Source of the DNA: a virus | Length of the DNA stretch: 46,515 nt | Direction: 5' to 3' (one strand) | UHGV virus genome: UHGV-0824613 | Shown: positions 1 through 46,515 of the stretch, piece by piece | How the letters are laid out: each line of letters starts with the position of its first letter | How positions within the stretch are numbered: position 1 is the stretch's first letter | Notes under the pieces: generated by a model | What the model saw: only the letters and a program-made list of their open reading frames with translations | What the model was told of the DNA's origin: nothing | Databases searched by the model: none | Position numbers and translations under genes: made by a program

Positions 1-90
1 CTCAACACCAATATCCGAGATAATGTCCGGTGAGTTATCATCACCAATAACAACTTCCCACGGACCAGGTGTGCCTTTAAATTCTTCCAT
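1..90 (-). CDS. N-terminal part of junction-spanning small protein (paralog of 13386..13730); continues in frame at 46515
   Basis: ATG at 90..88. Reads MEEFKGTPGPWEVVIGDDNSPDIISDIGVE to position 1 with no stop. SD GAGGT upstream. N-terminus resembles MKDEFKGTKGPWQV of the 13386..13730 ORF. Confidence 0.6.
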   Translation of the reverse strand, partial: MEEFKGTPGPWEVVIGDDNSPDIISDIGVE

Positions 91-98
91 CGCCAACC

Positions 99-242
99 TC
101 ACTTAATATATTCCATGATCTCACATTCCCGCATCTGCACCAGACCAAATGGCGCAACCACCTTACCGCATGGACGGATTTTGATTTGCTCAACGTTGAA
201 CACACCGCAGCGCCCGTTTCCTTTGAATTTGACCATTACCAT
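99..242 (-). CDS. small hypothetical protein (47 aa)
   Basis: ATG at 242..240; MVMVKFKGNGRCGVFNVEQIKIRPCGKVVAPFGLVQMRECEIMEYIK. Lies in a minus-strand operon whose downstream gene has its RBS within this ORF's 3' end. Not in the ORF track (<60 aa). Confidence 0.35.
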   Translation of the reverse strand: MVMVKFKGNGRCGVFNVEQIKIRPCGKVVAPFGLVQMRECEIMEYIK

Positions 243-244
243 AA

Positions 245-398
245 TTAATACCTGTTTTTCTTGGCTAATTGTTGCGCACGTTTCTTCGTGTACCCACAGG
301 CCATCAGACGCTTGACCTCGTTGCGGCGCTTTGCGAAATGGTACTCGCGAGAATTAAATGCGTATTCGTTGTTAAAGTTAGTACCACGTGGATTCATA
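245..398 (-). CDS. small basic hypothetical protein (50 aa)
   Basis: ATG at 398..396 preceded by GAGGTGA SD. MNPRGTNFNNEYAFNSREYHFAKRRNEVKRLMACGYTKKRAQQLAKKNRY. First gene of a minus-strand operon that runs through the window junction. Confidence 0.4.
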
Positions 399-502
399 TT
401 TATCACCTCACTCATCATTTGATGTAGATACTATGCACCACCACTAAACCTACGTCAATAGTCATTGTGATAGAATTAATAATAACTTGAACGGGAGGCA
501 GA

Positions 503-781
503 ATGAAACTATCGCAACGCGGTGCGGAGACGCTTGGTATCACTAATGCCGTGGATATATCGCCTTACATCACCACTGAGACAACACAGAATCAGTTCGA
601 CGCACTGACAAGTCTTGCCACCGACATTGGCATTGACGCTTTCCGTAAATCAACACTGCTGAAGAAACATAATCTCCGCTGCTTCTCATGTGCTGTTGCG
701 CATTTCATCGTGTGGGGCGAGAAGACTGGCGACAAAGCAAAACGCAAAGCTGAAAAAGAGGTTTACTGGTATGGCTATTAG
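503..781 (+). CDS. GH24 (T4/P22-type) lysozyme C-terminal fragment; likely a truncated remnant
   Basis: TQNQFDALTSLATDIGIDAFRKSTLLKKHNL...VWGEKTGDKAKRKAEKEVYW matches the conserved C-terminal half of GH24 phage lysozymes (NQNQYDAL.SL..NIG..AF..ST.L...LLWKKAGK..RRRRER). The N-terminal catalytic E/D/T region is absent. Overlaps the next gene by 11 nt. Confidence 0.5.
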   Translation: MKLSQRGAETLGITNAVDISPYITTETTQNQFDALTSLATDIGIDAFRKSTLLKKHNLRCFSCAVAHFIVWGEKTGDKAKRKAEKEVYWYGY

Positions 782-1235
782 CAAAAATATGAAAGCGTTT
801 CTGGATATGCTGGCGTACAGCGAGGGCACGGATAACGGTCGACAGAAAACCAATAATCATGGTTATGATGTGATTGTTGGTGGCTCACTGTTTACCGACT
901 ATTCCGATCACCCACGGAAGCTGATTAGCCTGCCAAAGCTGGGCATCAAATCCACTGCCGCAGGGCGCTATCAGGTGCTGGCTAAGTTTTATGACGCGTA
1001 TAAAAAGCAGTTGCGCCTGCCTGACTTCTCTCCCGCATCGCAGGACGCTATTGCAATGCAGCTGATCCGTGAATGCAAAGCAACCGCCGACATCGAGGCT
1101 AGCCGCATTGCTGATGCCATCCATAAATGCCGCTCACGCTGGGCCTCATTGCCGGGCGCTGGATATGGTCAGCATGAGCAGAAACTGGATAAGCTGATTC
1201 AGGTGTACAAGGCCGCTGGCGGGGCAGTCGCATGA
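771..1235 (+). CDS. endolysin, lambda R-type lytic transglycosylase
   Basis: MAISKNMKAFLDMLAYSEGTDNGRQKTNNHGYDVIVGG...WASLPGAGYGQHEQK is near-collinear with lambda R (KAFLDMLAWSEGTDNGRQKTRNHGYDVIVGG...ASLPGAGYGQFEH). AAAGAGG SD upstream. Confidence 0.9.
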   Translation: MAISKNMKAFLDMLAYSEGTDNGRQKTNNHGYDVIVGGSLFTDYSDHPRKLISLPKLGIKSTAAGRYQVLAKFYDAYKKQLRLPDFSPASQDAIAMQLIRECKATADIEASRIADAIHKCRSRWASLPGAGYGQHEQKLDKLIQVYKAAGGAVA

Positions 1236-1471
1236 AAAAGCTAAGCAACTGGCTGCTCGGCGCATGGATTTCATTCTGCTCACTATTGCAGCTATGGCCT
1301 GATGCAATGATGCATGTGTGGGTAATGATGCCGGATGACCTGAAAGCGGCACTACCGCCAATCGTGGTTAAAGGTGTGAGCTACTCCATCATGCTGGTTG
1401 GCATCCTCGGCAAGATGAACGGCATGAGGAAGGAAAACCGGAGGCTGCGCGATGATGTCGATTCTCGCTAA
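1232..1471 (+). CDS. putative holin (two hydrophobic segments, charged C-terminus)
   Basis: ATGA overlap with the endolysin stop. Two TM-like stretches (WLLGAWISFCSLLQLW, VSYSIMLVGILG) and a basic/acidic tail KENRRLRDDVDSR. Sits between the endolysin and the spanins. Confidence 0.5.
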   Translation: MKKLSNWLLGAWISFCSLLQLWPDAMMHVWVMMPDDLKAALPPIVVKGVSYSIMLVGILGKMNGMRKENRRLRDDVDSR

Positions 1472-1943
1472 ATACTGGCGACCACTGGCAATTATTATAA
1501 TTGTCGCTATCTGTGCGCTGTGGGTTATCAATAAGGTGACTAGCTATGGCGAGCAGAGATGCAACGACGGGTATGCGAAGGCTGTAGCCGAACAACAGGC
1601 TGCCAACGCGAAAGAGGAGCAACGACGCAATGCAGAACTACAGAAAATTCAGGCCGACGCCCAGCAAAGGATTGATGCTGCGCGCAATGACGCTGTCAAT
1701 GCTGCTGCTAAGTCTGGCAGGTTGCAGCAACAACTCGCAAACATCCGCAAGCAGCTCGTCGGATATTCCTCCGCTGAGTCCATTGGCAATCCAGCCGCAG
1801 ATACCGGAGTTTTGCTTGCCGACGTGCTCGCAAAGTCTGTCGAAAGAAATCGACAGCTGGCAGATTACGCTGACAGGGCAAGAGAGGCGGGATTAGCTTG
1901 CGAGGCGCAGTATAATTCGTTACGCAATAAAAAAGCCCCGTAA
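1452..1943 (+). CDS. Rz: i-spanin (Rz-like)
   Basis: N-terminal TM (LAIIIIVAICALWVI) followed by a long periplasmic coiled-coil, Q/A/R-rich. Contains an embedded +1-frame lipoprotein ORF. Terminator hairpin aaaaaagccccgtaatggggctt at 1935..1960. Confidence 0.8.
   Translation: MMSILAKYWRPLAIIIIVAICALWVINKVTSYGEQRCNDGYAKAVAEQQAANAKEEQRRNAELQKIQADAQQRIDAARNDAVNAAAKSGRLQQQLANIRKQLVGYSSAESIGNPAADTGVLLADVLAKSVERNRQLADYADRAREAGLACEAQYNSLRNKKAP
1630..1896 (+). CDS. Rz1: o-spanin (Rz1-like lipoprotein) embedded in Rz; true start probably internal (about 1675-1690)
   Basis: MTLSMLLLSLAGC lipobox (LAGC), then a Pro-rich short periplasmic segment. Entirely within the Rz ORF in another frame. Confidence 0.7.
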   Translation: MQNYRKFRPTPSKGLMLRAMTLSMLLLSLAGCSNNSQTSASSSSDIPPLSPLAIQPQIPEFCLPTCSQSLSKEIDSWQITLTGQERRD

Positions 1944-1984
1944 TGGGGCTTGTGTTTCAACAACCTTCGTATTCGTCTGCGCTC

Positions 1985-2191
1985 TCATCCATATCTTTGC
2001 GCGATTTTACTGGGTCGGCGAACTCTTGCAATGCCATTTATACCTAACTCATATAGTGGTTTGATTTTATACCCAAACATAACTGCATTTTTGTGCTCTA
2101 CGCTACCAGAAAACACCAGGTAGCGCTTACCGCGATTGTCCGTAACGATGTAGGCAGCTGGATCACTCTGCTGGTAATGTTGTTGACTCAT
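1985..2191 (-). CDS. hypothetical protein
   Basis: Internal ATG (MSQQHYQQ...) at 2191 with GAGGAA SD. Minus-strand early operon. Confidence 0.4.
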   Translation of the reverse strand: MSQQHYQQSDPAAYIVTDNRGKRYLVFSGSVEHKNAVMFGYKIKPLYELGINGIARVRRPSKIAQRYG

Positions 2192-2468
2192 CAACAGATT
2201 CCTCAGCAGCAGTTTCAACGATGCGCACCAGTGAACACTCAAGGTTCGGTGCATTGTAATTACCAGCCAGAAACAGCACGCTACCAGTGCTAATCAACAC
2301 CTGCTTTGCGTTTGCCTGTGACAGATTCTGCACGATGAATTGCGCAGTTTCCGTACCTATTTTCAGTACTGCGCTACCGTCACTGTTCAGTGATACCAGT
2401 TGTGCGGATGTGTCAGCAATATTGGTAAAGTTCGCGTTTCGTTGCGCGATGGTGATGTCTGTGAACAT
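2163..2468 (-). CDS. hypothetical protein
   Basis: 101-aa ORF in a tightly packed minus-strand operon. Confidence 0.5.
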   Translation of the reverse strand: MFTDITIAQRNANFTNIADTSAQLVSLNSDGSAVLKIGTETAQFIVQNLSQANAKQVLISTGSVLFLAGNYNAPNLECSLVRIVETAAEESVDESTTLPAE

Positions 2469-2469
2469 A

Positions 2470-2691
2470 TTAGCCTCTTACGTTTAATTTGATTTTTCCA
2501 TCCACGTCGCGTGATGCGCACTCAACAGTGATTGTTAACTTGGTAATCTCTTCGACGTCTGCATCAAGAATCAAGCGGACGCAACCACCAACGATTCTAC
2601 CATCCTGATCAACAACGCGAATTTTATCATCGACTCTTTCAACGTGGAGCCAAACTTTGTCTTCATCACACCCATTATTGAGAATTGACAT
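2470..2691 (-). CDS. hypothetical protein
   Basis: 73-aa ORF; abuts its neighbours. Confidence 0.5.
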   Translation of the reverse strand: MSILNNGCDEDKVWLHVERVDDKIRVVDQDGRIVGGCVRLILDADVEEITKLTITVECASRDVDGKIKLNVRG

Positions 2692-2960
2692 TATTTAATC
2701 TCTCCATTCAGCTCATTAACGATTAACGTCGCATAGCCAGCAATATCTTTCCAGCTATCGTCATATGTCGGGTCGCCATTCAGGATGCGCCCAATTTTGT
2801 GCTGAATCATGTCGAGCGACTCGCGTTGGCTTGGCGTAAGATTATGCCATCCATCCACTTCGCGCATCACATCTTTCAGTTCCTGCATGATTTCAGCGCC
2901 ATCCTTGAATTTGCCATAGCGGCTACCGCGTTCGGTGATGAGTTGCTCTGTATCTTTCAT
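2691..2960 (-). CDS. hypothetical protein (possibly all-alpha NTP-pyrophosphatase/MazG-like; uncertain)
   Basis: 89-aa helical, acidic ORF (EIMQELKDVMREV...). Packed operon. Confidence 0.5.
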   Translation of the reverse strand: MKDTEQLITERGSRYGKFKDGAEIMQELKDVMREVDGWHNLTPSQRESLDMIQHKIGRILNGDPTYDDSWKDIAGYATLIVNELNGEIK

Positions 2961-3449
2961 TTACTTTAATGCTCCGTGATTTTTATGGAAACAATATTTT
3001 TCCTCAGCTGCTTTTCTGCATTCTGCAGCCATTGACAAGTTTGAGAATCTGCCAAGCGCAATCTGCTTTCCGTTCACGGCAATCTTTGCATACCATTTCT
3101 TACTCTTGTTATCCCAACTAACTCCGACAACATTACTCGTGTTATCAGATCGCATAGAAAGATTCTTAGCGTTCTGCTTTCTGCTTACCAATCTGAGATT
3201 CTCAATCCTATTATCATCACGAATGTGGTTTATATGATCAATCTCCATCCCCTCTGGTATCTCACCATTGTGCATTTCCCAAATTATTCTATGCATCAGT
3301 CGCACTTTTCCAAAGCAATGAACCTGCATGTACCCATTACCTGCCATGCTTCCTGCCAGCCTCCCTATTTTCATGTTTCTGTTTGTTTTTATCTTCCAAT
3401 ATAGCAACCCATCACGGTATTCGAACACATCATTCCAATCCATCATCAC
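2961..3449 (-). CDS. HNH homing endonuclease with C-terminal AP2 DNA-binding domain
   Basis: HNH_3-type motif GYMQV...HRIIWEMHNGEIPEGMEIDHINHIRDDNRIENLRLVSRKQN. AP2-like GVSWDNKSKKWYAKIAVNGKQIALGRFSNLSMAAECRKAAEEKY. Confidence 0.8.
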   Translation of the reverse strand: MMMDWNDVFEYRDGLLYWKIKTNRNMKIGRLAGSMAGNGYMQVHCFGKVRLMHRIIWEMHNGEIPEGMEIDHINHIRDDNRIENLRLVSRKQNAKNLSMRSDNTSNVVGVSWDNKSKKWYAKIAVNGKQIALGRFSNLSMAAECRKAAEEKYCFHKNHGALK

Positions 3450-3654
3450 TCTCCTTTATTGTGACTTTGTTATTCTCGTCAACACTGAAGTTGGCGCGAA
3501 TTAAATCATACATGTCATTTTTAGACATATCAGCCAGCGCCACATAGCAACGGGCAAAGTAGCGAACATCACGGAGTGTCAGCGGCTGACGCTTCTCCAC
3601 AATGCTGGTGATAATGTCCATCGGCTCGCGTCGTGGTCTTGGCATATTTGCCAC
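3430..3654 (-). CDS. hypothetical protein
   Basis: 74-aa ORF. First gene of the minus operon, downstream of the divergent promoter region 3655..3747. Confidence 0.5.
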   Translation of the reverse strand: MANMPRPRREPMDIITSIVEKRQPLTLRDVRYFARCYVALADMSKNDMYDLIRANFSVDENNKVTIKESDDGLE

Positions 3655-3747
3655 TCCTTTCGAAATTTATTATTGACGAATCTACGTCACTTAGTCAATA
3701 CTATTGGTGTAGAATGATTCTACCACAACGGAAAAGGTGATGTAAAA
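3655..3747. promoter_or_regulatory. divergent promoter/operator region with motif copy and palindromes
   Basis: TTGACG (3673-3678). Motif gaatctacgtcac (3678-3690) within the palindrome tgacg-N6-cgtca. Second palindrome gtagaat-g-attctac (3708-3722). -10-like TACTAT/TAGAAT. Confidence 0.5.
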
Positions 3748-3945
3748 ATGCAATACAAAGAAATAGCAGCGAGATATCAGAAAGAGGTGCGCGATGTTAT
3801 GGAAATCCTTAACGTTCGCGAGGATACCATTAAGTATGTAGAAACTGCCATGTGTTCACTGGCACTTGAAGCGGAGGTTGCAGGTCGTGAAAAGGCTGAC
3901 GAACTTATATCTGCGGTGGTTTATAGTTCAACCAGTAACGGTTGA
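3748..3945 (+). CDS. hypothetical protein
   Basis: 65-aa ORF with GAAAAGGTGA SD upstream. Confidence 0.5.
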   Translation: MQYKEIAARYQKEVRDVMEILNVREDTIKYVETAMCSLALEAEVAGREKADELISAVVYSSTSNG

Positions 3946-4005
3946 AGATGAAGGTTATCTGTGCGTTGAGCATGTTGTTATCAAATTCTACGGGAGAAAT
4001 TACAA

Positions 4006-4200
4006 ATGGCGCATGACGAACTGTACGAAAAATCGCTAATCCAGCGACTGAATGAAGTTGAACGTACTCGCGAATGGCTGGAATGCGAACTGCGTGAGGT
4101 GCGCAACCGCCTGCAGCGTAAGCGTAGTCAACAGAAAGATGTTATCGACTGGTCAGGTGATACGCCTAAATTTAACAACTTGGAAGAATGGATAAAATGA
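4006..4200 (+). CDS. hypothetical protein
   Basis: 64-aa ORF. Confidence 0.5.
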   Translation: MAHDELYEKSLIQRLNEVERTREWLECELREVRNRLQRKRSQQKDVIDWSGDTPKFNNLEEWIK

Positions 4201-4442
4201 GCGCACCACATATGCCGATGATGAATGATGAAGGATTGCTGGGGTGCCCATTCTGTGGTAGCAACGAAGTTAAGTTATATAACGATGATGGGATGTATTT
4301 CTCCATGTGCGAGTGTGGCTGCTCAAGCGACGTTCACGTAACGAAGTTGGCAGCGGCTACGCAATGGAACACAAGAGGTGGGCACCTCTACACCGCAGAG
4401 GACTTCAATCAGGCAGCAGAGGAGCGCGAGCATGGACTATAA
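4188..4442 (+). CDS. Lar-family restriction-alleviation-like zinc-ribbon protein
   Basis: CPFCGSNEV...MCECGCSSDV...AAATQWNTRG matches the Lar family signature (CPFCG ... C..CG ... A...WN.R). Confidence 0.7.
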   Translation: MDKMSAPHMPMMNDEGLLGCPFCGSNEVKLYNDDGMYFSMCECGCSSDVHVTKLAAATQWNTRGGHLYTAEDFNQAAEEREHGL

Positions 4443-4920
4443 ATCGCAAATCATGCGCGTAATTGTCAACCATCCCGGCGCAACGCGCGCATATATTGAA
4501 AAGCATTGCGGAGGAAAGCATTCAAGTACCACGACGCATCGTTTGCATGAGATGCTTGCGCTTGGATTCATTCGTCGCGAGAAGTCCGTGATTCGTGGTG
4601 GCAAGTGGCAGTATAAATATTTCATCTCTGATGATGCGGTAGGTATTGATGATGCAATTAAGTGCCACTTGCTTGATAACGCTGGCGCAGAGGTGAAAGA
4701 AATCAGCGCCGCCACTGGCATTGATTACCGAATCGTGAAAAGCCGTATCCGCATTATGTTTCATAACGGCGACGTGACGCGAAGCTATGACCATCATAAG
4801 AAGCTATGGCGTTACTCATGGAAGGAGAGGGAAATCAATGTAGGCAATCTGTTTAATTCACTTCTTCGCAACGCAAGAGGTCATCATGGGAAAAACGAAA
4901 CGCAAGAAGCAGGAGTATGA
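4432..4920 (+). CDS. hypothetical protein, possible winged-helix DNA-binding protein
   Basis: ATG at 4432 with GGAG SD, overlapping the upstream stop. HTH-like segments. Confidence 0.5.
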   Translation: MDYKSQIMRVIVNHPGATRAYIEKHCGGKHSSTTTHRLHEMLALGFIRREKSVIRGGKWQYKYFISDDAVGIDDAIKCHLLDNAGAEVKEISAATGIDYRIVKSRIRIMFHNGDVTRSYDHHKKLWRYSWKEREINVGNLFNSLLRNARGHHGKNETQEAGV

Positions 4921-5045
4921 GCCATTGCCGCCATGCGAAATGTCAGGAATGCCGCAGCAGGAGGACGTGATTCTCACCGAAGCTGAGTGGCGCAAGGTGG
5001 CAAGAGTGCAAATCATGTTCCGCAAACTTGCTGAGGACGTACTAA

Positions 5046-5399
5046 ATGAGATGGGCTATTAAGCATAAATCTGGCAGAACCATATTTGTGACATCGGATG
5101 AGTTTATTGCCAATAACCGTAGAAAGATGGGTTGGATAGTGGAGGAAGTGAAGATGACGAGTAGAGAGCAGTTTGAGGAGAAGATTCGGCACGCGTACGG
5201 GGAAGATTATCTGACAGTTAATGATGATGGTGATTACGTTAACTGGGGAATAGCTGACCTATGGGAATTTTGGGTTGCATCGCGAGCTGAGATTGAGATT
5301 GAATTGCCAGAGGAAGAAAGTTTGGGATGCCACGCTATTTACTATGCAGAAGATGTTATTGATGCAATCGAAAACGCAGGCTTAAAGGTGAAAAAATGA
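5046..5399 (+). CDS. hypothetical protein
   Basis: 117-aa ORF, GAGGA SD 10 nt upstream. Confidence 0.5.
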   Translation: MRWAIKHKSGRTIFVTSDEFIANNRRKMGWIVEEVKMTSREQFEEKIRHAYGEDYLTVNDDGDYVNWGIADLWEFWVASRAEIEIELPEEESLGCHAIYYAEDVIDAIENAGLKVKK

Positions 5400-5722
5400 T
5401 TATCCAGTTAAACGACATCATGAAAGCAGACATCATTCAACTTGAAGATTATGACGTGCAACTGGCGTTTGAAATCGAAACTGTCGAACGCCAACTGCAG
5501 TATGCAGATAAGAAGAACGACCGCGTCTGGCATGAGAAAGCACTTAAGGCGCGCGACCACATGAAGCGCACGCGAGCACTCATCAAAACGAGACTAGATA
5601 AGCTGTATTTTGGCGAAGAACGCATGTTGCACGGAGCTATTCTGGCGCAAATCCGTAAGGAAATGCCGATTGGTAAGTTCATGTCATATGTGCACCGTGC
5701 AAAACAGGAGGCTGGGTTATGA
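5396..5722 (+). CDS. hypothetical protein
   Basis: 108-aa ORF with ATGA overlap to its upstream neighbour. Confidence 0.5.
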   Translation: MIIQLNDIMKADIIQLEDYDVQLAFEIETVERQLQYADKKNDRVWHEKALKARDHMKRTRALIKTRLDKLYFGEERMLHGAILAQIRKEMPIGKFMSYVHRAKQEAGL

Positions 5723-5907
5723 ATGCACCAAAATTTCCAGAGTTACCAGTAGAGGTTCAGGTTGCGCTAATTAATGCAGCAAGCGCAATGGCAACAAAGA
5801 AGATTGAGGCAATCGGAAGCGATTACAACAGGAATATAGACTGGTTTCAGAGGGAATATCAAAAAATCTGTGATGCACTCTACAAAGAAAACAGAGGTAG
5901 ACCATGA
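5719..5907 (+). CDS. hypothetical protein
   Basis: 62-aa ORF with ATGA overlaps on both sides. Confidence 0.5.
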   Translation: MNAPKFPELPVEVQVALINAASAMATKKIEAIGSDYNRNIDWFQREYQKICDALYKENRGRP

Positions 5908-6050
5908 TTCCATTGCTATGGATACTCTCGGCATACGCATTCGCCAGAGTGTTTGAAGCTGACAGTCTGTATCAGGTGGTTTGCTATGGTGCATTATTTT
6001 GTCTTTCAGGCGCCGCGCTGGCTTTCCTTGATGATGTAATTTCAGACTAA
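5904..6050 (+). CDS. small membrane protein (48 aa)
   Basis: ATGA-coupled to the upstream gene. Hydrophobic MIPLLWILSAYAFA... Not in the ORF track. Confidence 0.35.
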   Translation: MIPLLWILSAYAFARVFEADSLYQVVCYGALFCLSGAALAFLDDVISD

Positions 6051-6105
6051 CACCGTATATCTTTTGTTCATCATGGGCTGCTATCATTTAATCAGGAGGT
6101 AGCCC

Positions 6106-6243
6106 ATGAATATAATCCCCATCACTTACTTTCTCACGCTATACGCGCTCACCAATTCGCCATTGTTTGCACTGGCTACCGCCTCATGGTGCTACATCTC
6201 CCTGTGTTATAATTCGACCACAAAAAAAGGTGTCAACAGATGA
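6106..6243 (+). CDS. small membrane protein (45 aa)
   Basis: Strong AGGAGG SD. MNIIPITYFLTLYALTNSPLFALATASW... Followed by bidirectional terminator 6226..6253. Not in the ORF track. Confidence 0.4.
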   Translation: MNIIPITYFLTLYALTNSPLFALATASWCYISLCYNSTTKKGVNR

Positions 6244-6256
6244 CACCTTTTATTTT

Positions 6257-7654
6257 CTATTTACTCCACTCTATTCTCATTTGTCCGCTATCCCATATCC
6301 TGCTTACACCTTCAGATTCGTACCATTCGCTCTGAGTCATGCCATTAGGTGCCTTGTTCCACTTTTGCCTTGATTCCACATGGTTTCCGTTAACAATCGC
6401 GAATCCGGGTTTTATGCTTACAGCTTTAAAGCCAGCTAAGAGGTATGATTTACCGGTAAACAAATCAAGGTCTACATAGCTGAAACACTTATCAAAACCA
6501 ACAACTGATGAGCAGTGTTTTAGCATCTTTGTTAACCCCCCACGAACATTGCACTTAGATGCGAATCTAACTAACTCAACAGAACCTTTTCTTACTGTAA
6601 ATGACATAACGGATACCAGTTCACCGCCACAAAATAAACCGAAGTGCCTACTGGCATTCCTCCCTCCCATAACATGGTATCTATCAAGAAAAGCCCTTGA
6701 TTCAGATGGTGATACATCTTTAACGGTGCACTTTCTTGCGTCAACCTTCCTACTCTCAGATGCCCCCATGGCATTAATTATTATTTCCTCTACTAATTCG
6801 CGCTTATCTCTCCATATATCACTTCTTATGCTTATCAATCTCATCCCAGATGCTTCAACCATCTCTCTTTTCATTTTGTGATACAGCCTATCTTTCCCAG
6901 CCCTCTCCGAGTGCCAGTATGTGCCGTTTACCTCTATGGCTAATGATTTGGCTTTTGAGACTATATCCAGTTCATATGGTGCTATCGTTGCTCTATCTCT
7001 GCTGATCACATGTGGGTCCAGTAACTTAACAAATGCAAGGATATCGGCTTCTATGTTTGACATTACTCTTGCGCACGATGGACATCCATTACCAGCTAGG
7101 TGATTTGCTGCACCCTGAGTAAACTCCCCGTGTGTAGGGCATAAGATATTAATCTTGCCTCGGGAACCAGTAAAACCATTCGGGGAATACTCATACTTAT
7201 CACCATGGACGTATTTCGCATCATCAACAAAATTGCTGAACTTTTTTAACTTGGCTTTTCTCGATCTCTCATCTCCACATCTTGGGCATCCATTACCCCT
7301 CTTCAGGTGAATGTAGGCACATTGCTCAAACCACCCATGGATCGGGCATCCTATTGTTACCTTTGCCCTTGAAAACGTTTCAAAAAAAACCTTACTATAG
7401 TCATATTTCCCGCCATGAATAGCGGAGGCCATTGATTTAAAATCATCAACAGAAATAACGCCCCTTTGGCACTTTGCGCACCCCTGACCATGAAGGTGTT
7501 TGGATGGCTTTTGCCAGAATTCCCCATGCTTTTTGCATACTATTTTCATTGGTGAGTGGCAGCCATGAAAGGTATGAAAATCATACTCATAAGTCTCACC
7601 ATGAACGCTACGAATCTTTTCTTTGAGTTCATCAATAGTCATCTTCTTTGGCAT
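6257..7654 (-). CDS. free-standing homing-endonuclease-like protein: 3 Zn-ribbon repeats + Vsr/DUF559-like PD-(D/E)XK nuclease domain + C-terminal domain of unknown function
   Basis: Three repeats of YxY...C..HGxFxQ....HL.G.GCP.C. Then ...ELDIV...LAIEVNGTYWHS...D..R...L...G...ISIRSDIW (DUF559/Vsr-like). Antisense, between the early and head modules. Confidence 0.8.
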   Translation of the reverse strand: MPKKMTIDELKEKIRSVHGETYEYDFHTFHGCHSPMKIVCKKHGEFWQKPSKHLHGQGCAKCQRGVISVDDFKSMASAIHGGKYDYSKVFFETFSRAKVTIGCPIHGWFEQCAYIHLKRGNGCPRCGDERSRKAKLKKFSNFVDDAKYVHGDKYEYSPNGFTGSRGKINILCPTHGEFTQGAANHLAGNGCPSCARVMSNIEADILAFVKLLDPHVISRDRATIAPYELDIVSKAKSLAIEVNGTYWHSERAGKDRLYHKMKREMVEASGMRLISIRSDIWRDKRELVEEIIINAMGASESRKVDARKCTVKDVSPSESRAFLDRYHVMGGRNASRHFGLFCGGELVSVMSFTVRKGSVELVRFASKCNVRGGLTKMLKHCSSVVGFDKCFSYVDLDLFTGKSYLLAGFKAVSIKPGFAIVNGNHVESRQKWNKAPNGMTQSEWYESEGVSRIWDSGQMRIEWSK

Positions 7655-7691
7655 GATATAATTCCTAAGTTAACCAACAGCAGGGGTTAGT

Positions 7692-9447
<1,756 letters not shown>

Positions 9448-9448
<1 letters not shown>

Positions 9449-10521
9449 TGGAAAAGATTATCTTTACCAAAGATTTGGTAGCCAACTCCGCAGTAGTGGC
9501 TGACCAGTGGAAACATCTCACCATCGACCGCAAGGTGTTCTGCAATGCAGAAGCTGAGCTGGCGAAAACTTACGGTGTTAACGCCACCGCACTGGTAACA
9601 AAAGATTACTGGCGCGACGTGGATAACGTCACTACCCGCGTTTTCCGTAACGAGGCTGGTCAGGACATGATGGCTGACCTGATGGGTATCGCGGCAAACA
9701 TCAATATCGGTAAGACCGTGGCAATCAGCCGCATTGCTTCCGATGCTGGTAAGGTCGTCCGCACTCTGTCTGGTCAGGAGCCGGAAGATTTGGATAAAAC
9801 TCGCTACGATTACACTGGCGATGTGATTCCAATCTTCAAAACTGGCTACAGCCGCGAATGGCGCGAACTGCTGGGTATGCAGTCAGAAGGTTTTGACCCA
9901 CTGCTGGACGATCAGGCTAACGTCACCTTTAACCTGCGTTCCGACATGGCGCAGTATCTGCTGAGTGGCGACCAGACTCTGAACGTGAACGGCGTTTACA
10001 CTGGTTACGGCATCACTAACCACCCGAACACTGTTCAGGTTAACCTGAGCGTTCCCGGTGACGGCCTGAATATCGACCTGCAAACCGCAAAGCCAGACGA
10101 AATCGTGAAATTCTTCAATCAGGATTTCCAGGCTATTCTGGATGCGCAGAACGTATTTGAGCAGGTGACTCTGTGGGTTTCTCCGGCAGTGCGTCGCAGC
10201 TTCATGCGCCCGTATTCTGATGCGGCTGGCTTCAAAGGCGGCACAATTGAGCAGTACATCACGCAGTTCGGCAATGGTCGCATCGGCAAGATTGGCACCA
10301 ACTTCCTGCTGACTGGCAACCATTTCGTTGGCTACGTTCGCAACGACATGTACATCCGTCCGCGTGTTGCTCAGCCTGTTTCCACCTATGCGGCAGCCCG
10401 TGACAATCCGCACGATAACTTTAACTTTATGGTGTGGTCAGCTTTCGGTTTGCAAATTCGTAAGGATTTCACCGGCAAGTCAAAAGTGTTCAACGGCTAC
10501 GGTACGCAAACTCCGCAGTAA
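9448..10521 (+). CDS. major capsid protein
   Basis: 357 aa. Follows the scaffold and small head protein and is followed by a strong terminator (10523..10548). Composition typical of an HK97-fold MCP. Confidence 0.75.
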
Positions 10522-10564
10522 TAGAAAAGGGGCGAATAGCCCCTTTGTGAATTTGAGGTGAATA

Positions 10565-10762
10565 ATGGCTAAATACGAAGTCATCGCACGCGGAATCTTT
10601 GTTAAAGAGAAAGGCAAGATTCGTGAATTGCAGCTTGGCGAGGTTATCACGGAGCCTGCTGAGCATCTGCTGCCAAAACTGCGCGTTATGCCAGAACTGG
10701 AAAAGTCTTTCGAAGTCGCAACCCCACAAGAAAAGACGACAAAGAGAAAGAAAGCAGAGTAA
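10565..10762 (+). CDS. hypothetical protein
   Basis: 65 aa, followed by terminator cccgcattatgcgggtttttt at 10769..10792. Confidence 0.45.
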   Translation: MAKYEVIARGIFVKEKGKIRELQLGEVITEPAEHLLPKLRVMPELEKSFEVATPQEKTTKRKKAE

Positions 10763-10803
10763 ACTGAACCCGCATTATGCGGGTTTTTTATTGGGGGTTT
10801 CCA

Positions 10804-11621
10804 TGGCTGTCAGATACGAAATAAACACAACTCCGGCTGATGGAGAGGTTTTGCTTAGCGAAACCATGTCTGCTGACTGGACTGCATTGCAGGTACAGAT
10901 TGTGCCGCTAAATTCTTCCGGTGGCTATGAGCCATTAACAAGCGGGTCCGTTTCCGTAATGGTATCGCCGTTTGCGTCTGGTGATTTCTGGATTGGCGTT
11001 AACAATAATAATTATTATGGCGTGGCGCTGCGACTGAAGGTGATCAAGTCCCAGATACCTGCTGGCATTGCATCCCTGAAAGTCCTGGTATGGCGAGCTG
11101 CCACATCAGTACCATCAAGTCAGGTTGTCGCGCAGTCCTATGCAGAGTTTGCCAACAAGCAAGGGAAGTTATTCACCGCATCACGTCGCGTGACTGACGT
11201 CGCTGGTGGCTCAAACCTTGATAGCATATTTATCACCGGAACAAAGCAGGTGATATTCAACCAGCGCATTATTGGCTACACAGGGAAAGGTGTCGTTGCA
11301 TCAATCTATCGCGGCGCGGTTGCCACTGGCGGTACGGCTGCGGATATTAATAATCCCAACGACATAACACCGCAGGCAGCTACGGCGCAGCTTCTGACTG
11401 GCTCTACGATCACAAGTATTGGACAGCTTACGGTCGCAGCAACATATAGTGAGGGTAACGCATCGAATCAAGGGCAGGGCAACTCGCAGGCTATATTAGG
11501 CGAGCAGATCATCATGGCACCAAACACGACGTATTTGCTTCGCATAACATCACTGGATACTGCGGTGCAGAATATCAATGCATATGTCTCGTGGTTTGAG
11601 GATGATACTTATCTGGCGTGA
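10804..11621 (+). CDS. hypothetical structural protein
   Basis: ATG at 10804 (MAVRYEINTTPADGEV...). Ser/Thr/Gly/Ala-rich beta-type composition. Terminator 11628..11650. Confidence 0.5.
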
Positions 11622-11655
11622 TAAAAGAAAAGCCCCGTGAAGGGGCTTTTTATTG

Positions 11656-12195
11656 CTACAGGCGCATCGGCATAACAACAATCTTCGCAGTCTCGCCAGA
11701 TGGCGCACTAAGGCAGCAAACTGCGGCATTTGTATTTCCATTCAGTTCAAATTTGACACCACAGAATTTAGGATTAAACAGCTTCGCCACTTTCTCAATA
11801 TCAACAAGGTAGCCAGCATTAAAGCCAATTTCCTCTGCGGCTTTCGTTTCCTTTGGTATTACGCGATCAATATCAGGGAATCGGCCGTCAATCTCTTCGC
11901 AGATACCAGCACCAACCATTGTGTCCATATGACCGAAATGATAAGTAACGATTCCAGATTTTGTATCGATGATCGCATGGTTATATTTCTTTGTCGGAGA
12001 CTTGCTTACCTTTACAATCACATTTTCTGTCAGCTTATTGTGATGTCTTCCGCCAATAAACGCGCGATGACCGTCAGTTGATGCAATGCGACCATCTTGC
12101 ATAAAGCAAATACCATTCAGGTAGTAGCGCACATCATTGCGTGCCTGAAAGATTAACGCAGATTCAAGTAATAATTTGCTGATTTTTAGTTTCAT
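11656..12195 (-). CDS. truncated DNA polymerase III beta sliding-clamp (DnaN) homolog
   Basis: NDVRYYLNG...ASTDGHR, DGRFPDIDRVIPK, EIGFNAGYLVDIEKVA and C-terminal IVVMPMRL match E. coli DnaN domains II/III (QDVRYYLNG...TDGHR, DGRFPDYRRVLPK, EIGFNVSYVLDVLNAL, YVVMPMRL). About half the length of DnaN. Confidence 0.75.
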   Translation of the reverse strand: MKLKISKLLLESALIFQARNDVRYYLNGICFMQDGRIASTDGHRAFIGGRHHNKLTENVIVKVSKSPTKKYNHAIIDTKSGIVTYHFGHMDTMVGAGICEEIDGRFPDIDRVIPKETKAAEEIGFNAGYLVDIEKVAKLFNPKFCGVKFELNGNTNAAVCCLSAPSGETAKIVVMPMRL

Positions 12196-12368
12196 CACTT
12201 CACCTTAATCATGTGCTGTTTTGCAACCTTCAGGCATTCTTCAAAAATGCCACCCTTCTTTGCGCTCTGATTGCGCTTGTAGCACTGGATTGCTGCATCA
12301 ATTGCCATCTGGTCAATGTCAGGTAGCTTGGCACGAAGTTGTTTTTCTATGAATTGTTCTGGTGTCAT
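12195..12368 (-). CDS. small hypothetical protein (57 aa)
   Basis: ATGA overlaps on both sides. MTPEQFIEKQLRAKLPDIDQMAIDAAIQCYKRNQSAKKGGIFEECLKVAKQHMIKVK. Not in the ORF track. Confidence 0.4.
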   Translation of the reverse strand: MTPEQFIEKQLRAKLPDIDQMAIDAAIQCYKRNQSAKKGGIFEECLKVAKQHMIKVK

Positions 12369-12583
12369 TGATTTATCCTTGTGTCGAATTGAGATTTATA
12401 AAACAAATCAATACTTCCCAATGCTTTGTATTCAAATTTCCCATTCTCGCGGCAAACCCACTTCTCAAACCCATAATTGTCATTATTTGCCGTCCATGTT
12501 GTCACAGAGAAAAAACCACTAGCCTGGATTATTGCTCCATTACCATCCCTGTCACCGAACTTTATAATTTTGTAACGCATCAC
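12365..12583 (-). CDS. hypothetical protein
   Basis: 72-aa ORF in the operon. Confidence 0.5.
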   Translation of the reverse strand: MMRYKIIKFGDRDGNGAIIQASGFFSVTTWTANNDNYGFEKWVCRENGKFEYKALGSIDLFYKSQFDTRINQ

Positions 12584-13389
12584 ATCTTCTCCAGAATTGC
12601 CATAACCTCGTGAATATCAGCAACAGGAATCTGGATAAATTCCTCATCCTCTGCCACCACATGACCGGCAGGGAGAATAACGTGGTCTGCTGGCTTCAGT
12701 AACTCAATCAGGCGGTCTACTGGCTTAATCTTTTTCGACTTCAGCACCTTGGCTGTGACCTTATCCTTACCTTGCGACTTCGCTTTTTCCACTGCCTCGT
12801 CGATAACTTTAACCGCATCATCGCCATGCTCACGCGTTACCGCTACGGCATTTGCATAGCTGATTTGTCCTGCACTGATTCGCGCCTTTACTTCGGCTGG
12901 CACATCACCTAATGACAGGTGCATCTGCACGTCAGATACTGAGCGGCCTACCTTCTTGGCGATTTCTTCATTTGTCCAGCCAAATCCTTTCAATCGCGTG
13001 TAAGCCTTTGCACGCTCAAACGGGTCAAGCTGCTTGCCCTGACTGGATGACACCATGAAGGCGATTTTGTCCGCCTCGTCGCCAGTGAAATCCTTGCACT
13101 CAATGCGAACGATTGGTGCGCCGCGTTCAATGGCTCGTAGTGCACCAAGATAGCGATGCTGACCATCAAGAATGCGGATTCCTTTGTCGTCAGGGATAAC
13201 TGTTAATGCTGGCAATGGCTGACCTGATTCCCAGCACTGAGCGAAATATTCAACGTGTTGCTCATCTGCTTCACGGATGTTATATCCCGGCTCCAGATAG
13301 ATTCGCTCCACTGGCACGAGATAGGTTTTGTTAACAGCAATACCGTTGCGCGTTTCTTTGTCTGAATAGATTTTGCTTAGTGTTTTCAT
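12580..13389 (-). CDS. ParB-like (ParB/sulfiredoxin N-domain + HTH) protein
   Basis: ParB N-domain signature ...RILDGQHRYLGALRA..., followed by an HTH-like segment TNEEIAKKVGRSVSDVQMHLSL. No ParA partner seen. Confidence 0.75.
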   Translation of the reverse strand: MKTLSKIYSDKETRNGIAVNKTYLVPVERIYLEPGYNIREADEQHVEYFAQCWESGQPLPALTVIPDDKGIRILDGQHRYLGALRAIERGAPIVRIECKDFTGDEADKIAFMVSSSQGKQLDPFERAKAYTRLKGFGWTNEEIAKKVGRSVSDVQMHLSLGDVPAEVKARISAGQISYANAVAVTREHGDDAVKVIDEAVEKAKSQGKDKVTAKVLKSKKIKPVDRLIELLKPADHVILPAGHVVAEDEEFIQIPVADIHEVMAILEKM

Positions 13390-13730
13390 TGTTTCTTTCC
13401 TAATGCTTTCTTGATAGATTCTTCAGCTAACAGCAATTCTTCTGGGTATTGCTCATTCCAGTTTTGTTTGTATGCCTTGCCAAGCATTTTTTGCAGAGCT
13501 TCAAGCAACTCAGGTGCTGCGGCTATTAACTTTGCATTTGCACGCGTTTCATCAGCCTCTCTGGCATGAACATTTTCATAAACAGGTGTTAATACATTTG
13601 CCACCTTATATCGATGACCAATAATTGCGCCTCTGATTCTGATGTATGGCTTATCTACTTCTTCTGGTAAAACCTGCCACGGACCTTTTGTACCTTTGAA
13701 TTCATCTTTCATATCACTCACCTCTAACAT
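13386..13730 (-). CDS. conserved phage protein (KGPWQV...LIAAAPELLEAL family), paralog of the junction-spanning gene
   Basis: MKDEFKGTKGPWQV...NAKLIAAAPELLEALQ is paralogous to MEEFKGTPGPWEV...NAKLIAASPYLLSALQ (1..90 joined to 46309..46515). Confidence 0.55.
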   Translation of the reverse strand: MLEVSDMKDEFKGTKGPWQVLPEEVDKPYIRIRGAIIGHRYKVANVLTPVYENVHAREADETRANAKLIAAAPELLEALQKMLGKAYKQNWNEQYPEELLLAEESIKKALGKKQ

Positions 13731-13829
13731 TTATTGTTGTTTCTACGTCACTAACTATAAACGCACCATCAATCTACGTCAACAGGAATGTGCTAAAATC
13801 ATGCTAATCAAACAACAGGAGATTTAAAC
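13731..13829. promoter_or_regulatory. divergent promoter region with two motif copies
   Basis: tttctacgtcac (13739-13750), aatctacgtcaac (13771-13783), tgcTAAAAT extended -10-like (13791-13799). Shares the 14-mer catttattgttgtt with 41671-41685. Confidence 0.5.
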
Positions 13830-13949
13830 ATGGGTTCAACAAACGGTCCGTCTCGTTCACGCGCTACTGGCAATACCAAAACTGGCGGCAAAACTGGCGC
13901 AGTGAAGCCAAACGGCTCCACCCGTTCACCATCACGCGGTAAGAAATAA
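13830..13949 (+). CDS. small basic protein (39 aa)
   Basis: AGGAG SD 9 nt upstream. MGSTNGPSRSRATGNTKTGGKTGAVKPNGSTRSPSRGKK. Stop overlaps the next ATG. Not in the ORF track. Confidence 0.4.
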   Translation: MGSTNGPSRSRATGNTKTGGKTGAVKPNGSTRSPSRGKK

Positions 13950-14389
13950 TGTTCGGCGCAGATATTGCCATCATGATCATGTATGTGCTGGGCTTTGCCT
14001 GCACGGGCATGGTCGCGTTTTTGGTGTTCATTCCGGCAATGGTGATGTCTGTGTATCTTGGATGGGTGCTTGTTGATTCATTTCCCGCCGAATATCTGTA
14101 TTACCTTGCGCAGTATATGGTCTGGTTGTTTCCGGCTATTGCACTGCGCAAAAGTACAAAGATGGCGCTCTGCGTGCTGACGATGAGCCTTTACGAATGG
14201 CTGGTTGCGATAGAGTCATTCGTATGGGGATTTATCACGCCTGTAGAAACGCCGCTTCATGCGCAGTACGCATTTATTATTATCGGCATCCATCTGTTCA
14301 TCCTTTCCATCACTTTTAAATGGGGCGGCGAAATTGGACATTATTCTTGGCGTGGTCGCCATTGTTTTTTCGCTGATTCAAATCTATAA
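13949..14389 (+). CDS. integral membrane protein (4-5 TM)
   Basis: 146-aa hydrophobic ORF. The 3' end overlaps alternative-frame ORFs, so the boundary is uncertain. Confidence 0.45.
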   Translation: MFGADIAIMIMYVLGFACTGMVAFLVFIPAMVMSVYLGWVLVDSFPAEYLYYLAQYMVWLFPAIALRKSTKMALCVLTMSLYEWLVAIESFVWGFITPVETPLHAQYAFIIIGIHLFILSITFKWGGEIGHYSWRGRHCFFADSNL

Positions 14390-14421
14390 GTGCTGGAAAC
14401 ATATCATCAGCGAGACACGCA

Positions 14422-14706
14422 ATGAACGGAGCACTAAGGCAAGTCGCAGAGCAGATTATAAGCGGAACGGCAGGGCAGGTGATTGATAAGGCTGGATATG
14501 CTTCTATTGGCACTGGCATCAGCCTAAAAGTCGCAGAGCAAACACCTGTCACGCAATCTTATTTTGAGGCTATGATTCCACATAGCCTGACAGAGTGGGC
14601 GGCAGCAGCGTCAATCCTCGGCGCTCTGTCTCTGGTAATAAAAAACCTCTTTGAAATGTGGTGGAAGGTACGGGAGTCGAAAAAAAATGGCAGCACCAAC
14701 ACCTGA
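14422..14706 (+). CDS. hypothetical protein with C-terminal TM segment
   Basis: 94-aa ORF; WAAAASILGALSLVI then a charged tail. Confidence 0.35.
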   Translation: MNGALRQVAEQIISGTAGQVIDKAGYASIGTGISLKVAEQTPVTQSYFEAMIPHSLTEWAAAASILGALSLVIKNLFEMWWKVRESKKNGSTNT

Positions 14707-15079
14707 AGAATTAGTAAGCCAGATGGCATCCCGTGGAATGACTATCACCGCAACGGATGCATCTGGCATTCTGTGCCTTGTGGCGTCAATCAGTGAATGC
14801 CTTGAACTGAACTATCCAAACGATGAATGCCGACAAAATGCGATCATGCTGTGGGCTTCAATCCTGATTAGCGCAAATACTGCTGGTCGATACGTTACCA
14901 GTCAAAGTGCACCTTCTGGCGCGTCACAATCATTTGCTTACGGCAGCAAGCCGTGGGTGGCGCTGTACAATCAGATGAAGCTACTGGATACAGCTGGATG
15001 CACTGGTGATTTAGTGGAAGACCCTGATGGAAGCGGAAAGCCGTGGTTTGCAGTTGTGCGTGGGAGTAAGTGCAAATGA
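14687..15079 (+). CDS. putative head-tail connector/adaptor protein
   Basis: ATG at 14687 (MAAPTPEEL...) with GGGAG SD. Size and position match the first of four head-tail joining genes. Confidence 0.45.
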   Translation: MAAPTPEELVSQMASRGMTITATDASGILCLVASISECLELNYPNDECRQNAIMLWASILISANTAGRYVTSQSAPSGASQSFAYGSKPWVALYNQMKLLDTAGCTGDLVEDPDGSGKPWFAVVRGSKCK

Positions 15080-15417
15080 CTTCGCTGGCTAACTGGAGCT
15101 ACACGCAACCATGCACAATCTGGCACAAAAGCGGCACTGACAAGTACGGTAAGCCAACTTTTGATGCGCCAGTGAGCATCGTGTGCGATTATGGCTTTAA
15201 CGATGATGTATCGACTGACGCAAAAGGCAATGAGATTGTGCAGAAAAATACCTTCTGGACAGAATACACTGGCGCTAAGGTTGGTGATTACATCATGATT
15301 GGCACGATAACAGAGGCTGACCCGCTGGCGGCTGGAGCAAACCAGATTCTGAATGTGATTAACTATGGCAACACTTTCCAAAGAAGCGAGCCGCCTGACT
15401 TTGCACTGGTGACATAA
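15070..15417 (+). CDS. putative head-tail joining (head closure) protein
   Basis: 115 aa. Position and size match an SPP1 gp16-like head closure protein. Confidence 0.5.
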   Translation: MQMTSLANWSYTQPCTIWHKSGTDKYGKPTFDAPVSIVCDYGFNDDVSTDAKGNEIVQKNTFWTEYTGAKVGDYIMIGTITEADPLAAGANQILNVINYGNTFQRSEPPDFALVT

Positions 15418-15815
15418 TGCCAGCGAAATTAAGAGGCATTCGCCAAGCCGTAGAAAGAACATCGCAGATTGTGGATGAGATAATTGCCACGAAAGCTGTG
15501 CGCGCTCTGAAGTCAGCAACATACATCATCCGCACCGAATCAGCCACGTTGACGCCGATTGATACGTCGACACTGATTAACAGCCAGTTTGATACTGTGG
15601 AAGTTAGCGGAACTCGAATCACTGGCAAGGTTGGCTACTCTGCGAAATATGCGCTGTACGTCCACAATGCCAGTGGCAAACTTGCAGGTAAGCCGCGAAG
15701 CAATGGTAACGGCACGTATTGGAGTCCGGGAGGTGAACCGCAATTTCTTACCAAAGGGGCGCAGCGCACAAAAGACCTTGTTGATAGCGCGATTAAGAAG
15801 GAGATGACACTCTAA
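15417..15815 (+). CDS. HK97 gp10-like tail-component protein
   Basis: 132 aa; ...YSAKYALYVHNASGK... is typical of the HK97 gp10 family. ATGA-type coupling. Confidence 0.55.
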   Translation: MPAKLRGIRQAVERTSQIVDEIIATKAVRALKSATYIIRTESATLTPIDTSTLINSQFDTVEVSGTRITGKVGYSAKYALYVHNASGKLAGKPRSNGNGTYWSPGGEPQFLTKGAQRTKDLVDSAIKKEMTL

Positions 15816-16189
15816 TGAATATGCTTGAGCTGGTTGATGCATATCTTCAGGATGCCGGGTTGTATGACGGCTGGACTTCGCAGTTGCAGTTCTGGAATGA
15901 CACCGGAGACGGCAATGAGCAATTTATTGTCCTGCAATCCAATGGCGGCACACAGGTGATGGATGGCCTCGGTGGTGACTTCTATTTCTCGATGTATGTT
16001 GTTGGCAAACATGGGCAGTATAACGTGGCTGATGTTGATGCGAAGGCCAATGAGATTATCGAATACATCAAGACGCATCCGATTGATTCATGCGTTAACT
16101 ACATCCAGTTGCAGGCACCACTGGGAAGGCCGATGTTGACTGAAGAGAAACGGCCTGTGCATGAGTTGCTTTTGCGGGTTGTGAAATAA
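15815..16189 (+). CDS. putative tail completion/terminator protein
   Basis: 124 aa, last gene before the major tail protein region. Terminator 16195..16215. Confidence 0.5.
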   Translation: MNMLELVDAYLQDAGLYDGWTSQLQFWNDTGDGNEQFIVLQSNGGTQVMDGLGGDFYFSMYVVGKHGQYNVADVDAKANEIIEYIKTHPIDSCVNYIQLQAPLGRPMLTEEKRPVHELLLRVVK

Positions 16190-16310
16190 ATAAAGCCGCA
16201 TGAAGCGGCCTTATTGCTGGTTTAAGCATTGCCAGCGTGCTTTCTTAATATCCAGCCCCGTAACCCATACATACCCCTACATATGATTGCGATAATGCTG
16301 GATATTAAGT

Positions 16311-16440
16311 GTTGTGGCGACAGGAATCGAACCTGCTTCCATAGGTGCGCTGCCTATTGCAGTACGCGCGTCGGTCAGCTACATGACTAGTATTTTCACT
16401 GCCGTCTATCTGCTAGCTCGCCATTGAGCTTCACCACAAC
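16311..16440 (-). ncRNA. tRNA-like element (acceptor stem, D-arm and T-arm with TTCGATT loop; about 57-nt insertion; non-canonical)
   Basis: On the minus strand: 7-bp acceptor pairing GTTGTGG/CCACAAC, D-arm GCTC-AATGGC-GAGC, hairpin ATAGG-CAGCGCA-CCTAT, T-arm GCAGG-TTCGATT-CCTGT. Total about 128 nt and no U33, so not a canonical tRNA. Confidence 0.3.
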
Positions 16441-16511
16441 GGAAAGAGCACTGAACCTATGGCTATTGGATTTCACACTGGCTGATCAATTCCAGCGCGC
16501 CTCGCGGCCTC

Positions 16512-16536
16512 AATAACCAAGAGGAATCGAACCTCT
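16512..16536 (-). ncRNA. second tRNA-like T-arm/3'-acceptor fragment
   Basis: On the minus strand: AGAGG-TTCGATT-CCTCT followed by TGGTTAT. No matching 5' acceptor strand was found. Confidence 0.25.
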
Positions 16537-16820
16537 CAATGCTCTTACCTGTTGTGTTCCCTGACTTATTAATCACACCTCAGGGACGCAGTGCGCCGAA
16601 TTTGTTTACAAGGAATCGGAAGACCTTGCTGACTTACAGGCTATTACGCCGCCATCAGAACAACATCATCGTTTGCATTTATCTTTGTGGTCAGTTTCTA
16701 AAAAGTCCGCAAAGTCGCTCACGAAAACTATCTGAAATACAATCTACACCACAAAATAATCGCTGTCAACACCTGTGATATAATCACCACGTTAGCAGCT
16801 AACACAATTCGGAGATCGAA

Positions 16821-17537
16821 ATGGCTATTTGTGCAAATGATAAAGGCGTTCTGGTCGGTCGCATGACCCGACTGTTCCTTGCTGAAGGGTGCGGCGACGC
16901 AGTTCCGGATGCAGGCGACTGGAAGTATTTAGGCTCAACCACCAGTAAAGGCGTTGACTACTCGCCGCAGACCACTACGTCGGAAGCGGATACCGCTGGC
17001 GGCTTTGTTTCTACTCTCGTTACCAGCTCTGATATGACCATCAGTGCAGAGGTGGAAATCCGCAAGAATGACCCGAGCGATGAGTTTGGCTTCCATCGTC
17101 TTGTTGAGATTTACGCCACTGAACTGAAAGCTCGTCGCCAGCCTTCCCTGTGGGTGCGTCAGGTGACTGGTGCAACTATCGTTACCGCGTATTGCAACAT
17201 CACCAGCATCAGCTACGAAGGTGGCACGAACGATATCGTTACTGGTAGCCTTGAGTTTAAGGTTTACGATTCTGACAGCGTTACCGTAGAAAGCCTTGAA
17301 CCTCTGGCATTCACTACCGACCTGCAATCAACTGGCACGGCCGGAAGCCCGTTAACCGTTGCTGTTGAAGGTGGCGTTGCTCCTTACACTTATGTATGGC
17401 GCAAAGATGGCGTGGTTGTCGGCAGCGAATCTGGCGCATCTCTGGCAAGCCCTACCGCTGGCGTGTATACCGTCACGGTAACTGATTCATCTACCGACCC
17501 GGGAATTATCATCAGCACGGCGTGCACGGTATCCTGA
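16821..17537 (+). CDS. major tail protein with C-terminal Ig-like domain
   Basis: 238 aa. C-terminal Ig-like segment (...PLTVAVEGGVAPYTYVWRKDGVVVGSE...VYTVTVTD). Position upstream of the chaperone and TMP. Terminator 17541..17565. Confidence 0.75.
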   Translation: MAICANDKGVLVGRMTRLFLAEGCGDAVPDAGDWKYLGSTTSKGVDYSPQTTTSEADTAGGFVSTLVTSSDMTISAEVEIRKNDPSDEFGFHRLVEIYATELKARRQPSLWVRQVTGATIVTAYCNITSISYEGGTNDIVTGSLEFKVYDSDSVTVESLEPLAFTTDLQSTGTAGSPLTVAVEGGVAPYTYVWRKDGVVVGSESGASLASPTAGVYTVTVTDSSTDPGIIISTACTVS

Positions 17538-17566
17538 TAAAGAAAAGCCCCGAAAGGGGCTTTGTT

Positions 17567-17773
17567 TTATTCTTGTGGTGGTTCTGGTATCGGCATCCAG
17601 TGAGTCACATTAACTTCATCATAATAGGATGATTCGTACGAATAAATATCCCAACTAACATGCTCTCCATATCGTAGATAAAAACCTTCATGGACTTGTT
17701 TTAAATCATCGTAAACAATTACGTCCTCGCCTTCTTCCGGCATTCGCTCACTACACTTAATCCACTTGCTCAT
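17567..17773 (-). CDS. DUF551-domain protein
   Basis: C-terminal THWMPIPEPPQE plus conserved W/P pattern typical of DUF551. Antisense moron. Confidence 0.65.
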   Translation of the reverse strand: MSKWIKCSERMPEEGEDVIVYDDLKQVHEGFYLRYGEHVSWDIYSYESSYYDEVNVTHWMPIPEPPQE

Positions 17774-17913
17774 ATCACCTTATCCTCATCAAAAATCACA
17801 CCAATCACACGAAGTAAGTCTTTCGCCATGCGCTCTGCTTCTTCATAGTCGTAACCTGCATCAACATACAGTTCAGTGTAGAAAATCAGGTCTGCTTTTG
17901 TTTGCTCGTTCAT
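17770..17913 (-). CDS. small acidic protein (47 aa)
   Basis: ATGA overlaps. MNEQTKADLIFYTELYVDAGYDYEEAERMAKDLLRVIGVIFDEDKVI. Not in the ORF track. Confidence 0.35.
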   Translation of the reverse strand: MNEQTKADLIFYTELYVDAGYDYEEAERMAKDLLRVIGVIFDEDKVI

Positions 17914-18116
17914 TTCTTGTCGCCACTTTTAACCAGTGCCCAAACCAGTGCCGCAACCCATCCAATAAAGCTCCATCCGACAAGAATATTCAGTACGCAG
18001 ATTGCAGTCGTGTTTACGTGCTTGCGTTGCAGGGCCACAAAAGATGGCAGAAGGTACGCAAATATCACCAAGCCAACAAAAAACAACAAAATAACAACGT
18101 CCATAGCTAACCTCAT
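17910..18116 (-). CDS. small membrane protein (2 TM)
   Basis: MRLAMDVVILLFFVGLVIFAYLL...ICVLNILVGWSFIGWVAALVWALV. First gene of the antisense operon. Confidence 0.5.
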   Translation of the reverse strand: MRLAMDVVILLFFVGLVIFAYLLPSFVALQRKHVNTTAICVLNILVGWSFIGWVAALVWALVKSGDKK

Positions 18117-18208
18117 TCATACCTCGTTTCGATGACTTGAATCTACATCACCACCTCACAGGTGTCAACACCACTGAGATGATATAATCAACATCAGTCA
18201 AATTCAGG
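18117..18208. promoter_or_regulatory. divergent promoter region with motif copy
   Basis: gaatctacatcacc (18139-18152), TATAAT (18183-18188). Confidence 0.45.
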
Positions 18209-18925
18209 ATGCAAAACATGAGCAATCGCACGCCACTAACAGAAATCGGAGAGATGCGCATCTCGCTTTCTGACAGAAGTTTTTTCTTTAAGCCATCATT
18301 CCGCGCAATGAATGAAATCGGCACACCAAAAGAAATCGTCGAGGTGTACGCCAGACTCAATGGCATTGATTATGTTGCGCCATTGCAGCACGTAGAATAC
18401 CTGCCATTTGGTGCTCAGATGCAGGTTATGAAAACTATCAGCAAGCCTGTGTATGGTAGACACGTGCTGAGCGCGGCCTATATTGTCATGCAGTCATGTT
18501 GCGAAGATGATGTTTCAGTGCTGATTGGTGGATGGAAGCCAACACCACGCGGCGTGCGATACGTTCCCGGCATGATGCCAGTGAGTGACATTATTATTAT
18601 TGCGCGCAACCTGATGCAGCACGGCATCATTGGCAAGTCGCCACTCAAAGTGCCTGAACGTCTGGAAGAGCGGGGGAAGAAAACCACAAACGAGTTTCAT
18701 GCGTCGCAATACATCATCTCAGCACGCACGCATTTCGATATGACACGTGACGAAGCTGAAAACCTGTCTATGACAGAGTTTCAGATGATGATTAAAAATA
18801 AATACCCAGAGCCGAAAGGGTTAACGAAAGAAGAGCGCGCGGCAGAGTACGATCAGGCTAAAGCAGACCGCGAGCGTATGAAGGCACTGGCTGAACGCAA
18901 AGCGAAAAAAGCGAGGAATACATAA
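18209..18925 (+). CDS. putative tail assembly chaperone (start may be 18218)
   Basis: Immediately upstream of the TMP and coupled to it (taATGg). No separate frameshifted partner ORF was detected. Confidence 0.4.
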   Translation: MQNMSNRTPLTEIGEMRISLSDRSFFFKPSFRAMNEIGTPKEIVEVYARLNGIDYVAPLQHVEYLPFGAQMQVMKTISKPVYGRHVLSAAYIVMQSCCEDDVSVLIGGWKPTPRGVRYVPGMMPVSDIIIIARNLMQHGIIGKSPLKVPERLEERGKKTTNEFHASQYIISARTHFDMTRDEAENLSMTEFQMMIKNKYPEPKGLTKEERAAEYDQAKADRERMKALAERKAKKARNT

Positions 18926-21303
18926 TGGCTGAAGAAGTCGGCGGAATTGTCTATGAAGTCGGGATGGATGTTAAAGGCCTGAAAGCTGGTGCGACAACAG
19001 CCAATAAGACTTTAGATGACCTTGAATCATCAACCAACAAAACCACAAGCGCGCTTGGCAGGCTGGATAAAAACGCCAGAAATGCTGGCAGTGGGATGAA
19101 GAATGCTGGCGGCGCAGCTTCAGGGCTAAAAACGCAGATGACAGCTCTTGCTGGCGCAATATCCGTGTCACTGATTATCGAATGGGGAAAGCGATTCCTT
19201 GAGGTTGCCGATAACATGACTCAGCTTCAGGCAAGGATTGCTCGATTATCAACTGATGCGAAAACCGCGAACGAAACATTCAGTTCACTGGCAAATATCG
19301 CCTCAACCACTGGCGCAAGCCTCAGTGACACTACGAAGTTGTGGGAAACATTAACGTCATCACTGAAGGAGGCTGGCGCGACAAATGCGCAGGTTCTGAA
19401 CCTTACCGATACCCTGCAAAAAATAGGTCGAATCGGCGGGTCATCAACAGAAGAAATGGCGAACGCCCTGCGTCAGTTCGGTCAGTCAATTGCTTCTGGT
19501 ACAATCCGCGCCGAAGAATTTAACTCCATCCTTGAGCAGATGCCTGAGCTTGCTCGCCAGATTGCGGCGGGTCTTGGTATTTCAATGGGTGAACTTCGCG
19601 CCAGAATGCTCGATGGCAAACTGACAGCAGAAGATGCGCTAAATGCCATTCAGGACAGGACAAGCGTGGTCAATGCTGAGTTTGAAAAACTTCCTCGCAC
19701 AATGGATCAGGCTGTTGGTTCTCTTGAAGTTTCATTCTCCAAACTTGTGGTTGCCGTTAACGATGCCACTGGTGCATCAAAAACAGCAGTAGAGATTATC
19801 GACCAGCTGGCAAAATACATTGATTTCCTCGGCGACAAATCAACCAGCACAAGCGATAAGATTTTATCTCTCGCCACTGTCATTTCTAAGCTAAACCCGG
19901 GCGCATGGGCGCAGATGGGAGTCGATGCGCTTTTTGGTGATGATGATATTGAGAAGCAAAAACAATATAACGATCAGGTCGAGCGATTCGTCAAGGCATC
20001 AGCAGAAGGTTACGAGCAGACAAAGAAACAGGCTGAAGCAACAAAACACCTGAAGATTGCACAAGCACCAACAAAAGACAAAAAAGGAAAAGGAAAGGGC
20101 AAAAGCGCCGAAGAACGACAAGCTGAATCAGTAGCTGAAAAGCTGGAGAAATTACGCCAGCAAACCATGCTAAATGCAACATCTACCAGCGAACTATCCC
20201 GCGAGCAAGCCATCCTCAACGCGCAACAATCGCTTGGCAAAGCTGCCACTCAGGAGCAAATAAAACTGGCTGGCGAGTACGCTGCGAAGATTTGGGACCA
20301 GAAAAGCGCACTGAAGGAACAGGCGGCGGCGGAGAAGGAAAAGCAGCGCGTAGAAAAATCATATCAGGGATTGCGTGCCATTGCGTCTCCAACGACTGGC
20401 ATTGATAGCGAATACCAGCAACGCATGGCTGACCTTGACGCCTACGCCGCAGCATATCCGCAGAAAATCACGGAGATTGAGCAGACTCGCGCAGCAATTG
20501 AAGCGCAGTATCGCCAGCAGAGAATGGATGCGATGTGGGCTGAATGGCAGCAGCAAAGCCTCGGGGCGCAATTGTTCGGCACGGCGCTTGATTCAGCGAT
20601 GAGCACAGCATCAAACAGCATCACTGGATTGCTCACAGGCACAATGAGCGTTCAGGATGCAATGCGCAGCCTCGGCTCTACGGTGCTGAATTCTCTGGTA
20701 AACAGCTTTGTTGAAATGGGAGTTCAGTGGGTTAAATCCGCCGTTATGGGGCAGACTGCGCAGGTTGCGGCAACAGCTACCACCACAGCAGCGCAAACAG
20801 CAGGGCTGGCAACCACAACAGCAGCATCAACGGCGGCAGCAGCAACCACCACGGCGGTATGGACTCCAGCGGCAATCGTGGCATCAATCGGCTCATTCGG
20901 TGGCGCGGCTGCAATTGGTGTAGGTGCCGTTCTCGGCGCACTGGCAATGGGTATTGCTGGCAAGCGAAAAAATGGTGGCCCTGTTAGCGCCGGAAGTATG
21001 TACGAAGTGGGCGAGGGAAACGCACCAGAAATATTCCAAGCCAGCACAGGTAGGCAATACATGATACCTGGCAATTCAGGTAAGGTTATCAGCAATAAGG
21101 ATATTTCCGGTGGAATCGGCGGTGGTGTTGTGGTTTATAATAGCATCATCAATAACAGCTCAGCGCAGGTTAGCAGCAGCGCCAGAGATAACGGTGACGG
21201 CAGCGTGACGATTGAGACGATTGTGAGTGATATAGAAAACAACGGCCCCATTGGGCAAAGCATTAGCCGCAACTACTCAGCAAACAGGAGAGCAACAGAG
21301 TAA
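18925..21303 (+). CDS. tail tape measure protein
   Basis: 792 aa, alpha-helical and coiled-coil rich. C-terminal A/T/G-rich hydrophobic region. Canonical position. Confidence 0.85.
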   Translation: MAEEVGGIVYEVGMDVKGLKAGATTANKTLDDLESSTNKTTSALGRLDKNARNAGSGMKNAGGAASGLKTQMTALAGAISVSLIIEWGKRFLEVADNMTQLQARIARLSTDAKTANETFSSLANIASTTGASLSDTTKLWETLTSSLKEAGATNAQVLNLTDTLQKIGRIGGSSTEEMANALRQFGQSIASGTIRAEEFNSILEQMPELARQIAAGLGISMGELRARMLDGKLTAEDALNAIQDRTSVVNAEFEKLPRTMDQAVGSLEVSFSKLVVAVNDATGASKTAVEIIDQLAKYIDFLGDKSTSTSDKILSLATVISKLNPGAWAQMGVDALFGDDDIEKQKQYNDQVERFVKASAEGYEQTKKQAEATKHLKIAQAPTKDKKGKGKGKSAEERQAESVAEKLEKLRQQTMLNATSTSELSREQAILNAQQSLGKAATQEQIKLAGEYAAKIWDQKSALKEQAAAEKEKQRVEKSYQGLRAIASPTTGIDSEYQQRMADLDAYAAAYPQKITEIEQTRAAIEAQYRQQRMDAMWAEWQQQSLGAQLFGTALDSAMSTASNSITGLLTGTMSVQDAMRSLGSTVLNSLVNSFVEMGVQWVKSAVMGQTAQVAATATTTAAQTAGLATTTAASTAAAATTTAVWTPAAIVASIGSFGGAAAIGVGAVLGALAMGIAGKRKNGGPVSAGSMYEVGEGNAPEIFQASTGRQYMIPGNSGKVISNKDISGGIGGGVVVYNSIINNSSAQVSSSARDNGDGSVTIETIVSDIENNGPIGQSISRNYSANRRATE

Positions 21304-21315
21304 AAAGAAGCCCCG

Positions 21316-22254
21316 CTATTGCGGGGTTAGCTTTTCTATCTCCAGCATCAACCTTGGTGTTTTTATTACCCATTCCGTACACCCATCAAACCCAGAAAAT
21401 CCAGCTCTCTGGAATTCATTGTGAAATCTTGATTCTATGCTTGCAGAAGTCATGCCATTTGTTTTTATTATCTTGATGATATCGAATTGAAATGGCGTAT
21501 CTCTGGTTAATTTCCTTATCCTCTCTGCTTTATTATGAGTTACACCAATCTTTACCGCTCCAGCTGATACGGAAACAAGAAAGTAAACATATGCCGTTTT
21601 GTTTGTCCTCTTAAACCCATAATCAGCGCATTCAGGGCATCCCTTTCCAGACATATGATCGGAAGTAAATTGCAAAAATTCCCCATGCTTACGGCATATT
21701 ATTTTAACCTTAACCCTAGAATTAACGAATGAATCAGCATCATATTGATAAGCGAACGAGTGAACTATATTTGATTTTCTCACAAAAATATCAAACGTTA
21801 ACTTCCTGTTCTTGCTGCATGATGGACATCCTGCCCCTGCCATATGATGACTTCTTCTTTGAGTGAATACGCCATGTTCTCTGCATATTATCTTGATATT
21901 TTCTGAAGATACCTCACCTTCAACCAGGGAATAATCATATTTACATTCATGAATTTCATTAAACCTCTCAATCAGAGAGTGCAGTTTGATTTTTCTTGAT
22001 TCACGCCCACACAACCTGCACCCTCCAACTAAATGAGCATCAGGCCTTTGTCTAAACTCCCCATGCTCCCTGCAAATTATTGTTAATTTTGTTTTAGCGT
22101 CAAAATAAACAGATTTTGAGTAATCATATTTGTCACCGTGCATAAGTCTTGCACGACGGATGAATTCTTCAGTAGTTAATCGCTTACTCATATTGAATCC
22201 CCGGTTAAAGGTGGTTTGAAGTGATGCAGCAGGCGATAACCAATCGCTTTTCAT
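21316..22254 (-). CDS. free-standing homing-endonuclease-like protein: 3 Zn-ribbon repeats + C-terminal T5orf172/MUG113 (GIY-YIG-like) domain
   Basis: Three repeats of ..IICREHGEFRQ....H..G.GCP.C. C-terminal YVYFLVS...GAVKIGVTHNKAERIRKL...FQFDIIK...ESRFHNEF...EWV matches the T5orf172 pattern. Antisense insertion between the TMP and tail-tip genes. Confidence 0.8.
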   Translation of the reverse strand: MKSDWLSPAASLQTTFNRGFNMSKRLTTEEFIRRARLMHGDKYDYSKSVYFDAKTKLTIICREHGEFRQRPDAHLVGGCRLCGRESRKIKLHSLIERFNEIHECKYDYSLVEGEVSSENIKIICREHGVFTQRRSHHMAGAGCPSCSKNRKLTFDIFVRKSNIVHSFAYQYDADSFVNSRVKVKIICRKHGEFLQFTSDHMSGKGCPECADYGFKRTNKTAYVYFLVSVSAGAVKIGVTHNKAERIRKLTRDTPFQFDIIKIIKTNGMTSASIESRFHNEFQRAGFSGFDGCTEWVIKTPRLMLEIEKLTPQ

Positions 22255-22327
22255 CTGGCCGGACTAGCTGCACTTATGATTGTACCATCAGCGTGCTAAA
22301 ATACAACAACACAAGATGGAGACTATC

Positions 22328-26129
<3,802 letters not shown>

Positions 26130-26168
26130 TACAATATACATCAAATTCACAAAGGAGCATTTATTATA

Positions 26169-28436
26169 ATGGCTACCACACCAACCAATAAACCAATCCC
26201 AAGCGAAGACCCGCGCGACCTGAAATTTAATGCCGGTAAGATTGATGAGGTTGTAACGTCTGACGCGCATTACTACACCGACCGCTTCGGTGTACGCCGC
26301 TGGACAATTGCTGGTTTTCAGTACACCGCAGAAGAGGCTATCCGTAATTATGGCTACATAACAATGGATAGCTTCGAAGATGGCGCGACACTGACGCTAC
26401 CTAATCAGATTTTGCGTTATGAAGCGACTGGCGAATATTATCGTTTTGATGGCGACCTACCAAAGACAGTGCCAGCAGGTTCAACTCCTGAAACTTCCGG
26501 TGGGATTGGATTAGGTGCGTGGGTTAGTGTTGGTGATGCTGCTTTAAGAAGTCAGATTTCAAACCCGGAAGGGGCAATACTCTACCCGGAATTGCAGATG
26601 GCAAGATGGCGTGATGAGGGTGATGTTCGAGGCTGGGGTGCTAAAGGGGATGGTGTAACAGATAGTACGGAGAATATAGCTGCTTCACTAAATTCTCAAA
26701 AAGCTGTCGTAGCATCAGACGGTGTATTCTCTAGTTCTGGTATTAATAGTAATTACTGTAACTTAGACGGTAGAGGCAGTGGTGTACTAAGTCACCGTTC
26801 AAGTACAGGTAACTACTTAGTATTTAACAATCTACGCTCAGGTCGCTTAAGTAATATTACGGTAGAAAGTAATAAGGCGACCGATACCACTCAAGGGCAG
26901 CAGGTATCTCTTGCTGGTGGTAGTGATGTTACTATAAGTGATGTTAATTTCTCAAACGTTAAGGGCGCTGGTTTCAGTTTAATCACATACCCTAATGATG
27001 CACCCTCTGATGGGCTTATGATTAAAGGCATTCGAGGTAGCTACTCCGGCTATGCTACTAATAAGGCGGCTGGATGCATACTTGCTGATTCCTCGGTTAA
27101 CTCCCTCATAAATAACGTCATTGCTAAGAACTACCCTCAGTTCGGGGCTGTAGAACTGAAAGGTACAGCCAGTTATAACATAGTCAGCAATGTTATAGGG
27201 GCAGACTGCCAGCATGTAACTTACAACGGTACAGAAGGGTCAATAGCTCCCTCTAACAACCTTATCAATGGGGTAGTGGCTAATAATCCTAAATATGCAG
27301 CGGTTGTTGTAGGCAAAGGTAGTACCAACTTAATCTCCGATGTGCTTGTAGATTTCTCAATCTCTGATGCTAGTCAGGCTCACGGTGCTACAGTAGAAGG
27401 CTCTGATAACGTAATAAGCAATGTGCTTATGTCAGGATGTGATGGTACTAACTCTTTAGGGCAAGCTCAAACTGCTACAATTGCGCGCTTTATAGGTACA
27501 GCTAATAACAACTATGCGTCTGTATTTCCTAGCTACAGTGCTACAGGTGTTATTACTTTCGAATCAGGTTCTACCCGTAACTTCGTAGAGGTAAAGCATC
27601 CTGGAAGGAGAAACGACCTTCTCAGTGCTACTGGTACTATTGAAGGTGCAGTTACTATTGACGGCACTAGTAATAGCAACGTAGTGCACGCTCCTGCATT
27701 AGGACAGTACATAGGCAGTATGTCCGGTAGGTTCGAATGGCGGATTAAGTCCATGTCACTTCCGTCAGGCGTTCTTACCTCGGCTGATAAGTACAGAATG
27801 CTTGGGGATGATGCTGTGTCATTAGCTGTAGGTGGGGGTACTTCTTCTCAAGTTCACCTATTTACTTCTGATGGTACTTCTCGGAAAGTATCACTCACCA
27901 ACGGTAACGTGCGTCTTCCTACCAGTAGCACAGGTTATTTGCAGTTAGGTTCTAATGCAATAACCCCAAATAGTACTGATACATACGCATTAGGTTCCGC
28001 AAGTCGAGCATGGTCTGGCGGTTTTACTCAATCAGCATTCACTATTGTCTCAGATGCTAGGGATAAAACAGAGCCTCTTATTATCTCAGATGCTTTACTG
28101 GATGCTTGGTCTGAAGTTGACTTTGTGCAATTTCAGTACTTGGACCGAATTGAGGAGAAGGGTGCAGACTCAGCTAGATGGCACTTCGGCATCATCGCTC
28201 AGCGAGCTAAGGAGGCATTCGAGCGTCACGGTATAGATGCACATCGCTATGGCTTCCTGTGCTTCGACAGTTGGGATGATGTATACGAGGAAGATGCCAA
28301 TGGCTCTCGTAAACTGATTACACCAGCAGGTTCCCGCTACGGTATTCGTTACGAGGAAGTACTGATATTAGAGGCTGCGTTGATGCGGCGTACTATTAAG
28401 CGTATGCAGGAAGCATTAGCTGTTATGTCTAAGTGA
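26169..28436 (+). CDS. tailspike/tail fiber with right-handed beta-helix (pectate-lyase-like depolymerase) and C-terminal S74 intramolecular chaperone domain
   Basis: Central beta-helix repeats with (S/T)N(V/L)I(S/A/G)(N/D)V spacing. C-terminal ...SDARDKTEPLIISDALLDAWSEVDFVQFQYLDRIEEKGADSARWHFGIIAQ...YGFLCFDSWDD is typical of the endosialidase/T5-pb1-type chaperone. Confidence 0.85.
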   Translation: MATTPTNKPIPSEDPRDLKFNAGKIDEVVTSDAHYYTDRFGVRRWTIAGFQYTAEEAIRNYGYITMDSFEDGATLTLPNQILRYEATGEYYRFDGDLPKTVPAGSTPETSGGIGLGAWVSVGDAALRSQISNPEGAILYPELQMARWRDEGDVRGWGAKGDGVTDSTENIAASLNSQKAVVASDGVFSSSGINSNYCNLDGRGSGVLSHRSSTGNYLVFNNLRSGRLSNITVESNKATDTTQGQQVSLAGGSDVTISDVNFSNVKGAGFSLITYPNDAPSDGLMIKGIRGSYSGYATNKAAGCILADSSVNSLINNVIAKNYPQFGAVELKGTASYNIVSNVIGADCQHVTYNGTEGSIAPSNNLINGVVANNPKYAAVVVGKGSTNLISDVLVDFSISDASQAHGATVEGSDNVISNVLMSGCDGTNSLGQAQTATIARFIGTANNNYASVFPSYSATGVITFESGSTRNFVEVKHPGRRNDLLSATGTIEGAVTIDGTSNSNVVHAPALGQYIGSMSGRFEWRIKSMSLPSGVLTSADKYRMLGDDAVSLAVGGGTSSQVHLFTSDGTSRKVSLTNGNVRLPTSSTGYLQLGSNAITPNSTDTYALGSASRAWSGGFTQSAFTIVSDARDKTEPLIISDALLDAWSEVDFVQFQYLDRIEEKGADSARWHFGIIAQRAKEAFERHGIDAHRYGFLCFDSWDDVYEEDANGSRKLITPAGSRYGIRYEEVLILEAALMRRTIKRMQEALAVMSK

Positions 28437-28514
28437 GTAATACTGGTACGGTTAGATCAGTAGAGTTGGTTAACAGTAGCCTACGTGCTACCAGGCTATT
28501 ATTTATCAAGGTAT

Positions 28515-28546
28515 AAAACCCCGCTCAGGCGGGGTTTGTTTTATCA
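28515..28546. terminator. bidirectional rho-independent terminator
   Basis: aaaaccccgctcaggcggggtttgtttt between the convergent tailspike and SSB genes. Confidence 0.6.
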
Positions 28547-29035
28547 TCAGAAGGGAATGTCATCATCGAAGTCCATCGGAGTCTCATTGCCTCCTTGTTG
28601 GCTTTGTTGTTTTGGTTGCTGCTGTTGTTGTCGTTGCGGTTGTTGGCCTGATTGCTGGCGTGGTTGCTGCTGACCAGAATCATCACGTTTACCGCCAAGC
28701 ATCTGCATAACTCCGCCCATCTGCGGGATGACAATCTCCGTGGTATATCGGTCCACGCCGTTGCTGTCAGTCCACTTACGAGTGCGAAGTTGTCCTTCGA
28801 TGTAAACCTGCGAGCCTTTGCGAAGGTACTCTCCTGCAACCTCAGCAAGTTTCCCGAAGATTACCACGCGATGCCATTCAGTCTGCTCTTTCTTTTCTCC
28901 TGTTTGTTTGTCTTTCCACTGCTCAGATGTTGCAACGGATAGGTTGGCAATTGCAGATCCTGATGCTGAATATTTAACTTCTGGGTCATTACCGAGAGTA
29001 CCAACGATAATTACTTTATTTACTCCGCGTGCCAT
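28547..29035 (-). CDS. ssb: single-stranded DNA-binding protein, host-like
   Basis: Near-collinear with E. coli SSB (RGVNKVI.VG.LG.DPEV...[40 protein letters not shown]), Q/G-rich linker, C-terminal DFDDDIPF. Confidence 0.9.
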
Positions 29036-29038
29036 TTA

Positions 29039-30085
29039 TTAAAATCCTTCAATTGGAGTTGGTTTATGTTCGGTTTTTTCTTCCTGCGGTTCTGACTGCT
29101 GTGATTGCGGTTTAGCCAGCTTTGCAGGGTTGAAATTATCCTGTGGAGTGATTACCACAGGAGATACTTGCTCATCATTGATGAAAGACTCAATGCGATC
29201 ATATTCAGCTGCAGAGGCGGCGAGAGAAGACCAGATTGCGCGAATTTTATCTTTCAGGTTGTCAGGTATTGATTTTGCCTCTTCCTTCAGTCCTTCCATG
29301 CCTTTTGCTGCTGAAAGCTGAAGTCGTGAGCGCCATGATTCAAACTCCTCGTCAACTTTAACGCCAGAGTCCACCCATTTTATGAGTCCGCGACCGTGCG
29401 CCTCACCGATATATCCATGACGAACACTTTCCCGACCAGATTCAAAGAATATAGGGCGAAGCTCTTCTGGCAATTTTGTGAACTCCTGAATCTTCCCTCC
29501 ATCATGCATCATCATGCTCACAGTCATTTCGAACATGAAGTCTTTCTCACACACTGGCTGCAACCCAAGTGATACAGGCTCCTTCGGGTTTGCGAAGTCA
29601 GTTTTCTGGCGTGCGCGAAGACAAACAATGATATGCATATTGCTTTGTAGCATGGCGTTCATAAACTTTTTGTGTTCAGCTTTGGCGCGCTTCCAGTCAG
29701 CCATTTTTTTGCCATTAAGCAGTGGCTTTTCAGCAATCTCAGTGCAACTGCCTTCACCTTCCCATTCGTGCGAACCTGAATCAATAACAAGAACCTTAAC
29801 GCCAGCAGCCTGAAATTCTTCAATTGCCTGACGGTAACGAGCGGGGCTGAATGGTGCATACATATCCGCGTGCAGGAATTTTCCATCAAGGATGTTTGAG
29901 TACAGGCGACCACGACCATTTTCAGTGTCAAGGAATCCGATTTCTGCTGGTGAATCAACCATGCCACGCGCAAGTTTCAGTGCGCTGTATGTTTTGCCAC
30001 TACCAGACTGACCGGAAATACCGATGACCACGCGAGAACCGGAACGCTCTGCTGGTTTGATATTGAGAATACCCATTTGCATCAC
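29039..30085 (-). CDS. AAA_24/Sak4-like RecA-fold ATPase (recombination)
   Basis: Walker A GISGQSGSGKTYSAL. Sits next to SSB and the exonuclease. Confidence 0.65.
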   Translation of the reverse strand: MMQMGILNIKPAERSGSRVVIGISGQSGSGKTYSALKLARGMVDSPAEIGFLDTENGRGRLYSNILDGKFLHADMYAPFSPARYRQAIEEFQAAGVKVLVIDSGSHEWEGEGSCTEIAEKPLLNGKKMADWKRAKAEHKKFMNAMLQSNMHIIVCLRARQKTDFANPKEPVSLGLQPVCEKDFMFEMTVSMMMHDGGKIQEFTKLPEELRPIFFESGRESVRHGYIGEAHGRGLIKWVDSGVKVDEEFESWRSRLQLSAAKGMEGLKEEAKSIPDNLKDKIRAIWSSLAASAAEYDRIESFINDEQVSPVVITPQDNFNPAKLAKPQSQQSEPQEEKTEHKPTPIEGF

Positions 30086-30093
30086 CTCACTAA

Positions 30094-31050
30094 TTATAAA
30101 TTAAATTGCTTTTTGAACCATTCAGGGGTTTCCATTTCGATGACAGGATTACCCATTGAATATCCAGGCCACGAATTGGCTTTTTTGCACGCTTTATAAA
30201 TTTCCATTGCACCATTCAACTGAATGCGACCTATGTGTAATTGTTCTTCAGTTAAACGAATTAATGCAGGAATAAACGGAGCTTTCTTTTCCTGCACCAG
30301 AAGATTTACCGACCGCGGCGCATGACCGTAAGCCGCGACAAACATATCGTGTTGCATAGCCATTTTCATAAAGTAACCAAGTCTCGCAGCATGACGGAAA
30401 AATTCATCAGGCTTGGCGCTTACCGCTGTTTTGTAGTCAATGATGTCACCACCTCTGGTAAGGCAGTCAAAGCGAACCTTTGCTTTCTCTCCGTTAAGCT
30501 CACCAAGAATTGACACCTCAGCATAAGCGCCAGCGAGAAGACTGCTGTAATAGCTGTTTGCGTGGATTACAGCGCGCATTTGCTGAATGGCGTCATAATC
30601 ACTACCTTCCAGCATCTTCTTTCCTGCAGCAGCTTTTTCAGCCTCTTCACGGATGACATCGTAAATTTTCACTGGTTCGCCAGTCGCCTGAATGATTTTG
30701 ATCACCTCAGATTTCGACTTCCCTGAAAGTCCTTTGATTCCTCGCTCTTTTGCCCATGAGTTCATATCTGCGGTAGTTACCAGAACGGTTGGTTTTCCAT
30801 CTTTGTCTTTTGGAAAATCATCTACAACAGGCATGCGAGCATATTCAGCATCGAAACGCTCAGGTTCAAGCAAAGCCGTATGGCTTCCTGTTCCGAAGAC
30901 AAGAGCTTTTGACTGCTCATCTTCTTCGTCTTTGTAGCGCCATGCTGCGGGACATCTGTCATATATGTTCCACAGTCCAGAACCATTAATATGCTCTGTG
31001 TCAGCGTGGTAAGACTCATTGCTCAACTCATTATTAAAGTAGACTTTCAT
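30094..31050 (-). CDS. PD-(D/E)XK exonuclease (RecE/YqaJ/Cas4-like)
   Basis: ...GGDIIDYKTA... motif typical of the PD-(D/E)XK core. Recombination module context. Confidence 0.6.
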   Translation of the reverse strand: MKVYFNNELSNESYHADTEHINGSGLWNIYDRCPAAWRYKDEEDEQSKALVFGTGSHTALLEPERFDAEYARMPVVDDFPKDKDGKPTVLVTTADMNSWAKERGIKGLSGKSKSEVIKIIQATGEPVKIYDVIREEAEKAAAGKKMLEGSDYDAIQQMRAVIHANSYYSSLLAGAYAEVSILGELNGEKAKVRFDCLTRGGDIIDYKTAVSAKPDEFFRHAARLGYFMKMAMQHDMFVAAYGHAPRSVNLLVQEKKAPFIPALIRLTEEQLHIGRIQLNGAMEIYKACKKANSWPGYSMGNPVIEMETPEWFKKQFNL

Positions 31051-31088
31051 TTGTTAATCTCACTCATCATCACGTAAATGAATCTACA

Positions 31089-31565
31089 TCAATCCACATC
31101 AAAAGGCAAGCCAAAATAGAAAAGCGTGGCTTTTTTTAGTTCATCAAGACCGTAAGCGATGGCGGCATAATGACCAAGCCTGCACATCTTAGTTAACACA
31201 GCAGATTGCTCCTTGCTCACTCTGCTTTTGCTTTTATCGCGACGCTTTGCCTCAATCATTCCGCAGCAGTGGTTCGCACCCGGAGTCATTATTACGTTAT
31301 CGCCTATCCCAGCCTTAACACCCATCTTCTGGCGCTTCAGCACAAACTGCACCCTGCTTGATGTGCCAGTTTCGTTTGGTACATGAAACCACAGAACATC
31401 AGGGAAGCGGTGTTGCATCCATGTGCCGTAACCCATCTGGTCAGCCTCCTCTTTCGGGCATTCTCCGCGATAACCGCCATCAAATACCCATATACCGCTA
31501 TCAAGCTGCTTCACTCTGTTCTCCTTAAAATTCTTTTCTGTGGATGATATCGCGCCCTTTATCAT
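31089..31565 (-). CDS. VRR-NUC domain nuclease
   Basis: ...CCGMIEAKRRDKSKSRVSKEQ... has (I/V)E(A/V)K followed by Q, typical of VRR-NUC. Confidence 0.6.
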   Translation of the reverse strand: MIKGAISSTEKNFKENRVKQLDSGIWVFDGGYRGECPKEEADQMGYGTWMQHRFPDVLWFHVPNETGTSSRVQFVLKRQKMGVKAGIGDNVIMTPGANHCCGMIEAKRRDKSKSRVSKEQSAVLTKMCRLGHYAAIAYGLDELKKATLFYFGLPFDVD

Positions 31566-33438
31566 TAATGCGATGCGTGATGCGCTTTGGCGCTTTAATC
31601 AATCCCGCATACATCATGAACTGCTTGGCGTTCTGACATTTCAGGATTTTCCCGGACATTGACTTATCATCAAGGTGAGGGAAGATAGCCTTTGCCTTAA
31701 ACATGTTTTTCATGTGAGTTGCGCCACCGTATGGATAGAAAACCTCGTTAGCCCAGCCTTCTTTCCCATCACAACGATTAATCCAGTAGCGATACAAAAT
31801 ACCTTCTCCATCCTTCGTTAGCTGAACCTTGAAATCCATAACGTCAGCCCACTCATTATCGGTATACGCGCGCTCATTCAATGCAGCGTTAGGGTCGCGC
31901 AAAACATGATCGCAATGTCGGCAATAGCGCGCCGTGGGGTCATTTTTAGTGCCGCATCCATTATCAAAAATCCTGATGCCGTGCTTGTCGAAACCGCAAC
32001 GGATGTAACTGAAAAACTCTTCGCATCGACCATCTGGAGATAGCGCATCTTTGCCAATGCAGCGACGCGCATATGGGCTATTCATTGTTCCGCACTTCGG
32101 GCAAGGAACCTGTTCACCGCTACGTTTTGAACGTTGCGCTTCAGCCTCCTCAAGAATTGGGTCTTCATACAGCTGACCAAGCTCAAACATCGTGCCAGAG
32201 AAATCAAGAACCAGATGGTCTTCTTTATGATATCCGGCATCAATTTGCTCTTTCTTCAGCAGGCGCATACCGCGACCAAGCAACTGAACAAGAAGAGTGA
32301 GTGACATTATTTTTCGTAATATCACGCTTGTATCCCAAAGAGGAATGTTGACACCGGTCGTCAAACAACCAATTTGGAAAACATATTTAATCTTGCCAGT
32401 GTATGCATCCTTTAATGCCTTTCGTCTGGCTTTCTGCCCCATATCTTCGGTGACGATCGCATAACTTCCTTCAGGTAGGTATTTTGCCGCCTCCTGACAG
32501 TGCTTCTTTCCAGCGCAGGTAATTAACACGCCATTTCTGTTTTTTGTCAGCTCCATAACCTTGAGCATGATTTTCTGCGTGAGTGTTCCTTGCTCAAGGA
32601 TTTCTTTCTGCATCTGCTTGAGTTGCTCGGTGGTAAATTCCTGAACTCCATCACTTCCTGACGCCTCAAATGCTGACAGGTCGTAATGCAGATCATCAAT
32701 ATCATGAAGACCAAAAATTGTCGGGACAAGAAATCCATTATCAACAAGGTATTTGGTATCAATATTTATTATTTCATGCTTCCAGTAAGAGCCTTTAATT
32801 GATTCAGTTCCACGAAATGGGCTACCAGTATAGCCAATAACAATGACATCGTGTCCGTATTTAGCTTTGCACCTGCGGTTAAATTCGGTCATTATTACGC
32901 CGTACTGTGTATCTGAATCTTCTCCAACAATATCCTCCCAGTTCACTTGATGGCACTCATCGACCAAAATATATCGTGGGGAAAATTCTGAAAGTGCACA
33001 CTTTGAGATAACATTGCCTGATTCATCCTTCATGTCGAAAAGTGAGTTTTTTATTGTTCTCTCCGTCCCAGCAATAAGCGGGTATGCCGTTGACTTTCTG
33101 CCAAGAGACGCGCTGAATAGTGAATTTTTAACACTCAGATTCCATAGTTCTTCCGCATCCTGCTCAATAATTTCCCCCTGTCTGGCAATAACAAGTCCTT
33201 GCCACCCCATATCCTGAAAGCGTCGCGCAATCATGGCAATCATAATAGTCTTTCCTGCACCTACCGATGCGGTAACGAAACTTGGCTTAGGGTCTTTCCC
33301 GAACTTGCGGATAACTTCAGCCGTCTTTTCATAAACCAGCCACTGATATGGTCGCGGCTCAATTTCCCCTGTATGAACAACTGACCGCAATTTATCTATG
33401 TCAAGTTCAGCAATCATTGCGTCGATTTTGTGCGTCAT
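31525..33438 (-). CDS. SF2 (DEAD/DEAH-type) helicase with C-terminal multi-zinc-ribbon region
   Basis: Walker A GAGKT, motif II VDECHQ, helicase C-domain motifs. C-terminal CPKCG...C...CRHCDH ribbons. Confidence 0.85.
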   Translation of the reverse strand: MTHKIDAMIAELDIDKLRSVVHTGEIEPRPYQWLVYEKTAEVIRKFGKDPKPSFVTASVGAGKTIMIAMIARRFQDMGWQGLVIARQGEIIEQDAEELWNLSVKNSLFSASLGRKSTAYPLIAGTERTIKNSLFDMKDESGNVISKCALSEFSPRYILVDECHQVNWEDIVGEDSDTQYGVIMTEFNRRCKAKYGHDVIVIGYTGSPFRGTESIKGSYWKHEIINIDTKYLVDNGFLVPTIFGLHDIDDLHYDLSAFEASGSDGVQEFTTEQLKQMQKEILEQGTLTQKIMLKVMELTKNRNGVLITCAGKKHCQEAAKYLPEGSYAIVTEDMGQKARRKALKDAYTGKIKYVFQIGCLTTGVNIPLWDTSVILRKIMSLTLLVQLLGRGMRLLKKEQIDAGYHKEDHLVLDFSGTMFELGQLYEDPILEEAEAQRSKRSGEQVPCPKCGTMNSPYARRCIGKDALSPDGRCEEFFSYIRCGFDKHGIRIFDNGCGTKNDPTARYCRHCDHVLRDPNAALNERAYTDNEWADVMDFKVQLTKDGEGILYRYWINRCDGKEGWANEVFYPYGGATHMKNMFKAKAIFPHLDDKSMSGKILKCQNAKQFMMYAGLIKAPKRITHRINDKGRDIIHRKEF

Positions 33439-33513
33439 AGCAACTAACCTTTGTTGATGTTTCTACATCAGTTAGCTTATACTCAATCTACACCAACAAT
33501 CAAGGGTCAATTT
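33439..33513. promoter_or_regulatory. divergent promoter/operator between helicase and primase
   Basis: Palindrome tgatgt-ttc-tacatca (33455-33470) and motif tcaatctacacc (33483-33494). Confidence 0.45.
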
Positions 33514-34467
33514 ATGAGATACGACTGGAAAGACATTGAGCCAAAAATGCTCGGAAATTGGCAAGCTGCCATAATGTCTATCGTCAATGTGGATAGCAGA
33601 GTTTTCAATGGCAAGCACCAGCCGTGCCCATCATGCCTTGGCAAAGACAGGTATCGCTTTGATGATAACTTCGAAACAAAAGGCGATGGCGGTGCAATCT
33701 GCAATCAGTGCGGCTCCGGCAGCGGCATGAACTGGCTGATGAAACTCTCAGGCATGAATTTCCCTGAAGCGCTGGAGGCGCTGGGAGGATTCCTGAACAT
33801 GCACCCGCGTGAAAAACTGGAGGCAATCAGGAAGGAACTACCGAAAATAAATTACAATGACGACTTCATCACAGAGCAGGAAGTCGCAGCAATCATGTCT
33901 AAAACGACGCGTGTAGCGATGAATGAGTGGACATTGATAAATGGTATTGGTTGCGACGTTAACGTCGTCAGAGGAAAATCTGGAGAGCTTATTGCGGTTG
34001 AGATGGTTCGCGCTGACACAATGAAGCCGTGCAACGTGGCATTCATTGGCATGGATGGTGATTCATTCAGAGCATTCTACAAAGCAGGGTACAATAAAGA
34101 CTCAGCCATCAACGGCAAACTCACTAGGGGCGCGATAAGCACAATCGGAGAAGATAACGGAAAGTTCATTTATCTGGTGTCTGATTATGCCGATGCATGG
34201 AAGTGCCATTACTTCACTGGCGCTCATGTCTGGTGCTGCTGGTCGCCGGAAAACATGTGGGAAGTGGTGCGATCGGTTAGCGATGAGATGAAAGCACGGT
34301 TGCGTTGCATAGTTAATTATAAATTCGACGAACTGTGCGCGGCAGAAAATGCAGGGCTTCCGGTGATGCTGCCTGATGATGCTGGCACAATCAGGATGGC
34401 AAAGAGAATCAGGAGAAAGATTTATGACGCTGGCGAGTTGATAGAAAAAATGTCAGTCATCAGATAA
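33514..34467 (+). CDS. putative DNA primase (N-terminal primase Zn-ribbon + TOPRIM-like region)
   Basis: CPSCLGKDRYRFDD...GGAICNQCGSGSGMNWL resembles the primase-helicase zinc-binding domain. Terminator 34470..34495. Confidence 0.55.
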   Translation: MRYDWKDIEPKMLGNWQAAIMSIVNVDSRVFNGKHQPCPSCLGKDRYRFDDNFETKGDGGAICNQCGSGSGMNWLMKLSGMNFPEALEALGGFLNMHPREKLEAIRKELPKINYNDDFITEQEVAAIMSKTTRVAMNEWTLINGIGCDVNVVRGKSGELIAVEMVRADTMKPCNVAFIGMDGDSFRAFYKAGYNKDSAINGKLTRGAISTIGEDNGKFIYLVSDYADAWKCHYFTGAHVWCCWSPENMWEVVRSVSDEMKARLRCIVNYKFDELCAAENAGLPVMLPDDAGTIRMAKRIRRKIYDAGELIEKMSVIR

Positions 34468-34495
34468 AAGAAACCCTCCATCTGAAGGGTTTTGG

Positions 34496-34801
34496 TTATG
34501 CTTTAATGTTAACTTTTATTGCGAACACTTCCACCGGGTCAGGCCCGAAGTGTGGGTGAGTGATGGTTTTAACCGTCCATCCATCGTATGGGATATCAAT
34601 ACGCCTGGATTTATCGTCCTTCTTTGGATATCCTTTTGTGATAATTAACCTTTCGTACTTCCTTCCAATCTGTCCGCTATCTTTAAAGTTAATAAGGCGT
34701 TTCTTCCAGTAGTCATTGAAAAGGCGATACTCTTCAGTTTTCTCCCCGCGAATCATGGCATCGAAGTATTCACCTTTGACGGCAAGTTGTAGGTTAGCCA
34801 T
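34496..34801 (-). CDS. ASCH-domain protein
   Basis: MANLQLAVKGEYFDAMIRGEKTEEYRL... matches the ASCH N-terminal pattern (GxKxxExR). Confidence 0.6.
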   Translation of the reverse strand: MANLQLAVKGEYFDAMIRGEKTEEYRLFNDYWKKRLINFKDSGQIGRKYERLIITKGYPKKDDKSRRIDIPYDGWTVKTITHPHFGPDPVEVFAIKVNIKA

Positions 34802-35057
34802 TATTTTCCTCCAGAATCCATACTGAATTACCAATGCGACTGTTATTTAAATCCTTTGATACAAAGCCATCCTTACAAAGAGAAATCAGAACCTTCCGTA
34901 ACTTTGCTGTTGTCCATTCATCATCAGGAAATTCATTCACCATTGATAGGCGCAAATTCCACGTAGCCACTGAGAACTTACGAAAAATTCCAAGTTTCTC
35001 CTCCTCAATGGATTTTCTCTTTCTCATCACGTATAAAACTTTATCTTTCACATTCAT
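34794..35057 (-). CDS. hypothetical protein
   Basis: 87 aa, ATGA-type overlap. Confidence 0.45.
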   Translation of the reverse strand: MNVKDKVLYVMRKRKSIEEEKLGIFRKFSVATWNLRLSMVNEFPDDEWTTAKLRKVLISLCKDGFVSKDLNNSRIGNSVWILEENNG

Positions 35058-35067
35058 TTTCTTGTCC

Positions 35068-35259
35068 TCACTTAATCATCAATTTTGAAATATCAACATA
35101 ACCAACACAAAATCTATGCCAGTAATCATCAAGCACATGGTAATTAGAGCGAATCCATACTTTGTTAATTCTGCTCCAGAAAAACCATGTCGAATACCCA
35201 TTCGGCCTGAAGTGCCAGGAGCCTTCTGACCTGCAAATGTCGCCTGATATTGTTATCAT
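35068..35259 (-). CDS. hypothetical protein (doubtful)
   Basis: 63-aa W-rich ORF that fills the gap between its neighbours. Confidence 0.25.
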   Translation of the reverse strand: MITISGDICRSEGSWHFRPNGYSTWFFWSRINKVWIRSNYHVLDDYWHRFCVGYVDISKLMIK

Positions 35260-36809
35260 TTCAACCTCGGATTAATGTGGACAGTATTACCAATAAAAAC
35301 GCAGTAACCATCCTCTTCCAGAGATGGCAATACACTTGACCTTAGACGGTCATAAATTTTCGGTATCCCTTTGAATGGTCGCACGTTCTTAAGTGAATCA
35401 TAAAGCCATTTCACCGTTACGCTATTTTTCCCTTTCTGAGCAGCAGAGCGTAGCTTTTCAGCAACAACATCAAACTCCGATCTCTCACCAGCATACCCAT
35501 TTGATTCAACAGCATCAGTGAACGTTTTTGTCAGTGCGTCATAAACACTGATGGCGCGACTAATCTCATTTTCACCGATAATTTTTGAACGATTTCCTCC
35601 ATCGCACCAGTTTTCAGCGGCGTGAAATATTGCTGCCAGACGGATTATTTGCTTATCAGCTTTACCCATTGCGCCACGAAGCAGAACGTGGTCCCATTTA
35701 CCGCCGGGAAGGAAGTTTTTCTCCCACTGGTTTCGCAACAGACCGATCATCCTTGCAGAGTCGTTGTGAAGGGTGAGTTTTGTTTTCTCAGCAGAAACAA
35801 CATTATGTATGAAACGAGCATACTCTGACCTTAAACTATCTGGCATTGGCTTGCTAACAGGGCAGTCATTAACCATATCCCAGTGCTCACGATAGCCAAG
35901 CATTGATTGCTCACGCAGCATCAGGAAGCGCTCTGAAAGACCGTTCCCCCTGTCACCAGCAGCAAGAATTGCATCAATACTTTCATCCTGCGCTATCACA
36001 CTTATGTTTCCAAGCACGTAACCAGATGAAACACCACGACCAACACGAGCTGAACCAATAAATCCACCATCCCAACCTTTCAGGATGACTTCGGCGTTTG
36101 CCTTACCACCTTCTTTCCCGTAAGAGAGGCCAAGACAGGTGTTGAGAACGCTCGCTTCATCACTTATCAGATTGAAAAAACCACCCTCATGGATTGCCTG
36201 ATGCTGTACGGCTTCAGGTGTTGCGTCAGTAAGTGGATAGGTAATCGTATAAAGCTCTTCGAGTCTCTCCTTTTCGCGAGCAATATCATCGCCGATTATT
36301 GCCTTTGCATTCTGGTTACTGGCCTCTTTGTATGCCTTCATCAATTCTTCAATGCGAAGATTTATTTTTATGATCTGCTTTTCCATCTTTTTGGAAAGGT
36401 TGTCATATTCAATCTTCACAGGATTCATGTGCATTGAGTTGATTGCTGTTTTCCCTGCCGATGGAGGCTGAGAAGTGACCACGTAAAGAGAAACTGGAAG
36501 CTCTGAATGGTAATACTCAACGCTAAAGTTTCTCGTCATTGCGCTGGCAACGCAACCAAGCAAATGCATGAACGATGTATTTATTGGGAACTGAACAGCA
36601 CGAGCTGCAGAGATTGCATAACGAGACAGCAAATCAGTCCGGTGCTCACTGGTAAGTTCTGTTTCTGAGTACGTTACATCGCGCTCCTTTCCTTCCTTGA
36701 TGTCAAGCCACATATTGGAACTTGGTGTCATGCCATGATGGAAGGCAACGCGAGCCGGAGATACTTTTAACTCCCTTGCTTCGTTAAAGATGTCTTGAGC
36801 TGTAATCAT
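35256..36809 (-). CDS. DUF3987-family replication protein (primase-associated/helicase-like)
   Basis: ...YAISAARAVQFPINTSFMHLLGCVASAMTRNF...LYVVTSQPPSAGKT... is typical of DUF3987 (the C-terminal domain of phage/plasmid primases). Confidence 0.65.
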   Translation of the reverse strand: MITAQDIFNEARELKVSPARVAFHHGMTPSSNMWLDIKEGKERDVTYSETELTSEHRTDLLSRYAISAARAVQFPINTSFMHLLGCVASAMTRNFSVEYYHSELPVSLYVVTSQPPSAGKTAINSMHMNPVKIEYDNLSKKMEKQIIKINLRIEELMKAYKEASNQNAKAIIGDDIAREKERLEELYTITYPLTDATPEAVQHQAIHEGGFFNLISDEASVLNTCLGLSYGKEGGKANAEVILKGWDGGFIGSARVGRGVSSGYVLGNISVIAQDESIDAILAAGDRGNGLSERFLMLREQSMLGYREHWDMVNDCPVSKPMPDSLRSEYARFIHNVVSAEKTKLTLHNDSARMIGLLRNQWEKNFLPGGKWDHVLLRGAMGKADKQIIRLAAIFHAAENWCDGGNRSKIIGENEISRAISVYDALTKTFTDAVESNGYAGERSEFDVVAEKLRSAAQKGKNSVTVKWLYDSLKNVRPFKGIPKIYDRLRSSVLPSLEEDGYCVFIGNTVHINPRLK

Positions 36810-37082
36810 TTAGACCTCGTACTCTGTTTCAAATTTCTCATGAGGATTCTCTGATAACCATTCCTTGGCTCTCAAAACTGCAGCGTTTGCTTCCTCTGCC
36901 TTTTCAAACATACCAAGCTCATATCTTTTCTTGAGCACCATCACTCTAGCTCTGAATTTTTTCGACGCCTTGTGGTAATCAACACCGTAGTATCCAGTGG
37001 TTGATTTTGATGATGCAACCCACCCAGCACCACGACCATGCTTGTTTAATTTACGCTTTAACAATACGCCATGATTGCTCAT
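36810..37082 (-). CDS. AP2-domain DNA-binding protein
   Basis: ...TGYYGVDYHKASKKFRARVMVLKKRYELGMFEKAEEANAA... matches the AP2 pattern (GV.....kW.A.I.....LG.F....EAA). Confidence 0.55.
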   Translation of the reverse strand: MSNHGVLLKRKLNKHGRGAGWVASSKSTTGYYGVDYHKASKKFRARVMVLKKRYELGMFEKAEEANAAVLRAKEWLSENPHEKFETEYEV

Positions 37083-37548
37083 TTCTGCTCCTCCACCAAG
37101 TGTTTCCCCAAAAGAATACCACTACTTCCCCAGCATTGCAACACAACTAAAAAGCGACAAAAGGGGTAAGCTGGGTTAACGTGGGGCAACCAACCTGCCC
37201 CACGCAACTTTAATCTAAGTATATGTAATATAATAATAATAGTAGTAGTTGGGTTAAAGGGTAATATTATCATTCATATTATAGATAGGAATTAACATAA
37301 TATTAACAAATGAATTATCTATGTATATTTATAAGGTGATGTGTGTGAAATCTGACCCAGTTAACCCACGAAAAATAAATACATTCAAATCAGTATTTTA
37401 CGATGGAAAATGTGGGGCAACTAACCTGCCCCACGACCTGCCCCACGGGCAAAAATTTACCCCACAAGCACGTTTTTAACGCATTCCTGTTGACGTAGAA
37501 TCACAACTGATGTAGATTGAACTCATCGAAACAAACGAGGGTGAAGAG
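37083..37548. promoter_or_regulatory. large non-coding hub: GC-rich hairpin repeats + CCCCAC iterons flanking an AT-rich core, plus two motif copies (candidate ori / early promoter region)
   Basis: GTGGGGCA-N7-TGCCCCAC at 37181-37203 and 37412-37434. tgccccacgggca at 37437-37450. AT-rich 37205-37350. Motif copies at 37490-37504 and 37507-37520. Confidence 0.5.
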
Positions 37549-37695
37549 ATGAAAATCAAAGACCACGAAGAATTTGAGGATGCACAGGCTATGGCACGCA
37601 TTGCAGTTGATCGCACAAACAACAGTATTCCTGCAGAAGCATTCTGGAATGCAGCGATGCAGGCTTTAATCTCGGCGTATGGGTTAAGCAAATGA
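37549..37695 (+). CDS. small hypothetical protein (48 aa)
   Basis: GAGGG SD. MKIKDHEEFEDAQAMARIAVDRTNNSIPAEAFWNAAMQALISAYGLSK. Not in the ORF track. Confidence 0.4.
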   Translation: MKIKDHEEFEDAQAMARIAVDRTNNSIPAEAFWNAAMQALISAYGLSK

Positions 37696-37787
37696 CAGGA
37701 GCAACATCAGAGCTTATCGCCAGTCTGGTTATCATGGCATTCATCATTATCGCAGTGGCAGTTTCTAAATCAGGGTATAAGGAGTAA
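37692..37787 (+). CDS. tiny TM peptide (31 aa)
   Basis: ATGA overlap. MTGATSELIASLVIMAFIIIAVAVSKSGYKE. Confidence 0.25.
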   Translation: MTGATSELIASLVIMAFIIIAVAVSKSGYKE

Positions 37788-37875
37788 CAAAATGAGTAGC
37801 TGGCATAACGAACACATCATGCAGTGGTATCGCTGTCGTATTAAGGCAATTACTAACTCTTATGAGGTTTAACAA

Positions 37876-38058
37876 ATGGCAAAGACTATCTATCGTCGAG
37901 AGAAGCTGGAACAGGAACTTGGACGCGTTGGCGCGCAGAACTTCATGAGCAAGCAGGCACGCCATGCAATTGAATCTATCCGCGTAAATCGCGTTGTGCG
38001 CGTGTTTAATGGTCAAGGCAAGCGAAGAGTAATGGATGAACTGATTATCGTATTCTGA
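37876..38058 (+). CDS. hypothetical protein
   Basis: 60-aa ORF. Confidence 0.45.
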   Translation: MAKTIYRREKLEQELGRVGAQNFMSKQARHAIESIRVNRVVRVFNGQGKRRVMDELIIVF

Positions 38059-38094
38059 CATCGATTCAGGTGGCTTATTTTTAATGGTGATGAT

Positions 38095-38328
38095 ATGGCA
38101 AAAGTAAAAACATACGAGTTCTGGTTTGTTCAGAACAAAATGTATGCAAGCAGGACAATTAAGCGAGCATACTGGTGTAACAAGTGGTTGTTGTTGTCAG
38201 GGTGCATGGTGCTGGCAAAGTGCAAATTCAAAGCGGTTGACATCACAGATGAAGATGCGCTCAAAATCGCCAAGATTGAGTTTGAAGAAGATGGCTATTA
38301 CGAAGAAATTATGGGGGTTAGGGTATGA
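38095..38328 (+). CDS. hypothetical protein
   Basis: 77-aa ORF. Confidence 0.5.
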   Translation: MAKVKTYEFWFVQNKMYASRTIKRAYWCNKWLLLSGCMVLAKCKFKAVDITDEDALKIAKIEFEEDGYYEEIMGVRV

Positions 38329-38666
38329 GTGAGGTTAAGCGATATGACCTTGTTGGCGATATGGACGGGAATTGCAATCTTAACGAAGCGAGAATGGAGA
38401 TTTCTGCTGATGGCATTTATGTTAAGCACAAGGATTATGCGGCACTTGAGGATAAATGCGCGGCACTACTGGATGAGATCAAGCATATGCAAGACAATGC
38501 TCTTGATGATGGATGTAGAATCGCAGAACTTGAAGAGGCGTTGCGAGATAAGCAGGCGCTCATTCCTGATGAATGCGATACTACCGCTCAGCAATTCGAA
38601 AGCCTCAGCAACCACAAGCATCACTTCATCAATGGCACTTGCGTAGAGTGCCTGAAAAGTGAATAA
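38325..38666 (+). CDS. hypothetical protein
   Basis: 113-aa ORF with ATGA overlap. Confidence 0.5.
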   Translation: MSEVKRYDLVGDMDGNCNLNEARMEISADGIYVKHKDYAALEDKCAALLDEIKHMQDNALDDGCRIAELEEALRDKQALIPDECDTTAQQFESLSNHKHHFINGTCVECLKSE

Positions 38667-38729
38667 CTACCCGTTCATCTTAATTATCAGTTCGCTCTAT
38701 GTGGCGCACGCTTTAGTGGAGATGTATAT

Positions 38730-38837
38730 ATGACCAGACACCAACGACGCCGCTACACCACTGGCGCTAAAATCTTCCTTGCTGTTTATGCGCTGGCGAT
38801 GGTAGCAGCTATTGCAGGAGTTGTGCATTATGTTTAA
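38730..38837 (+). CDS. tiny TM peptide (35 aa)
   Basis: GGAG SD. MTRHQRRRYTTGAKIFLAVYALAMVAAIAGVVHYV. Confidence 0.3.
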   Translation: MTRHQRRRYTTGAKIFLAVYALAMVAAIAGVVHYV

Positions 38838-39009
38838 CGATATTAGCTGCGCAATGGAATTTATGTGGAAGCGCTACTGGGACGGCATGATGACGTGTCA
38901 TTACATGATGGTACAACTCAGCAATCGCATTGAGGTTGTGCCTGACAATGGTGTGCATGATATTAAATACATGTGCTCAACGAGGAATTATGCTAATGCA
39001 AACCACTAA
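38830..39009 (+). CDS. hypothetical protein
   Basis: GCAGGAG SD before the ATG at 38830 (MFNDISCAMEF...). Confidence 0.4.
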   Translation: MFNDISCAMEFMWKRYWDGMMTCHYMMVQLSNRIEVVPDNGVHDIKYMCSTRNYANANH

Positions 39010-39169
39010 ACAGAAAGTCTGGCACCTCGCAAAGCAGCACGAACTGGACGATTTTATCGCGAAGGTGGCAAAGACATTCCCTGATGCGCTTGAAATCGTT
39101 CATGTGCAGACGCAAACAGAAAACGCATGGTGCTATGCTGGCAAGCGTGATAATGATGGTGTACAATAA
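38990..39169 (+). CDS. hypothetical protein
   Basis: GAGGA SD. MLMQTTKQKVWHLAKQHELDDFIAKVAK... Confidence 0.4.
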   Translation: MLMQTTKQKVWHLAKQHELDDFIAKVAKTFPDALEIVHVQTQTENAWCYAGKRDNDGVQ

Positions 39170-39205
39170 ACGCATAACCACCATTGCTTCACTCATATCA
39201 TCACC

Positions 39206-39236
39206 CAACCTTTAACCCGCATTATGCGGGTTTTTT
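39206..39236. terminator. rho-independent terminator (identical hairpin to 10767..10792)
   Basis: aacccgcattatgcgggttttttttat is the same sequence as downstream of the 10565..10762 ORF. Confidence 0.6.
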
Positions 39237-39295
39237 TTATCTACATCTATGTGTTAAAATTAACGTATGTGAGTTACTCAAAGAACACAAAAGAC

Positions 39296-39730
39296 ATGGC
39301 GAACCCAAATCCAAAACACAAATTTTCCTCTACAAATCAACCACCTCCGCGCGGTAAGAGCTATCGCACCGTTCTCCTTGAGGCACTTCGCGCTTGCAAC
39401 AACCCTATGGGAGAGGTGGAGTTCGTCACGTACTATATCGACCAGGCTATGAAGGAAGGCGATGCTGGGATGTTACGGGAAATCTTCCTGCGCCTTAACC
39501 CTATCCCGAAGCCAGTCGCGCCGCCTATTGAGTTTGATTTCCCGTCTGACGGAACTCCGGTGCAAAAAATGGATGCAATCATCAAAGGTGTCTCAACTGG
39601 AGTTGTGCCCGCTGACATCGGCAAAATGATGGCTGACATTATCAAGTCTGGCCTTGATATTCAGGAAATCACCGAACTCGCCGCGCGACTTGAGCGACTG
39701 GAGAAATTACTGGAGCAGCAGAATGCGTGA
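39296..39730 (+). CDS. putative terminase small subunit
   Basis: ATG at 39296 (MANPNPKHK...). Basic N-terminus and coiled-coil C-terminus. Located just upstream of TerL. Assignment by position only. Confidence 0.4.
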   Translation: MANPNPKHKFSSTNQPPPRGKSYRTVLLEALRACNNPMGEVEFVTYYIDQAMKEGDAGMLREIFLRLNPIPKPVAPPIEFDFPSDGTPVQKMDAIIKGVSTGVVPADIGKMMADIIKSGLDIQEITELAARLERLEKLLEQQNA

Positions 39731-39860
39731 CTTTGCTTTTACTATTGGCGGCATGATGGCAATGGCTGGATTCTTTGTCGCAGACAACATCATCTCATAT
39801 GTCATTTGTTGGCTGTTTATTCTGTCAATGGCTGTTTATTCTCAATTTAAGCCGAGGTGA
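39723..39860 (+). CDS. small membrane protein (45 aa)
   Basis: MRDFAFTIGGMMAMAGFFVADNIISYVICWLFILSMAVYSQFKPR. Confidence 0.3.
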   Translation: MRDFAFTIGGMMAMAGFFVADNIISYVICWLFILSMAVYSQFKPR

Positions 39861-39862
39861 TA

Positions 39863-40018
39863 ATGCTTAAGCTAGCACTCTCAAATATGGCGCTCGCAAT
39901 GTTTATGTTTATCGCTGGTGGTACTTCAGGAGCTTCCGCTTTCGCGATATGGGGATGCATGTTCATGCTGACGGCAACAATAATTACTGTTGTTGGGACT
40001 TCGCGCTATGGCTCGTAA
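39863..40018 (+). CDS. small membrane protein (51 aa)
   Basis: GAGGTGA SD. MLKLALSNMALAMFMFIAGG... Confidence 0.3.
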   Translation: MLKLALSNMALAMFMFIAGGTSGASAFAIWGCMFMLTATIITVVGTSRYGS

Positions 40019-41432
40019 ACGCCTGTCCGCTCTGGCAATCGAAAAACTGGAAGCGCAGATTGATGATGCAATGACCGAAGTCGCCGAGTCCGCCATCTTT
40101 GGCATCTGCGACACGCAGAAGAACGTCATTAAGCGGTTAAGGATGACTGCCACTGGCGTTGATGACGTGACCAATGCAACCACTCATGCCGACCACCTAA
40201 TTCCGGCAAAACTTGAGCGACTGCTTTACCCGAAGCGTTTTAAGTTTGTCTACGGTGGTCGTGGGTCAGGGAAGACGAGAACGATTATCACCATCCTTAC
40301 CGAGCGAGCAAGGTTTCGACCTGATCGCTTTGCATGCTTTCGTGAGATTCAGCAATCCATTGAAGACTCAAGCTATCAGGAATTGTGCGACGAAATAGCG
40401 CGTAAGGGTGAATCGGCAGAGTTTCGCGTTATCAATAATGAGATAACTCACAAAAAGACTAAGGCTAAATTTCGCTTTAAGGGGTTGTATCGCAACCAGA
40501 CTACAGTTAAGGGTTTTGCTGGCATTACCGTTGGCTGGGTGGAGGAAGCAGAGAACGTCAGCCAGACAAGCTGGGATATTCTTGTGCCTACCATCCGTGC
40601 TGCCAATTCCGAATTGTGGTGCTCATTTAACCCCAACAAAGATACAGACCCAACATGGAAAAACTGGATTGCCCCATATCACTCACAGGTGGTTGATGGC
40701 ATATTCGAAAACGATGAAATTCTGATTATCGAATGTAACTATTCAGACAACCCGTGGTTCTGGGACACTCCCCTGCCGTCCGCCATGGAGCAAATGAAGC
40801 GCGTCGACTTCGATCGCTACATGTGGATTTGGGAAGGAAAATTTAACAAGCGCAGTGACGAGCAGGTCTTTGGCGGCAAATGGCGCATTGATAACTTTGA
40901 TGTCAAACCTGAATGGCATGGGCCATATTTCGGGATGGACTTCGGGTTTTCCACCGATCCTACCGCAATGGTTGAGGTTTACATCGAAGAGTTACCAGGT
41001 GGGCGACGCAACATTTATATTAATCGCGAGTACGGCAAGGTTGGACTTGAGATTACCGATACGCCAACCGCGATGGAGCAATCATTCCCGATGGCTAAGC
41101 GCGCAAGATGGTATGCCGACTGCGCGCGACCTGAAACTATCAGCCACATCAAGCGTTCTGGATTCGATATTCATCCATGCACAAAATGGCCGGGAAGCGT
41201 TGAGGATGGCGTGACATGGCTTCGTGGCTGTGACAGCATCATTATCCACGAGCGATGCAAGGAAATGCAGAATGAAGCGGCAATGTACAGCTACAAGGTT
41301 GATAAGCTGACAGGGAATGTGCTCACGGATATTGTTGATGCATATAACCACTACTGGGATGCGGTTCGCTACGCCCTAAATGACCACATCGTTCAGCGCG
41401 GCAGCGGAATGCTAATCCGTCGCCGACGATAA
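40008..41432 (+). CDS. terminase large subunit
   Basis: ATPase Walker A GGRGSGKT, then a nuclease domain. 475 aa. Followed by terminator 41436..41460. Confidence 0.85.
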   Translation: MARKRLSALAIEKLEAQIDDAMTEVAESAIFGICDTQKNVIKRLRMTATGVDDVTNATTHADHLIPAKLERLLYPKRFKFVYGGRGSGKTRTIITILTERARFRPDRFACFREIQQSIEDSSYQELCDEIARKGESAEFRVINNEITHKKTKAKFRFKGLYRNQTTVKGFAGITVGWVEEAENVSQTSWDILVPTIRAANSELWCSFNPNKDTDPTWKNWIAPYHSQVVDGIFENDEILIIECNYSDNPWFWDTPLPSAMEQMKRVDFDRYMWIWEGKFNKRSDEQVFGGKWRIDNFDVKPEWHGPYFGMDFGFSTDPTAMVEVYIEELPGGRRNIYINREYGKVGLEITDTPTAMEQSFPMAKRARWYADCARPETISHIKRSGFDIHPCTKWPGSVEDGVTWLRGCDSIIIHERCKEMQNEAAMYSYKVDKLTGNVLTDIVDAYNHYWDAVRYALNDHIVQRGSGMLIRRRR

Positions 41433-41460
41433 AAATAAAGCCCTCATCTGAGGGCTACTT

Positions 41461-41613
41461 TCATTTAATCAATGCTCGTCGACCAAGTTCAGCAATCCAT
41501 TCCGCCGCATCCTCTATTTTGTTGAACTCATAAAGATGCTTGCCGTCTTCCATGACATAAAACAGAATGCGACCAAATTTATTTTTCTTTGCGCTAAATT
41601 TAACATCTTTCAT
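41461..41613 (-). CDS. small hypothetical protein (50 aa)
   Basis: Strong GGAAGGAG SD. MKDVKFSAKKNKFGRILFYVMEDGKHLYEFNKIEDAAEWIAELGRRALIK. Not in the ORF track. Confidence 0.45.
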   Translation of the reverse strand: MKDVKFSAKKNKFGRILFYVMEDGKHLYEFNKIEDAAEWIAELGRRALIK

Positions 41614-41765
41614 ATTTTCACTCCTTCCGTTTCATGAGTTCAATCTACATCACAAGCATATCCACGTCAACATTTATTGTTGTTGATAAATCTGCATCAC
41701 CACACTTGACCAATCTACACCGAGCGCATAGTATAATCTACATCAGGCTTACCGGAGATATCACT
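41614..41765. promoter_or_regulatory. divergent promoter region with five motif copies
   Basis: tcaatctacatcac (41640-41653), tccacgtcaac (41661-41671), aaatctgcatcac (41688-41700), ccaatctacaccg (41710-41722), aatctacatcagg (41745-41757), TATAAT (41743-41748). Confidence 0.5.
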
Positions 41766-41972
41766 ATGCGCAGCTATGCAGGATTTACACAGGAGGAAAA
41801 AGAACAGGTTTATTCACTGGCGCGGGCTGGCGTGCCTGATGAGGTGATTTGCCGTCGGTATGATATCGACGAGGACTTCCTGCTGCGTGTTATTGATGAC
41901 GTTTTCGTTAACCTGCAAGAGAAGCGAGGATATAAGGGTATCTGCTGCAAGAATGATTTTTTGAGAGGGTGA
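41766..41972 (+). CDS. small HTH-like protein
   Basis: GGAGA SD. MRSYAGFTQEEKEQVYSLARAGVPDEVICRRYDIDEDFL... Confidence 0.45.
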   Translation: MRSYAGFTQEEKEQVYSLARAGVPDEVICRRYDIDEDFLLRVIDDVFVNLQEKRGYKGICCKNDFLRG

Positions 41973-41976
41973 TTTG

Positions 41977-42138
41977 ATGGTTATCGAAAAAACAAATGAA
42001 TGCCATAGTCTGTATATAAATACAGAACGAGTAATCAACTTAAGGCAATGTGACGACTGGGTTCAGCTTGACAAAAACCAAGCTTCGCAACTAATCGAAG
42101 TCCTGCAACGCTGGGTAAATGGCGAGGAGATTGAGTGA
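41977..42138 (+). CDS. small hypothetical protein (53 aa)
   Basis: GAGAGGGTGA SD. Confidence 0.35.
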   Translation: MVIEKTNECHSLYINTERVINLRQCDDWVQLDKNQASQLIEVLQRWVNGEEIE

Positions 42139-42218
42139 TGATGAATACCAAGCAAAGATACATGATGGGGTATCCCGGCTGACAGAAAGAGACTGTCAGT
42201 GATTTTCTTGATGAGAAA

Positions 42219-42368
42219 ATGCTGGCAGACATGGTTTATGGCTTATTGTGCCTACTGCTACTCATCTCTTTCCCTGTTTCAATGCCGATAGTTGCTGCAA
42301 TAAGAATGATAGTAACCAAGCGGAATATGAGAAAACAGTATAGTAGCGATGAACTGATGGGAGATTGA
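42219..42368 (+). CDS. small membrane protein (49 aa)
   Basis: MLADMVYGLLCLLLLISFPVSMPIVAAIRMIVTK... Confidence 0.3.
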   Translation: MLADMVYGLLCLLLLISFPVSMPIVAAIRMIVTKRNMRKQYSSDELMGD

Positions 42369-42371
42369 GTG

Positions 42372-42578
42372 ATGCGCGTTTATTTTTACTGCGGACACAT
42401 TGAGCGGCAAGGAAGTGTGGCGAGCGTCGGTAGTTTCTGCGGATTGTCTATTGGCACTGATGCAGTTAGCGCATATGAGGATGCAATGAGAGCGCAGGTG
42501 AAAGAAATTCAGTCAATAACTGAAAGTGGTGCTTTCAATCTTTCTGTTATTTTTGACAAATTCGAAAAGGTGGAGTGA
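42372..42578 (+). CDS. hypothetical protein
   Basis: 68-aa ORF with ATGA overlap. Confidence 0.45.
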   Translation: MRVYFYCGHIERQGSVASVGSFCGLSIGTDAVSAYEDAMRAQVKEIQSITESGAFNLSVIFDKFEKVE

Positions 42579-42796
42579 TGAAAGCAATCAAAACAATCCT
42601 GTTCGGCATCATCAATCCGCATCTGATTGTGATGCTAATCTTAGCTGCCATGCTTCTTGGTGCAAGAAAGTCGCTTTATTATATTTCCGACAAGCTGGAT
42701 GATGCGGCGCGTTATATTCAGAAGGTTGATCGCAAACTCTGTGCGAAGTCATATCCCGCATGGTTCCGGTCACTGGTTGATGAAAAGGTGGAGTGA
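42575..42796 (+). CDS. membrane-anchored hypothetical protein
   Basis: N-terminal TM (ILFGIINPHLIVMLILAAMLLGA). Confidence 0.45.
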   Translation: MMKAIKTILFGIINPHLIVMLILAAMLLGARKSLYYISDKLDDAARYIQKVDRKLCAKSYPAWFRSLVDEKVE

Positions 42797-42987
42797 TGAC
42801 AAGAAAAGAGGTCCACGAATATTCTATTGCAGCCAGGAAGCGCGTCGAAGATGTATGGAATAATCATGGATTACGCAGTAATAGAGCTAAATTGGTTGCA
42901 AGATGCCATCAGGTCGTAAGTGGTGACAGGATTGAGTGTTACGCGTTTAATCAGTGGATGAAGTCTGGTGTTGTTGATAAGGAATAA
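42793..42987 (+). CDS. hypothetical protein
   Basis: 64-aa ORF. Terminator-like hairpin 43041..43065 follows. Confidence 0.45.
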   Translation: MMTRKEVHEYSIAARKRVEDVWNNHGLRSNRAKLVARCHQVVSGDRIECYAFNQWMKSGVVDKE

Positions 42988-43073
42988 TTACATCAGCATT
43001 GCTCGCATCATAATCAGCGCTACCATCATGCTATAATCCCATCCAATGTGATGGGATTTTTTATTGGTGACAT

Positions 43074-44486
43074 ATGTCCAAGATTGATGCATTAAACGCT
43101 TATATACGCGACCGCGTGGCGAACAATAGCAGGGCGCTTCAGCAACAACGGCTTTGTGCTGGCGGGAAGAATCTCGACCAGAAGCACGACAGGCTTTGGC
43201 AGGAATGCGGCTACCCGCAGGAAATCACAGCCGAGATGTTCCGCTATGCCTACGAGCGACATCCAGCCGCCGCCGCTGGCATTAACCGCATTATTAACAA
43301 ATGCTGGCAGAAGTACCCTGAAGTGGTTGAAGATGGAGAGGACGACAAGAACTCAACGTCGTGGGAGTTGTCCATCAACGACATGATGAAGCGCGCATAT
43401 CCGTTCATCAAGGAGGCTGACAAGCGCAACGCCATCAACCGCTATTCCGCTGTTATCCTGCAAATCCGCGATGGCAAGCAATGGAGTGAGCCGGTAGACG
43501 TCACCAAAACCCGCCGCATTAAAGATAAATCCATTGTTCGCTTTATTCCTGTATGGGAAGAGCAGCTACGCGTCAGCGCGTGGAATAACGACGAAACCAG
43601 CGAAGACTACGGAATGCCTGAGATGTACGAGTATCAGGAAAGCGCCGTGGAAGATTTCGACAGCGACGGCAAGCCTGAACGTTCCGTGCAGATTCATCCT
43701 GACCGCATTATCATTCTGGCTGAGGGTAGCTTTGACGGCAGCATGTTCAGCGGCATCCCGATGTTGCGTGCTGGCTACAACAGCCTCATCGACATGGCGA
43801 AAGTTTCCGGTAGCTCCGCAGAAGGATTCCTGAAGAACGCCAGCCGCCAACTGGCTGTTAACTACACTAAGGATAACGTAACTCCAGCAAGCCTCGCTCA
43901 GTCTATGGGTGTCGATATTGAAGAACTCACCGACATCATGAATGAGAACATTGAGGCGCTGAACTCAGGTATCGACGCAGCCATGTTTACAATGGGCGCG
44001 GATGCAAAAGTTCTCGCCGTTACGCCATCTGACCCGAAGCCAACATGGGAGGTCGCTGCAAACCAGTTCGCTGCATCAATGGCGCTTCCGTTCACCGTTA
44101 TTTTTGGGCAGCAAACAGGACGCCTTGCGAGCGATGAAGACAAGATGCAGGAGGCGATGACCGCCAAGCAGCGCCGTGAAACGTGGGTTGATTATGTCAT
44201 ATCAATGTTCGTTGAGCGCATGATTCAGTTAGGCATTGTCGATAAAGCCCCGGCAAATGGCTACAAGGTCAAGTGGGATGATCTGCTTGCGCCATCTGAA
44301 CTGGATAAAGCTGAATTGCTGTCTAAGCTCGCCACAGCGAACAAATCGTTCTTTGATGCTGGTCAATCTGCATTGCTGACCGTCGATGAAGCTCGCGGCA
44401 TGGTCGGTATGGAGCCAATTGAACTTGATGAAAGTTATCGCGAAGACACGCCACCGGAAGACGAAAATGAAGATACTCTGGTTTAA
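43074..44486 (+). CDS. portal protein
   Basis: 470 aa with an acidic C-terminus. Lies between TerL and the head-morphogenesis gene. Confidence 0.75.
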
Positions 44487-45417
44487 CGCAAGGCTGCCAC
44501 AGCCGCGCATATCGCAGAGTCTGACCGACCCGTTAGGCGCTGCAACTCGCCTGTCGAAGATGGATAAGGTGATAACGCGCAAATACAAGCAACTCAGGAC
44601 TCGTGCGCTTGAGTTGTTTCGCACCATTCCAGGTAGTCAGACCAATGCAGAATCAAGCGGTCTGTATTTCTACGATTTCAGTAGTGCGCGTGCAGCCACA
44701 TTCATGGATGAGCTGCAGGCGCTGATTGATGAGATTCTGCTGGAAGGTGATGATTTTGGTCACGGCAGGATGTGGGCTAACGTGTTCATCGGTGATGCGT
44801 ATCAGGCCGGAACACAGAAAGCTAACTCTGAGCTATCAAGTCTGTCTCCGGTTTATGCCGAGCAGAGGCCGATTGCCACGATACTCTACAGTGAGCCATA
44901 CCTTAACAGGCTGCAATTGTCCTATGCGGCAGGGTACAGCGACTGGAGCGGATTGAGTGATTATTCCCGCCAGCAACTGGCATCCGTCATTATGGAGGGC
45001 ATTGCTCGTGGCGCTAATCCTCGCGATGTTGAAGCTGATATTGTCAAACGTGTTGAGGTGTCACACAGCTACGCTAAGCAGCTGGCGCAAACAGAAATCA
45101 CCGGAACGCTGCGTCAGGCTAACAGAAGAGAAGTCATTGAGGCGCGCGAAGAGTTAGGTATTGAGACGGTGATGTTGTGGCAGTCGGCGCTGATGAAATC
45201 AACGAGGGCTTGGCATGCGTCACGGCATGGTAAGTTCTACACGCCCGAAGAAATTGACACGTTCTATAGCGAAGTTGCGAACCGAAGGAATTGCCATTGC
45301 GCCCAAATTCCAGCATTGTTAATGACTGGTAAGCCAGTCATTCTTGAGTCATCGCAAGAAAGGCTTGATAAGCAGCGTGAAGCATGGCAAGCAGCAAACA
45401 AAAAGCCCTCTAAGTGA
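44467..45417 (+). CDS. head morphogenesis protein (SPP1 gp7 / Mu F-like)
   Basis: ATG at 44467 ([10 protein letters not shown]...). C-terminal ...[10 protein letters not shown]... as in Mu F-like proteins. Terminator hairpin overlaps the stop (45402..45428). Confidence 0.7.
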
Positions 45418-45500
45418 GGGCTTTGTTTTATCTTATCAGCATGCACAGAACAAATATTATTATCGCATAGCACAATATCTCTACGACGCTGAATATGGTT

Positions 45501-46085
45501 TTAATCATCCAGTTTCACGCCGGGAATCTTGCCTGCTGCGATGGCTTCATAAATTAGCTTGGCCTCACCATCGCGCTTGTAATCTTGAGCTACCATTTCT
45601 AATACCGCGCAGATAGATTCAAGTACAGCCTCATGCTTCCTTTCTGATTCTGTGCGGAGTGGGCGGAACTGCGGTTTGTCGATGATGATATCCTTTGCTA
45701 TTTCCGTGCCCTGCTCTACGCCGAGTATTTTAGTTATTCCATAAATAACAACCAGTTGGTCTGACGCATATTTAATTGTTACCGGATACCACTCACCGTT
45801 GTCGTCGCGATACTCACACTCACACCCCACTGGCGGTAGGCCTTCTCCGTTCCATGCGGGCTTTTGCGATGCTGCTAGTGCGGATTCGTATTGGTCCTTG
45901 CTAATTTCAATGTCATTATCTTCCACTTCAGAATCCATCTCAATGCACCATTCTGACGGACAATCACCATTGGCATCAATGAAGTACAGCGTGGTGTTGC
46001 TGCATAAAAAACCAGCCTCCACCGCACCATCAGGCCACCCACCACGCTTAGGCAATTCTTGAACTAACAGGTCGATAAGTTTCAT
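45501..46085 (-). CDS. hypothetical protein
   Basis: 194-aa acidic, Cys-containing ORF. Confidence 0.5.
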   Translation of the reverse strand: MKLIDLLVQELPKRGGWPDGAVEAGFLCSNTTLYFIDANGDCPSEWCIEMDSEVEDNDIEISKDQYESALAASQKPAWNGEGLPPVGCECEYRDDNGEWYPVTIKYASDQLVVIYGITKILGVEQGTEIAKDIIIDKPQFRPLRTESERKHEAVLESICAVLEMVAQDYKRDGEAKLIYEAIAAGKIPGVKLDD

Positions 46086-46306
46086 TTTGTTTCTCCATCA
46101 AAAAGGATTTCTTTGTATTCATCACTAACTTCATATGCTTTATTTAGTTCAAATACCTCATAGGAGTTTTGACCACCTTCTCGCCATGAGTGTTTGTCAT
46201 TTAGTTTTGCGGCAACAGCGTCGGCTTCATGCTTGTGTGGATAAATAGCAACGACATTTGATGAGACGCAGCATTCGATACAACCAACATTAAATACAAG
46301 CCACAT
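46082..46306 (-). CDS. hypothetical protein
   Basis: 74-aa ORF with ATGA overlap. Confidence 0.5.
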   Translation of the reverse strand: MWLVFNVGCIECCVSSNVVAIYPHKHEADAVAAKLNDKHSWREGGQNSYEVFELNKAYEVSDEYKEILFDGETK

Positions 46307-46308
46307 AA

Positions 46309-46515
46309 TTATTCTCCCAACGCTTTATTGACCGCCGCGCGCGCATTATCCAGAGCGCGGCGCTTGCTTGATGTTGTCCAGACTTTGCCTGAGTTGTCGT
46401 CGTAGATTTCCAGTAGTTGCTGGAGTGCTGAGAGCAAATATGGTGATGCTGCGATTAATTTTGCGTTATGCCATTGTTCGGTTTTATCACCGTTATATGT
46501 TGGAGTGAATGCAAT
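46309..46515 (-). CDS. C-terminal part of junction-spanning small protein (continues from 1..90)
   Basis: Reads in frame from 46515: IAFTPTYNGDKTEQWHNAKLIAASPYLLSALQQLLEIYDDNSGKVWTTSSKRRALDNARAAVNKALGE*. There is no start codon inside the window. Confidence 0.6.
   Translation of the reverse strand: MAFTPTYNGDKTEQWHNAKLIAASPYLLSALQQLLEIYDDNSGKVWTTSSKRRALDNARAAVNKALGE

Follow-up and report, generated by a model that had tools for sequence, protein, structure and literature searches.

A minus-strand non-coding RNA gene with a tmRNA-type message module and tRNA-like folds in a phage genome

The usual view of tmRNA is that of a single unit whose alanine-charged tRNA-like domain carries its own message. 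To our knowledge, the known partial tmRNAs have lost the message, never the tRNA part. The CDS-less tmRNA of mycobacteriophage DS6A has been proposed to interfere with the tmRNA of the host (PMC4131195, PMC11915505, both citing Mao et al. 2009). STnc100 and PasD, in turn, are described as Hfq-dependent base-pairing sRNAs that end in a terminator (bioRxiv 10.64898/2026.05.13.724894; PMC8550237).

Here, we describe a locus that shows the reverse of the known partial tmRNAs: it has a conserved message part, apparently under selection, but no recognisable alanine acceptor. It shares with DS6A and the other 'no CDS' entries of the tmRNA database that a partial tmRNA is carried by a phage, but it is their mirror image. 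In DS6A, the tRNA-like domain is kept and the tag frame is lost, while the module described here has the tag but lacks the alanine-accepting domain.

The window (the whole stretch of DNA that was analysed, 46,515 nt of virus genome UHGV-0824613) contains a 630-bp gap which is a single non-coding RNA gene on the minus strand, extending from about 16734 to about 16184. The predicted transcript of about 550 nt is a chain of three structured modules: a message domain, a spacer hairpin, and a tRNA-like five-way junction, TLD1. Covariation over dozens of homologues supports the message module, TLD1, and the hairpin stems; for the domain around a second T arm it comes from four homologues. The folds are strand-specific because their G·U pairs fit the minus strand only. 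The original prediction had offered, among other readings, a structured ncRNA using tRNA-like modules, and this conservation and strand specificity bear it out. The stems are conserved in related phages, with pairing kept by compensatory changes in three alignments: A1 (22 distinct TLD1 homologues), A2 (38 diverse message-module homologues), and A3 (26 distinct spacer hairpins, the outer stem not being pre-filtered). We consider it evenly balanced whether the whole account holds, that of a gene of three modules whose first is derived from a permuted tmRNA and whose products act on tmRNA–SmpB ribosome rescue, a function that we infer.

The gene is delimited by the following features:

16741..16769, minus strand: sigma-70-type promoter, TTGACA (16769-16764), 17-nt spacer, TAGATT (16746-16741)
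16244..16309, minus strand: 3' hairpin CUUAAUAUCCAGC...GCUGGAUAUUAAG with a 13-bp stem
16184..16212, minus strand: terminator-like hairpin, GCCGC-UUCAU-GCGGC followed by UUUAUUUAUUU

The promoter scored 10/12 in the promoter scan, with a predicted transcription start at about 16734-16733. Its hexamers and their spacing are kept in diverged relatives (L062, L070, L118, L002, L035), whichever first module lies downstream. Both hairpins were read from the sequence, and the first of them is retained in L070 with a G·U change. The terminator hairpin, listed by the scan tool for the plus strand only, is probably bidirectional because the plus-strand ORF 15815..16189 also ends there. An ATG-started ORF for a 79-aa protein exists on the plus strand (16539..16778), but that the gap encodes this protein is scarcely credible. 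The ORF is stop-free across the message module in just 9 of the 38 diverse homologues and is thus spurious, as the original prediction had already suspected; its low complexity and indels of 1, 5, and 8 nt in A2 also speak against it.

The message domain comprises:

16558..16733, minus strand: tmRNA-type mRNA-like module, which starts with AGAUAGUUUUCG and continues with the tag frame and two pseudoknots
16644..16676, minus strand: tag reading frame GCA AAC GAT GAT GTT GTT CTG ATG GCG GCG TAA, coding for ANDDVVLMAA* and preceded by AAAGAUAAAU
16596..16628, minus strand: H-type pseudoknot A, with stem S1 CAAGG/CCUUG (16628-16624 with 16613-16609) and stem S2 CCGA/UCGG (16619-16616 with 16599-16596)
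16558..16595, minus strand: H-type pseudoknot B, with stem S1 CGCAC/GUGUG (16595-16591 with 16578-16574) and stem S2 UCCCUGA/UCAGGGA (16586-16580 with 16564-16558)

This tmRNA-type domain with its tag frame occupies the upstream third of the gap (16733-16558) and had been missed in the original prediction. Judged by its sequence, it goes back to the coding portion of a phage tmRNA of the circularly permuted type. With the permuted two-piece tmRNAs (RF04321 tmRNA_permuted, RF01850 beta_tmRNA) it shares a D-loop-like motif at the module start, where AGAUAGUUUUCG is similar to the D-loop of permuted phage tmRNAs, and the resume context AUAAAU-GCA-AAC-GA. It also shares a ten-codon tag frame which begins at the resume codon GCA and has hydrophobic residues and Ala at its end, an in-frame stop (here TAA) that sits inside a helix, and pseudoknots downstream of the tag (here two). 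An alanine-accepting tRNA-like domain is not found in the message module.

In A2, 97.9% of the cells are paired and 12 of 18 pairs show compensatory changes. These occur in both stems of pseudoknot A. In pseudoknot B, pair 159-177 of S1 covaries (CG, UA, GC), and S2 is found as GCCC/GGGC, UCCCUGA/UCAGGGA, GGCGGGAG/CUCCCGCC, and AUCC/GGAU. A third T-loop-like sequence had been proposed at 16626-16611 (AGGTCTTCCGATTCCT); according to the covariation, it is instead the core of pseudoknot A. By-eye inspection for an upstream PK1 in the message module revealed no pairing that is kept across the A2 variants.

The tag frame is apparently under selection, as far as can be judged from codon patterns. 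It has exactly 10 codons plus a stop in 95 of 95 family loci, with 25 distinct tag sequences. Single-base differences among the tags fall on codon position 3 in 11 of 16 cases and are synonymous in 8 of 16 (23% expected), a small signal from 16 differences between related sequences. The 3' half of the tag is also under RNA-pairing constraint. Across the family loci, the peptide starts with AN[DE] and has a hydrophobic C-terminus, ..L[AM][AV]A. In Bp4, the peptide is identical to that of the window although it is encoded with two synonymous changes and the flanks have diverged.

The RNA chain would be cut at its tRNA-like helices by the machinery with which the host processes tRNAs (RNase P, 3' trimming, CCA addition), and the products would act on tmRNA–SmpB ribosome rescue. 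The reading of this action that we favour, tentatively and at somewhat less than even weight, is that the tag frame is translated on stalled ribosomes. A non-canonical tRNA-like partner would deliver the tag frame, so that rescued proteins would receive a phage-type tag.

Genuine tmRNAs and tRNAs were searched for over the whole window. ARAGORN, a check suggested with the original prediction, found neither a tRNA nor a tmRNA. The same program calls tmRNA* in two control loci with genuine permuted tmRNAs (L384 and L115) and nothing in the enterophage loci. The Infernal/Rfam search suggested at the same time had a mixed outcome: no family matched at gathering thresholds, but the message module has weak matches to tmRNA_permuted (27 bits) and beta_tmRNA (18 bits), both with E=0.0018. 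The sub-threshold scores of relatives are 29.2 bits (Felixounavirus TP1), 22.3 bits (Kuttervirus Se-J), and 33.4 bits (Gamaleyavirus Bp4). The scores of 18-33 bits compare with gathering thresholds of 47 and 84 bits; tmRNA_permuted, beta_tmRNA, and tmRNA are the sole consistent Rfam similarity. Genuine permuted tmRNAs of environmental phage contigs have AUAAAUGCAAACGA in common with the module. One of them has the tag ANDERFLMAA and the D-loop ACUAGUUUCGAC, which is close to the enterophage GAUAGUUUUCGUC. Standard annotation tools thus miss both the message module and TLD1, which together define at least two RNA families that are candidates for Rfam.

Downstream of the message module follows the spacer:

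16435..16556, minus strand: spacer ('leader') hairpin, with outer stem CACAAC (16556-16551)/GUUGUG (16440-16435) and inner stem UAAGAGCAUU (16547-16538)/AGUGCUCUUU (16452-16443)
16520..16536, minus strand: second T arm, AGAGG-UUCGAUU-CCUCU, with an exact T-loop motif
16453..16519, minus strand: circularly permuted acceptor-like helix, UGGUUAUUG (16519-16511) with CAAUAGCCA (16468-16460)

The outer stem is 94.9% paired in A3, with compensatory changes in 4 of 6 pairs; the inner stem has them in 7 of 10 pairs. The loop of the hairpin is variable between relatives. In the window, it contains the second T arm, the acceptor-like helix, which encloses a 42-nt insert with the hairpin CGCUGG..CCAGUG (16497-16476), and directly after this helix the D-loop-like UAGGUUC (16459-16453). 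This is the order in which these elements occur in genuine permuted tmRNA genes, where the spacer loop runs from the outer helix through T arm, acceptor strand, loop, and acceptor strand to the D-loop. The spacer hairpin may therefore hold a tRNA-like domain, joined via a long helix and with its elements in permuted order, as far as four homologues show. Unlike in the permuted tmRNAs, this fold lies downstream of the tag module, not upstream, and it has no GGGGnnG acceptor strand, G3·U70, or ACCA. In the four homologues, the second T arm shows a single compensatory change, from A-U to C-G, which is that of L095, and its loop is mutated in one of them. Three pairs of the acceptor-like helix still pair after two-sided changes in L095.

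The third module has been resolved as follows:

16311..16440, minus strand: TLD1 five-way junction of 130 nt, in which the acceptor stem of 9 bp is joined by a D arm, a 4-bp stem that opens into a long arm, a hairpin (5 bp, 7-nt loop), and a T arm
16320..16336, minus strand: first T arm, GCAGG-UUCGAUU-CCUGU, 100% paired in A1 with compensatory changes in 3 of 5 pairs
16370..16406, minus strand: TLD1 long arm, with a 20-nt apical loop that contains the palindrome ACUAGU (16391-16386)

Much of this junction had been recognised before. Two perfect T-arm signatures had been reported on the minus strand, and exact copies of GGTTCGATTCC are indeed present at 16333-16323 and 16533-16523, but they are 200 nt apart rather than 198. 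With one mismatch allowed, GGTTCGATTCC has 0.58 matches in shuffles, and two exact same-strand copies within 200 nt are far above chance. The acceptor pairing GTTGTGG (16440-16434)/CCACAAC (16317-16311), the D arm GCTC-AATGGC-GAGC with its GG (16429-16416), the hairpin ATAGG-CAGCGCA-CCTAT (16357-16341), and the 4-nt variable loop GGAA after it were all found where they had been placed. The acceptor extends to 9 bp, GTTGTGGTG (16440-16432)/CGCCACAAC (16319-16311). The insertion of about 57 nt (16413-16359), for which an intron had been considered, is a conserved structured arm, a helix with its own covarying loop. Its helix has compensatory changes in 8 of 9 pairs (A1), and the hexamer in the apical loop varies yet remains palindromic (ACTAGT, TCTAGA, GCTAGC, TCGCGA, ACCGGT).

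Over the whole of TLD1, standard pairs make up 96.4% of the pair cells in A1 and compensatory changes occur in 21 of 39 pairs, while slid controls reach at most 50%. RNAalifold independently predicts the same architecture. UUCGAUU and AAUGGC are invariant across the 22 homologues, the invariance of the latter being partly by construction since the D-arm motif also served as search pattern. Folded on its own, TLD1 does not have an unusually low minimum free energy (z = -1.08, not significant), and the evidence is therefore comparative, not energetic.

TLD1 resembles a class II tRNA in that the acceptor is stacked on a canonical T arm, the D arm has GG, an extra arm lies between long arm and T arm, and most copies have a 3' CCA (encoded just after the acceptor stem in 76 of 90 viral TLD1 loci; the window copy has the tail ACUU without CCA). 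It differs from a class II tRNA by its 9-bp acceptor, the absence of an anticodon loop, and a long arm of 9 bp with a covarying palindrome in its 20-nt loop. It also departs from a cloverleaf by its five-way junction, and its sole 7-nt loop, CAGCGCA, has A33 and C37; the lack of U33 had been noted correctly in the original prediction. Two degenerate or intron-containing tRNA genes, as considered there, are therefore a very unlikely explanation. Canonical T loops, a D arm with GG, and an acceptor helix are what such genes would have, and one GenBank record labels 58 nt of a homologous element 'tRNA-Ser'. Against this stand the negative ARAGORN result and the lack of any match to Rfam tRNA (RF00005) in the window even at E<=10, in addition to the acceptor length and the 7-nt loop. 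Furthermore, the supposed intron is a covarying helix retained in 92 phage records, and the second T arm is part of a permuted fold without free ends.

Neither tRNA-like domain has alanine identity (G3·U70, A73-CCA/ACCA) in any register. The T-arm-2 helix has A3-U70 and U73 without CCA; TLD1 has U3-A70 within its 9-bp stem. As G3·U70, A73-CCA, and an encoded CCA are missing from both domains, charging by AlaRS is not expected. This fits a reading that we rank next after translation of the tag and consider rather unlikely: the RNA would be an uncharged mimic whose T-arm/D-loop elbows and message-like domain bind SmpB (perhaps also S1 or stalled ribosomes) and block host trans-translation. The relatives of L016 type, whose spacer loop retains no more than a T arm with UUUCGAC immediately behind it and lacks an acceptor helix, would be in line with such a decoy. 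So would DS6A, whose tRNA-domain-only tmRNA is reported to inhibit E. coli tmRNA (PMC4131195, PMC11915505, both citing Mao et al. 2009). However, an open frame of 10 codons, degron-like peptide ends, and variation at third codon positions would be superfluous in a decoy, and a T-loop is missing from the neighbourhood of the message module at many loci.

Matches to the message module occur in 626 phage records from unrelated groups of phages, and none of its copies in these records and in E. coli prophages is annotated. Horizontal transfer has carried the module into hundreds of phages that infect E. coli, Salmonella, Klebsiella, and their kin, and into E. coli prophages. The phage groups concerned are Skatevirus-like, lambdoid, P22-like, Felixounavirus, Kuttervirus, and N4-like. 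A contig scan with AAAGATAAATGCNAAYGA for bacterial donors gave chance matches only, among the matches listed. TLD1 is present in 92 phage records. The two modules are separable, without an evident fixed tRNA-like partner, because the message module is absent from 84 of 90 TLD1 loci and no T-loop motif occurs within 700 nt downstream in 42 of 92 message-module loci. The recurrent 'empty' gap in therapeutic-type phage genomes is thereby explained.

Among 5,426 complete E. coli genomes, 283 have a copy of part of the gap. These copies are about 93% identical to the phage element and lie within prophages, with antiterminator Q on one side and the holin/lysis genes on the other. The relatives of the window are Skatevirus-type phages, where the element lies between head-tail and major tail genes. 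Neither position suits a remnant of a tRNA or tmRNA attachment site (an attP/attB fragment), which had also been proposed. tRNA and ssrA genes are common integration sites, but the E. coli copies are found neither at tRNA genes of the host nor at the ends of prophages. Moreover, the tag differs from the ANDENYALAA of E. coli tmRNA, duplication at att sites involves another part of tmRNA than the message, and the covariation indicates selection on the RNA fold. We consider an attachment remnant highly improbable.

Three further candidates were rejected. A boxA/nut reading of AGUGCUCUU fails because covariation takes the stem to sequences that do not resemble boxA, such as UAAUGGCA/UGCCAUUA. CACAAC/GTTGTGG as an integron attC-like element is at odds with the consensus of the core site, and the G·U pairs point to RNA. 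The partial sequences of PasA and PasD1 (PMC8550237) match none of the modules in the window, and the similarity to PasA–D sRNAs is limited to the STnc100-type architecture of a sister module.

The prophage niche downstream of Q and upstream of the lysis genes is shared with STnc100 (RF02076) and PasD, which are expressed prophage sRNAs of the same Q–holin region (bioRxiv 10.64898/2026.05.13.724894; PMC8550237). The closing motif ..UGGUG-AA..hairpin...hairpin-CACCA.. is also common to both, and sister modules in related arrays match RF02076, as in L192 (48.7 bits). In relatives, modules are shuffled freely between conserved closing stems. Furthermore, the 3' strand of the spacer outer stem consists of the first six bases of TLD1 and thus competes with the TLD1 acceptor stem, as expected of a processing intermediate. 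These observations would agree with a processing cassette, in which helices and hairpins are cleavage and stability signals (RNase P, RNase III, RNase E) that release regulatory sRNAs acting by base pairing or protein binding, the likeness to tmRNA being ancestry without a role in rescue. We regard this as unlikely, since it leaves unexplained why tag frame, resume context, and both pseudoknots are conserved across unrelated phage families. The window itself, in contrast to L192, has no STnc100-like module (no RF02076 match in 16100-16900 at E<=10), and TLD1 has true D and T arms.

If the favoured reading holds and the tag is translated, the phages own a degradation-tag system, and there is a new delivery route for a tmRNA message. 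It is possible, though on balance doubtful, that the module is a tmRNA message domain of an 'orphan' kind, which would make it the first derivative of tmRNA with a selected tag frame but without an alanyl tRNA-like domain. It would use non-canonical tRNA-like partners, either in a new circular permutation via the downstream T-arm hairpin or in trans, and would let unrelated enterobacterial phages rewrite or hijack rescue and tagging. Should the module act as a decoy, it would be an RNA that inhibits ribosome rescue. In both cases, phage infection would be connected with tRNA-like RNAs and trans-translation in a way that can be tested.

Related arrays are also interleaved with bona fide tRNAs (Felixounavirus TP1, Bp4, L116, L070), which resembles phage tRNA clusters; in TP1, the message module lies inside such a cluster, between tRNA-Ile and tRNA-Arg. 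The window differs from these clusters in having no genuine tRNA. A loosely similar closing stem is present in the gap between pR' and holin of phage phi80, the M3 RNA of which is a historical RNase P substrate.

The gap at 16190-16820 is flanked by a plus-strand ORF at 15815..16189 and by the major tail gene at 16821..17537 (the product name "major tail protein" is taken from the annotation of a homologous Skatevirus record). A search for tRNA and tmRNA genes returned nothing in the window, either with ARAGORN (0 tRNA, 0 tmRNA) or with Rfam at gathering thresholds. Comparison with related phages, prophages, and viral contigs shows a conserved array of structured RNA on the minus strand, with a first module of tmRNA ancestry and tRNA-like folds in two further modules. 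The element combines tRNA-like RNAs with a message module derived from tmRNA; it is widespread, unannotated, and open to experiment.

Features of the RNA unit (all on the minus strand)
16769-16741: promoter TTGACA-17-TAGATT (promoter scan score 10/12)
16733-16558: message module (module 1), tmRNA-type, tag ANDDVVLMAA
16556-16435: spacer hairpin (module 2), with the second T arm (16536-16520) in its loop
16440-16311: TLD1 (module 3), a tRNA-like five-way junction holding the first T arm
16391-16386: palindromic hexamer of TLD1 (columns 52-57 of the TLD1 alignment A1)
16309-16244: 13-bp hairpin, 3' of TLD1
16212-16184: closing hairpin GCCGC-UUCAU-GCGGC with UUUAUUUAUUU, which ends the unit (given by the scan tool for the plus strand only)

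The predicted transcription start coincides with the 5' end of the message module, and the promoter is preserved in relatives, even in those with a different first module. An operator-like palindrome, GTGAT-tat-ATCAC (16775-16787, minus strand), precedes the -35 hexamer by 5 nt. Because it is kept in Skatevirus-like relatives (L062, L070, L002), a DNA-binding protein may control the RNA gene. The closing hairpin appears to be a bidirectional terminator, which would serve both the plus-strand head-tail gene 15815..16189 and the RNA unit. Two close relatives carry a genuine tRNA-Met(CAU) between TLD1 (or a sister module) and the terminator (L070:12372-12448 and L200:9464-9540); this tRNA was lost from the window or was never there.

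At permissive settings, Rfam matched the gap to tmRNA_permuted (27 bits) and beta_tmRNA (18 bits), both on the minus strand (E=0.0018). Both matches are centred on AUAAAU GCA AAC GAU GAU GUU GUU CUG AUG GCG GCG UAA, which reads ANDDVVLMAA*. Scanning viral contigs for this resume context yielded about 95 family loci, in every one of which the stop comes after exactly ten codons; among the tags are ANDDVVLMAA, ANEEMYLAVA, ANDEQFLAVA, ANDDLMLMAA, ANDNTFLAVA, and ANEERFLMAA. One-base differences between distinct tag sequences are synonymous in 8/16 cases (23% expected), and 11/16 fall in codon position 3. Gamaleyavirus Bp4 has the identical peptide with two synonymous changes and diverged flanks. 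The E. coli tag is AANDENYALAA. Preserved in the phage tags are its N-terminal AAND.., an aromatic or hydrophobic position 7, which is used by SspB, and a hydrophobic ..AA or ..VA end of the type that ClpX uses. Such features of the frame argue that it is translated.

Covariation was evaluated in 38 diverse message modules (alignment A2) for four helices: the one that holds the stop codon, the two stems of pseudoknot A, and the first stem of pseudoknot B. They are 97.9% paired, with compensatory changes in 12/18 pairs, compared to at most 45% pairing in slid controls. Stem 2 of pseudoknot B occurs as GCCC/GGGC, UCCCUGA/UCAGGGA, and GGCGGGAG/CUCCCGCC. The third T-loop-like sequence of the original prediction forms the core of pseudoknot A, and the 79-aa plus-strand ORF, already considered implausible, is open in only 9/38 homologues.

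Bona fide permuted tmRNAs were encountered in the same scans (Rfam 100-115 bits; 'tmRNA*' in ARAGORN). Many such genes are found in environmental, mostly marine or freshwater, viral contigs (L115, L225, L133, L384, and many of L374-L488), with tags ending in ..ALAA, ..RLAA, or ..LMAA. The permuted tmRNAs have their elements in the order outer helix, T arm, CAcCUCC-ACCA, loop, GGGGnUG, AAUGGUUUCGAC, outer helix, hairpin, and AUAAAUGCAAACGA tag. In L384 the tag is ANDERFLMAA, and the D-loop, ACUAGUUUCGAC, is close to the start GAUAGUUUUCGUC of the enterophage module. The enterophage module thus looks like the coding piece of a permuted tmRNA which has lost its acceptor strand. The tmRNA database papers of 2014 and 2025, whose search pipelines need a tRNA-like domain, catalogue tmRNAs of phages as well as 'no CDS' forms and describe no form with a CDS and without that domain (PMC4131195, PMC11915505).

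The exact T-loop GGTTCGATTCC occurs twice in the 46.5-kb window, as predicted, both times on the minus strand (16333-16323 and 16533-16523). Every piece described for the first tRNA-like element is present, and its acceptor pairing is 9 bp long instead of 7. A viral-contig scan with the D-arm motif gave 90 true TLD1 loci (39 distinct sequences), from which 22 diverse sequences were aligned (A1). The tested fold consists of the 9-bp acceptor stem, the D arm, a 4-bp stem leading into a 9-bp long arm, a 5-bp hairpin with a 7-nt loop, and the T arm. Standard pairs fill 96.4% of the pair cells and 21/39 pairs show changes on both sides, values reached by 0/500 shuffles; pairing dropped to at most 50% when partners were slid by 1-3 columns. 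RNAalifold predicted the same helices without our fold as input. The supposed 57-nt insertion is therefore a conserved arm of TLD1. Its 20-nt loop contains a hexamer which varies among phages and is always a perfect palindrome (ACTAGT, TCTAGA, GCTAGC, TCGCGA, ACCGGT). As a zero-loop hairpin is impossible, this suggests an intermolecular contact by loop-loop dimerisation or a site for a dimeric protein. CCA is encoded within 5 bases after the stem in 76/90 loci; the window has ACUU instead. No detector (ARAGORN, permissive Rfam scan of the gap) calls TLD1 a tRNA, and its sole 7-nt loop, CAGCGCA, has A33 and C37, so that the reading as a tRNA gene is wrong.

In related arrays, one spacer hairpin precedes each module. 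Its inner stem consists of UAAGAGCAUU/AGUGCUCUUU. In its outer stem, a 6-mer from upstream pairs with the six bases that open the next module (GUUGUG for TLD1, GAUAGU for the message module). Among 26 distinct hairpins, with loops masked as N, the outer stem, which was not used in choosing them, is 94.9% paired with compensatory changes in 4/6 pairs. The inner stem, preselected for at least 9/10 pairs, shows such changes in 7/10. GUUGUG (16440-16435) has two partners with covariation support, spacer CACAAC and TLD1 CCACAAC, which implies sequential folding, processing, or a switch.

The spacer loop differs among relatives. Its order in the window (minus strand) is T arm, UGGUUAUUG, a 42-nt insert with a hairpin, CAAUAGCCA, and UAGGUUC, a predicted circularly permuted tRNA-like fold with the element order of permuted tmRNA genes. 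This fold lacks CCA, A73, and G3·U70 and has only four homologues. L095 keeps all helices, with compensatory changes in the T stem (one) and the 9-bp stem (three). In STGO-35-1 the T loop is mutated and there is one mismatch.

Database matches of the gap and its modules
Whole gap, phage records: Salmonella phages STGO-35-1 and Akira, 86-89% identity over 96% of the length
Message module, phage records: 626 matching records, 185 over at least 80% of the query
TLD1, phage records: 92 records
Gap, complete E. coli genomes (megablast): partial copy in 283/5,426, mainly the message module, ~93% identity

The records that match the message module are of phages of Salmonella (214), Escherichia (190), Klebsiella (107), and others, including Skatevirus-like phages, HK620, Felixounavirus, Kuttervirus, and Gamaleyavirus; the module is annotated in none of them. 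Sub-threshold Rfam tmRNA matches also occur in TP1, Se-J, and Bp4. In Felixounavirus TP1 the module sits in a tRNA cluster, between tRNA-Ile and tRNA-Arg. The E. coli copies are internal to prophages, where antiterminator Q and the holin gene flank them; the reading as an attachment remnant is wrong. The modules are separable: the message module is absent from 84/90 TLD1 loci, and a T-loop motif follows within 700 nt in 50/92 message-module loci and is absent in 42 (background density 0.087 per kb).

Lambdoid and P22-like prophages have the same modular arrays in their Q–holin gaps, straight after the pR'/tR' terminator. In E. coli 55989 and O26:H11 (L001:5810-6601; L112:2625-3698), where PGAP annotates nothing, a mini-helix GUUGUGG-CAG-CACAAC that looks like a capped acceptor stem lies ahead of the message module. 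Kuttervirus Se-J has ~1.7 kb without an annotated gene (L372:324-2008), with a message module (tag ANDNTFLAVA) and, 3' of it, a number of long hairpins that contain T-arm-like GGGUUCGAnUCCC elements, one followed by ..ACGGCUCCAC.., reminiscent of a tmRNA 3' end. Bp4 has an odd ARAGORN prediction, 'tRNA-Ala(cgc)', which precedes the message module by ~110 nt (L373:1020-1091); it is unannotated in GenBank, and its acceptor has one mismatch and U3-A70 instead of G3·U70.

Given the tRNA-cluster context and the CCA in most TLD1 copies, we infer that the array would be processed at its tRNA-like helices; it would act on ribosome rescue. That alanine identity is missing speaks against delivery in the canonical way and keeps a decoy model in play. 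The array could also be a pure processing scaffold.

A sister module with the same GUGGUG-AA...CACCAC closing stem, GGUGUGGUG-AA-UGCGCAGGCUGAUGCGC...GCCGGAGAUCAGCGCCGGC-CACCACA (L192:1118-1331; L112:3255-3345), has the architecture of STnc100, and the L192 copy attains the RF02076 gathering score. STnc100 is a known, functionally uncharacterised prophage sRNA related to PasD (bioRxiv 10.64898/2026.05.13.724894; PMC12370729). Given this architecture and score, STnc100 and PasD could be members of the same superfamily of modules with acceptor-like closing stems. The pR'–holin gap of phage phi80 (L229:4100-4225) holds an element of ~105 nt which TTTGTGG...CCACAAAG closes and AGGTAAAGCC follows; it loosely resembles the closing stem and spacer start of the window array. 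It might be the old 'phi80-induced M3 RNA', an RNase P substrate.
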